64,000 nt of DNA from Monocercomonoides exilis PA203 (lineage: Eukaryota > Protista > Preaxostyla), in contig LSRY02000002.1 in NCBI GenBank assembly GCA_001643675.2, positions 372,001-436,000 of the forward strand, given 5' to 3'. The position numbers were made by a program, and so were the translations under genes. The notes below the pieces were generated by a model. It saw only the letters and a program-made list of their open reading frames with translations, did not search any database and had not been told where the DNA came from. Of the stretch, positions 1 through 64,000 are shown piece after piece. Position 1 is the first letter of the stretch, and every line of letters begins with the position of its first letter.

Positions 1-3000
1 ATTAGTGGAGCTTGAAAATAATCAGATTCTGTGTTTATTTTCAATGAATAAGGATGCTGACAAAGGAATTCTGATAGCCTTGCCAGAAGAGTATGCAAAG
101 TGAGGAAATTCATTTGGATTGACAAACATTTTTGAGATAAAGAAATTGGTAAAAGCTGCGATGAATAGATTTGTTGATGGGCTTTGGGAGATGAAGAATA
201 ATTTTGTTGATTTTCAGAAATTATGTTCAATTGACTATGCTTCAAACCAGAACCGGAAACAATTACGAGTGGAATGCAAGAATGTTCAATTTCTTTCTTC
301 ACATTGTACTTAAATATTGGTGAATCAAACAAACGGTTTGTCCATGATCCAACAAATATTGTATTCACAGTTTCAGAAAACGTTACAGAAGACGCTTCAT
401 ACAAAAATACTTTCATTATCCTCTCAAATCCGTGATAGAGCTTCAATGAATGAGGAGACTGAATATTTGAGTGGATTGAAGGAGGAAGAGGAAAAGATTC
501 AAAGAAAGAGATCAAAGGTGACCAAATACTGAGAAGGAGTAGATCACGAGAAGAAATTGAAAGAAGAGCAGGAATTTTGTCGAACAACAAAGAAGACGAT
601 GATTGGGCCGAAGAAGATGTTTGACATTGTAATGACGAAATGTTGGATGAACTGTAACTTTCCAAGGCATCATTTTGTTTACCACTAAATAATCCGATGA
701 TGTCAATTCTTTGAGAATCTGCTGAATGAAGAGAAGAGAATAAACAGTCAAGTGCAGATAGAGCGATATGAGAAAGTGGAAGAGAGCATGGAATTAGTCG
801 AGAAGAACCAAACTTTTGAAATGAATTGGAAATTGATTTTTGATTAAAACGATGCAAAGTCAATTTAGCCATCGAAGGATTTGCGATAGAAGCAAAAGGT
901 GTTATGGCCGAAGAAGAGTAAGTTGATGAACTTGGATATTCTTCATTGAGAATCGAAAAGCAAGTGCAGAGCAAGTGGCTAAGAGGTGTCGAAAAAGAGA
1001 ACTCGTGGAGTTCTTCTTTGGAAGATGATGAATCTTCACAATTTAGGAATGATTGTGCCAACAGAGCTATATCATTCAATTTCTCTAATGAATTTCTTGG
1101 AATAATTGGAATTTTTCTCCCAACCTTTAACAGTTCAGAAAATCGTGAGAAAATGTTAAATGCCGAAAGAGGACTGCAATCTTTGCACTCACAAATTGAT
1201 CCAAGTTGTTGCCTTAATTTTTCTGAGTCTGCACTTGAAGCAGTGCATTCATTTTCTTTTTCCTCTTGCTGCTTGAGTTGATTGTTGTCTTCAATGTTCT
1301 CTCTATTTGAATCATTGCTATAACACTTCAAGACAAATGAGCTTGCATCTGGAATGAATGCATCCCCGAAAGACCGAAGCAGTAAAAGTGAAACTTCAGT
1401 TTCCGAACGGCAGATCGAAGCCATTGTGGGACGAGATGTGCTGAAAAGGAGAGGTGTTGAAAAAGAAGAGTCAAAAGCTGCGATCATATGACTTTGAGGT
1501 AGAAAGCTATCTGATGGTGCTGATTGAACATCTTGATTGTCATTTTTCAAATCTTGTTGGCTCAATCTTGAAGGCTCTGAATAAACATCCAAAGGCGTTA
1601 CTGAAAGAGTGGCAAGAGGTTCTGTAACCTCGATAATTGCTGAGCATTGCACATTTTTCACGCCAAAAGAATTATCAACGTCATGCATCAATTGCTTTGA
1701 CACTTTGCTTGCTGATTGCCCAAACTTGGATTTGATGATCTTCGCCCGAACCGAACTTCCATATGAGCATAGCAAATAATTAGACATATCACAAAACTGC
1801 TCTTTTAAAGCAGAGTTTTCTTTTTTTGAATTGTCTTCAATGAGAGATTCAGCAGAAGAGCTCTGCTTCAATGAAGCAGAACTCTGAGTCAAGTTTTGTG
1901 CACCGTCTTGTGAATTGTGCATGTCAGGAAGAACAAAAGCGTTTTTGACTGAATCAGAGTCTGATCTATCTGTTTGCACACACCATGAACTCGAAAAAGA
2001 ATTTTCATCTCTGAAATCAGATCGCTCTGTTGTTGAGGCTTCCGAACTTTCTTCTTCTTCTTCTTCTTCTTCTTCAGAATTATCATCTTCGCTCTCTTCA
2101 ATTGATTCTGTGGCTTTATCACTCTCTTCTTTTTCCTTTCTCGTCTCTTTTTTATCTTCGTCCTTTTCGACCTTTTCATTTTCAACTTTTGCTTCTTCAA
2201 CTTTTTTATCAGATGATAAATTTTCTTTTTCATCAACATCTTTCTGCTCTCCAGCTATTTGACCAATACTGGAATTTTGAGTCGTTTCTAATTTCCAATC
2301 TTTTTCATATTTAAATCCATCATCTTGATAATTTGTTGGAGATGAAGGAGGAGTCAAAAATGGATCTGCAACATAAACTTGCTCCGATGGCAATGATCTT
2401 TCATCTTCGTGGTACGATTCACCTTTGGACTCAAAAGAATTATCTTCTTTTTCTGCGTTTATTTCAACTTTTATTTTCTTGTATTGTGACATTTGTTCAT
2501 CAATATTATTCACTTGAGCATGTTGAGGTTGCAATACTGCTTTTCTTTCTTCCTCTTTTGAATTCGTCTCATTGTTTATAGGCACTGGATGCTTTGGTGA
2601 ATCCGAATTTCCTTCATACAACTCAGAATCTATTAAACGAGGAGAAGGCGAAGGAGTAAGAGATTCATTTGCCAAATCTTGAGCGACCTCTTTAGGTTCA
2701 ACAACTTTTTTATGATGCAGTTTCTTATGATGTTTTTTCCTTTCTTTCTTTGAAAGTTTTTTCTTCAAAGTTGAACCTTGTTTTGCCGCTGAAGAAAATT
2801 CTTCGTCTTTTACATCATTTTGCTGAATAAATGCCAAAGCCCGAGTCAAAAGAGCAGAGCAGCAAGAATCCCACTCAGCCATATCTTGAAAATCGCACAC
2901 ATCTTCAATCCCAAATCGAATTGAAGAATATTGTAACAAAAGTGATGAATAATCAATCACTTTGAGAGAAATGCAAGTATCGTTGGATCTACTCAATGAA

Positions 3001-6000
3001 TGCAAATCATTCTCCACAGGAATACTTAAAGTTGGAGTTATTTCATCTTTCATAAGTTTGTTAATCTCTGTCATAATATCTTTGAGCGATGAAGCTTCTC
3101 CAAAATTTTCACACTGAGATTGGAGTTCTGGCAATGAGAGTTCAAGATGCGAAATCGAGTAAACAAACAACTTCCAAAGTTGCATCATTAAATTTATTGA
3201 ACACGATTGACTTAAAGAATCATTTGATGAATGTTGCGACCCATTAAGAATACGAGAAAATAGTTGGATGAGCAATGCAATTGAAGAAAAGCGAAGTGGA
3301 GGACAAGATACAGCCAGAAAGATGGCATATCCAACGACATTATGAAGGATGCAAACAGAAAACAAAGGCTCTAAAGATGAAGAAATGTAACTTAAAGCTT
3401 CGAATGATGAAGCCACAAATTTGCATGCAGTCAGATACATCGCTAATAGCTGGCGTTTTTGTGCTATTTCCAAAGATTCAAATAGCAAAGAAAGTCGAAC
3501 AATTTCGCCATTTGCTTTTAAAGTGGATGAAACCATATGCGATGAAGTCTCCTCATCGCTTGAATCAATTATCTTCTTGTTGTTTGTAAAAACTCCTTCA
3601 AAAGTGTGCTGATCCCACTGAATACCAAGTGAATGCAAAAGCAAGCATATTTGCTGCAGTTGTGTAAATGCAAACTTAGTTATTCTCCAGCAGCCATTAC
3701 ACAGCTCTGATGAAAGAAGAAGCAATGTTTTTCTATTTGTTGAATGACTGCTTGTGGTAAAGATATTCTGAATTTGTGAAGAAGCAGAAGAAGAACCAGT
3801 AGATGATGAATTAAACGAAGAATTGCATTCATCATTGAAGTGGGAGGATAAGTCTTTATTTGAGCTCCAAAGATGAACAGACTGTGCAGCATACGAAAGG
3901 GTGTGCAGAGCCATCAAATAAACAAACGGAAGAGATATCTTTTCTCTGTGAAAAGAATCTGTGAAAACTGAATTAATTGTTGGTGTAGATCCAAACGAGG
4001 ATGGTTTCGCTGTCTGTATTGATAAAAGAAATGATGGATGAATGAAACAAGGCCAAGATTCAACAGGCTTGAAATCGTCGCCAATCAAACAGCCATCAGA
4101 AGTATCATTCTGAGGTTCTTGAGCAGAAGCATCGATTTGATGAGATATCTCCAATTGTGCTTCGTCTTTCAATGGCATTGGCTGAATGTTGTTAACAGCT
4201 ATATTATCTTCTCCTTCATCAATGCAATCATCTTCGATTGGTATGTGATTCGCATCTTGATAGTATTTATGGAGCTGCTTTAGAGATAAATATGGTCCAA
4301 GAGGTGGAGGCACAAAACGATGCCCCACACTCCCTGTAATACTATCGCAAAAGTTTGAAGAAGAGGAAAGGAAACTCCGAGTGAAAGGAGAAGTTGCAGT
4401 TCCGCAGAGTGATATAAGAACAAACAGATGTCGGATATCTTCATATTCCGTCAGAAGCGGAAAAGGAGTTGAAAATGGAACGACATCAACAGATTTTGAA
4501 TGATCTTGAAACTGACCCATCTGACAGTCCATCAAATCCGTACTGCCAGTTGCATCTGAATTGCTGGTTTGATTAACTTCATTTATCACCTTTTCACAGC
4601 ACGGATAATTTAACTGCGGAGAAACATCCTTTAAATTGTAGAATCCGCTCGCAATCCACCATTCTTCTCTCACATGCTTCTTTCTTTCAGCTGCCTTTGA
4701 GCTATTCTTTGCAGATTTTGATCTCTTAACTCTTTTCTTTGAGACATTCGAAGCAGAGAACAATACTCCAGTCTGCGAGAATATGGATTTCTGCATTGTG
4801 CCTGCCGATTCGGGACCGACAAGAGCAGCAGAGAAAGAAGCAGCAATTGTGCGCGCAATGATAGCATGCCGCAGAGGAGAAGAAGATATTGATGAAAAAA
4901 AGAGAAGCGGATTGATGAACGAGCGAGACAAAGGAGGAAGGAACGGAGAGAAGCATCGATGAGATGTGGAGTGAGCAAGAGAAAACGAAAGCTTTGAAAG
5001 TGGGTCAGCCAACTGAGTCAATGCATTTTCAGAATTGTCTGTTGGATGATCTTTTGAAGCTGAAAACAGATCGTTAAGAAACGATGACGAATCTGAAGTG
5101 CGTAGTAATGGATTAATCCGACTGAATTGAAGGTTATACGGAGATGATGTATCTTTTGCACCTTCAATTTTAATTTCTTCTTCTGTGGATGAAGCCACAG
5201 ATGTTGACCGAGAATGAGTTTGGGATTTCTGCTCGCTTTTGATCTTCATTTCTTTCGCCTTGTCTGTTAACAACGCAGCGGAATATGTATCAAATGCCAT
5301 CTGAGCATCTGACAAAGAAATGTGTGGTGTGACAGGCGATGGAATTGCTCTAGGAATAAATGGCTCAATCAGAATTAATATCGTTGCAGATTTGTGAGGG
5401 ACAAGCGAACACAACGGGCAGGATATCATTTTCTTGAACTCTGTCACAAATGATACTCGTTCGTTATTGCGCGAATCTGAAAGCTGAATTGCAGAAAACA
5501 AAGGAAGTGGAATGTCATTCACATTTTGAATGAGAGAGTTTGCACGAGACTCAAAAGAGACGGCATTAAACAAGTGACATCTATGCGGACATTTTCTGAT
5601 GCTTTCTTCACAAAATATATGAAGAGATGCCCACACACAGCGCCACATTTCTTTGAGAAATCGAAGACTGTTTGAATATGCAGCAGATTCATCTGACTCA
5701 CTGCAAATGGACAATTCAGAGATTTTCAGATTTTCATTCAACGAACTTTCAGCAGCTTGATTGATACCATTTGAAATGTCTGCTTTTGCTTCGAGAATGA
5801 GTTCATGAAGTTTGAAGAGCATAACATGAATAAGATGCACAACAGCATCACTTACCACACCCGAGCCAAATATCAGACAGTTGGTCAATAAAGCTCCGAA
5901 TTCCTGAGGAAACATCAGAAAACGGTTTGATTGAACAGTGTTCTGTTGAACTTCTTCAAATGTTGATTCATTCAAACAGGAATAATAATTTTTATGCAGT

Positions 6001-9000
6001 TTTGCAATATTTAAGGAGATTGCTTTCAATTGAACCACAAACACATCAGACAAAGAACGCACAATTTGAGCCAGGGAAGTTTCCCATTGAACATACTGCG
6101 TTTTTTCTTGTGTTCGCTTTGCAGAAGCAGGCGTTGGCGAAGACGAGCGAGAGACTGAGAAAGCACCCAAAGAGGAAGAAGGTGCATGGTGACTATCAGA
6201 ATTTGATGATTGCGAAGGAGTTCTTGAATGAAAAGCCATAGGCATATCTGAAAGAGTTTGCTCCTCCTCATCACTTTGGCCGATGAATTCGCTGACTGTA
6301 AAACGAGAACGGAACAACGAGCCAAACCAGATTTGCTTTGACATTGAAATTATTTGTTGAATTGTGCTCACCACAAATTGAGAGTCTTCCACAGAATCCC
6401 AATGACCAGTACTCAAAATGGTTGCCAAGGTGTCCATTGCTGCCGTTCGAAGCTCTATTTCTGAATGTGCCAGCATTTTCAGTAGAATTAGTATTCCCAA
6501 ATGATACGAATGGACTGCTGAATGTTTCACAGAAGAAGACTCTTCATTGGAAGGCCTTTGCTCAAATTCTCTTTCAAAATGAACAGATTCATCAGACTGG
6601 TAATTTGATTCTGCAAGCAGTTTATTTTCCTCTTTACTCACTTTTTGATTTAACACACCTTTTTCTTTTCCAATTTCAAGCGACGTTTCACTTTCGCGAA
6701 GCATTTGCTTTTTGCAATGGTCAATCACAACCCAAACGAGATCAGCGGCAATCAGAGACACAGACAGATTTCTGTTCACAAAAGTGACAGAAGCAAGAAC
6801 AAGCAGAAGATCAAAGCAGACACGAGGAGAGAGCAACGACAAGCAGTCTCTTGCCAAATATGACAAAAGATCAATGCAATCCCACATTAGAGAAACAGGG
6901 ACCTGCTGCTTCTCAACAGCAGAAAAGAATTTGTAATTTCCAAATGAACTTGCAGATGGTGAAGAGGTGCGCTTTTCAAAAGAGTTATCAGACATGACGG
7001 AATTCTGACTCTGTTGAGGAACAGGAGATATGCTTAAGGACTGTTCATTTTCTTCTGCATATTTTGAAGATGATACAATCTCAATAACTTCCAAAAACGT
7101 AGATGATTCATTCCGATAAGAACGAAGCAGCTTCTTGACAGCAGCAAAATGTCCCACTTTCCATATATCGCCTAGCGAATCATCTTCAAATTCATTCACC
7201 GCAAACAGCTTCAAATACTTTCCAGCTTCAGTTTGAGTAACAGTATCTGAACGAGAGCATATAATGTCTTTGAAGGGGAGTCTCAGCAAGTCTGCGATGG
7301 ATGCAATAATCGTCCTGAATTCGTCTTCGTTCAATTGCTTGCTCCACACATCAACAAGATCTCTCTCTGCTTTTATTGCACAATGTCTCACATCTGTCTG
7401 CTGGCTTGTTTGAAGAAGAAAACGGATGAAACTCAAAAGCAACTGAACACTGTGTGTGGTGTTAAGTTTATTCTCATTTGCTTTATTTACGGTATGATTT
7501 GAGTTTTCTGCTCTGAGAAGCATTAGCTGCGAAAGAAGTAATCCAACAGCCTCAACAGATATGGCACGAGGGAAGAAAGCGGAAGACTCTGAAAGCTCAT
7601 ATAAGACAAGGAACAACCGACGAGAAAGAAGAGGAAAGCGAAAGATGTTGTAGCGACAGACATCAAGCAATGAACACAGTGGCATTGAATAATATCTGTG
7701 CTCGTTGGTGGCAGAAGGAGCAACGGATGGCAAAAAGAGATAGCTCGAAATTTGTGCCTCTGATGAAGTTTCCTTTGAAGGTGAAGAGGAAGGCGAGCTA
7801 TCATTCACATCTGCTGATTGTGGATTCAAAGAATTAAAATACTTTTTGGATTTCATTAGAGGGAACAATGGCGATTGTACAGGCTGATACAAATGCACAT
7901 TTTCAAATGGCTTTTCTGAATATACTTCAAATGGATAATCTTCAATGCAATCTTCAAAACTGTGTTCTTTTTCTGTGCTATCAGAAAATACGGAACTAAC
8001 ATCATCCTCTTTCTCACTTCCAATTCCTTCTTTGATTTCATTTCCTTTCAGTTCTTTATCATCATCATAATTTCTTTCACCTTCTTCATTTTCCTCACCT
8101 TCATCTCCAATCCATTCATCAAAGTGATTGTCAACGTCCAGCCAAAAGCGGAACTGCTCGTCTTCTCCTTCTTCAGACAAGTCATCGTGGCCAATCTCAC
8201 TGAATATCCCGCTGTCAAATGGAGACAGTGAATCTATCAATACTTCTGCTTGCGGAGCAAGCTTCGGCGATTTTTCTGAAGAGTCCTGTGAAAATCCCAT
8301 CGAACTCTTCAGTTTTGGACTTTTTTCAGAGTTTTCTGAATGAATTTGGCTTTTCTCGTCAATTTCACAAGTTTTCCTGTTCTTTTTATACAGTTTTCGC
8401 AGAATTCTGGCAATGACTGGATTTCTGACACAAATGTCTCTTGCTCTCTTCTGCTTCGCAATGCGCTTTATGATTCTTTGCCTTCTCCTTAAGCATTCCG
8501 TTTTGAGCCACCAGCACTCAGATTCTTCAAAAGCATCTTCTTTTCCTTCACTTCTCAATTCCCTTTCTGATTTCTTTGAATTCATTTGTTCTGAATGAAT
8601 TTCTATATCATTAAATGGACAATTCTGTGCCAATTCTTCTTTGCCAAGGCAATGTACACACTTCATAGCATCATGTGTAGATAGCATCTCATTCACATTT
8701 TCACTTTTGATGCTTGCTTTTCTGGCTGTTGACAGCGATGCCAACGAATCAGACCTCGAGTGCAACAGCATAAAAGTGAATTCTGTATTTGGAGACGGAC
8801 CAAACAAACTTGTGAAAGGCGTGCGAAGAGAAGGCAAGAGCAGTCTTCTTGAGTTTTTGATGTTGGCTTTAGAGAAAATTGAGATCGTTGCTTGCTTCAG
8901 AGAGATCTGCTGAGTGTGACGCTCCACACTCGGCCGAATGGAGTTGACTGAGGAAATTCCAATATACACACTCGAGCTATCGTCATCACTGTCTCCGTCA

Positions 9001-12000
9001 TTCGTCGTCTGCTCTGAATCATCCAAGGAAAGGTACTGCGTGGTGTATGGAGGAGGTGGAGAGGATGTAAGTGACGACGATGAAAAATCTTCGTTTTCGG
9101 ATTTTTGTGGGTCAACATAAGAATTGTTCGAAGCAACTGATTGGAGATCATAATCATCTGATTGATATGGCAGCGCAGATGTAGATGTAGCAGCTGAAGA
9201 AGACGAAGAAGAAGTCAGAGTCAGTGAAGACGAATCATCAGTCGTCTTTTGGCATGCCTGTGTTTCTCTTCTTCTTGTGCTCAGTACAACTGAAAACGGC
9301 TCCAAAGCTGAGTAAGACATTCTCTGTGCCATCACATCGATCTGCTCGTCTGACATAAACACGCTCATCGCAAAGAAACAGCGGGACAGCTGCTTTGCCA
9401 GTGCGAATTCTGGATCACCAAACTTGTTTGCCTGCTGAAGCAGCTGCAAAAAGCGTGTCACGACTGGAGACACTGCCTGCCACAAAGGAAACAGCTGGAC
9501 AGCGTCCAAAAGGCAGCTCGAGAGGAGTGCGGTGCAGAATGTGACGAGGCTGCTGTTGATAGACACCTTCTCCAAATGGGCAAATTGAATGTTGCGCAGC
9601 TTCAGCTGGGCAGGCGCAGAGGATGTCGAAGCAGATGCTGCTGCAGAAGAATAAGAAGACGGAGTCATCGAAGACGCATCAGACATGCTGAGCGAGGCGG
9701 TTGCAATGACAGATGCTGAAGAAGAAGAAGACAATGAGGAGGAGGAGGAGGAAGAAGAAGAAGAAGAAGGCAGAGACAAAGACGATGAAGAACTTCCCAG
9801 TGTAGATGAGTACACACCTGTTGATGATGTCACATGAGCAAATGGATGTGACCCAAAAGCCGCTGAAGACTGAGAAGGGGAGGAAAAGGAGACCCGGTCT
9901 GTGTCCTGTGGATGTGAATGTGCCAGAGGAGTAAACAAAGGAAGTGGCTGAGGGGATAATAATGCTTCCACATCAGGTGAGTCCAGCAAATCGTGTTTTG
10001 CTTCGTGGATGTGCCGGCGCGTGTGCCGATGGCCGGTGGCGGAATAAAGCAGCTCCGATGTGATGGATAGCATGTGGAGCAAAATCCAGTTGGCGACAGA
10101 CGTCTGCTGCAGAATGACAGCGGTGTGCAGAAAGCGGTGGAGCACAACAGCTGCCAGCGACCACTCATCTTTGGTGACAAACAGCATCTGCGCATCGCTC
10201 GGCACCTTCTGCACTTTGAAGGAGGAAGGAGACGAGGCATTTTGAGATGATTGAGAAAGCATGTTTGCTCTGTCCTTTAAAGAACCTGAATGGATGCTGT
10301 CTGAACCACACTTCATCTGAAGCAGCCGATGGTGGCTGAGAAGCGGATAGCGCTGCAGAAGATGGTAGCTTCTCCAGAAAAAGAAGCGAGAAGAAGGGAA
10401 ATTCAGCTTCGAGCGATTGAAATAGCTGAGCCTGCCAGTTGGTTTTGGCAGAGTGAATGAAGATGACAAAAATGGGCTGTTTAATTGCGGAAGAGCAGGA
10501 CTCCGAAGCACAGCACCAGATGGCAACAGAGAAGAAGAAGAAGATGATGATGAAATCAAAGATGCCTCTGCTGACGAAGATAAGGATGAAGGCGAAGAAG
10601 AAGAAGAAGAGGAGGAGGAGGAGGAAATTGTGGAAGAGGCAGGAGACGATGGGATAGAACGCAAAGAGCCTGCAAAAGCATCAGACGAAGCAAAAAGTCT
10701 GTTATTTGCCACAATCCATTGCACCGTCCTGATAATAGCACCATACGCAGCCCCAACAATAAGCTGAGCCTCAGATACGAAAAACGCAGGTGGCGGGCGA
10801 TGGAACGTGAAAGTGATCGGAGCAGCATTCGCTTCAGTGGGTGACTCTTCTGTGTTGGACTCATCTTCGTTCCAAATGAGATACAGCTCAGCAGGCGTGG
10901 CCTTGCGATACTCGTTGTTCATCGCTCTTTCTCTTTGCTCTCTTTGCTGGATCCATGGCAGTGCAGCCAAGTTCCCTCTCTCGTCATTCTCCAGCAGAGA
11001 AGACAAGCAGAGCGAAGAGTCCTGCTTCTTCTCAGCTGCAATACCCCTCCGCGCAATCGAGGCAATCGAACACACAAGAACCACCTGCGCCGACAGAGCA
11101 AACAGCAACGTCGTTTCATTCAGCTTCGCCAAGTCCACATCGGCCTCTTCGCCATGCTGCTCCTTCCGCCCAATCCAATCGCTGAGGAACTTCTCCATCC
11201 GCCTCTCTTTGTCCTTCTCTCTTTTTGCTTCCTTTCCCTTTTCCGCCGGCTGGTTGGAAGACGATGGGATGTCAAACCACAGCTGCGAGGAAGAGAAAAG
11301 ATCGAGATTCAGCTCAATCAGCGGTGACACCTCAGGAGGTGTGGGCTTGCTCTGCTTTGAAGAACCAGCTTCACTAGATTGGCCTGATGTTTTTGCTGAT
11401 TTTGTGTCATTTGCTTCATTGGACGAAGCTTTTGACTTGAAAAGAATGGAATTTGAAGCTCTTTGCGAGATTGAAGTTTTTGAGCGGGGAATGAGATTCA
11501 AATAGATTGTGAAGCGATCGACAGGAGTGAAAGGCGAGCGACCCAAAGAAGAAAGGCCAGACGCTTCTGACTGGCCAACCATGGCAAACGAAGCAGGAAG
11601 AGCAGATGTTGGCGCAGAAGAGGAGGAGGAGGAAGAGGAGGAGGAAGATGAATAAGAAGACGAAGTGAAAACAGGAGCCATCATCAAGAAAAGCGTGTCT
11701 TTGACTGTTTTCCCGTTGAGCGACGCCGACAACCGCGCAGCCTCGTCGCCTCTGTCAGCAGCAGCAACGATGTTGTCGCTGACAGCCAGCAGCTCTGCAA
11801 ACACAGACGGAATGCTTCCCTGTGGAGACTGCATTTGGCTGCTGCTATTTGGATCCAATGCAGCAATCGAGCCAGGAGATGTGATGCAATACACAAAGGA
11901 GAGGAGCTCTGGCTGGGAGAAGATGGCATACACAATACGAGCAGCAATAGAGCGGCTGAGGCTGTCTGGGGAGTACGAAAGAAGAGAGATGGAGTGGAGA

Positions 12001-13613
12001 AGAAGAACAGATTCTGGTATTAGGAAAGGACCAAGCGCTGAAAGAAGCCGGAGAACAATACCAGACACAATCGGTGCCACGTAGAAGGCAGTCAAAGACC
12101 CTATCAGAGCAGACGACGAGGCTTTGAGAGCGCTTTCTGATGGGTCAAGCGAAGACGAATAAGACGAAACATTTGGAGATGAGGTAGAAGAAGAGGAAGA
12201 GGAAGAGGAAGAAGAAGCAGATGAAAGGCCTTTGTATGCTGCAGACTCCAAAGAATCGTCAGACTCTGAACGAGATGAGATGGTGCTGATGACGAATGAA
12301 GGCGATAGGCGATGAAGCGGAGAGAACCCAAGTGTGAGCGAAGACAGCGCCTGAATCGTCGAAAGCGCAGTGGGGCTGACTTGTTCAACGGAGCCTTCGA
12401 AACCTCTGCCTCCGCCAACAAATGCTTCATCTCCGACACTTCTGTGTGTATAAGGCAGCCCCCAGTTGCGCCATCGCTGAAACACGCTGCTTCGATGTGT
12501 CGATGGAAGCGGAACTGTTTGTGTGTTGAAGACTGACGTGGGAGTCATCGCATTTGAAGGAAATGAGGGGAAATTTGCATTCAAACTGGCAGATGTCGAT
12601 GTTTTAGTGAATGAAGAAGATGAAGAAGATGAGGAATCAGAAATAGATTGAGAAGAACTGCTCCTTTCTGGGGAGCCAATGCGATGTGTGCAAATTCTTT
12701 TAATGATTGATGGCTGAATAAAATTGCTCTGGCTTTGCTGAGACACAAGCACGTCTTGCTGTTCGTTCGTGCTGTTTTTATCTGAATAGCATCCAGATGT
12801 TATTGATAGCAAAGATGGAGGAGTATTTGCAATTCGATGATCAACCGAAGCCTTGACAGCTTGCAATGATAAAGCAGAAAGATTTAAAAACCCAATGTGA
12901 CTTGAGCTATCATGAACAAATGATGTAAAACCAATTGATTTCGATTCCAAAGTTTTGGTTTCTTCTAATAAAGAGTTTTTCCTTCTTGGTGAAACCGAAC
13001 AAAATGGAAAAACAGAATGATATACTGTGCATTCGCGCAAAATTTGTTGGGTGACTTGTTGCATGGTGTCTCTGGATTGAAATTCTTTTGTTTCATTTGC
13101 AAATTTTAATGAATTTTCAGATTGTTCTCCTTTATAAGATTGGCGACCAATTGTTCTTTTATTGCTCCTTGTAGAAAGCACTGTTTGTATCAGTTTTACT
13201 GAAGATCCTAAAGATGATGCAAGTATTGGAACAAGTTTTGTCTGCATTGAATAAATAAAAAGTGCAAAGTGCGGGGATCTTGGAATGGCCAAAAGAAAAT
13301 CATAGTTTGTGAAAAGTTCCACTCTCTTCCACATGTCAATAAGAGTCATTTGTTTCATCCCATTATGCATAGCTGTCAGTATATAATCAAAGAGGTTAAA
13401 TGTATTTTTCGAAATTGTGAAATCTTCTTCAATAATAGATATTGTTTTTTTGACTCTCAGATCTCTTCCAAATCCGAATTGGTTTATGAAAAGCTGAGAA
13501 GTACTCACAAAATCTTCAAAACTTTTGTCCTGCGGGCCATTTGATGCAGTATTGCTCGTAAGTTTATGAGAATGGGTTTTTTTATCCTGTGTTTGTCTTA
13601 AAAAGAGATGCAT
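1..13613 (-). CDS. Giant hypothetical protein (>4,500 aa), 3' end outside window
   Basis: ATG at 13613 begins MHLFLRQTQDKKTHSHKLTSN. Spot translations in the same frame at 13200-13600, 9800-12540, 2040-2080, 780-840 and 1-180 (...HPYSLKINTESDYFQAPL) show no stop. The ORF track lists no terminated ORF in this frame, as expected for one ORF leaving the window. Helical Leu-rich blocks alternate with poly-Ser/poly-Glu tracts. The start codon is tentative. Confidence 0.85.
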   Translation of the reverse strand, partial: MHLFLRQTQDKKTHSHKLTSNTASNGPQDKSFEDFVSTSQLFINQFGFGRDLRVKKTISIIEEDFTISKNTFNLFDYILTAMHNGMKQMTLIDMWKRVELFTNYDFLLAIPRSPHFALFIYSMQTKLVPILASSLGSSVKLIQTVLSTRSNKRTIGRQSYKGEQSENSLKFANETKEFQSRDTMQQVTQQILRECTVYHSVFPFCSVSPRRKNSLLEETKTLESKSIGFTSFVHDSSSHIGFLNLSALSLQAVKASVDHRIANTPPSLLSITSGCYSDKNSTNEQQDVLVSQQSQSNFIQPSIIKRICTHRIGSPERSSSSQSISDSSSSSSSSFTKTSTSASLNANFPSFPSNAMTPTSVFNTQTVPLPSTHRSSVFQRWRNWGLPYTHRSVGDEAFVGGGRGFEGSVEQVSPTALSTIQALSSLTLGFSPLHRLSPSFVISTISSRSESDDSLESAAYKGLSSASSSSSSSSSSTSSPNVSSYSSSLDPSESALKASSSALIGSLTAFYVAPIVSGIVLRLLSALGPFLIPESVLLLHSISLLSYSPDSLSRSIAARIVYAIFSQPELLSFVYCITSPGSIAALDPNSSSQMQSPQGSIPSVFAELLAVSDNIVAAADRGDEAARLSASLNGKTVKDTLFLMMAPVFTSSSYSSSSSSSSSSSSAPTSALPASFAMVGQSEASGLSSLGRSPFTPVDRFTIYLNLIPRSKTSISQRASNSILFKSKASSNEANDTKSAKTSGQSSEAGSSKQSKPTPPEVSPLIELNLDLFSSSQLWFDIPSSSNQPAEKGKEAKREKDKERRMEKFLSDWIGRKEQHGEEADVDLAKLNETTLLFALSAQVVLVCSIASIARRGIAAEKKQDSSLCLSSLLENDERGNLAALPWIQQREQRERAMNNEYRKATPAELYLIWNEDESNTEESPTEANAAPITFTFHRPPPAFFVSEAQLIVGAAYGAIIRTVQWIVANNRLFASSDAFAGSLRSIPSSPASSTISSSSSSSSSSSPSSLSSSAEASLISSSSSSSSLLPSGAVLRSPALPQLNSPFLSSSFTLPKPTGRLSYFNRSKLNFPSSRFFFWRSYHLLQRYPLLSHHRLLQMKCGSDSIHSGSLKDRANMLSQSSQNASSPSSFKVQKVPSDAQMLFVTKDEWSLAAVVLHRFLHTAVILQQTSVANWILLHMLSITSELLYSATGHRHTRRHIHEAKHDLLDSPDVEALLSPQPLPLFTPLAHSHPQDTDRVSFSSPSQSSAAFGSHPFAHVTSSTGVYSSTLGSSSSSLSLPSSSSSSSSSSSLSSSSSASVIATASLSMSDASSMTPSSYSSAAASASTSSAPAQLKLRNIQFAHLEKVSINSSLVTFCTALLSSCLLDAVQLFPLWQAVSPVVTRFLQLLQQANKFGDPEFALAKQLSRCFFAMSVFMSDEQIDVMAQRMSYSALEPFSVVLSTRRRETQACQKTTDDSSSLTLTSSSSSSAATSTSALPYQSDDYDLQSVASNNSYVDPQKSENEDFSSSSLTSSPPPPYTTQYLSLDDSEQTTNDGDSDDDSSSVYIGISSVNSIRPSVERHTQQISLKQATISIFSKANIKNSRRLLLPSLRTPFTSLFGPSPNTEFTFMLLHSRSDSLASLSTARKASIKSENVNEMLSTHDAMKCVHCLGKEELAQNCPFNDIEIHSEQMNSKKSERELRSEGKEDAFEESECWWLKTECLRRRQRIIKRIAKQKRARDICVRNPVIARILRKLYKKNRKTCEIDEKSQIHSENSEKSPKLKSSMGFSQDSSEKSPKLAPQAEVLIDSLSPFDSGIFSEIGHDDLSEEGEDEQFRFWLDVDNHFDEWIGDEGEENEEGERNYDDDKELKGNEIKEGIGSEKEDDVSSVFSDSTEKEHSFEDCIEDYPFEVYSEKPFENVHLYQPVQSPLFPLMKSKKYFNSLNPQSADVNDSSPSSSPSKETSSEAQISSYLFLPSVAPSATNEHRYYSMPLCSLLDVCRYNIFRFPLLSRRLFLVLYELSESSAFFPRAISVEAVGLLLSQLMLLRAENSNHTVNKANENKLNTTHSVQLLLSFIRFLLQTSQQTDVRHCAIKAERDLVDVWSKQLNEDEFRTIIASIADLLRLPFKDIICSRSDTVTQTEAGKYLKLFAVNEFEDDSLGDIWKVGHFAAVKKLLRSYRNESSTFLEVIEIVSSSKYAEENEQSLSISPVPQQSQNSVMSDNSFEKRTSSPSASSFGNYKFFSAVEKQQVPVSLMWDCIDLLSYLARDCLSLLSPRVCFDLLLVLASVTFVNRNLSVSLIAADLVWVVIDHCKKQMLRESETSLEIGKEKGVLNQKVSKEENKLLAESNYQSDESVHFEREFEQRPSNEESSSVKHSAVHSYHLGILILLKMLAHSEIELRTAAMDTLATILSTGHWDSVEDSQFVVSTIQQIISMSKQIWFGSLFRSRFTVSEFIGQSDEEEQTLSDMPMAFHSRTPSQSSNSDSHHAPSSSLGAFSVSRSSSPTPASAKRTQEKTQYVQWETSLAQIVRSLSDVFVVQLKAISLNIAKLHKNYYSCLNESTFEEVQQNTVQSNRFLMFPQEFGALLTNCLIFGSGVVSDAVVHLIHVMLFKLHELILEAKADISNGINQAAESSLNENLKISELSICSESDESAAYSNSLRFLKEMWRCVWASLHIFCEESIRKCPHRCHLFNAVSFESRANSLIQNVNDIPLPLFSAIQLSDSRNNERVSFVTEFKKMISCPLCSLVPHKSATILILIEPFIPRAIPSPVTPHISLSDAQMAFDTYSAALLTDKAKEMKIKSEQKSQTHSRSTSVASSTEEEIKIEGAKDTSSPYNLQFSRINPLLRTSDSSSFLNDLFSASKDHPTDNSENALTQLADPLSKLSFSLAHSTSHRCFSPFLPPLSRSFINPLLFFSSISSSPLRHAIIARTIAASFSAALVGPESAGTMQKSIFSQTGVLFSASNVSKKRVKRSKSAKNSSKAAERKKHVREEWWIASGFYNLKDVSPQLNYPCCEKVINEVNQTSNSDATGSTDLMDCQMGQFQDHSKSVDVVPFSTPFPLLTEYEDIRHLFVLISLCGTATSPFTRSFLSSSSNFCDSITGSVGHRFVPPPLGPYLSLKQLHKYYQDANHIPIEDDCIDEGEDNIAVNNIQPMPLKDEAQLEISHQIDASAQEPQNDTSDGCLIGDDFKPVESWPCFIHPSFLLSIQTAKPSSFGSTPTINSVFTDSFHREKISLPFVYLMALHTLSYAAQSVHLWSSNKDLSSHFNDECNSSFNSSSTGSSSASSQIQNIFTTSSHSTNRKTLLLLSSELCNGCWRITKFAFTQLQQICLLLHSLGIQWDQHTFEGVFTNNKKIIDSSDEETSSHMVSSTLKANGEIVRLSLLFESLEIAQKRQLLAMYLTACKFVASSFEALSYISSSLEPLFSVCILHNVVGYAIFLAVSCPPLRFSSIALLIQLFSRILNGSQHSSNDSLSQSCSINLMMQLWKLFVYSISHLELSLPELQSQCENFGEASSLKDIMTEINKLMKDEITPTLSIPVENDLHSLSRSNDTCISLKVIDYSSLLLQYSSIRFGIEDVCDFQDMAEWDSCCSALLTRALAFIQQNDVKDEEFSSAAKQGSTLKKKLSKKERKKHHKKLHHKKVVEPKEVAQDLANESLTPSPSPRLIDSELYEGNSDSPKHPVPINNETNSKEEERKAVLQPQHAQVNNIDEQMSQYKKIKVEINAEKEDNSFESKGESYHEDERSLPSEQVYVADPFLTPPSSPTNYQDDGFKYEKDWKLETTQNSSIGQIAGEQKDVDEKENLSSDKKVEEAKVENEKVEKDEDKKETRKEKEESDKATESIEESEDDNSEEEEEEEEESSEASTTERSDFRDENSFSSSWCVQTDRSDSDSVKNAFVLPDMHNSQDGAQNLTQSSASLKQSSSAESLIEDNSKKENSALKEQFCDMSNYLLCSYGSSVRAKIIKSKFGQSASKVSKQLMHDVDNSFGVKNVQCSAIIEVTEPLATLSVTPLDVYSEPSRLSQQDLKNDNQDVQSAPSDSFLPQSHMIAAFDSSFSTPLLFSTSRPTMASICRSETEVSLLLLRSFGDAFIPDASSFVLKCYSNDSNRENIEDNNQLKQQEEKENECTASSADSEKLRQQLGSICECKDCSPLSAFNIFSRFSELLKVGRKIPIIPRNSLEKLNDIALLAQSFLNCEDSSSSKEELHEFSFSTPLSHLLCTCFSILNEEYPSSSTYSSSAITPFASIANPSMAKLTLHRFNQKSISNSFQKFGSSRLIPCSLPLSHIALSALDCLFSSLHSADSQRIDIIGLFSGKQNDALESYSSSNISSLQCQTSSSAQSSSSLLFDKIPALLSISSRDLLLLSIWSPLISFFESFPLPPSIHSNIQSPHSLKLYHGFERIMKVFLYEASSVTFSETVNTIFVGSWTNRLFDSPIFKYNVKKEIEHSCIPLVIVSGSGLKHSQLNIISENQQNYSSSPKAHQQIYSSQLLPISLSQKCLSIQMNFLTLHTLLARLSEFLCQHPYSLKINTESDYFQAPL

Positions 13614-14422
13614 TCCTCTTTGATAGAAAGATAGTTAAATTATTAAAACGAAAGCAAAAGCAACAAGTTTTATTAAAATATAAACTAACTCTCTATTGCA
13701 AAAGCTCTTTCAATTTAGCAAACGCCCCATATGAAAATTTATTAAAAAAAAATTTACAAATTTCAATGACGGAATTATTTAATACAACAGATACAATAAA
13801 TGAACAAAAAACAAAATAAAACCAAACAACAATTGCTTTGACAAAAGCACTTCACAAAAACGAAAACTCTCAAGATTTCTCCAAAAATGAATTGAAACAA
13901 TTCCTCTCCATCTTCCAACGTTTTCAACAGGTGAATGCAATGGAAATGAAATGAAAATAAGATGAATACATATCGACAAAACTCAAATCTCGATTGAAAA
14001 TGGGTGCTGAATAAAAATAAAAAATGCTTGAACAGGCAAAACTACAAAATTCGCACAGAGACGTGCATGTGCTGTCTGTGAATGTTTGCATGCATTTCTC
14101 TTAAAAACAAAAAATTATGAACAAAAGAATGAAAAATATCTTTTCACAACAAGAAACTTAAAATACCAAACTGAAAACGTAAAAAAAAAAAAATGAAAAA
14201 TAGAAACAAAAAAAATTTTTGAATACAACAAATAAATGCAATTATAATTGGCGAATGGTTATGTTATTCCAAGAATTACAATCCCTTCTCATCTCAATGA
14301 AACGAAGAAAGTTGTTAATAAAATGGGATTTACATGCAAAGACAGCATTTAGCTGTTTTTATTTTCCAGTTCATCATTCATTTCTGCTTTCCCAAACACA
14401 TTTCGTGCTTGTGGAGTCTGTT

Positions 14423-17400
14423 TCAGCTTTTCTTGTTATCTTCCTCCAGCCCCTCTTTTGATTCGCCAGAACCTCTTCTCCCGCTCTCTCTGCCTCTGTC
14501 TGATTCTTCATCATACCCAACCGCATCCGACATCGTCATCACAAAAGTGCCTGGCGGAAAGCACCCGAGGAACTCCCGCTTCATCCCAACCAATCCTGGC
14601 CGCTCTTCCATCACCGCTGACAAGCTCCTCTTCGCAACCCCAAACAAGCGTGTGCCTTCAATCATCTCCAGTCTCGGTCTCTCTCCATTCACAATCTTCT
14701 GCCCTGCCATCTCTCCCTCATAATCCCCAAACGGGATCTGAAGTGTCAAGCACTCCCACAGCATCATCCCGATCGAGAATGCTACTGACTCCTTTGTTGC
14801 TCCCATCTTCTTGTTTATCAGCAGCTCAGGCGCCTTCCACCTCAGACACTCTTTTTTGAAGCCATCTTCATCCTCAAACGCTGAGGATGGCAGAGAATCA
14901 CTTCCATCATCATCACTTGCAGAAGTCACAACTGTTGTTGATGAGATCGATGAGGAATCTGAGTCTGAAGATGAGAAGTCTGAATGCATCACTATGCAGA
15001 TGACCATGTGTTCTGAGAACAACACAATATGCGGACTCAGATTGGCCAATGACTGAAGTGGATTTTCCATTTCATCAAAGGAGTGGAGCGCAAGATTAGC
15101 CACCCAGAACAGGATTTGGGCAGCAGTTATCACTCTTTCTTCCAGCGTCCCAATCGCCATCTCCTTTGTTTTATTCCTCCCATGAAGCAGCATGAACAGC
15201 GAATCTCTCAGGTCCACAATCAACTTTTCATGAGGAGATGAGCAAGCCATCGCATCCACCAGGTTTGACATCGATGAAGTGGTTGGACAGAGACTCTCCG
15301 ATCGAACAAATGTGGATTCTGTGTCTGAAGTGTCTGTTGTTGAAGTGGATGAAATGGATGGTGAAGGAGTTTGCTTTCTCACCTCTTCCTCCTCTTTTTC
15401 TTCAACTTTTTCCAGCATCCATTCTGGGATTTTGTCTGAATCTCTCCCCAATATATATTCAGTTGAGCCACTCTCAGATAACAAATGCTCTGACGACTCC
15501 GAGTGTCCCAAGCTTTTCTCATACACCCTCTTCTTCATCCTCTCTTCATTCTTCTTCTCTGCTTCTCTTTCTGCTCTCCTCCACTGCTCCTCTGGCGACA
15601 TCTCCATCGTCACCATCTCAAATGCCTTTGGATCCTTCTTTACTGTATCAGCAACAATCACTTCCAGTTCCTCTGTTCTTCTCTTTTGCTTTCTCCATCG
15701 AACAGTTGAAATCACTGCAATTATCAGAATAATCAAAAGAACAACAGCCAATATAACAACAATGATTGGCCAAATCGATTTTCCTTCTTTTCCTCCTTCA
15801 GCAATCCTCGCATCTCCATTTGTTTTTGGTTCACTTCTGTTTTTCAGAATGAAAGAATCAGTTGAAGATGGATTATTGGTATCTCCAAACAGAATGCTCA
15901 CACTCACTTCGGTCTCTTCTCCACAGCTGCTAATCAACTCTTTCTCCACAATCCCTTTCACTTCAGTCTCTGATACATACCCTTCCTCCAGAAATGAATA
16001 CTTCACAATCTCTTTCTCTTCTCCAACCTGTTTCACAATCATGAATGATAGGTTGCATGGCAGAAGAAGATAGCCCTTGAAGCGTAGGAAAACTTCGCTG
16101 CCCAGTTCTTCGGATTGCACAGAAGCGAGAAGAGGAACAAAAAATGGGGATTTGAAAAATAGCGGGAGGCCAGAGAGCGTGCATGAATCAGAAAGAATCC
16201 ATAGAGATGAGACGTTTGTAGCGAGGTCTTCTTGAATAAGGCTGGAGAGATGAAGAGCAGCGTCAGTGGTGCAGCGAATATTCCTGCGATAGGATGGGTA
16301 CTTGTGATTGGAAGGTACGTTTGGTGAGTTATTAGCAAATGAACACATGTGAAGAGAGGAACTACCTCCAATCACTCCAAGAGCCCCAGCAGAAGAGTTC
16401 GTGATGGTAATGTTTGTGAGCACAGATGAGCAATCGCGGAGTGTAAGAGCAGAACCATTCCAACTGCATAATTGATTTGCTGATGAAGTTTTGTCAACGA
16501 GCTGATCAGTTGCTATCGTTCCTAAAAGAACGCATTGCTCGAGTTCAACATGCGGACATTGAGCGATTTCAAGAATGCAACCCGAAGCTGGATCTGGGCT
16601 TGTGTAGCTGAAGGATGTGTTTTTAACGAATGTTTTACCCAGTGCCTGGAGCATGGCAGAGGAAGCGGCAGATTGCCCGAAGGAGGATTTGGTGAGGTTG
16701 GAGAAAATGGATGAGGACAATTCAAGTTCGGAAGGTGTTTCACCTTCGTCATGTGATAAGAAGTGATAGCTGAAGATGGGAGGATGTGTCGTTGTTGCGT
16801 TATGAACGAAGAGATCAGAACAGTTAAGTATGCTGCTTGCACCCTCAGAGCGGATGCATTCGCCACACTTCACATCTGAGATTGAGACTCGAAAGATGGA
16901 AAGGCTGCTCTGTACAAGGGCGATTATTGCGGAGCATGAGTATATGCGTGAGATGGAGATCTGGGAGAGCTCGCATTGGCAGGATTCGATGCTGAATAAT
17001 TCAAACACAACTCCAGAAGAGGGATGTTCTTCAGTAAAATTACAGAGCCTGATCTCTGATTTGGCTGCACAAAAAGCAAACAGCGTCTTAGTCTCCGCAG
17101 GCATCTGGCCTTCCACTTTAAATGTGAGACCAATAATTGTCACGTTGGAAGTGCACATAACCACAGTTCCGTCAATAAGGGATGTCGGGGAGCGAATGGT
17201 GGTGATTGCGTCTCCCGTGATTTTTGCGCTTAACAAAGTGTTTGCTATCGAGAAGGCACTATTGATCCAGGCAGCCGTATCCACATAAAGAGCGCTTATG
17301 AAGTCATGAGAGAGATGGTGGGAGGCATAGTTGAGAGAGAGGCAAGGATGAAGATGGGAGCCGCATGAACGATCATCAGCAGCTGAAGGATTACCTTCCT

Positions 17401-20400
17401 TATAAGAGACAACAATGGTGTCTGCCATGTAAATGGTTATGAAATCCATGAGATCCACATCGCGATTGTCTATAGTGTCGCACCCCCAAATTGAGTTGAA
17501 AGGATTGTACTTGGGATCGCGAAAATCTATGAGGAATTGTTCCTCGTTGATCTGTGCCTGAATGTTCGTGCATTGAACAAACACATCGTTGCCGATGTGA
17601 GCTGTGTTCGATCTGAAGGTCATGTTCTCAAAAAGGATTGGTATTGGAAAGTCGGAATTAACCATGGTTGACACATGTACAGCTCCGCCCCTTCCTTCAG
17701 TTGCTGAGCAGCAGCACTGTGCCATTGTTAAATTGGAGAATGAAAGCGCTCCTCCTATTCCCAAGTGAAATGCAACACATCCTCCCTTTTGTGAGTATGG
17801 AGCGCTGTGGATCAAAAGCGAAGAGGCATTCAGCTGGAGTCTGATAGCAGAGTTGGACTCGCTGGAAACAAAACACGCACATAACCCCAGTGCAGAAGAG
17901 CTGCCAATACAAGACTCACTCACAGCAATTTCTGTTTCACTGTTTGTCATTGTTAATCCCTCTGATTGCGGTTCATCGTCAATTGCAATAATGCACCTCT
18001 CCACTACTGTTACACTGCTAATATTCAATTTCGAAAATGTGCAAGTACATCCAATGTTTAGAGTAAATGCGCTGCTCGCCACTTGGCAAGCATCCACCGT
18101 CAGTGCATCAACAAACAGCCTCCCCTTCAGCATTCGCACATATGAGCAGGAACCGAGCACATTTGGACTTTTGAATTCATTTGCGATTGAATTCTCGATT
18201 TGCTCTGAGACGAACACGCAAGATTTAAATATCAGTGATCCATCTTTGTTGAGAACGACTGCTCCATTCGTGTTGCAGAAGCTTGAATCAGTTCTGATCT
18301 GGATGTTCGAAAATGTCAAAAATTCGCTGTTTGTGAGAGACGAATCTGAAATATTTGATAGATCTTGGGGAAATGTTGAGCGAGAGTTGTGTGTTTGGAA
18401 TAAAAGAATGCCATGTTCTTCTTCATGACTACCTGATGAAAGAGAAGAGATGGTCATGTTGGTGAGGTCGGCACACATTTCAATAGATATGGTTCCATTC
18501 ACCAAAATTGTACGATTAAATGTGTTTTTATCTAAGTTGGATAAAGCCATACTGAGTGTGTGACAAGGCTCGAAAGGGCTTCCGCATCTTATTGCATCAT
18601 ATCCTGCTGAACTCAAATGGACAGTTGTGCTGATGAAACGGATCAAAAAGCGAAAGAGGTCAGTGGCTTCAAACACTTCATCACTTCCCACGAATTCGTT
18701 GGAATCAGTACAAAGCATAGAGTAGTTAAAGAGAAAAGATGTTGAGATGATAGACTTGTTAAGATCTTTTGCAGAGATGAACAGGCTGTTCCCTAATGAT
18801 GCTCTGTTGGCGTTGAAATTGACAGAGGAGAATAGGAAGGGACTGTCCGCAATTGCTTGTGTTGCATCAAGATACATGAAGCCGCCTTTGCTATCAGTTG
18901 AACAGCACTCGCAACTGTGTGCTGTGATGTTTACAACATTTAGTATACCATCTTTATCGAGACGTATGCTCATTGCTCCTCCATTCGTGGAATAGAGAGA
19001 TTCCACATTTGTCAGAACGCATGAATTGACTGTCACAGTTACTGTTGTTGTCTCTATTTCAGTTATTTTGGTTGTTGATATCACTTCAAAGGGAGTTGTG
19101 GAGCAGATAGTTGAATTGACAGTGCAATTGCATAACAAAATCTGCCCCTTTTCAACACCAATCATTCCATATCTGATTGTTTCTTTTTCTTGTATCGCAG
19201 TGAAATCGCAGTGCTCGATGGTCATTACACCTCCTTGTATTGATGATGCGATGAATGTTGATGGGCCATTTAGAGAAGGAGGTAGCTGGAAGAGGATATT
19301 GGAGAAGCTTGTGGAGATTGTGATTCTGATGAAAGATGAGAATGGCATGGAAGTTGGAGGAACAACGGGTATTGAAGTGCGCTTTTCAACACATGTCAAG
19401 ATCCACAAGTGGTCATTCATCTCTAACGCATCGTTCCACATAAAACCGGGATTCAATGTAATTGTGCGCTCAGTATCTTGAAATCTGAGTCGAACCGCAA
19501 AAGGAATTGTTGCACATGGATAACCACTGAATCCGCACTGTTCAAAGTCGAAGCAGTTTTGACCTCCCACAAAAGCAGGAGTAGGAAATTCGGTAGTCAA
19601 GTAGAAAAGAAGTGGAATCGCATAGTTCAAATTGTTGGAAGAGCACCCCATAGCCTCATTCTCGAATTCACGATCGAGTGAGATGTGGAAGGCGATGTTT
19701 GGGGAGTGGACAACGCTGCTAAGAGTCTCTGATATGATGAACACGTTGCTGCCCTGCCACGCACTACACTGTTGAAAGGTGACTGATGTTAGCTCAAAGT
19801 TTGTGCTATCCTTACCCACGCTCAGGTAGATACCCCCTCCTCTTTTTTTGTTGTTCGCATCCGCGCCAGCAATGCATTGAACGAATTGCGTTTGAGCCGA
19901 GATTCCGATGCTGACTCTGCTCTCGTTTGTCACTTCAGCATAAACTCCACCGCCATTCCCATCAACGCATAAACAATTTGTGAATGAAATGTTATCAAGC
20001 TGAACATCCTCAGTGGAGTGAACTGTCTGCTCTACAACGCATCCACTACCGCTCGTACGTGTAATTGACTTAAAGGAGCAGTTTAAAAGAGCAATGCTTG
20101 GAGAGAGTAAAGGAAGCAGAGAAGTGTCGTATACAGCCATTTCTGCCACAGTAACCTCAGTGAGCTGTACATATCCGCAAGGAGAGCATGAAATAAGTGC
20201 GGCGGAAAAAGGAGAAAGCGAAGGAGCGGTGGAGGAAGAGTTAATTCCAATAGTATCGCAGAATATGCAACCATCATCCGCAGCATGAAGAAGAACAACA
20301 TCAATCTTGTCAGCCCATCTCTGAATGGTCATTACAGAGAAGTTTAGTGTTCCCTGACACACCGAAACATCAGCATCATATCCAGAAATTGATTGCGTGG

Positions 20401-22168
20401 AGAAGACACATTTGTCTATATCCTGCCCGCTCATATATACTGTTGCTGACTGAACTGTAATTGCATGAATGTCGCTGGAGTGCATTCCAATACCAAGTTG
20501 GATTGTCCAAAAAGAGGAGTTGATATCTCTGGAGAGGATGCGCTGCATTGTTCTACATGGAAACAAGTGACTGAGCCCGCATTCGAGCTTTGAGTCATTT
20601 CCTTCAACTCCGAGATGATGAGTAGTTTGTGCCTTTATCCACTGCGCAGATATTGTTCCAGAAACTGCGCCTACACAAATATCATCATTTGATGGATTAG
20701 TAAAAAAGCATGACACCAACGGAGACGGATCCAAACGCAGTACAGAACCTCCACCAATAAATAAAACATCGCCATATTTACCAGCCTTAATTGAAACAGA
20801 GCAATTATGAAAGAAACAAAAGAAGAGAGGAGCAATGATACTTTGTCCTTGAACAGCAAAATTTAAATATAGTGCACCTCCGTAACAGCTTGCGTGCGAA
20901 TGGAAAAACGAGCAACTTCTAATAGCAAAAGGCGAAGGTTTTACATCAATACAAAATGAACCACCACCAAGATCTTCAATGGTGCAATAATCGAATAAGC
21001 AATTATCGATACATGCATTACTTCCAATCTCATCGGTTTTTTCCACGCAATCAGTTCCCAAAGATGAATCAGTGATGTAAAGCCCACCTCCATAGTAATG
21101 GCCAGTTGATTGGCTAAAGTTACACTCTCTAATAGAATAACAATGATTACCATCTGCAAGGCAAATTCCTCCACCCATTCTTTGACATGAGCAATTGATA
21201 CAATGAGTTTTCAGTATATATAGTGATTTAATTTGTGAACAGCACAATCCTCCTCCTCGATTATGTGCTTGGCAGGAATCGAATACACAGTAAATAACTC
21301 TAATTTCTGCGTTATTTTGTCCAATAATGCAAACAGCACCACCGTTTGAATTAATGCTTGAATCATTCGTATCGTCTAATGTTGTAGATTGATTGTGCCA
21401 CTCATCATGATCAAATGAGAAAATGGTTGTGTTTTCTTGTCTGCTCATGTTCTTATTATTTGCATTTGGACTTCGTATACATGAACTGAATGTGTTGTTG
21501 AATGATAAAAATGAACGCAGGTTAGAATTTATGGACGGCAATATCATTCCATCGTATGCATCCCACACTCTCATAAATGAACAGTGCGTTATTACGATTT
21601 CAGCAGAAGTATTTTGCTGATTTCCCATCTGTTTAAATTGTGCATTTGTTGCCCTTGTGACGTTTAAAAACTCGAGATGATTGACTTGAAGTGTGCCTGC
21701 TATTGGCAAGGAAATAAAAGGGGTCGAAGACAGTAGAAGCGATGTAAAAGCTGAATCTGTGATAAATGCTCTGCAAGCGCTATAAGTCCTCTTTAAAGAT
21801 TGCTGCACAATTCCAGGAGAAATTAGGGTGGGGGTGATAAACTGATTGAAGTGTTGGGTGATGGTTACATTGTTAAGCCGCAGACAATCGCCATTAAACT
21901 CAAATAATGTTTTGCATTTTTCATTTGCAAGTAAGAAGTTAAAGTTGCTCAATATCGCACAAGAATTTCTGTACGCATTAAGATAACACTTTTCAACTGA
22001 ATAAAAATAGATTTCAGAAGCTTTAAATGAACTATTACTAATTTTAATCAATCCACGAAATTCGCTGTGTGAATATCCTTTTTTTGTCTTTTCATATTCG
22101 AATGCGGAAGAACAACAAAGCTTTTCTGTTATGCACAGCATGACAACAATTATTGCGCAATTCATCAT
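14423..22168 (-). CDS. Type I membrane receptor-like protein, 2581 aa: beta-helix (Pmp/pectin-lyase-like) ectodomain, TM, degenerate tyrosine-kinase-like tail
   Basis: Signal peptide MMNCAIIVVMLCI; many GGA/GGG + F..C/N motifs; four CG..PC modules; TM IWPIIVVILAVVLLIILIIAVISTV followed by RWRKQKRR; kinase C-lobe LRWKAPELL...VAFSIGMMLWECLTLQIPFG...GERP. Confidence 0.9.
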   Translation of the reverse strand: MMNCAIIVVMLCITEKLCCSSAFEYEKTKKGYSHSEFRGLIKISNSSFKASEIYFYSVEKCYLNAYRNSCAILSNFNFLLANEKCKTLFEFNGDCLRLNNVTITQHFNQFITPTLISPGIVQQSLKRTYSACRAFITDSAFTSLLLSSTPFISLPIAGTLQVNHLEFLNVTRATNAQFKQMGNQQNTSAEIVITHCSFMRVWDAYDGMILPSINSNLRSFLSFNNTFSSCIRSPNANNKNMSRQENTTIFSFDHDEWHNQSTTLDDTNDSSINSNGGAVCIIGQNNAEIRVIYCVFDSCQAHNRGGGLCCSQIKSLYILKTHCINCSCQRMGGGICLADGNHCYSIRECNFSQSTGHYYGGGLYITDSSLGTDCVEKTDEIGSNACIDNCLFDYCTIEDLGGGSFCIDVKPSPFAIRSCSFFHSHASCYGGALYLNFAVQGQSIIAPLFFCFFHNCSVSIKAGKYGDVLFIGGGSVLRLDPSPLVSCFFTNPSNDDICVGAVSGTISAQWIKAQTTHHLGVEGNDSKLECGLSHLFPCRTMQRILSRDINSSFWTIQLGIGMHSSDIHAITVQSATVYMSGQDIDKCVFSTQSISGYDADVSVCQGTLNFSVMTIQRWADKIDVVLLHAADDGCIFCDTIGINSSSTAPSLSPFSAALISCSPCGYVQLTEVTVAEMAVYDTSLLPLLSPSIALLNCSFKSITRTSGSGCVVEQTVHSTEDVQLDNISFTNCLCVDGNGGGVYAEVTNESRVSIGISAQTQFVQCIAGADANNKKRGGGIYLSVGKDSTNFELTSVTFQQCSAWQGSNVFIISETLSSVVHSPNIAFHISLDREFENEAMGCSSNNLNYAIPLLFYLTTEFPTPAFVGGQNCFDFEQCGFSGYPCATIPFAVRLRFQDTERTITLNPGFMWNDALEMNDHLWILTCVEKRTSIPVVPPTSMPFSSFIRITISTSFSNILFQLPPSLNGPSTFIASSIQGGVMTIEHCDFTAIQEKETIRYGMIGVEKGQILLCNCTVNSTICSTTPFEVISTTKITEIETTTVTVTVNSCVLTNVESLYSTNGGAMSIRLDKDGILNVVNITAHSCECCSTDSKGGFMYLDATQAIADSPFLFSSVNFNANRASLGNSLFISAKDLNKSIISTSFLFNYSMLCTDSNEFVGSDEVFEATDLFRFLIRFISTTVHLSSAGYDAIRCGSPFEPCHTLSMALSNLDKNTFNRTILVNGTISIEMCADLTNMTISSLSSGSHEEEHGILLFQTHNSRSTFPQDLSNISDSSLTNSEFLTFSNIQIRTDSSFCNTNGAVVLNKDGSLIFKSCVFVSEQIENSIANEFKSPNVLGSCSYVRMLKGRLFVDALTVDACQVASSAFTLNIGCTCTFSKLNISSVTVVERCIIAIDDEPQSEGLTMTNSETEIAVSESCIGSSSALGLCACFVSSESNSAIRLQLNASSLLIHSAPYSQKGGCVAFHLGIGGALSFSNLTMAQCCCSATEGRGGAVHVSTMVNSDFPIPILFENMTFRSNTAHIGNDVFVQCTNIQAQINEEQFLIDFRDPKYNPFNSIWGCDTIDNRDVDLMDFITIYMADTIVVSYKEGNPSAADDRSCGSHLHPCLSLNYASHHLSHDFISALYVDTAAWINSAFSIANTLLSAKITGDAITTIRSPTSLIDGTVVMCTSNVTIIGLTFKVEGQMPAETKTLFAFCAAKSEIRLCNFTEEHPSSGVVFELFSIESCQCELSQISISRIYSCSAIIALVQSSLSIFRVSISDVKCGECIRSEGASSILNCSDLFVHNATTTHPPIFSYHFLSHDEGETPSELELSSSIFSNLTKSSFGQSAASSAMLQALGKTFVKNTSFSYTSPDPASGCILEIAQCPHVELEQCVLLGTIATDQLVDKTSSANQLCSWNGSALTLRDCSSVLTNITITNSSAGALGVIGGSSSLHMCSFANNSPNVPSNHKYPSYRRNIRCTTDAALHLSSLIQEDLATNVSSLWILSDSCTLSGLPLFFKSPFFVPLLASVQSEELGSEVFLRFKGYLLLPCNLSFMIVKQVGEEKEIVKYSFLEEGYVSETEVKGIVEKELISSCGEETEVSVSILFGDTNNPSSTDSFILKNRSEPKTNGDARIAEGGKEGKSIWPIIVVILAVVLLIILIIAVISTVRWRKQKRRTEELEVIVADTVKKDPKAFEMVTMEMSPEEQWRRAEREAEKKNEERMKKRVYEKSLGHSESSEHLLSESGSTEYILGRDSDKIPEWMLEKVEEKEEEEVRKQTPSPSISSTSTTDTSDTESTFVRSESLCPTTSSMSNLVDAMACSSPHEKLIVDLRDSLFMLLHGRNKTKEMAIGTLEERVITAAQILFWVANLALHSFDEMENPLQSLANLSPHIVLFSEHMVICIVMHSDFSSSDSDSSSISSTTVVTSASDDDGSDSLPSSAFEDEDGFKKECLRWKAPELLINKKMGATKESVAFSIGMMLWECLTLQIPFGDYEGEMAGQKIVNGERPRLEMIEGTRLFGVAKRSLSAVMEERPGLVGMKREFLGCFPPGTFVMTMSDAVGYDEESDRGRESGRRGSGESKEGLEEDNKKS

Positions 22169-22890
22169 TAAAAATTTTGATATTGTTTTATCACAAATCC
22201 AATAAAAATAGTATATATTATGATCAGCCGGAATATTTTTAATAACCCATTTTCTGTCAAATACAGCCCAGCTTGATAATTGTCACCTCGGCTGTCATGA
22301 AGATGATGAACAATGACACTTTTTTGGAAAAGAAATATTTGTTATATAATTATGTTATTTTTCATCGTTTGAAATCAAGAAAAAAACAACTTCTTTCAAA
22401 ATTGTGAAAAACAACGTGTATTTTTATGTCAATAAAGATTGTTTTCAAAGAAAGAAAGAAAGATGTAATTTTTCACTTCAATATAAACATTGAAGTGTGT
22501 TTTTTCATAGCATCACAAAAAACTGTTTCTAGAAGATGGAATTTTTAAATATTTCAAATAATCAATTTTTCTTTAACGACTACAACAAAGAATGAAGGAA
22601 AAAAAAATGGAAGTTTTCAAAAGATTGTTATAAACCGAAATAATGATCTCAAGTGTAATTTTTTAAATATTTTTATCTAATTGAGAAAGGTGTAATAATA
22701 ATTTCATTTCTTTATAAATTTTGAATGAAAAATGGAAGTTTCTTTGATTTTCAATCGGTCTGAAATTCCTTCTATTTTTATTCCTGAAAGATTATTTTTT
22801 GTGAAAATTAGCCATTCTCTTCAAAAACGTCCCATGATGTTGACCCTATCGTGTGACTGTTCTTTTGAATTGATTAACTTATTTTTACAG

Positions 22891-25800
22891 TTGCTTTAAA
22901 GCTTGAAAAAATAAAAATAGCGACAAATAATAATTCTCAAATCTCTTCAAATGAGATTGACGTTTCAGTTAAAAAATTTGGAATTAGCAGTGATAAATCT
23001 TCAACTTTAAATCAGCATTCACAAAATGTACAACAAAAAGCAAACAAACCTGTTTGAAAAAATGCTTTATTGCATTTACATTTAAAATCAATTTTTCATC
23101 TTTTCTTTTCATAGAGAATTACAATACAATCCGTGAGTAGAATGGATGTTATTGAGCGTTATCTATCTGTTCATAAAGTGTTAGATCGCGTAACTTTGAA
23201 ACATCTTCTCAGTTTGCGTCTTATCTCTCTTTTGAATTTATGATTAGTTGAAACATAATCTTTAAATTTTAGTGAAAGAAGAGCAATGTTCAAAAAATAT
23301 TGATCATAGAACACTAAATCGTATTTTTTCTATGATGGAAGAGAAAGGGATTATCACAGAAATTGAATCTGAGTTTGCATAATTTTTTAACATTTTTATT
23401 CGTGAAAGAATGGGATTTGGATGTTGAAATTGTTTTTCATGAATTGTTTTTATGTAGAACTACAACGACTTCGGGGTTTTCTCTGCCTGTGCGCCTTTTA
23501 TTGTACAAAGGAGTGAAGCCTAGCGATTCAATAGTCGGTGATTATCTCGCAACATTGAGAACAATGAACGGAAAAGGGTTAGATCCATCGCATTTTGTGT
23601 TACCCAGTCAAGTGCAAGATAAAGCACAACAAGAACCTTCAGAAGCGACAAAGAGCTCAATTTTAAATGAACTGAATTCGACTGATTCACTTCATTGCAA
23701 TGAACTATCTTGCGAATTGTCAAATATTGTTCACAGAAATGAAAAAAACAAAGAAGTTTTTTCAACTTCATCAGAATCAGCAAGCGTTCAGGTGAATTCA
23801 TTTTTTCCATTTGAATCTCAAGACTCACAAGGCTCTTCTTCAAAGTCATTTCAAGAGGATGCTGCATTTCCTCTATCGCACAGTTCAATTCCTGTTTCAA
23901 CTGAATCATCAATTGAAGTTCCGTCATCAAAGAAAGCAGACTCCGCTAGCTCTGAATGCAATTTGTTTCATAAGCAAACAGAATACAGTTATGATTCGGA
24001 GCAAATTCAGTCATCGTCCAATGCCAAACCTTCTAATTCTCGTTCCATAGGCTCTTCTATCCCTCTTTCTCCATCTTTCGCGACAACGCCTTCATCATCT
24101 TCTTCCTCATCCTCATCCTTATCCTCTTCTTCATCCTCATCTCCCTCTTCATTTGCCTCAATCCCTCTGCGTGTGACAACAGCCTGTCCAGTCAACCTTC
24201 CCCTGTGGCGTGTGGGCGACTGGATGTTCCGAGACATTCCCTCTCCAAACACACAGCGGCTGGCCATCGCCAAGCAAAACGGCTTCATCGTGCCCAAAAT
24301 GGAGCGTGCCAGACTGCTTCACCAGTGGCTCGTGGGGAAAGTGTGTGAAAGAGAGAACGACTGGAGCAGATGGAAAGCATTGGAGAAGGCAAGATGCGGA
24401 AGGGAGGCATACGGAGCAGACGAGCTTCAGTACGACAGGACAATTGGAGGCAGCCTGAGGCACAGCAAAAGCTTGAATGATTTCCAGACGATGGAAGAAG
24501 CACACCAAAGCGAACCTTCTTCTTTTCTGTTATCTGACTCAACTGCCAAGCCAGCAACTCATATCAGTTCTCCCTTTGACAGTGAGTCCTTTGCCCAAAC
24601 ACATGTCTTCTCTGTTCCGTCTCTTTTTGATGCTCTTCCGCTCAGCCTCTTCTGTCAAGTCATCGGCGTGTTCTCTGACTCGCCTGCACTGAAGCCGCTT
24701 CTGCCTCTGGAGGACCCTCTCTCTTCTATGCACACCCTCCACCGGATGCTCATCTTCAGCGAGAACTATCCAAAAGAGGTGTTTCTGGTGCTGCTGCAGA
24801 CGCTGGCAGAGTTGGGGCTTGGCGGCTGGGTGGATAAAGCAGAAGATGAGCAGGGCGCAAGGAAACAGGTGAAAGAAGAGGAAAATGCGAAAGAAGACGG
24901 AAAAGCGGGATCGGCAGCTAATAGAAATGCAAAGGAACAAGCCGACATTTTTCATTCAGTTAAAAACAAGAATATAAGATTTGTCGTTTTTGACAAGATA
25001 ACATTGAAAAATGCACTAAAACCAAAACCGACTTTCTATTCTTCAGAAGAGCTTAACAATTTCATTAGAACACCAAACAATGATTCGCAGCTAGCAAAGA
25101 ATTCTGGAAAGGAAGAAGATATCAAACAAATGCAGAATAACAGAATTCGCCTCACAACACTGGAGATGCTGGAGAAGATCGAGGAAAGAGAAGATCCTCA
25201 TCCTCTACTGGAAAGCAATCGACCTTATGTGTTTATTGAAAGAGCTTCGACACAACCAAAGCAGCCATCGTCTCCATCTGCTTCTTCTTCTTCTTCTTCT
25301 TCTTCTTCTTCTTCTTCTTCTTCTTCTTCTTCCGTTTCTGGTTCTGATTCTGATTCCACTTCAGACATTAACCCTGCCTTGGTTCAAAGCTCCTCTTCAG
25401 TCATGGAGTTCTGGGCAGATCTTCAGCAGGTGTCACATCACGTCTTTTTGGCAGCATACGATTTTTCGTTCGTCCGCATCATTCTTCCGCTGCGAAGCGA
25501 GCCTTGTTCCAAATGTAGAGCGCTGCGGCAGATCAGACGAAAGATAAAAGCAGCCATCGTCAGGCAGGCCAAAAGGGCGTGGAAGATACAAAAGTGTGGA
25601 GAAGACGGGGAAGAAGCAGAAAAAGGTGAGAGAGTTCGAACGCAGCGGTTTTCAGAGTTTTTTCCTTCGGTGCAAGGAGAGGCTGGAAAAGATAGTGGAG
25701 AACAAGCAAGTTCTAATGGAGAATTCAAAGAACTGACGTTTGATGGGCTGCAGCATGCTGACTCAGAAAGTGACTTTGCTGATGAGCTGACAGACAATTC

Positions 25801-28800
25801 ATTCAGTTTTGTTGTTAATGACGACGAGCTCAGAGAGAATGTTTTGACTGAGTCTCTGTTTGACAGGGTGATGAAGGTGAGGCACACGACATTGTGCTGT
25901 GCGAAGCATCTTGTCAAGACAACATCGACACCAGAGACATTCAACCCGCTCAGCTGGAACAGCCTCATGTGGGAAGATATCATTGCAAGAAGCAGCGAAA
26001 AAGAAGAGAGAGATGAGAAGGACAAGTCAATTATCGGACTGTCTGTGAAAGAAGAGCCAGCAGAGCTGGCTGCACAGGAGAATAAGCAACTACTTGGAAC
26101 TAAAGAGAAGAAAGGTAACGACCTTTCCAATGAAAGAGGGTGGAATACAAGATTTATCAGTCCGTCTTCTCTTCAGCAGTCGTATTACAGGTTTATTGCC
26201 TCCTTCCGAGGCATCGCCGCAAAAGTCCGAGAGCGCCACACGTCCTTCTCAGCACCAGAAGTGGTGGAAGCGATGGCTCGTTCTGTGCTGCCCTTGAACC
26301 AGCTGACCATCACGCACACCCGCTTTGCCCGCCTGTCTACTGAAATGGGCATTCCGCATCTCCACTTCCTCTCTCTCTTCATCTCTGCCCTCTTCTGCCA
26401 CCTCGTCCACAGGACCCATTTCCTCTCTGCACTCCACCCGCTCTCTGCTCCTTCTGCGAAGGAATACCCAAAATACGGAGGACCGCACAACCTGCCCAGG
26501 CGCGTCACTCGGATTGAAAGGAGCGAAAATGAGCTGATGCAAATTCGAGCAGACTCCCGCTTTTCAGTCAGACTGCACGACGCTTTTATACTCCGCGGAG
26601 ATTTATCAGCATTTCTACCAAAGCCATCGAATGAGTCTTCTTCGTGTGCTTCAGATGTGAATGACTCTTCTGATGGGTTGGAAAGCAAGTCCAGAATAAT
26701 TCCCTTTCGAAGGTTCATATTTCAGCTGTCCGTAGCACACAACAACAGCAAAATAGATCCATTCACAAATTTCTGCTCAAAAGAGACACATTCTGTCTGT
26801 TTGGAAGATTCAAATGCCAAGCAAACGCTCTTCGAGAGAGTTAATAATTGCAGCTTGAGACTGAAAGATGCACTGAAGCTTTACACACGAGAAATGACGC
26901 GGTTGGAGCGTTGTGAGCTTCTATCACACAGTTTGGATGAACATCCAATGAAACACGCAGACACAAACAAAAGCAGAACAACTGCTCTCATTGAAGACCC
27001 ACGGCAAATGCAGACTCCACAATCGTTCAACACACAACAGCAGTCACTCACATCTCCTTTGACGCAGCGAAGCTCAATTGCCACTCTTCCTCAATCGATG
27101 CCAGCATATCCCTCTCTTTTGCACAACCCAACGCTGTCTTCTTTGATTCCGTTATCCTCTTCTCCCACAAACTCTCTCAGCATCACTTTTCCTATTGCCT
27201 CGTATTCGTCCACGCCAAAAATATACGCCTCTTCCACCTCAACAAAAAGCATGTGGTCAATCGACGACAATGTGCGTCTCATGCAGCTCCATCGCAACTT
27301 CAGCCATCTGATGCTGGAAAAGAGCGAAGAGGATGATTCCGAAATGAAAACAAATCAAACAACACAGCCAGGTGGCAATGCAGATTCTTCTGCTTCTTCT
27401 GCTTCTAAGCCAGATGTTAAGAACCACCCTGCATCTATTCACTTTGCGAGAAGCTTGTTAACTCCCAAAGGACTCTTAACTCCTCTCAAATGTCGCTATG
27501 CTCTTTCAAAACAGCTTCTGCGGGACCTTCCGCCTTCTGCAAGCCTCATCCGCAACGCCATCGTCGCCAAAAAGAACGATGGGAGCATTCAATTTGGTGG
27601 TGAGGCGTCAGGTCGAAGGGACTCGCAGGAGACGTCAGATGTGCTGCCGAGTCTGCTCACCGACTGGACGAGCATCTCCAACGCGATGCACTCAGAGCCA
27701 GTGAATGTGCGCAGGCACTTCTGGCGACTGCTGCAGAAGCCGCCCTACCGGCGCGCCTACATCGAGTACGTGGCACAAGACAAGCAGATCCCGCGCGAAC
27801 TACTCAAACAGATGAAAAATGCTATCAGGATGCCTGGGTTCAAAAAGAAGAAAAGGAAAAGAAAAGCTGATGATGTTGATGATGATGATGAAATAAATGA
27901 CTTCATTGTGGATGATGACAGCATGTTCGACAAGGCAGGCAGTTTGAGTTTGACAAGCACAGGCATTTCAGAATTGGCAGAGGAAGAAGAAGAAGAAGAG
28001 ATGAGCGATTCCTATTCGTCAGATGAAGAAGATGGGTTCGAAGGAGCTAAAAGGGACAGAATAAAACATCGCAGCAATAGAGCAGCATTCAGAGTGGCGC
28101 ACGCTTTTGATAAAGAAGATTCAGAATTTGTTCTGTCTGAAGAAGGAGGAGATGGTGGAATTGGAAAAGAGAATAACGATGAGGGTCTCGATTATGATGA
28201 GAGTCGTATTAAAAGAAAAAGAAGAAGAGATGAAAGAAGAAGACGACTACGAGACAGGAAAAAGGGAATAATTCGCGAAAATGTGTCTGAAGTGGAAGAA
28301 AAAGAACTCCATTTTGGATTGTCAGAAGATGAGCTGCTGGATGATTCACTGTCTGCAGATGAAAGCATCTCAGATCTGCTCAACGAAGGAGACAGTGAAA
28401 GAGCCAACGGAATCAGACAATTGAAGAGCAAAAGAAGGGATCGTGAAAGAAAAATGGAAAAAAGACAAAAGCTTGCAAAGGACAGAGCACAACGTGCGAA
28501 AGAAGCAAAGCGAAAGACAGCTTCGACGAAGCAGAAAGAAAAGAGTGAAGAAAGAAACGAGGCTGAGAACTCAGAAGAGTCAGAAGACTCATTCCTTCCG
28601 TCAGTCGACGACGATTTGTCTATTCTGTCCAGCAACGATGAACATGCTGCAGAAGAGAAGCAGGCAAAAGCAGCCATCCGCCAAAAGAAGCAGATGCTCA
28701 ACTTGCAGCAAAAGATGCTTAGTGAAATGGATGCAGACGGTGAGCTGCCTTATCCACAGCTCGAGATCTTGCCACAGTCTGCTTCGGCTGAAGAAACACA

Positions 28801-31800
28801 GGCAGACTCTGCTTTCTGTAGGTATTCTCGTCGCTTCTCGCTGGCTACACCTGTCAATGCCTTTCTGACACTCCATCCGATCAGCCCTCTTTCCATCGAG
28901 GTGCGCTTTTCCATTCCTTTCCACTCGCTCACTTCTTCCATTGCTGTTCCTTTCTTATCTCCTGCTTCATATTTATTCACAGGGTCGTTTCCAGGCAGAG
29001 TGTACACAACCTCTCTTCAGGACATGCATGACCGCCTGCGAATCCTTCTTCCTCTCTCGCCGCGCATCACCCAGGCGTGGGAGCAGGTGATGCTGATGCT
29101 TGCTCTGCCCCACCGCTCTGTCACACTCACAGAACTGGAAATCTGCCTCAGAAGGTTTCCGAGGGAGGATCTGGTGATTGCACTGCAGAGGTCGGTTAGA
29201 TCAGGAATGGTGAAAAAGGACAAACCAGATCAGAGCATGAACGGGACGGAGAGAAAGAGGAAGCAGAAAAAGGAGAGAAAAGAGAGTTATTTCGGGGGAA
29301 GTGAAGATGAGCTGTATGACGGAGGCAAAGACGAGACGAGCGACGAAGATTTTGAGCGATTTCTGTTTGGGGATGAAAATGACGATGATTTCTTGTTCAG
29401 AGAAATTGATTTTAGAGAGCCCGGCTCAGCAAATCTTTTGAACAGAAATGGTGTTGCAGGCGTTGATGTGGAAACCGATGCCCCTGTTTTGCCGAAGGAA
29501 GCAAACAGCCCAATACATCAGTCAGTTGGAGCATCAGATGGAAGTGGGAGTGAGAAAGGAACGCCAACAGCAGCAGACAATAATACTATCACAATGGATC
29601 AAGCACAAGAGAAATCAATGTCAGATGTTAGTACCAATCTCTCCTCTCATTTTCTGCCTTCATTAATGTTGGATTCAACAGCCTTTCCGAATGCGCAGGA
29701 GCAGTCAAAGTTTGTCATTGCTAACAAAACCAGGTATTCGATGAAGAAGGAGTATCGCTTGGCTGCCTGTGGAGGACACGTCTTGCCCACAAACGCTGGA
29801 AGCCGACTGACTCAGTTCTTCAACGAGCTCACAGGGCAGATTAAGAAGGACAGCAGGGAAAAGGAAGAGAAGATTATTGATGTTAATCAGCAACTGATGC
29901 AAAATGACGTGCAAAAATCTCAAAAGGATGAAACAAGAATAGAAGAATTAAAAGAAACGAATAAATCTATTTCTGAAGCTTCAAATGATATTGATGCAAG
30001 CAATAATCAGCTTAAGAAAGATGCAATTTCAGCTTCTCCAAACATCGCTGGTTCTGTTTCATTGAATTATCCTTCTGATTCAGTTGATGAATACACCACA
30101 ATAGCACAGGTTAGCTCCATTTGCCTGCTTGGTGTGTTGTATATGATGATAATTGAGTTTGTAGAGGTTGAGCCGGCTTTGCCAGAGCAGCCTCGGAAAA
30201 TAATGGCGAAGCATATCAACAAGTCAGTTAAGAGGAAGAAGACTGCGACAAAAGAAAAAGAAGCTTCAAAAACAGAGAAAATGGAGAAAAGCAACATATC
30301 AAACGAGATTGATCACAGTAAAGAGTCAGCAGAAGCAGACAAGCAAGTGCTTTTACAAGCAAATGAAGAGAAAGATGTGAATTCTGATGAGGAAGAGGAT
30401 GACGATGAAGATGATCATGATCCATATCAGGTTCAAAAGGCGCTTGTGAAGCTTGGGATGCTGACTGTAGACAAGAGCCAGAACTATTTGATGGTGGGGT
30501 GGGCAATGAAAGCGAAGCCTTCAAAATTGTGGATGAAAAAAAGGAGAAGTTGTTGTTTAAACGGAAAAGATCATAGAAATGCACAAAAGACAAAGAAAAG
30601 TGCGACAAATGGCAATGAGATTCAAGTGAGAAATGAAAAAGCAAATGATCCAAAAGCTGAAAGATTCTTAGCAGATGATATTGTTCATATGTTCAACAGC
30701 AGCAAATTTAAGTATCCATCAGTTCGCCTTGATGATTTGTCTGTTGCGTCGTCATCTTCGTCTGAGCCATTTCCATTCGGTTATTCCCAGCAGCACTCAG
30801 AAAGACATTCATATCAGCGTATATCTCCCTCCCTCTCTCCGTCTGAGACGCCGTCCCTTCTTCCACCTTCGCTCTTGTCAGAAACACCTGCTTCTGCTTA
30901 CACTTCTCGTTCCGTCTCTTTGGAAGCAACTGCAGACGATGAAAGAGCTTTCTCTGAAGTTCTTCTTAACAACAAAAATGTTCCTCTTGTGAATATTCGC
31001 AATGAAGCTATCAATGCAACCAATGGAGATGATTTGAACGAAGAATCTGATTTTCCTTTCAGCGACAGTGAAGATGAGTCAGAATCTTCTGGGGCATTGC
31101 CAAACGCTCAAAAAAGGTTGAGGATTGAGTCAAATATCGAATCTCCAAAACACCAACTGGATTCGCCAACAATACAAAACACTGAAGCCACAGAGCCTCT
31201 TGCTGTTCCATCTCTTTTGGAGTTCAGCCAATCACAGGCAATTGATTCAGATGATGTTACTTCTCCAAACATTGCAGAGCATCCCATTTTCAATCAAATG
31301 GCTACTGAAACATCAATGGCACATCTCAATCAATCATTAGATGTAATTGAAGTCAGCCAAGACGAGTCATCAAAACAGCCAACAGCTCAAGAACTTGATT
31401 CTTTTTACAGCTCGATTCATTCTTCAGCCCCAGCAATCACACAAGAACAATCAAACCTTCTTCTGTCGCTTATCAAAAACGGACCAAAAGTTGTAAAACT
31501 TGACTGGGTTGGTAGTTCATCTCGTGAAGAATTATTGCCTTTCCCGCTTTCTCTTTTCAAAGATTCGCCTTTCTTTGCCTTTTCTCATTCTTCATCATTG
31601 TCTCTTTCTTCTCTTCTCCAATCTCCTTCTTCATCGCCATTTCTTTCCTATCAGCAAAAAGATTCTATTCATATAAGCAAGGAATTGTTGATGGCGATTG
31701 TCACTCATTGTATCAACGGTGTTTCTTATCCATCGTCTGGCTCTGAAAGAGATGTCATCCCATCCGAACCAGCAACGCTCATATCTTTGATTGAGTATGT

Positions 31801-33178
31801 TTCATCTACGCTTTTATCTTTGTCTCGGAATTGCTCTGATCCTTCCCATGACTTGCTCAATTTGTGTGCATCTTCAAGAATGTCACAAAATTATCTTCCA
31901 TCTTTTTCTCCTTATAATTCAAGTTTTCAAGTCCCTTTCCATATATCAGAAAAACTTTCCTCAGCAAATGCCTCTTGCCGCTGCACAATATGTGCTTTCT
32001 TAAAACTGAAAGTGCATCTTGATCTCCTCGTAGCATCTGGTCTGCTTCTTGTGCAGCATCCGCATTCTCTCTTGCCACTTGCCTCGTCTCCTTCAATCCG
32101 ATTTCCTAACTCTCCATTTGTGTCCTTCCCTTCCACACTTTTCATCCCGAGCTACACAAATCCACACACCTGTTCTCCTTCCTTCAAAATCAACGCGTCT
32201 CTCTCGCAGCCTCGTTCGGCTCAGGCGCTGTCTTCTCTGTTGCAACCAGCAAAGTTTTCGTCCTCTGCTGGCTGTGTGTCTCAAATGTCATTCAGCAGAT
32301 TGTCATTCCTCGCTTCAAGTGTGCTCCTTCAAAGCAGATGGAGTTCTGCTCCTCTGTGGAACAACTGCATAAGCATCCCTGCCATCTTACGACCATCTTT
32401 TGACGGAGTCAGCTTGCCAACATCATCTTCATCTTCATCTTCATCTTTGGCTACTTCTTCTTCTACCACTGCCACTTCTGCGCAATCCACTTCGAACATT
32501 TCAAACACATCTCCTTCATTTCATTCACATCTTTTTGATTTTCTGCCTAATTCTCCCTCAAAATATCTCTTCTCACAAACACAATCTCTTATTTCTAGTT
32601 TGCTTTATGCTGCTCCGTCTCTTCCACTTCCCGTTCTGTGCAAATCACTTCCTCATCTTTCGTTCGCCTTTGTTATTGATGTCCTTACGTCAATGGAGCA
32701 AGTCGGAGCTATAGGAGATTCTATTATCTTATCAGTCAAACACAATGAAGAAACAGTATTATCAAGCAAATATTGTGCAGATGATCCAAATGAAGAGAAA
32801 GCAAAGCAATCAACACAACAAATGGAAACTGCTTCTAACAGCACATTTTTAGAGAACATAAGTCAATCAAAGCTCTTTCAGCAAGCTGTTGAATCTTATC
32901 CGATTATCAACGGGACGTATTTATCTCTGCATGATTTAGTATCTTCGCTTCCATTCTTTGATTTTGCAGAGACTTTCGAATCGACAAAAGTGGAAAATCA
33001 TTTTGTTCAAAAGGGAATGGAAGAAGAGGAAGAGGAAGAGGAAGACAAAGAACTATCGCATTATCACGCCGAGCATGCAAAAGCAGATAAAAGTGACTTT
33101 TCTTCAGTTCAGTGGAGAAATCTTGCTCTTTCGCACAATATCTCTCCATCCATATCATCCCTCTTTTTAATCAGATGA
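22891..33178 (+). CDS. GTF3C1: TFIIIC B-block-binding subunit homolog (tau138/Tfc3/Sfc3-like), ~3,350 aa, spliced; true start uncertain (probably 22732-22850)
   Basis: Exons 22891-23051, 23115-23211, 23273-23372, 23458-33178 with GTTTG..AG introns keep frame. They give an extended winged-helix-like segment RMDVIERYLSVHKVLD...IDHRTLNRIFSMMEEKGII, then NGFIVPKMERARLLHQWL, LFDALPLSLFCQVIGV, LLQTLAELGL and EFWADLQQV, in the order I recall for GTF3C1/Sfc3 conserved blocks. Confidence 0.75.
25281..25330 (+). repeat. (TCT)n coding microsatellite encoding poly-Ser
   Basis: About 16 perfect TCT units inside the GTF3C1-like ORF. Confidence 0.9.
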
Positions 33179-33571
33179 ATTAAATTGAAATTTTTTCACT
33201 TTTCAAAATTCAAGTTAATAACTCATTTTTTGAATAAAAGAGTTTTCTGTTCAAATCAAGTTATGTTCATGCCCTTTTACATTGTATTTTAAATTCGTAA
33301 CGATTTGTATTAGTGTGATCTTTGTTTCAGAATTATATGATCCACAATTTCCGTAAGATACTCAATCAAATTTGCATCAAACTTTTAATAAACTATCGTT
33401 TCTGTTAGCATAGTTTATTTTTTTTTAAAAAAAAGTGAACAACGTTTATAATTTTGAGCATGTCTTTACGAATAAATTAAAACAATTTGTAATCAGCAAA
33501 GTTTTTAAAAATAAAACAAATACAAAAAAAAAAACTTTTACCCGATAGTTCCCAGCCTCTCTTCAATTGTC

Positions 33572-35919
33572 TCAAAACACTTGAAGACGATCAAAGCACC
33601 ACGGAAAACGCAATTCTCTTGGCACCATCAAAAAATGCCACTTCCAGTTTGTCTGAATTGTTGCTTTAATTTCCCTTTGTTTTCTCCTCCTGTTGCTGTC
33701 AATCCTCTTTCCAACATTTGTTTCAGCATCATTGACACTTTCAAAGTCCGATGCAGATTTAAACAGAATGCACAGTTGTTCAATAAGCACATTAATTGTA
33801 TACCTCCTCTTGACCTGCACGGTCAAAGGAAGTTCAAATGTAGCACTCGACGGGAGCGGGTCAAGAGGCACAAATGGAAGGTTCATGGCTGATGGAAGCT
33901 GCGAGCCTTTCTTTTTGATAGAAGGCATAAAATGGCGCTTTGCAGGAAGAGTAATAGTGCGATCTTCAAAGGTGCTTGGCAGTGTTGCGATCTCATCGGA
34001 ACACAGCAGAATGTTCTGATACGGCGAGTCGTACCAAACTTGTTGGGTTATAACTGATTCCAAGCAATTGTCGCTGTCTTTTCCTGATGGATCAGAATCA
34101 AACAAAGAAGTAAAAACATTGAAAGAAGCATCGTTATCCATGCTATTTTTTGAGGATTGATCGAAATTTTCAGTTTTTTGTATTAATTTTCGATTACCTG
34201 TAAATTGGCGTAAGTTTTGACCATCTCTTGCTTCAAAAGTCTCAGTATTGCTCAAAGCTGGACATTCTGCAATCGAAGACAGCTTTCTAATATCAAAATT
34301 TCTGAGGCTTCTGTCTTCGGAAGAAGAAGACAAAAGTGACCTTTGTGAATGCTCCAATTCTGACTGAGCGGGAATGATGTCAGCAACTTTGGAAATAAAT
34401 GTCGAAGTAGAAATCTGAAAAGAGGGTGATGAGGAATTAAGATCCAGTGGCTGTATTGATGCTGGATCTTCTAGTTGAATGCTTGGTTTTCCATGAATTT
34501 CTTCATCGAATTCTTGTGAAAGCAACTGGTGATAAGGTTCAATAAACTTTTCTGTTTCTTCAAAAGGAACTTTTCCACTTTCGTTTTGTGCAATCTGTTC
34601 GCACTTCTCCCTTTCCCTTCTTTTTTCGTGCTTCAATTGCTCTTTTTCAGTGTTGTTGAGATAAACACTGATGTCTGTCATTTCTAATCGTTTTGTCTTC
34701 TTCTCCATCTTCTTCTCTTTCTTTTCCATCTTCAGTTTCATCTCCAACACTTCAGTCGCTGATAGTTTTCCTTCCTCTAAATCTTTCAAATAGCTTTTGA
34801 TCTCCTCCAATGTCATTTCCTGTGTCTCGCCTTCTGTCAGCTCCATGTCAAGATTCGTCTCTTTCTCTTTGATTTTTTCTTCTGCTAAGTCCCACATTTG
34901 CTGCTCAGACTCATCTGTGATCCATTCTTTTCTCACCCATTTCCCAAAGATTTTCTGATATTTCTTTGCATCCTGAATTTCTTCAGCAATCTTTTGCCTT
35001 TTCATTTTCATGTATTTCTCACCGATACCATTAACTTCTTGCAACTCAATGTCATTATTTCTCCACTTCTGAAGCATCATAGCTTTTTTATATTGTGCAA
35101 ATTCAGAAACCTTTTTTTCACCGTTGTTAAAGTCCATGTCATGCACTTGTTCCTTTTTCTTGCTTGTTAACTGAAAATTTGTGGTTGATGAAAGTGCATC
35201 ATCAATGCCATATTCTTTCTGTGATGAATTCATCTTGTCAATCAGCGTCATGAACGCTTCTGATGTTGATATTCCGCGTTCTAATGGAAGCAAATGATCT
35301 GAAACTTCTTTGATATAGTCTCGCGAATGAATCATCTTTGTTACCTCTTTTTCTTCACTTTCTATTTTTGGATGAATAATTCTACTTTCGCTTTGTTCAT
35401 TTGTTTCTGGTAGTGTTAATGGATATTGTACTGGCAAAGATGAATAGAATGAAAAAATAGAAAGGTTTTGTGGAACAGTTGCAGTATTAACAGGTTCTTT
35501 GTGAGTGTCTTTAAATGAAAAATGAGCGCTTGAAATAAACGAGGAATCTGGAATAGAAGAATGAAATTTTTCGTTCACAAAATAGGATTTGCTTATTGTG
35601 CTTGAAGAAGAAGATTCAAAGTACGTATGGCAATTTTGTGTAGCGTTTTGCATCATCAAATTTGCTGAAGAACATTCATCGATTTTGTGCTCAAAATCTG
35701 TATGCGATTTCTGAAAATGTATCTCATCATCTAAAGTCAAAATATCATTTTCAGAATTTTTCGAACTTCTAACATGTATTGCTTGAGAAAGCTAAAATAA
35801 GACAACGCAAAAATTTTAAAAATCACAAAATTAAAAGTGTTCAACGAGCGACATTTAAAAGTTTATAATAATTTTGACAAGCATTTATTTCAAACCGTTT
35901 TAGCAATGTTGTAGCTCAT
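33572..35919 (-). CDS. Hypothetical protein (~747 aa), coiled-coil middle, 2 exons
   Basis: Exon 35896-35919 (MSYNIAKT), intron 35792-35895 (GTTTG..TAG), then in-frame exon 33572-35791 containing the 722-aa ORF. No family recognised. Confidence 0.75.
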
Positions 35920-36016
35920 TTTCCATGGCTAAAAAAAGAATAAATATTTTAGAATTATGGAAAATCCCCATTTTTAAATTTCAATCAGAATTTTTGTGGT
36001 TTAACTTTGTTAAATT

Positions 36017-36912
36017 ATGACAACAGACAACTCAACTGTCGAGCATCCAGATGAAAAGCCAACATTAGGTTTGCTATTTTTCTCTTTAAAGGTGATCATT
36101 ATGATTATTCTGGCATATTGCAGAGAAAGTGTTCCACAATTCTGATCTCGTACGGAGTTCGCCCCCGAATCCAAGAGGAATAATGCCAGCACCTTTTATA
36201 AACGATGTTGATAAATTTATGGAAACGTGTCAATTTGAAGTTGCATTCAGACTTTTGAACGAACTTTATCAGTATGTTTTTGAGTTTTATCTCTTTGTAA
36301 TTGTTTTGTTACATTCATTGAATGCTTGTTTTTCAATATAACGTTATTCGATACAGAAAGTACAAATATATGGAGAGAAGTCTTGCAATCAAAAAAGCAG
36401 CTCTTGAGAAAAAAATACCTGAAATTCAGAAATCACTAACTGCACTTGATCATCTCATCGAAAAGAAAGACCAGGAAGAACCTCATGTTGTGGATTTCCT
36501 TCTTCACGAAAATGTTTACGCTCAAGCAACTCTTAAAAAATCTTCAGCAGTCGGACTGTGGCTTGGCGTATGAATATTTTTTATTTTTAGTGAACTTTCA
36601 AATTACAAAAATTTATTCAAATCTAGGCAAATGTAATGGTTGAGTATTCTCATGAAGACGCAAAAGAACTTCTAACGAAGAACTTGAATAACGCAAAAAT
36701 CACTCTTAACTCTATTAATGAAGATTTCACTTTTCTGAAGGAACAACTTACTATTTGCGAAGTCGGTTTGACATTTGATGCATTTTTTGTGAAGCAAAGA
36801 AAATATTTTTTATTTAATCATTTTTGCAATTTTTTCAGGCATTGCACGTATATTCAATTATGATGTCAAGAAAAGAAGAGAAGCGAAACTTGCACAAAAA
36901 GCATCTTCTTAA
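36017..36912 (+). CDS. PFDN3: Prefoldin subunit 3 (VBP1)
   Basis: Exons 36017-36068, 36124-36271, 36357-36567, 36627-36765, 36839-36912 join in frame. Motifs NPRGIMPAPFI, KYKYME, KIPEIQKSL, VGLWLGANVMVEY, IARIFNYDVKKRR. Confidence 0.95.
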
Positions 36913-37253
36913 GCTCTCTATTTTTTCGGTTATACGAAAGTCTCAACAACTCCTTCATAATCACATTCATATCGATTGATATTTTATCATCAAATCTTTC
37001 TTCTCATTTTCATCTCATTGAACTCTTAAAACTGAATTCTTCTGAAAGATTTAGCATAAAGAATATTTTCTTTGACATTTTCGAAATTCAGTTCAGTTAA
37101 TTTGCGTGGGTGTTGTATTTTTAATATGTATTTTCAAACTCAATTATTACGAATCATTTTTAAAACATTGTAAAAATAAAAACGAAACCTCCCAAAAGAT
37201 TTATATTTAATTTTTAAATATGCCGGTATTTATTGATATGCATGTAAATCCAT

Positions 37254-37724
37254 ATGGAAGCTCAAATGCAAGTTTCTACATGGAAGTTGCAAGAAGTTAT
37301 TCGAAATTACGTCATCGAAAAGTCTCTTCTTCAGTATATCGAAAAACAGTTACGAAAAAGGAAAAATTATCTTTCACGGGGCGGAGTTGCTACTATACAA
37401 ATTGATTGCAATATCTTTGATCTAATTTATTATGATGTTTCAATGATAAATGTTTTTACGGGTAAATATAAATTTGCTGAAAATCTCTGGAGAAAAGTGA
37501 TATTTTCCCTTTTGGGCGAAAAGTTTCATCTCTGGTCCGAGGATCAGTTGAAGATAAAACTTTTTTTGGATTCTGTATTGTCGCCTCTTTGCTCGGATAT
37601 AACTGTTCATTATCCAAATGGATGCAATATTTCACTCTGTGGCTTTGTGATGTCTCTTTCAACTCCGTTTGTGGAAATGTATGTACTTGTCATTTTTTTC
37701 GTGAAGAATCCGTTTTGGTCATTT

Positions 37725-37758
<34 letters not shown>

Positions 37759-40700
37759 AGAGATTCAATGACTTTTGAGTGTCAAACTGAAGGTTGTTCA
37801 ACAAGACAAATTATTCGTGATCTGCATAATTTTTCTTCAGGAAAGGTTCATTGCCCATTTTGTTGGAAATGTCATATGGAAATGAAAGAAAACAAAAAGC
37901 TTCGTCTTTTAAAGCTTACGCAATGTGGAATATTGATAGTTGAACCTTCAAACTCTTCTGATGAAATCAGGCGTCATTCATTTGGTTCTGTTATGAATAA
38001 AATATTCTTTATTATTGAAGATGAGGTTGTAGGTGCATTGCATTGTGGAGATCGTGTTAGCATTGTTGGAGTCTGGGAGAAAAAAGTTCAAATGGAAATT
38101 CGAGGCATTGAAAAAGAAGGACTGATTTTGAATGGAACTTATATGAATGCTCCAATAAGATGGGATATGTCCGTTAGGGTGCTTACTGTTAAAAGAATTC
38201 CTCCGTTATGTGTTTCATTAGATGACTACCTTCCTGAAAGTCTTATTACGCCTCCTAAGCCCTCCATATTCCACAGTAAATATTCTTTTCAGCCGAAAAT
38301 GGAAGCTGAATGCTGTCAAAGCTCATCGGATTATTATAACGATGAACCTTCAACTTCTGCATTATTTGGAGACTCGTCAGAAGAGGAAATTTGCAATAGC
38401 GTGATCGGAATTGTTGCACGTTTATCAACTCTTTCATCATATTTAGGAATGAACTCATTTTCAAAAAGAGGACTTTTTAATAACTTACAAATGGGAATGT
38501 TATTGAGTTTGGTAAATACAGCTTCTCAGGCACAATATTATGGTCTAAGCGAATCCGAAACAATGAATCGTGCAAATCAATTAAAAACTCCTGAGTTTAC
38601 TGATGATTGTCCTTTTTTCCTTGGTAAGAAAAATCAGAGCGAGAATGATTTTTTTCAAAAATATGATAAGTGTAAAATTCCTTCTTCGTTGTCTCCACTT
38701 CATCAAATTAATATTCTCGTAATTGGGGATAGTGGCGGAGTTATCAGACAGATGATGAAGAGAGTATCTTCGTGGATAAGTCGATGGGCTTGTTACAACA
38801 ACCCTCTTCATAGTTCTCTTCAAAATGCTGTAGGAGAAAAGCCTTTGAGTCTCTCTGCATCATTCAATAGAGGCTCAGATGCTAGTATTGAATGGACAAA
38901 TGCAGGCTGTTTGGCGCTCGCAAGAGGTGGTGTCTGCTTTATTCCACATGGAAACCTGTTGAAAAAGAAGGATGTTGAAGTTCTGTATGGAGTAATGAGG
39001 GGAACATACCAAATAAATCAGCAAAGTGCGCAAGAACTTTACATGTTGCCAACACTTATTGAAGATGAAAATGAAGAAGAAGAGATTTCAAGTGAAAAAA
39101 TGGAAAAAGATGAATCGTCAAAAGAAACAAATGAAGAATTTCCAGCAGCAAATTCTTCTTCAAAAGATGAAACTAATCATCCGACTATTTCATCACAACA
39201 CTTGCATCATATATCTCTCCTTCGAGAATCATCGAATCAAAGTTGTGCCGTTTGGATGATTATTGAAAGAGATCGACGAAAAGGAAAGGGAGAAACAGGA
39301 AAAGATCGATCCAATTCAAGAGGGACATCAGAAGATGATGTCATAAATAACCAGTTGTCACTTGGAGCCAACTGGACCAAGTTGCCAGATTGGTTTTTAG
39401 ATCACTTTGATTTGGTTTTTAACTATCCTGATGTTCAGAGCACAGGAACGGCTGCTGTTGGAGAAGAAATGAGACAGGAAATAGCTGACGCTATTCTGAC
39501 CGGAGATGAAGAGTGTTCCGATAATGAGAGTTTTAAAAACAGCAATCAGGATATTACTGAAGGAAAAGTTATGGCTTTTCTATCGCACATTTGTTCTACT
39601 CCTCCTCATTTCAATGAAAACAAAGAAAATAAGCAACAGAATTCAATGTTTATAACCAAAGAACATTTACAAAAAGATACTGAAACATCACCTTCTGAAA
39701 AAAAGCATTCAAATATTGCTGATGTGAAATCCCAAATGTTATCTGGTCTTCCGCCTCCTACAATTCCTCTGTCACGCTTTGCTTCTCTATTTCTCCTATG
39801 TTATTTTCATGGTCGAAGACTAAATTCAAATGCACCCATTTTTTGGTTCAATCGTCTTTCGAGTTCATCAGCAAATAACTCAGGATTGTCTAATTATGAA
39901 ACGGGCAGCGCAGTTTGGAAAGAAAAATCTAGGCTTTCACAGAGTGAGTTAGTTGGAAGTGATGAAAATGAAGAGCAATTTGATAAAGAAGATTCAGACG
40001 ATGATGATGTTGTTGAACTTGATGGAGGAGCGAAAAGAGTTGGGCCTCGAACTCTGCAGACGCTGCTGAGTTTGTCAACAACAATTGCAAGGCTGATGGG
40101 AGAGTGGGAAGTGTCAACAGCACATGTGATTGTTGCATGCATCTTGTTTGAAGAATGCTCAATTGCAAAAAGAAGTGGAAAAGGTGGCCCACGTGGAGTT
40201 TTCCCTTCCATTCATCGAACTAAAAAGATTGGATCGAAAAAAGGGAAAACAAATTCCGTTCAAAATATAAAAATGGAAGGCGACGAACAAAATAGTTATC
40301 AAAAGATAGAAAACGAGGATATGAATGATGAAAAAGACGATGAATGGAAGGATGCCCTGACGGAATACACGTTATTTTTGTGTCGTGTCTGTAGTCAATT
40401 TGTAGATGATATCAATGGAACTCGAAAGAGAACTTCAAGTGGAAGAAAGAGCAAATCGTTGAGCAGATTTCAAACTCCAACAATAAAGCGCGCAGCATCT
40501 GCAGTATTATCTTCTGCGTTTTCATCACCAAGTTTATCGAATATGTCTCAAACAGCAAGCATTTTTACACCAGAGCCAATGCGCCAACCATCTCGCTCGC
40601 AATGGCTGATGACTCCAGCAACAACGCCTATTTCTTTCGATATTTCTTCTCCTTCCCCTCAACTTTTTAGACAATCCGCAAGTTCTCTCAAGTCTCCTTT

Positions 40701-41409
40701 TGATTTGGATGCCGAAAATGAGCGTCCCATTGAGTTTAATGGAATCAAGCCACAATGGAATGACAGAGAAGATTTAGCACTTACTCCACATAAATCGCGC
40801 TTTTCATCTCCAATGCCTCCGCCTGCTCCTCCATCTTCCCCTTTTTTACACGCGCATTCATTTCAACTTCTTCCACCAAAACTTGTTTCAACAGCTCAAA
40901 CTGCAGCATCATCACAAAAAACAAAGGCTCCAAATTCTGGTACTGTCTCAGAAACTTCTTTGAGGCATCTGTTCAAAGTTGCTGGAGACTTATCGTTTGA
41001 AGCAGAAGATTTATTTCAGTGTGATATTCCGATCAAAAGACGAACAAATGCAAGCGCTCCTATTGGATATAATTCAATAGAGCATTGTGAAAGAGCAGCT
41101 TCTCCCTCAATATCGCAAATTCAAGAAAGAAGAGAAGTGAAAGCTAATAGACAAGATCTGCATGCAGCAAAGGAAATTGAGAAACATAATCTGCATTGGG
41201 ACGATGATTTATTTGAACAAGAAAGTCAGACTACATCTTCACTTACAACTGAAGATAAGCAAAATGATCCCAATGATTATATTGATGGAATCTCTTGTCA
41301 AATTGATCCAAATTACTCTATGAAAAATAAAGATTTCAAAAAAATAGTACCTTCAATTTTTTCTTCTCCAATTTTACAGTCATTTCATGATTCGTTATTT
41401 GAGCCTTAG
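37254..41409 (+). CDS. MCMDC2: MCM-family paralog with degenerate ATPase motifs (MCMDC2-like), 2 exons
   Basis: Intron 37679-37760 (GTATG..AAG) joins the 174-aa and 1213-aa ORFs in frame. Zn finger C.TEGC...CPFC, OB-fold LHCGDRVSIVGV, INILVIGDSGG, AGCLALARGGVCFI, DHFDLVF and lid PRTLQTLLSLSTTIARL..VSTAHVIVACILFEE. Confidence 0.75.
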
Positions 41410-41607
41410 TTATTTAAATTGTTATAAAAATATAAGGTAAATATTCCTAATTGGAATTTCAACCATATTTAAGGCTGTTTGTTTTTGAATTTTTTTTATT
41501 TATTTGATGCTGCGGTGAGAGTCGCAAAATCTGTCAAAAATTAGAAAAAGACAAAAGAAGGAAAATGTGTGATATGTTTCCAATTATGCCTTTCTCCAAG
41601 AATTCCT

Positions 41608-42662
41608 TTAGTTGCTCTTCTTCAACCTGATAGCTCTATCCTCCATCTTCGAGATACGGATACCCTTGTTCTTTGGAATAGAGATCCATGGCATAGCTCC
41701 CTTTCCAATCACAAACACGTAGTTTTGACGTGTGGCAAATGAATTTCCTCCCAGATCTTTGATGTGAACAATCTCGTGCGATCCAGGATGCTTCTCTTTT
41801 GTGGTAATCATACCAATACGACCAGCGTTACGACCACCAGTTGCCATGCAAATGTTTCCGACCTCAAACTTGATCCAATCTGAAATCTTCTTTGTCTTCA
41901 AGTTGATACGAACGGTGTCATTAACCTTAATCTTTGGATCTGGGAAGCGGAAAGTGCGTCCGTCATGGGTAACGCAGTATGGAATGCTTCTGAATCCAAG
42001 GGCAACGCGTTGGACTTTTCCGAGCTTATACTATATTAATTTGATTTGTTATTAAAAGAATGAATTCTTGAAAATATTTTGGAAAAAAAAATAAAGTGTC
42101 AAACAGTTGCTTCCTCTGGGCGAATTCTGTGGAGGAGGAATCTTCCTTTCACATCGTACAAAAGACGGAAATGCTCGTTGGTTTTTGGAATTGAAATAAC
42201 ATCTTTTCAATTTTTCATTTGAAAAAATTAAATATTTTCCCAAAAAGTTCGTTTAAAAAATTGAATGCTAAAAATAATTCGTTAATAATTGATTTTCATA
42301 CCTTGAAATCCAAGTGGATATGTTGGATCTGTGCGAACAACACCATCAACCAAAACGTTTCTGTGATGCATAACCATTCCAGCTTCTCTTCCAGTAAGTG
42401 CATAGTGAAGACGATTTCTAAGAACAATGATTGCTGGGATGCATTCTCTAGATTTATGAGGTCCTGGAGAAGGTTTTGGAGCCTGAATAAACAAATTTAC
42501 GGTAAAATATATCAATGAATTATTAAAAAATGAAAATGCGAAATGAAAAAAATGTTATGAAAGAAAACACTGTGTGCAAACCCATGTTCCTCCAAGTTTG
42601 TTAAGCATCCAATGACGTGGTGCTGCTAAACGTTTCAAGTGCTTCTTTGGTCCTCTCACCAT
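41608..42662 (-). CDS. RPS4: 40S ribosomal protein S4 (eS4)
   Basis: Exons 42582-42662, 42302-42482, 42105-42202, 41608-42030. [54 protein letters not shown]. Confidence 0.98.
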
Positions 42663-42787
42663 TTTTGATCTTTTAGATCTGACAGAATCAATAATTAAAA
42701 AATTTGTGATCAAAAATGGAATAATATTTTTAAGTGAAGTTAATTTTAAGTGTATCTTGTTTAATAGAAAATACTTAACAATGAGCC
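42663..42787. promoter_or_regulatory. Putative bidirectional promoter (RPS4 / small hypothetical gene)
   Basis: 125 nt between divergent predicted start codons. Confidence 0.45.
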
Positions 42788-43551
42788 ATGCTGTTTCTGC
42801 AAGAGTTTGCTTATGATTTAAATTTTTTTGAGCGTAATTGATTAATAAAGTTTGGTAAAGCAAAATTAAGTCATTCTCATGCTCCGCCACCTGTGAGAGT
42901 TGTTGTTCATGAAATATATCTTGGTCCAGGTTAAAAGCATTATATTATTTGTTTTACAAATGATTTTCGTTATTTGTTTTTTCTTCTTTAAAGTTCATTG
43001 TGGAATCATGGAAATGAAACCTGGTATTGTTAGGCAAGCAACATCGTCTTCTGAGCCATACGAACATCCGTTTATTGATTTAAAACTTGTACATATACCG
43101 ACTCAACGAAAAATTTTAGCAATACTGGATTTATCAACAGATTCATTCGATTTTCAGCATCGACTACTTTCTGAGGGATTTGATTTGGCTGCTCCGTCAC
43201 CTGAAATTGAAAAAAAACCAATTGGAAGGTGTTGGAGGCTTATTTCACACTCAAAAGAATTACTTGGAGCACTTTGGGACACTCCTGGAAGATTGGGAAG
43301 TTTAACATCTGGGTTATCTGTTTCAACACTTCATCCTCAGGTATTCGTTTAATTTGCGTATTTTTATTTGCTTAAATCTTGAACAATTTATTTGAAAGGC
43401 AATGATGACATTGTATTTTTCTGCTGATGATCCTCTTTTCCAGGCACTTGTTAGACTTTATGAAAGCAAAACAAAGACTCTTGCAGATCTCAGAAGAGGA
43501 ATCGAAAATCTCGGGATTGATTTATCCCCAACACTTTACTCTTTATTTTAG
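42788..43551 (+). CDS. Small hypothetical protein (~190 aa), 4 exons
   Basis: Exons 42788-42804, 42871-42929, 42994-43340, 43399-43551 join in frame through GT..AG introns ([29 protein letters not shown]...LSPTLYSLF*). The first two exons are less certain. Confidence 0.65.
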
Positions 43552-43628
43552 TTCAATGTTTTATATTTATGTTAAAATTCAAAAATAATAATAATAAAAA
43601 GATCCATAAACCATATATTTTTATTTGA

Positions 43629-45928
43629 ATGTCTTTTTTATGTTTCTCTTCTGATGCACAAATAGCTTCAGCTTCAAACAGAAATGAATCGAGATATTCA
43701 AACTTTACAAATTCTAACGAGCAAGGAAAGCTACGCAAAAGAAGAGAAGAAGCGTCTTCCGTATTGAGAAGCGGAAATAGAGCAGATTTGTTATTAAAAA
43801 GAAGAGTTATCGGTGATACTGAACAACAACTTGAAGACCATAAAGAAAAGGTTTTTAAAGATTAGTTAATTCGAAAAATTATTAAAATTTTCATTTTTTA
43901 TTTTACCAAATATTAATATTTTTCTCTTTGTGAAGACAAGAAAAATTCCAGAATTATTCGAACAACTATCCTCATCAGATGAAACGGTAATTATGAATGC
44001 GCTTGCACAACTACGAGGCTATACTTCTAATGGTATGATTTTTTTTTTTTTTTTTGATTTGAAAATTGTTTTAAAGAACAGGACAAATTGTCTGACACCA
44101 TTGTAGAATATAATATTGCAGATATTATAATAAAGATATTAAGACTAAATGGTCAAGAAATTCAAATTCAAGCGCTTTGGTTGATAGGAAATATATGTAT
44201 GGTTGTGTATTCCTAAAATCCTTTTTTGAGTTTAACATTTGATTCAGTATGTACAGCAACCAAGACACGCACACAGAATATATGCTCAAGTAATATTTTT
44301 GCTGAAGTCAATCGACTATTGGATTCTGAAAATGCAAAAGTTCGTGAGACCGCAACATGGGTACTTGGATTGTTAGTGGCCGAAAGTGACGAAAAGGCAG
44401 AGTTACTGATAAAAAGTGGAGTTGCAGAAAAAATCATAAAGCAGCTGGTTGATTGGGAAAGCGCAAAATATTTCTCTGAATCTTCTTCATCTTCGGACCC
44501 AATTCAAACTTTCACCACTTCCATTTCAGAATCTGTTTCTTCTGAGTTATCATCAATATTCACTTCCCTGTTTTTTGCTGCCTGCATATCTCAGATTCAT
44601 CCAAATACTCCGTTTTTGCTATTAGCAATTCCTTCTGCTTGCATGATTTTAACGCATTTTATGAAAAATCCATTTCAAGTTAGAGATGCTCTTGTTTTTT
44701 TAAATGAAGAAGTTTCATTGACAGAAAATTTTATAGAGGTTTGGTATTGTAATTTTAATCTTTTTTTGAAGTATTTTAATTTTATGTTAAGTTCATGAAA
44801 GGTATTAACATCATAGCCAGTTTGTGTTTGCTTTTGGTAGATGAAGACGAAACAGTCATATGCTTATGTTTGAGGATATTGGCTCAGTTAGTCTATCTCT
44901 CTGATAGCTTTTCTGATGTATGAACAAATTATTATTTAAAATTTCTCCTATCAGCATGAATATTTGTTGATTTCGTGCTAAAGCTTTTGATTAGTTCGGG
45001 TTCAATCCCGATTGTTGTGAAGCTGGCGTCGCATTCAAATCCATCGATTGCCAAAGAGGCTCTCTGGCTAATTGCAAATATTGTTGGATGTTCTGATCAA
45101 ATTCACACTTCAGTCGTGCTGACTTCGCATGGATTGGAGCCTGTCTTGTCTGTTCTCAAAGAGCTTGACTCGCAAACAGCATTGAAAATGGAAGCCATGA
45201 GAGTGTTAACTAATGTTGTTGCATCGTCTCAATGGGAGAATTTGTCTTTTTTGGCAAATGCTGGTTGCATGAGAGTTCTGTGTGAATGTTTAAAAAAACA
45301 AGATGAAGAAATTACAAGGGATGCTGTAGTGATAATTTGGAAGCTGCTTGTATTTGGTGAAAAAGAAATGCGACTTATCGAAGAAGGATTGCTTCCAGTT
45401 CCTTCGTGCGACAGAACAATGGAAGAGGACGTGAGTTCTTCCACTCAACCTTCGTCTGCTGCATGTGCAACCGATACGGTCATGTCTTCATCGTCTTCTT
45501 CTTCTGCCAATTCTTCTTTTTCTTCGTCGTTTTGTTCATCATCAGGAAAATCGATTAGAGTGTTGTCATCTTGCTCCTCAGCTTGTTCTCCTTCATCACC
45601 ATCCATTCAATCGCTTGCGGAGTTCCAGAGGAAATATCGGATGTACCGCAACAACAGATTGCTGGCTGAGTTAGATTCAACAAACGCAGATGTTACCATT
45701 CACCAGCTTACAAAATCAAAGGATAAGATTCTACGTTCTGTTGCTCAGGAGTTAGAAAGGCGTTTTCTTCGAGTGTTGTTCAACGACGAAGATGAATGTG
45801 AAGATGAAGAAGAGGTGGAGGAGGAGGATGAAGATGAAGAAGATGATGATGACGACGAGCAATGGGAATGCAATTTGGAAGATATCACAGAAACGCATGA
45901 TGGTTCAAGTGAAGTAGTTATGGAATGA
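43629..45928 (+). CDS. Divergent importin-alpha-like ARM-repeat protein, ~6 exons
   Basis: IBB-like SRYSNF..LRKRREEASSVLRSGNRADLLLKRR; ARM helices ALWLIGNI, ATWVLGLL, KEALWLIANIV, EAMRVLTNVV; acidic C-tail. Introns starting near 43851, 44032, 44197, 44739 and 44918 preserve frame. Confidence 0.8.
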
Positions 45929-46596
45929 AACTATCTTTGAAAAAATGAAGAAATTTGTAGTGTTTTTCAAAATTAATCATTTCAAATAGTTGTTAAATAT
46001 TTAATTAGATTTATTAATTTTCTGTATTTGCTTGAAAATATAGATATGCAAAGTCCATTAAAATTTTTGAGTTACAAAATAATTATTCGAATTATACAAA
46101 AAAACAGCGCATAATTCCACATACCCCGTAAGCTGAAATGAAATTAACAAATGAAAATCATCCTCTGGAAATGACAAAATTAAGAAAAGAAAAAATTAAA
46201 GTTAAAAGAATTAATACTAAAAGCAAATAAAAAGAACTCCAAAACATGACGTTATTAATAAAGAGCTCTCTTGCAATTCAAATGCATTTCAATCGCTTTA
46301 TCACAACTTTCAAAAAAAAAAAAACTTTTTTTTCATCTTCTTCAACAAAGAGGACATTCTGTAAAAAAGCACTCTTTGAGTTAGAACAATTAAAAAAAAC
46401 ATAAATTTGATTTTTCATCCAGTAAGTCATTCGACAATTAGAGACTGAAAAAGACAATTTCAAACAAACATAAAGCGAGATTTACATATCTGTTAATTGA
46501 ATTATTGGCCCTGAAACTAATTTCAATGTAATCTAACAAATTATCTCCTTTTTTCTTGTTGTTTTGTTTTTCTTTTATTCAACAAGCAATATATTT

Positions 46597-49500
46597 TCAT
46601 TCTTCGAGAAAAGGTGCTTGTGTATCGAAGGGGATAAGATAAAGACGATATTCATCAGGAAAAGCACCTTGATGAAAAGAGCTGAATTGATGCGATCGAG
46701 CACGAGCTGCAAGTTCCAGAGGTGAGAGATTGGAGTTTGGCTGAACAAATGCGTCTTCAATAATCTTTTTATTGGTATCTTGCCCGCTCGAAGACAACGA
46801 ATTTTGTGAAAGAGTTGGCGATCCTACTTTGTAGCTAAAGAAATTATCTGAATTTATTGAAAAAGACAGAGGAGACAACCCGGGCGTATTCAAAGAAGGA
46901 GATGGAATAAAATCTGGTATGAGGGGTGAGTTTTCCGTTGGTTCTGAAGACTTTTTTGAATTCAAATGAGACTTATTGGAGATAGCTTTGGATTTTCTCC
47001 GTTTAACCTTAATGAAAACAATAATAGTAACTATTACAATTGTTACTCCACTGAAAGCTCCAATTAAAATTGGTAATATTATTTTCTTTAAATGATCAAT
47101 ATCATTGTTGTGTGGTTCAGACGACATCAACAAGATGCTGTTCGTTTCCACATATCGCTTTGTGTGAGTGTTCTTGAATAAAATGCATACAGATGCATTT
47201 GAATCCTTATCCATGCTATCAAAAGCGTCGCATGGAAAATATGTGAAATAATCTGTCTCGTTGCATGATTGTGAGTTATTTTCCTCATTCGCCTCAAGTT
47301 CATGTGAATATGTCTTTCTTTCTTTGTTAACGAAGGTTATAATTTGAAAGAAAATGTCGCATGGCAAAAGCAGTTTCCCTTTCAAACTTAGTTGACATTT
47401 ACCATCAACCTTCTCCCACGTGGCTCCACTTAAACTCGGCTCAAAGAGCCAGTTCGTTCTTTCTGATATGACTGCTCCTTTTGCTGTGCAATTTTCTTTG
47501 CACAGCAACCACAGTGGAATATGTGGCTGAGACCCATCCCCAGTCAGCAGTGAATCAATCTGGATGCTTCCTTCGTTGCAACGGATGTTTTTCCTAAAAG
47601 ATGGGAATGAATGTGAAGATGGTTTGTTTTCTTCAAAAATTGATTGGCGAATGATAATAAATCCTTTTTGAATATCCATAGCTCCGATTTCCAAATGCGA
47701 AAAATTACAATAATTAAATTCTGCGTTCGATTCCTGGATTTTTAATGCTCCACCATTCCATGAACATAACGAAGAATCTTTATCAAACATGAGAAAAGCT
47801 TGATCATTATTGCTGAAATTCTTGCTTTCAATTTGCTCAGATTCTTTATTGAAGTGGTCCAAGGCTGTTTCGTCAGTCAAAAAGTCAGAAAATGAGCATC
47901 TGGAGAAATTGGCATCTGTGTTCTTCAACTGGATGGCACAAAGTGTTTTCGTAAATTCATGATCGATTAATAAGGTATTGAAATTACATGAATCAAAATT
48001 TACAAAGAAAGATGGAGCATTTATAAATATAAGGTAAGTTGTGCTGATAGCTGAAACATCTTTGACATTTATCGAATATAATGAAATAGATCCTTTATCT
48101 GATGGAAGGTTATTCTCCAAAACATCGTTCACAATAGTAATAATATTGGAGTTTGTTAAATCACAGGTTTGTAACGATATTTCACCTATCGATATGGGTT
48201 CAATGTTTTCACTTGAAGTGAAATTCACATTTAAAAGTAATCCATTAATAATTGACACGTTTCTCAAGCTAATTTTCTGCATGCTTATAGCATTATTATT
48301 AATAATATTGATAACTTTTCCCATAAATGAGCAATCAAAAAACGAAATGTTTCTCAGTGATAGGGTTCCTCTGTTGGAATAAAACAGTGTGATTTTTAAA
48401 AATACTGGATTAAATATTATGTTGTCCTCTCGTTCATTTGAAGAAGAACAGCCAGTGATTCCATCAGCAACAGAAAGACGTGTGTTAGTATTTAAAGTTT
48501 GCGACTCCGCTGAATCCGAGTGCCTTCCAAAATGTGGAGAAGATTCAAAATGAAGATCATCTGTTCTTGTTGAAAATTGACACGTAACAACAGTAAGTTC
48601 TCCTTGTTGTATGAAAAAAAAGCATTTCTCCGAAAAGTCAAATTTCTCGGTAAAAACAAAAGAGAATCCGGTAAAAGAGACGTTTTTGTTGCAAATAATG
48701 ACTCCATCACACTTGAAATTTGGCTGAATTTTCACATTCATCAACACTTCATGGCAATTAATCACATCAGAACTGATAATGGTTGTATCATATACGTTGC
48801 AAACTTGCTCTATTGAAGATGTTGTCTGAACAATCAGAGTGCTCCTCTCGGTAGGCTCCAAGTGAGAAATACCCAATGACAGTGTGGAGCAGGGATTTTT
48901 GTCAGAACCGCAGTTTGTACTTGTGCTTGAGCTCTTGTTGACATATATAATAGAAGCGCGATACCAAATGTAATTCTTGATTACATCAATAACAAACTCA
49001 GATTTGTCTTTGGCCATAAATGAGTTATCAGTATTGCTAAACATTTTCCGTGAGAGTTGGAACTGACTTTCAGAAAGCTGAGAAGTGCAATTATTACAAA
49101 AAACGTAGCAATCATGTCCGATTTCTGCGTAGTTGTCTATAAAATTGATGATCTGAAAAAAAAACGGAAGCTTATTATTTGGTGAAAGATTAGACCCATC
49201 AAAGTACATCGCTCCTCCAAATGAATTGCCATCGGCGTTTCCCAATTCAGGCATTTTGCATATTTCGCATGTTTCAAAGGTTGAAGTAGTAATTGAATAA
49301 TAACATGAATTCCCAAAATGAAATTTAAGGACTCCTCCTGATTCGCTATTGCTGCTTTGCAGTGATGAGAAATTGGTTTCTGAAAATAAAATAAAAATCC
49401 CATTTTTCTCATTTGGTGTAGGGAAATTTGCAACAACTGGATCAACTGATGTTGAAGAAAGCTGACAAAAGATGGATTTGTTACAAGTTAGCATTTCTGG

Positions 49501-51702
49501 ATAAAAACTTGTAGAAAATACTGAGGCATCAGAAAATATCAAATTCTCGATTTCCACTCCTTGTAAATCAAGAAATCTGGTTTCCCCTGAAAATACAGAT
49601 CTGGAGTAAGTACCCTCATGCGTCGGTGCAACAGTAACATTGTTCAATTGAACGACCGACTGATTATAAATGTTGAAAATTGGAAAATCGTTAGACGGAG
49701 ATTTTTGATAGCCATATAAAATCGTCCAGTTAATGAAATGAAAATCTAGTGCTGAAACGACAAGTAACGCCTCAATTTCAAAAGTTGGCTGAGGCAAGGA
49801 ATATGTTGTAATTGAAACGTCTTTTCTCTCTCCAATCATTTTCATAGTGTTTCTGTCGCATTGCAATGGAAGGGTTTCTGTTGAATAATATCCACCGTAA
49901 GCAAAAAGTTGAAAATGATTTTCTGGATAATTAAGATCCAATGCTTCTGAAATCTTTTTGCAAGGCTTAGATTGATTCAGCCCGCAAAGTTTTCCATCAT
50001 ATTCACTTTTTGTATCAACGTAAATTGTGTCTATCATGTTCATTCCTTGACAATCAATGCCTACACAAACTCCCTTGACTCTGACAATAATTGTCGAGTG
50101 TGTTTTGTGAGTAGTAAATGAATTAGCAAAGATAATACTACTTTTATTCAGAATATTATTTTCATCGCTTATCATCACGTCATGCACAGAAATAAAAATG
50201 CCATCTACTCTCAAGTTATCTTCAAATAAGCAATAGTTAAATAAAATATGCTCTTCATCTGTCAATGCAATGTTTGCAGTTGATGCCCCGATCCCGCCAG
50301 AATAGCGAGATTTACAGCCAAAAAAAAAGCACTCGCTAATTCCACATTGTGCTCTCATATCAGGTACATCGTAGTAGATTCCCCCTCCAACACTGTTCAA
50401 TGATATCATGCAATGGCAATTAATAAAGGAGCAATTAAATACCAATGTTTCAACGATTTTGTCAGAATACGTAGGGATAATTAAACTATTAGTGTCTGCA
50501 GTAGTCGGCAACAAAGAAGGCGAAGATGTGATTGCTTTCATCTGTTGTGACGTCATTGTGGATTCAAAATAGATAGCACCTCCACATAATGCGGATTCGC
50601 ACTCACGGAATGAACAGCCTTCAATTAGAAATGATTGACTCACATCAATTGCAAAGATTGCTCCTCCAGAGAAAATATCATTCCCAGTTAACCAGCTTAT
50701 TCCTGTCGTGCAATAACTCCCTGATAAATTTTTTATACTGAGTAAAAGAATTTTGTTGCAATAAAGAAATCCACCTTCAAAGGAACTTTTGCAATATTCT
50801 GCTTTGCAATCCAAAATATATAGTGACGTCTTCAAGCAATTCGATATAAAAATGCCTCCGCCACATGAAGATGGATCATTTCCTTCATTTCCTGATTTAG
50901 CTGAGCACGACAAAAATTCGTCTAACTTGAATGTAAACTCTGATTCATTTGTTAGAATTGTTTGTTTTGTGTAATTTGTTTGTATTGCCGAACATCTGAC
51001 ATAACTATTGTTAAATGAAGAATAATGAATGATATGTCCTGAATGTTCTGAATAATCTCCACAAAATCGGCAAATTGATGAGGTTTTTTCGAAAATATTA
51101 GAAATAAGATTTGCATTATCAGATGAAAAGTGATTTTGAAGACTTTCAGAAGCACTGCTTATAGTAATGTTTTGAAAAGACGACTCTGAAATGGTTAAAT
51201 AAGATCCCCATGATCCAGCAATGAAGAACGGTAATTGATGTGATATTTTTTGATTTGAAAATGTAAATTGAAGTATTTGTAGTGATCTGAAATGATGTTG
51301 AGATGAAATGAGAGAAGTTAAAGATAAATCACAGAAATGTGTTTGTATGATTGAAACGTTTGTGAATTGTGTGTTTCCTTCTATGCAAAATGGTGCAGAT
51401 TTGCGTGTTTTTGTTGAAATAAAAGAATTTTTTAAAGAAAAGTTTGAAGCTTGGCTAATGAAGAAGTGATAATTGTCTTGAGGCAAATATAAATTGCAGA
51501 CACCCATCAGAATTGTTGAATTGACCACATTGCAAAAATGCTTCTTGCTTGAAATAGAAGTATTCCCATGAAAGCAAAGATATGAACAGAAAGTTTTGAA
51601 AAATATGCACTCCCTTTCATTGAATGAATTATTCGGAGAAAATAAAGAATCTGCATAGAAAATAAAAAACCCGAATAACGTTGCAAAAAGTATGTATTGC
51701 AT
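46597..51702 (-). CDS. Type I membrane surface protein, 1701 aa, beta-helix ectodomain, Ser/Pro-rich tail
   Basis: Signal peptide; GGA/GGG repeats; CG..PC modules; LCSWNGG...FPSFRKNIRC...GKLLLPC juxtamembrane block; TM IILPILIGAFSGVTIVIVTIIVFI followed by KVKRRK. Confidence 0.9.
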   Translation of the reverse strand: MQYILFATLFGFFIFYADSLFSPNNSFNERECIFFKTFCSYLCFHGNTSISSKKHFCNVVNSTILMGVCNLYLPQDNYHFFISQASNFSLKNSFISTKTRKSAPFCIEGNTQFTNVSIIQTHFCDLSLTSLISSQHHFRSLQILQFTFSNQKISHQLPFFIAGSWGSYLTISESSFQNITISSASESLQNHFSSDNANLISNIFEKTSSICRFCGDYSEHSGHIIHYSSFNNSYVRCSAIQTNYTKQTILTNESEFTFKLDEFLSCSAKSGNEGNDPSSCGGGIFISNCLKTSLYILDCKAEYCKSSFEGGFLYCNKILLLSIKNLSGSYCTTGISWLTGNDIFSGGAIFAIDVSQSFLIEGCSFRECESALCGGAIYFESTMTSQQMKAITSSPSLLPTTADTNSLIIPTYSDKIVETLVFNCSFINCHCMISLNSVGGGIYYDVPDMRAQCGISECFFFGCKSRYSGGIGASTANIALTDEEHILFNYCLFEDNLRVDGIFISVHDVMISDENNILNKSSIIFANSFTTHKTHSTIIVRVKGVCVGIDCQGMNMIDTIYVDTKSEYDGKLCGLNQSKPCKKISEALDLNYPENHFQLFAYGGYYSTETLPLQCDRNTMKMIGERKDVSITTYSLPQPTFEIEALLVVSALDFHFINWTILYGYQKSPSNDFPIFNIYNQSVVQLNNVTVAPTHEGTYSRSVFSGETRFLDLQGVEIENLIFSDASVFSTSFYPEMLTCNKSIFCQLSSTSVDPVVANFPTPNEKNGIFILFSETNFSSLQSSNSESGGVLKFHFGNSCYYSITTSTFETCEICKMPELGNADGNSFGGAMYFDGSNLSPNNKLPFFFQIINFIDNYAEIGHDCYVFCNNCTSQLSESQFQLSRKMFSNTDNSFMAKDKSEFVIDVIKNYIWYRASIIYVNKSSSTSTNCGSDKNPCSTLSLGISHLEPTERSTLIVQTTSSIEQVCNVYDTTIISSDVINCHEVLMNVKIQPNFKCDGVIICNKNVSFTGFSFVFTEKFDFSEKCFFFIQQGELTVVTCQFSTRTDDLHFESSPHFGRHSDSAESQTLNTNTRLSVADGITGCSSSNEREDNIIFNPVFLKITLFYSNRGTLSLRNISFFDCSFMGKVINIINNNAISMQKISLRNVSIINGLLLNVNFTSSENIEPISIGEISLQTCDLTNSNIITIVNDVLENNLPSDKGSISLYSINVKDVSAISTTYLIFINAPSFFVNFDSCNFNTLLIDHEFTKTLCAIQLKNTDANFSRCSFSDFLTDETALDHFNKESEQIESKNFSNNDQAFLMFDKDSSLCSWNGGALKIQESNAEFNYCNFSHLEIGAMDIQKGFIIIRQSIFEENKPSSHSFPSFRKNIRCNEGSIQIDSLLTGDGSQPHIPLWLLCKENCTAKGAVISERTNWLFEPSLSGATWEKVDGKCQLSLKGKLLLPCDIFFQIITFVNKERKTYSHELEANEENNSQSCNETDYFTYFPCDAFDSMDKDSNASVCILFKNTHTKRYVETNSILLMSSEPHNNDIDHLKKIILPILIGAFSGVTIVIVTIIVFIKVKRRKSKAISNKSHLNSKKSSEPTENSPLIPDFIPSPSLNTPGLSPLSFSINSDNFFSYKVGSPTLSQNSLSSSGQDTNKKIIEDAFVQPNSNLSPLELAARARSHQFSSFHQGAFPDEYRLYLIPFDTQAPFLEE

Positions 51703-52246
51703 AACAATTATTCAAGGGAATTAATCAGTTCAATTCAATTATGAAAATTTCCAAAAGCTTCACAATTAATTCATGTTTTTAAAAATGTTTTCAAATTTTT
51801 AATTATTTTCTAATTGAAATAATAAATATACCTCAATTTCTCTACTTGTATTCCAGAATAATCAACAATATGTGAATTTTTTTTATTATAATGGGGAAAT
51901 TTTCTATTTTCTCAAAAACAGAAAAACAGTGTGATGTTGATTAATCGTTTTGTGGTGTGTTATAAAATTATTAGAAAAAATTAAAAATGAACATATTTTG
52001 ATGATGAAGAAGGAATTATGAACATAAAATATTTTTCATTTTTTTTTATTAATACGTTTTTTCAAAAATTGAGTTCATCTTATAATGACAATTGTTTGTG
52101 TATTATATTTAAACAGAATTAACATGTTGGAATATCTGACAATTCCCCCCATATTTATTTTTTCCCTTTTATTCCGAAAAGTACGGGGTGTGGGATAATA
52201 TTGATCTTTTCTGATTATTGTTGAATATTTCTTCCGAAATAAACAG

Positions 52247-53965
52247 ATGCTGACAATAATTGCTGCTTTCATTGGATTTTTATATGCCAATTATGATTTA
52301 CGTTCTTTTGTATCGATAGATAGTAGAGAGGAAATGGAAACAGATTCTGTTATCATACCTAAAGGAATTTTTGATTCAAGCAGTATTGATGTTGTCGACC
52401 GATCTTTTTCACTTATAGGAGAATCAGAATCAAAAATTATTCATGAAGGAATGAATTCAATGTTCAAAGCTATGAATTCAACTTTAAAATTATCTGATGT
52501 TTCCATTGCTTTTGAGTCAAGTGTTCCATTTGCAAAAGTGGATAAATCATCTGAACTTACTTTGTGTAATACAATAATGTTTATAAATTCTCGTTCAAAC
52601 GTTTTGTTCACATCAGGAGGCATTGTGCGTCTTGAAAACGTAAGTTTAAATGGAGGAAACGAATTAAAATCTTTGGTTGGATCTTCGCAAGAGGGAGGAG
52701 AAATTATGGCCGAAAGTTCTCGATTTCTTAATTTACGTGTTCAATTTGGAAATCCCCTGCTCGAAGATCCATTTATTACAGCTTGTAATTTTGTTGATTG
52801 CATATTTTCAAATATAACATGTTGCAATGGAATTGAAATCAAAGAAAGCAATCCTCATACAACTTATGTGAGTGGATGCACATTTGACAGAGTGGAAGAT
52901 GCAATTTATGGTGGAATTGTTTCTGGATTATTTGGAATTGGAGATTTTCGTATGACAAATTGTTCTGTATTTAAAATGACAAGAGCCACTCGCCAAACGA
53001 CTAGACAAATACCCAAAGGAGGCTCCAACGCAACAATTGAAGAGGTATTCTTTAAAGAGTGCAAAGCAGGTGGGGGAGCGAAAGATGTAATGGAAGGATA
53101 TGGAGGTGCAATTTGCTCGAGATCAGATGTTACGTTGTATGTTAGAGGTTGTTCGTTTGTTGGATGCACTGCAAATGGGCAAGGAGGAGCTGTGTTTGCT
53201 GGGAACAGTGGAGGAGCCGTTGAAGATGTTGGAAGTTCTTCAGTAACTGTGAAAGATTCCTATTTCAAAGATTGTTCTTGTGGATCGTATGGAGGTGCTG
53301 TGTTTATTGCAACAAGTCACAAGGAAGTCAGTTTCAAAAGAAATGCCTTCCATAGTTGCATTGCAAAAACAGATGGAGCAGCAGCATATATTCATCTGAA
53401 ACATGAAATGGGTGAATTTGATTCAATAAGATGCTATAATTGTAAAGCAACAGACGGTCGAGCAGCTGTTTTCGTTCATGGCGCAGATAATACAAAATTG
53501 AAATTCCATGATTGCCTTATTTCCGGTTGCGTTTCAAAGCTACAACCTGTTGGTGTTTGCTTCGTATTTGAAAGTGCTGAAGGAGGTAAAAACACATGGA
53601 GCATGAAAACTTCATATTTCATGGATTTAACTTCTTCAACTTCGGGAGCTACGGTCTATGCTGTTGCTGCGTTTCATTCAAAAACAGTTCCTAAGGCAGG
53701 AACTGGAAATGAGTTTGAAGGGACATATGCAAAAGATTCCACTTCTTCTCTCGCTGGATATACAGTAAATGGTATTTCAGCAAGTGTGACTTTCACAAAT
53801 GTTAATAATTTGATTGCTGTCGGAGAGGATAAGAGAACCGATAAAGCAACTGCCGATCCGTTTTTGTCCGATCCTGGAGCAGGATTTTTGACTCTAATCA
53901 CGAGAAAAACTGCAATGTTTTTGACTTTAGTTACAGCAATTATTTCAGCAATGATTATAATCTAG
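52247..53965 (+). CDS. Beta-helix (GGA-repeat) surface protein, 572 aa, C-terminal hydrophobic anchor
   Basis: Signal peptide MLTIIAAFIGFLYA; YGGAIC, GGAVFA, YGGAVF repeats with CSF..C spacing; ends in AMFLTLVTAIISAMIII with no cytoplasmic tail. Confidence 0.88.
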   Translation: MLTIIAAFIGFLYANYDLRSFVSIDSREEMETDSVIIPKGIFDSSSIDVVDRSFSLIGESESKIIHEGMNSMFKAMNSTLKLSDVSIAFESSVPFAKVDKSSELTLCNTIMFINSRSNVLFTSGGIVRLENVSLNGGNELKSLVGSSQEGGEIMAESSRFLNLRVQFGNPLLEDPFITACNFVDCIFSNITCCNGIEIKESNPHTTYVSGCTFDRVEDAIYGGIVSGLFGIGDFRMTNCSVFKMTRATRQTTRQIPKGGSNATIEEVFFKECKAGGGAKDVMEGYGGAICSRSDVTLYVRGCSFVGCTANGQGGAVFAGNSGGAVEDVGSSSVTVKDSYFKDCSCGSYGGAVFIATSHKEVSFKRNAFHSCIAKTDGAAAYIHLKHEMGEFDSIRCYNCKATDGRAAVFVHGADNTKLKFHDCLISGCVSKLQPVGVCFVFESAEGGKNTWSMKTSYFMDLTSSTSGATVYAVAAFHSKTVPKAGTGNEFEGTYAKDSTSSLAGYTVNGISASVTFTNVNNLIAVGEDKRTDKATADPFLSDPGAGFLTLITRKTAMFLTLVTAIISAMIII

Positions 53966-54470
53966 AACTGAACTGTTCTTTTTTGAATTATGTGAAAATT
54001 TTGCTCATTTATAAATCTTTGGGAGATATTATATTTATCTCTCTCTTTATTTATTTTATTTTGCTTTATAAATTTTAAGATATGTATTCTTAAATCATTC
54101 ATGACTGTTCTTTTAATCTGTCAAAATTTTTTAAAACAACAACTTCTTTTCCATGAAAATTTTTGACTATTTAACTGAAATTTTTGTTTTTAATATTAAT
54201 TGGGTTATGTTCTTATAAAGTTCAAAGAATAATTTAAATTAAGAAATTTTGTATTTGGAGTCTTTTATTATAAAATGTATTACAAAAAAGGTCAAATATA
54301 TTTGTTCAAATAAATTCTAAATTTCAATATTTTGTATTACGATAACATTATCCTTTTTTAATGAATGGTGAAGAAATTGAAACGAATTTTTGTTACAAGT
54401 CTTATTAAACATATGAAATTGAAAATATACCTCTGTGACATGACAAAACGCTTGAAGCCTCGTCTGTCAC

Positions 54471-54471
<1 letters not shown>

Positions 54472-54518
<47 letters not shown>
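54472..54518 (+). repeat. Poly(A) homopolymer (~47 nt)
   Basis: Direct read. Similar tracts at 56713-56756 (A-rich) and 37728-37754 (poly-T, intronic). Confidence 0.9.
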
Positions 54519-54522
<4 letters not shown>

Positions 54523-55451
54523 TAATAAAATTAATAAAATTGAAACAAAATAAAACAAACGATAGTTAATTCTTCCAAAGACTTAATAAAGAGCTGTGGA
54601 AAAGATTTGTTGATAGCAACAGAAATATCTATCTTTTTCTATTTTCTCAGTGATTGTCAGTGAAGATCAATGACAAATTGTGACAAAAATATTCCTCAAC
54701 TGACATTTCATGTTGTTACATAACATGTTTGGCACTTGAACATCCTTATTAAAAATCTGATTTTTTCGAAAAATCCGAATTTTTTTGAAAAGATTTTTTT
54801 ATTGAAATTTCTGGTCAACATGAGAATTGAATGTTCTTATCAAATTTTCATTCCAACACACAAAAATTCACCAGATGAGCAACAAATCCTTGACAATGTC
54901 ATTATTTCCAATCCAGTTAAATTTGTTGAAAAGGAACGAAATTTTGATAAAAATTCTCATTTTTCGAATTCATTTGAAAATAAAACAAAAAGAACATTTC
55001 CAAAAATACACAGACATTTTGAAACAAAAAACATTAAAAAATCATAAATTTTTTTCAATGATTTGAATCTTTACAATGATCCACACTCCAAAATAAATAA
55101 ATAAATAAATAATGGTTTTTGATTTCGTGTTTTTTCAAACAAAAAGAATGAATTGAACATTTTTCAAACAATCTTGGAAGTCGAACAAATATTAATGATA
55201 ATGGATAAATTTTAATGAGCAATTACAAGTGTAAAATTTTCATGATTAATAGAAATCTCATATTTCTATGAAATTTTCGTTCTCTCTTTCGAACATTTTC
55301 AAGAATGAATCCAATAATGTTTCTTTGGACATAATTCTATTCCAGTTGGATAACATGAGGGGGAACAGAATTTTTATTAAAAATAGGTTTTTTTTAAGGA
55401 ATTTTTTCGAATTTAACAAACGTGATGAGACAAAAAAAAACTTACCAATTT

Positions 55452-55901
55452 CAGTCTATACCGGATATAATCACGTCGAATATAATCACATTCGTATATA
55501 GTCACATTTTTCCATGCACCGACGTTTTTGGCCTATTTTTCATTCAATTTCCATCGCATATAATCACATGGTTGAAAATATATAATCACATTTTTTATTA
55601 TTATGGGTGGATTTTTCATTGAAAAATCGACTTTTTGATCAAAATTTTCAGTTTTTCGATTTTTCAAAAATGTGCTCAAATAAGTCAAAATAATGTGTAT
55701 TTATGCAAAAAATTAATTTCGCAAGTGAAAAAAGTGTATTTGTGTAGAATTTCCAAAAATAAAAAAATCGACCCAAAATTAATTATTTCAAAAATTAATT
55801 TTTATTTTTTTCTGTGTAAAGCAGCATCGTATATTATCACAATCGGATATTGTCACAAAAAGTTGTGCAAAAACCGATGTGATTATATCCGGTTTGGACT
55901 G
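55452..55901. mobile_element. Non-autonomous Tc1/mariner-pogo-type MITE, 450 bp
   Basis: 27-bp TIRs: left CAGTCTATACCGGATATAATCACGTCG, right (reverse complement) CAGTCCAAACCGGATATAATCACATCG, 24/27 identical. TA flanks the right end and TT the left. Several internal TATAATCAC-like copies; no transposase ORF. Confidence 0.8.
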
Positions 55902-56725
55902 TAAATCAAAATCACCTTTTTTTTGAACTGTTTTCATCTATGTCCCATTGCGAATAATCGACATAAACGGAAATATCACAAAATACTATTTATTTATATT
56001 TTCAAAGATTTTGAATGATTTTTTTTACATTTTTTTATCACATTCAATTATGAAACAAAAAAATAAAATATGGGTTATTATTTTTGAAATCATAACTTTT
56101 TTCGGAGTGTTGATATTTCGAGGTTGCTCTCCACCGGGAAGAGATTTTGTTTAAAAATGCAAAAAATTATCAGAACTATATTTAAGACAAATGTTAGATC
56201 TGAATTTGAAACTACAATGTCTTTAATAATCCTTTTCTCTTTTCAGTGTTCTTTTAGTGATATTCAAGTGAAATTTTTTAACCGAAATATTTGAAAGAAA
56301 AAATATGATTACATAAATAATCTCCCATATAATGTTATAAAATAAAAAAACAAATAAATAAATCGATGTTTCGATTTTTTTCAAAGAAGAGAGGACATTA
56401 CAATTTCCATTTTTAATCAATAATAATTCATTAATTAAAAAATTCATAATTATTGACAAGAAGGTGGTTGAGATAATATCTGTTCAAAAAAAATTTCCAG
56501 TTCTGACAGTATTGTCGTTTTTTGCCTTTGAATAAAACTAACTTCATATTTCGAAACCTGATGTTTCATCTGATCATTTTTCTGCAAATGAATACATTAA
56601 TCTCTTCAAAGAAATCATTATTAAAACGGAGTTCAAATTGAATCCTTTTCCACTTCCCACCTTCACCAACAATGACAAGCAGCCTTCAACTTTATGTTTC
56701 CTATTACGAATGAAAAAACAAAAAA

Positions 56726-56757
<32 letters not shown>

Positions 56758-57049
56758 ATTTTCACTTTTAAAGTTTTTTGAAGAGTTTGAATTATTATAT
56801 TTATTTTTGAATTGATTTTGGATAAGAATGAAAATATTCTGTTTTCACGAAAAAATTCTTTTCCAAAATGAATCAATATTTGATAGATTTTAAATTTAAA
56901 AAATGTTAAATTTCATGTAAGATCTATATTTTTGAATATTTTTGTAGAGCTTTATTAAAAAGTCCATACAAAAAAAAAAAATTAAATAAAAAACTAAAAT
57001 TAATTATTTTTTATAATTTTTTTTAAATTTTGAATTAAAGGAATTATTA

Positions 57050-60000
57050 TTACTTTGCCACTCTGAAGCCATCATCATCATCATCATCGTTCGATTTTTT
57101 TGTTTTCTTTGCTTTTGTCTTTTCTTTTTTATTTGGTTTTTCCATTGTTTCTCCTTTCTTTTTGGCTAGCCATGCAGAAACCTTTTTCTTCTCTCCCGCT
57201 TCTTCATGCTTCTCCGATTCAGTTTTCTCAGAATCATATTCGACCGCAGGTGCTTTTCTTCCCCATTCATTCGCAGATTTCTCAGGTTCGTAGTCAACAG
57301 CTGGAGCTTTTCTGCCCCATTCATTTGCAGGTCTCTCGTGTTCATATTCAACAGCAGGAGCACGTCTTCCCCATTCATTTGCCGATCTCTCAGGCTCGTA
57401 GTCAACTGCAGGTGCTTTTCTGCCCCATTCATTTGAACTTTCAGAAGATTCAGATGGAGATGACGATTGCTGCATCCTCCGTGCCTTCCAAGATGGAACA
57501 GCTGTTGCTTTCGCTTCGCTGCTATCGTCTCCGCTTTCAACTGGAGAAGATGACGGAGATGGGTCAGGGGAGGATGATACAAGCCCTTTCTTCTTTTTCG
57601 CCCATTTGCTAGTGCTATTGTTTAATATATTTTCTCTCTTCAATCTTCTTTGCTCCTCTTCTTCTTTCATCTTTCTTTCCATTTCCTGTCTTTTTCTTTC
57701 CTCCTCCTCTTCTTCCTGTCTTCTTAATTCTTCTTCCTCTTGTCTTCTTCTTTCCTCTTCTTCTCTTCTCAATCGCTCTTCCTCTTCTCTCTGCTCTTCT
57801 TCTCTTCTTCTTATCTCCTCCAGCTCGCGCTCTTCTGCTTCCTTCTTTGCTTGCTCAATTCTGTGCGCATTATATTCGATTTTCCTGATAAACTCTTCTG
57901 CATCGGGAATCATCGGCAGCAGCTCCTGCTTCAGCTTTTGAAGGTTCTCAAACTCTTTTCTCTGCAATTCGGTCTTATCTTTCACAATCTTTTCGTAGTT
58001 TGCCAACCGTTCCTTCTCAATCGCTACCATCTCATCTCTTCTTCCTTGCTCCTCCTCTTCTCTGATGGCTCTCACTCTGTAATCGTGCATCTCCATTCGT
58101 GTACGTGCCTTCTTGTCATCTTCCAGCCTCTTTCGATTGATTTCCTGCCGTTTCTGCTCCACAAAACGGACAATCGCTGCTGCATCGTTTCTGTCAAGGA
58201 GCGTCCTCTCAATGACAATGTTGTGCATTGCTGCCTCATCTTTTGCTCTCTGGATACGCATCATGTCTTCGTGGTACCTCTTCTCCATCGCTTCCCGATC
58301 TGCTTGGATTTGAGCAGCTTCTTTCTCCTCCCTCTTTTTCTTCGACGCTTCCTGGCGGCGCTGTCTTTCCTCTTCTTCGATCATCTGCTTTCTCTTTGTC
58401 ACATCACGGTAGTCAACACGCAAGTTTTCTGTCTTTATTTTCTCCGCAAACCGTGCCTGAAGTGCTTCTTGTGTGTTAATAGCATTGTTAAACAGCTCCT
58501 GTCTCAGCTTGTCAGCACTCGAGTAAGTGGAGAGATATTTTGCATTTGCATATTCAGATGACGATGCAGAGCTGCTCTTCTCAGAACTACTTGATTTTCC
58601 ATCTGATGAACAAGACGCATTATCAATCAGCAGAACAGCGCCTCTCAGACGCTTCGCAAGCGACGGTAAAAAGTTCGAAAAAGGAGATGTCCCACCCAGA
58701 CGGATGGTTGTCGGAGCAGTTGAAACAGTACTAACAGTCGAAGTTAGACTCGATGAAGCTGAAGCAGAAGCAGAAGCAGATGCACTCTGTGCCTGCAATG
58801 CTGCAGTCTCCTCAGCACTGACGAAGACGTTCCAGCCGAACTGGACAGAGGAATAGCGATGACTAATACGGAAATGGAAGCCCAAGTTGTCTGACATCCA
58901 ACGAAGAAGAACTTCTATTTCTCGTTGGGACATGTTTGTATATTGGCAAAGATCAGCAATTTTCAATGATTGATAAACGCTTCCGCACTATGAAGAAAGA
59001 AATGAATGAATAAATAAGTGAATAATATCATAAAGTCGAATCATATTTCATAGTTGATAAAAGGAACAAAGTTGAAAAATCGAAACACAATGAAAAATTG
59101 TGAATGAAACAACAAAATTCAAAAATTAAAATACAATAAATATACAACAAATTAAAAACACAGTTTAATGAGAATACAAAAAAAGCAGTGACAAACCCTG
59201 AGAATCACAGCAATTCTGAGCATTTCTTTCAAGCGGTCAACATATTTCGCAAAGATACCATCAGATTCAGTTCCAAGGCGCTCGAGACATTTCGCTCCTT
59301 CTCTGCTCAGTTTGCGAGGAAGAAGACATTCTTCGAAAATTGAAAAGGTCTCTTGGATGAGAGGAGGCGCAACTGAAAGAAGATTTTGCTCTTTCTGCAA
59401 TTTAATAGGAAAAATTAAATGATTAAAAAAAAAAGATTAATTCAAAAAACATTCGAAAAATAAAATAAAACAGCAATAATATCAAACAATATGTGAAATG
59501 TATTCAGCGCGAGTCATGGTGGTTGTAGGTCCTAAAATAGAAGTCATCAGCCTCACTTTGTCTTTGTCCTGCTCAGTCTCTAACGCGACAGACACATTCA
59601 ATCCATCAGCAAAAGGAGCAGTTGTACCCTGTCTGAATGCAGACGATGACGAAGTCGAAGATGAAGTCCTCTCATTCAGAGCAGAAAATGGTGGGACCAC
59701 ATTGCGAGACCCTTCTGTGTGTGCTGTGTGTGAGCTGCAGATGGCTCCTAAGACAATGTGTGAAATCATTATCCCAGCTTCTTCTTGTGTCGGTGGCTTT
59801 TTCCCAGGCAGTAGACGCAGTTGCAATAACTTCAATTGTGCCTGAGAGTACCATCCGTATTCTTTAGCATCCCACAACAATCTGCTAAGAAGCTCATAAA
59901 ACTTCCTCATCACTGATGATCGAATCCCAACAGCTGATGGACCATTAACCTTCTGCGACGCCATACGAAGTTGCCAGAAATCTGCAACAAACACAAGCGC

Positions 60001-60835
60001 ATCTGCAAGAAGCCCCATTGAAAGTGCCACTTCAAGTGCATTCAGTCGGATCATCAACTGAACATGAAGACCTTCCTGATTTTGCAAAATTGCAGTAGAT
60101 GCTTGGCCAGAAAATAAAATAACTCCCTGAACGTGATATGATAGCTGCTCGCACAAGTAATATAATTCCTTCTTTCTATTTTCCTTCTTACAAAAATCAA
60201 GGGCCATATTAACGGTCTTTTGATAAATTCCATCAAGCTTCATATTTCCTTTTGTCATATCAAGAACAAATCTATACATATTCCACAAAAATCGTGCCCA
60301 TGGTCCAACAATTTCAGAGTTTATTTTTTCTGTGATCGCTTCATCTGGAATACCACTCAAAAACGTTGTAGTTGTCTGTGAGCTCGATGATTTTGCACGA
60401 ATATCAGCAATTTTTTTGGTAGCTTTAGCCTTCGCTGATTCATATTGATCCGTTGATTGCTTCAAAAGTTCTTCAAGTACATCTCCAAGTGATTGTGGTG
60501 CAGAAGATTGGGTGCTTAATTTATATTGTGAAAGACATTCTTTTATAAGATCATCTTTACGATTTTCAACAGAAAGCTTCACAAAGATCATTGCAGCCTC
60601 TTCAAGATCCTTATTCCATTCACGCCTTCGAGACAATGCTTGGTGCAAAGTGGAAAGTGCTGTGACTTTTTCTCCCACCTCAAGCATTTCTTTAAATAAA
60701 TAAGATTTTTTATACAAATACAACAAATGACAATTATCAAAAACAAAAAATATGCAATTATTACAATGTTTTGATATTAGCATGCACACTTTTTGCTTGG
60801 GCAATTTGCGTATCACCCCGAGAATAGTATGACAT
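57050..60835 (-). CDS. EIF3A: Translation initiation factor 3 subunit A
   Basis: Exons 60790-60835, 59488-60689, 59197-59394, 57050-58987. MLEVGEKVTALSTLHQAL..REW, IKECLSQYK, PWARFLWNMYRFVLD, VYQSLKIADL, long charged coiled coil with DYRVRAIREEE. Confidence 0.92.
57226..57440 (-). repeat. 54-bp coding tandem repeat x4 (NEWGR[K/R]APAV[D/E]Y..) in the eIF3a tail
   Basis: CCCCATTCAT recurs at 57261, 57315, 57369 and 57423 (period 54). Confidence 0.92.
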
Positions 60836-60895
60836 TGTTTTATTGATATCGCCAAATTCAAACAATGGCTAAGATCGACCGTTTGAAGTGTTTGA
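60836..60895. promoter_or_regulatory. Putative minimal bidirectional promoter (eIF3a / RSPH9)
   Basis: Head-to-head start codons only about 60 nt apart. Confidence 0.55.
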
Positions 60896-62539
60896 ATGGC
60901 TCAGATGGATTTTCAAGTTTGTCGCAAATTATTTCGTGATATTTGAATTACAAACAAATTATCCTTTTTCATCTATAAATTTCATTTAGCTTTATGATGA
61001 TGCTGGGGTGATATTTAGCCCACGAGACAAATCTCTTCTTCGTAACTCATTACCAATTTTAAAGGCTGAAAATAAACTTGGCTATGTTTGCAATTATTAT
61101 GAACTTATAAAATTTATATATTTATTATTTTTGATGATTTATTTGTTTTATGATTTTTATTATGAAAATGACAGATTCAATTCTGGGGAAAGATTGAAGG
61201 AGTTGTGAATGATTATTATATTGTTAAAGGCTGGGACGAATACATTGGCCCTGCTAGATTTTTTTATAGGTACATTTTTTTTCCTATCTTGGAAAGTAAA
61301 AAATTTTATTTGGATTAACAAATACATTGATCTTTTCATCCAAAAATTTCAGCACAAATTGTGCAGACTGGGCTCAAGTTCCAGAAGTAGATCCTCAAGT
61401 TGATGAATTATGCAAATATGAGCAAGGTCTTTTCATTGGAGATCCAACAGTGAAAACAAAATTTAGAGATTTGGTTTGTGTTGAACTTCATGCTAATTTT
61501 TAAATATTTTTGATAATGATATTATCTTAGATGAAATTAACAAAGAAGCAACCAACTGGAGAAGAAGGTGAAGAACCTATTGAACCTCCAGAAGAGGAAG
61601 AAGGAAAAGAAGAGGAAGCAGAGGAAGGAGCCGAAGAAGAAGATGGGGAAGAAAAACCAAAGAAAGTTCAAAAACCATTGAAATACTACACAGAGGACAA
61701 ACGTCTTGCAGTTGCTATTAAACACGTTTGGACAAAGATTTTCTGATTAAAAAATATAACTGTTTTTATTCTACGATATAACTTTTATATAATTTCACTA
61801 CATTTTTTTTGGATTTATTTGTTCACCATAATGTTCAGATCGAAAGACATTGCCAATCAGTTCCCATTGGCTACTTATACTTGAATTCAACTCACCACAT
61901 AAAACGAAACAAGACCTGGAAGGGCCTTTCGGAATTGGAATCTTTAAAACTTTCATCTTATCTTCACCAGCGAATGCCCCAGTCTCCGTTTATTAGGCAA
62001 AAGCTTGAGGTGAAAGGACTTTCAGATCCATTTGGATTTTTGGATCCTCTTGTTGAAGACAAGCCTGCTGGTATGAGCTTTCCACTTTAAAATCACAGAA
62101 AATTATGTCCATCATTTTTTAAATGAACTTATCAATTTTTTTGCGAATAAATGTCTATTTGACAGGTTGCTGGTCTCTTCAATACAACGGATTCGTCAAT
62201 CTTGTGCAGCTGCGTTCTCTGTTGTTCCCCGGATACCAGCTCTTCCTGAGGCCCAACGGCAGAACTTCTGTTGAATCAGGCAGTGACGACGAAGACGACG
62301 AGTTCGGTGGAAGTGCCTGGGGACAAGTGTATATTGGAAAAGGATTGATGAATGTAGACTTTCCATTTGAACTCCCCTCTGTTCCTATTGAGCAGACTTT
62401 CCCTCACCTTCTCGATGATATTCTCAAGGACAACGAAGCAGAAAGGAAGAAGAAAGAAGCTGAAGAAGCTGAAAGAAAGCGTTTGGAGGAAGAAGCACTG
62501 AGAGAAGCCGAGGAGGAACAAGAGGAAGAGCAGATGTAG
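60896..62539 (+). CDS. RSPH9: Radial spoke head protein 9
   Basis: Exons 60896-60916, 60990-61085, 61175-61269, 61353-61474, 61531-61725, 61839-62070, 62166-62539. FWGKIEGVVNDYYIVKG, GLFIGDP, EDKRLA, VPIG, WKGLS, FLDPLVEDKPAGCWSLQ, LRSLLFPG, VYIGKGLMNVDFPF. Confidence 0.93.
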
Positions 62540-62934
62540 TTAAATTTTTAATTTTTTGTTTTTGATGTAAAAGAACTCAATAAACACCTCACTTTTTCTT
62601 TTTCTTCTTCTGCACTCACTCTTATTATTGCTTTTCACAAAACAATCAGCTTGTAACTTATTTTTAATATAATTTTCTCATTGGAATATCAATGGGCTTG
62701 TGATCTAACATTCTATTTTGAAATTGGATTTCATAGCGCAAGGTTACGTTGCAAAGAGTGTGCAATTTGTTGCTATTCTATATTTTAAGGTTATGTTCTG
62801 AAATATAAAAATTTGATATTTCTCAAAACAATGAAATTTTACAAATGAACAAATTTGTTTTTCTTTTAAAAAAAATATGAACATTCCTTTTCATGAAATA
62901 GCAAGTTCAACGTACGTAATTTATATTGCATATA

Positions 62935-64000
62935 ATGGACAGAGTTGTTACAAAAGCTTCTCTTCGCCATCTTCAAGAAAATATTTCCAGATTACAAGTA
63001 TCTTTGAAACAATTTGAAGAGAGCACAAAAAGCAACCATCTATTTTTGCAAGTTTATTCTTCTTTGCGGAAAAAATGGCCTAGACACCAAGGAATCGCAA
63101 GTGTACTTACGGCTGAACATTTATTATCACTTCTTCAAAGTTATGATTCTATTGACGAATATCTGAAAATTGGCCTTCTGAGTACTATACTTGTTTCTTC
63201 AAAAAAGTTTATAAAACAAATTTCTCCATACGCGCAAAAATTTATCATGAAAACAATGAATGACGATCATATCCTGGTGTATTTTTTCGGTCATGTTGTC
63301 GAATCATTCTTATCAAGAGGGCAAATCACTTACAAAAGTCTTGAAACAATTTTTCCAAAATTAATGATGCAATTAGAAATCCTTCACGATTATATTCCAC
63401 CCGCTTCTGATTTTGGAAGATTGTTTAACCTTTATCCAAATCAACAGAAGTGTTCCGAAGATAGCACTTCTCGTCAATTTAAAGTTGCTAAAAATCTTCC
63501 AAACTTTCAGCGTTCTCTTTTTGAAGCAATTCCAGAAGCATCCATATTCCTTTACAGAAGTGACATTGACTATGATGAAAATGACAAGAACGATCAAAAA
63601 TGGTTCAACACAAATGATACCTCATTTTTGGATGAGTTTTGCACAGTGGAACTCGAAGAGCCAATCTCAAAGCCAAAAACTACATTTAAAATTTCGATGA
63701 GGCGCATGCCCCAGCCATTTTCCAAGACGCCTGCAAAGCCAACAGACGAAGTCAAACCACTAATCACACAAAATGGTGATTCTAGTATTCAAGACACAAA
63801 TGCCATCTCTTCTTTGCCAGCAGCATCACCTCAAAATCAAATTTCCCGCTCCTCTCTTTATCCTTCGTCTTATTCGTCCTCAAATATCACAGCAAACAAC
63901 ATCAACGACCACACTGACACCAAAGAAGAACTTTCTCCTTCTTCACTTTCCTCATCCACTTTTCCATCTGATCAAACACGCTCCATTTCCAAATCGCCTT
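62935..64000 (+). CDS. Partial gene; N-terminus resembles negative elongation factor A (NELF-A)
   Basis: ATG 62935 opens MDRVVTKASLRHLQEN...; I saw no stop, and its absence from the ORF track fits a frame open to the window end. It contains KWPRHQGIASVLTAEHLLSLLQSYDSIDEYLKIGLLSTIL...MNDDHILVYFFGHVVESFLSRGQI, followed by a Ser/Pro/Thr-rich region. The CDS is well supported; the NELF-A identity rests on manual alignment. Confidence 0.65.
   Translation, partial: MDRVVTKASLRHLQENISRLQVSLKQFEESTKSNHLFLQVYSSLRKKWPRHQGIASVLTAEHLLSLLQSYDSIDEYLKIGLLSTILVSSKKFIKQISPYAQKFIMKTMNDDHILVYFFGHVVESFLSRGQITYKSLETIFPKLMMQLEILHDYIPPASDFGRLFNLYPNQQKCSEDSTSRQFKVAKNLPNFQRSLFEAIPEASIFLYRSDIDYDENDKNDQKWFNTNDTSFLDEFCTVELEEPISKPKTTFKISMRRMPQPFSKTPAKPTDEVKPLITQNGDSSIQDTNAISSLPAASPQNQISRSSLYPSSYSSSNITANNINDHTDTKEELSPSSLSSSTFPSDQTRSISKSP

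Follow-up and report, generated by a model that had tools for sequence, protein, structure and literature searches.

Results

A 1471-codon gene at the end of the window

The window, by which we mean the whole 64,000-nucleotide stretch analyzed here of DNA from the mitochondrion-less protist Monocercomonoides exilis PA203, ends inside a long gene. An ATG at position 62935 on the forward strand starts an uninterrupted frame of 1471 codons, which closes with a TAG at contig position 439350. The frame extends 3.3 kb beyond the window end, so that the window holds only the first 1066 nt (62935..64000, +), encoding amino acids 1-355, and we read the remainder from the contig. An in-frame stop lies five codons 5' of the ATG. 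Across the genome (an 82.3-Mb assembly of 101 contigs) the gene has a copy number of 1. Its G+C is 0.30-0.37 over the N-terminal part and climbs to 0.45-0.63 over the tail. This ORF is a genuine, single-copy, intron-free M. exilis gene. An earlier reading made from the letters of the window alone (hereafter the sequence-only reading) had noted that the ORF track missed it, and correctly so: the gene is absent from that listing because its frame runs off the window end, and frames of this kind are left out.

An AT-rich intergenic spacer of ~395 nt (62540..62934, +) separates the ATG from the stop of the upstream gene at 62539. The region 61327-62539 (+) contains several short ORFs with an acidic, K/E-rich end and no Pfam match, and these are probably the exons of one gene directly 5' of the 1471-codon gene. 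The neighborhood is one of ordinary genes, and farther away lies the gene for eIF3a (57050-60861, -), which is present as two long ORFs. One (59482-60861, -) covers the N-terminal PCI/TPR part and has a PF22591 match at 1.7e-56, the other (57050-58966, -) covers the K/E/R-rich C-terminal part and carries NEWGR[KR]APAV[DE]YE repeats, and the ~0.5 kb between the two is a possible intron. A composition profile shows that positions 54001-56000 are very AT-rich, with a GC of 0.24.

The encoded protein has a helical N-terminal region and a long disordered tail

The N-terminal ~250 residues are of ordinary, hydrophobic-rich composition and are predicted to be helical throughout, as judged from low-confidence models. 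This region begins with an extension of 47 residues (62935..63075, +) that has no counterpart in human NELF-A and for which the same models, read for secondary structure only, suggest helices at ~aa 7-31 and 35-47. The core, aa 48-133 (63076..63333, +), follows, and further helices are predicted over aa 134-200 (63334..63534, +) from a low-confidence model. In total, the low-confidence AlphaFold2 models give a count of five helices and then three to four. When run without an alignment on aa 1-255 and aa 30-200, AlphaFold2 returned pLDDT values of 35 and 39, because the domain is without homologues. Both models are unusable as folds.

The remaining ~1200 residues (aa ~250-1471) form a disordered Ser/Pro/Thr-rich tail, the start of which lies in the window (63682..64000, +). 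From aa ~250 on, the composition profile gives a combined S+T+P+A+Q+N+G fraction of 0.58-0.84 per 50 aa, which bears out the low-complexity region that the sequence-only reading placed after the domain. The whole protein is 19% Ser and 10% Pro. Beyond the window, the tail (+ strand) carries K/E/R blocks (aa 512-534 and 748-772), two KKRGRK motifs (aa 812-818 and 853-858), an RGG box (aa 1431-1450) and poly-Ser tracts, and it finishes with an acidic C-terminal end.

The N-terminal core aligns without gaps to NELF-A

NELF-A is subunit A of the negative elongation factor (human Q9H3P2; structures 5L3X and 6GML), and its N-terminal domain is described by the Pfam family PF23553, NELF-A_N. NELF-A's N-terminal part comprises a five-helix domain, α1-5, plus a four-helix extended stretch, α6-9; the domain is structurally like the integrase-binding domain of PSIP1/LEDGF, and tryptophans W24 and W89, both invariant, insert into pockets of NELF-C (Vos et al., 2016; PMC4940160). 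The sequence-only reading had set a peptide at 63076-63333 beside a human NELF-A sequence. The peptide matches aa 48-133 of the ORF exactly, and the human string given there agrees with mouse NELF-A (NP_036044; Chivu et al., supplement file 74) at 76 of 80 positions. The proposed gapless alignment over about 80 residues also holds, with 16/80 identities (~20%), and so does the spacer after the tryptophan, which is one residue longer in M. exilis (x5 versus x4). Compared with the published supplement sequences of mouse, choanoflagellate and amoebozoan NELF-A, the M. exilis segment shows no gap and keeps one register. By alignment, and in agreement with the column test and language-model neighbors described below, the core corresponds to NELF-A residues 24-108, which make up helices α2-α5.

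Several family features are kept in this alignment. W48 (63076..63078, +) falls by eye at the position of invariant W24, and it is followed by the I-x-S-x-L-T start of α2 and, at column 17, by the expected aromatic residue. Also present are the [IL]-D-x2-[VL]-K-x2-L-L and D-x4-V blocks and a basic pair, K90-K91 (63202..63207, +), aligned with R65/R66 of RNA-binding patch 1. The overall architecture is similar as well, in that the M. exilis domain is N-terminal and precedes more predicted helices and then a long disordered tail, and the predicted helix count of 5 + 3-4 resembles the α1-5 + α6-9 of NELF-A.

Other features are lost or weak. The residue aligned with invariant W89 is a leucine, L114 (63274..63276, +). 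C-terminal to the core, FGRLFNLYPN (63412-63441, +) and QFKVAKNLP (63475-63501, +) are by eye weak counterparts of F-x-P-L-E-x-x-Y-L-N and H-F-x-L-K-K, the second at a compatible distance, but P, E, L and H, which are invariant in the family, are not retained. Apart from the weak QFKVAKNLP counterpart, the HF-x-LKRKP / HDAg-like Pol II-binding motif, a region that starts with H-F-x-L-K-[KR], is not recognizable in M. exilis; this region of NELF-A has been reported in animals and Capsaspora only. The M. exilis protein is also three times longer than NELF-A, with its RGG box and KKRGRK motifs. Finally, the conserved C-terminal domain that NELF-A has in holozoans and amoebozoans, with its end ...F-E-x-x-Y-x-x-G-x-W-[KR]-x-[LI]-[KR]-R-[KR], is not recognizable by eye in the last 200 residues, which contain the RGG box and then the acidic end.

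The NELF-A-like proteins of Amoebozoa (for example dictyostelids and Acanthamoeba) offer a comparison for a protein of this kind. They align with the M. exilis N-terminal domain without gaps, for example in an L-x-K-K-x-F block, and like the M. exilis protein they have low-complexity middles and K/E/R-rich blocks, at lengths of 600-1100 aa (Chivu et al., supplement file 77). Unlike M. exilis, however, they retain W89, F-x-P-L-E-x-x-Y-L-N, H-F-x-L-K-K and the C-terminal domain, and the genomes that encode them also encode NELF-B and NELF-C/D.

Alignment scores, and a column match above chance for this one protein

A hand tally with BLOSUM62 gives a raw score of ~46 against mouse NELF-A, or ~24 bits, which corresponds to E ~0.01 for one pairwise comparison. 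The raw score against the Dictyostelium purpureum NELF-A-like protein is ~42, so that the two comparisons span 22-24 bits. Scores of this size are adequate for one targeted comparison and far below database-search significance, in agreement with the negative HMMER searches reported below.

We also counted how many family-conserved columns are matched, using 23 residue classes that were picked by eye from published NELF-A sequences, a choice that was not blind since the M. exilis sequence had already been seen. The best placement, at aa 54, matches 15/23, while every other window of the protein stays at 10 or below. Shuffling aa 1-255 produced a score of 15 once in 20,000 trials (a per-protein probability of ~5e-5), and random positions with matching composition produced it once in 5 million. 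Among 276,000 positions in a six-frame background the maximum was 14. Judged by these sequence-based counts, the column match exceeds chance for this one protein; over a proteome of ~10 million residues, ~2 such matches are expected by chance.

Language-model neighbors point to the same family

A NELF-A_N cluster heads the ESM-Atlas feature neighbors of aa 1-255, scoring 0.93 and having 186 features in common with the query. Of the 30 neighbors, 14 come from the NELF-A_N family set, besides which just one family is named, Spt20_SEP (0.81). When aa 134-255 are submitted alone, the top three neighbors are again NELF-A_N clusters (0.90-0.85), although the two results are not independent of each other. 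The recognition value of 1429 is low, lying under the value from which the tool takes a high score as strong evidence, and the search as a whole is uncalibrated for parts of proteins.

Profile and database searches find no relative

The sequence-only reading had looked to a NELF-A profile to recognize the N-terminal domain, and in this it was disappointed. Pfam NELF-A_N (PF23553, cut-off 27 bits) gives no match at E<=10 to aa 1-355, to the full 1471 residues or to three pieces spanning aa 40-200, with the caveat that HMMER filters discard most matches above E ~0.1-0.25 and a weak PF23553 match could be lost in this way. The Pfam matches that did appear for the whole protein or its sub-pieces (TRIM_CC, ComA, L27 and API5) are at chance level only, and we rejected them. 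A six-frame search of the genome for the NELF-A_N family yields no candidate. Likewise, phmmer at E<=10 against the sequences in the PDB, NELF-A chains included, finds nothing for aa 1-255, 48-133 or 34-200.

Broader searches give the same picture. HMMER against 1.84 billion representative proteins finds no homologue of the domain; its sole match, a 1237-aa tandem-repeat protein, is an artefact that owes its score to chance matches of ~25 bits added up over the repeats. Word-index searches, one of them set to the usual length range of NELF-A, and a metagenome scan are also without a homologue. Across profile, PDB, HMMER, word and metagenome searches, the N-terminal domain is without a detectable sequence relative.

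NELF-B and NELF-C/D are not found in the genome

Six-frame searches of the M. exilis genome with TH1 (NELF-C/D, PF04858) and COBRA1 (NELF-B, PF06209) give no candidate for either subunit. The same search recovers the Spt4 control at 55 bits, which means that well-conserved copies of NELF-B or NELF-C/D would be seen. NELF-E was likewise not detected in the genome. A NELF-C/D gene that is diverged or split by introns may nevertheless be present. Six degenerate motif patterns, modeled on the NELF-C/D sequences that Chivu et al. give in their supplement for Paratrimastix, Trimastix and trichomonads, return chance matches only in the M. exilis genome; one of the six had an M-to-NPAD gap that was too short and was off its intended motif. 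The matches (a dispersed repeat, a Ser-rich 850-aa ORF and out-of-frame hits) were rejected as NELF-C/D.

Two of these sequences can be described in their own right. The repeat is a dispersed family, likely a mobile element, and was hit as eight 74-nt stretches that are nearly identical to one another and are spread over seven contigs (C16, C21, C31, C39, C53, C59 and C78). The 850-aa ORF on contig C58 (244-2796 of the extracted piece, +), which fitted the NPAD pattern by chance, contains extended Ser-rich tracts, is hydrophobic at its C-terminal end and, judged by eye, resembles a protein of the tail-specific-protease type.

The published survey of Chivu et al. (bioRxiv 10.1101/2023.02.19.529146) includes M. 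exilis in its files for CDK, cyclin, NELF-E-like RRM, Paf1 and Spt4, and does not include it in those for NELF-A, NELF-B and NELF-C/D. The survey lists NELF-C/D for Paratrimastix and Trimastix, which are sister lineages within the Preaxostyla, and for trichomonads, whereas no NELF-A-like protein or NELF-B is listed for any metamonad. The presence of NELF-C/D in Paratrimastix and Trimastix makes NELF ancestry in the Preaxostyla plausible. NELF-A-like proteins have already been reported in Amoebozoa, Apicomplexa, Heterolobosea and green algae (literature including Chivu et al., supplement files 74 and 77), so that the description of NELF as best known in animals, given in the sequence-only reading, understates the range of the family.

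Discussion

[quoted passage not shown] The reading draws on three lines of sequence comparison that converge, namely the original alignment, the language-model neighbors and the column test, together with the position of the domain and the architecture of the protein. Set against these are the empty profile and PDB searches, the substitution of W89 and the unrecognizable C-terminal domain. The original proposal of a NELF-A candidate is partly supported. Membership in the family is not demonstrated, because the profile and PDB tests are negative, the fold models are unusable and one of the defining interface residues is missing.

The strongest competing explanation is that the gene encodes a lineage-specific orphan nuclear protein, and that its resemblance to NELF-A is a chance likeness between amphipathic helices, to which the sequence-only reading and the language model both responded. 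Much of what we found would be expected in that case: HMMER, word and metagenome searches yield no homologue, Pfam and the PDB give no match, the ESM-Atlas recognition value is below the strong-evidence level, no NELF partner was found, and a column match of this quality is due about twice by chance in a proteome of 10 million residues. What makes the orphan explanation rather unlikely in our view is that the language model ranks first the very family that had been proposed independently by the sequence-only reading. In addition, the match is N-terminal, its register agrees with that of every family member, what comes after it is built alike, and the shuffle probability for this single protein is 5e-5.

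Less probable still is that the domain represents some other family of transcription-elongation adaptors with a small helical bundle, of the LEDGF / TFIIS N-terminal class, and that the protein recruits elongation factors independently of NELF. A small helical bundle within a protein that has disordered basic regions is indeed reminiscent of PSIP1/LEDGF, a disordered tail with basic motifs suits chromatin adaptors in general, and the missing NELF partners are easily accommodated. However, the M. exilis domain has no sequence or profile similarity to the integrase-binding domain, no Pfam family of the TFIIS N-terminal or LEDGF IBD type matches it at E<=10, and no such family appears among the language-model neighbors, where Spt20_SEP alone is named besides NELF-A_N. 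That there is no gene at all, and the frame is open by chance or through repeats, is scarcely credible: Ser-rich low-complexity DNA does hold other frames open here for 100-200 codons, but 1471 stop-free codons at a genome GC of ~36% are another matter, and codons 1-250 have no low complexity and an ordinary protein composition.

If the NELF-A reading is right, we can propose how such a protein might work. We read the protein as a nuclear-type scaffold, with a helical N-terminal part of ~200-250 aa and ~1200 disordered, Ser/Pro-rich residues bearing basic, K/E/R-rich and RGG patches. By analogy with NELF-A, the N-terminal domain would bind a NELF-C/D-type protein built of helical repeats. The long tail, in the manner of the NELF-A 'tentacle', would use its basic and RGG patches to contact Pol II, DSIF or nascent RNA. 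A more specific scenario, in which M. exilis retains a NELF-A-derived scaffold while NELF-B, NELF-C/D and NELF-E have been lost or are unrecognizable, seems doubtful to us.

The further suggestion of a NELF-type pausing or termination system in this organism is unsupported, because no partner subunit (NELF-B or NELF-C/D) was found, and the NELF-A call says nothing yet on pausing in the oxymonad lineage. If real, the protein is a new and very diverged member of the known NELF-A family rather than a system of a new kind. It would be the first NELF-A in Metamonada and, if its partners are truly absent, a natural case for studying the role of a NELF-A domain on its own. In the account of Chivu et al. 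(bioRxiv 10.1101/2023.02.19.529146), the most recent survey, NELF-B and NELF-C/D form the ancient core of the complex and NELF-A is a later addition; a confirmed oxymonad NELF-A would move this subunit back towards the eukaryotic root.
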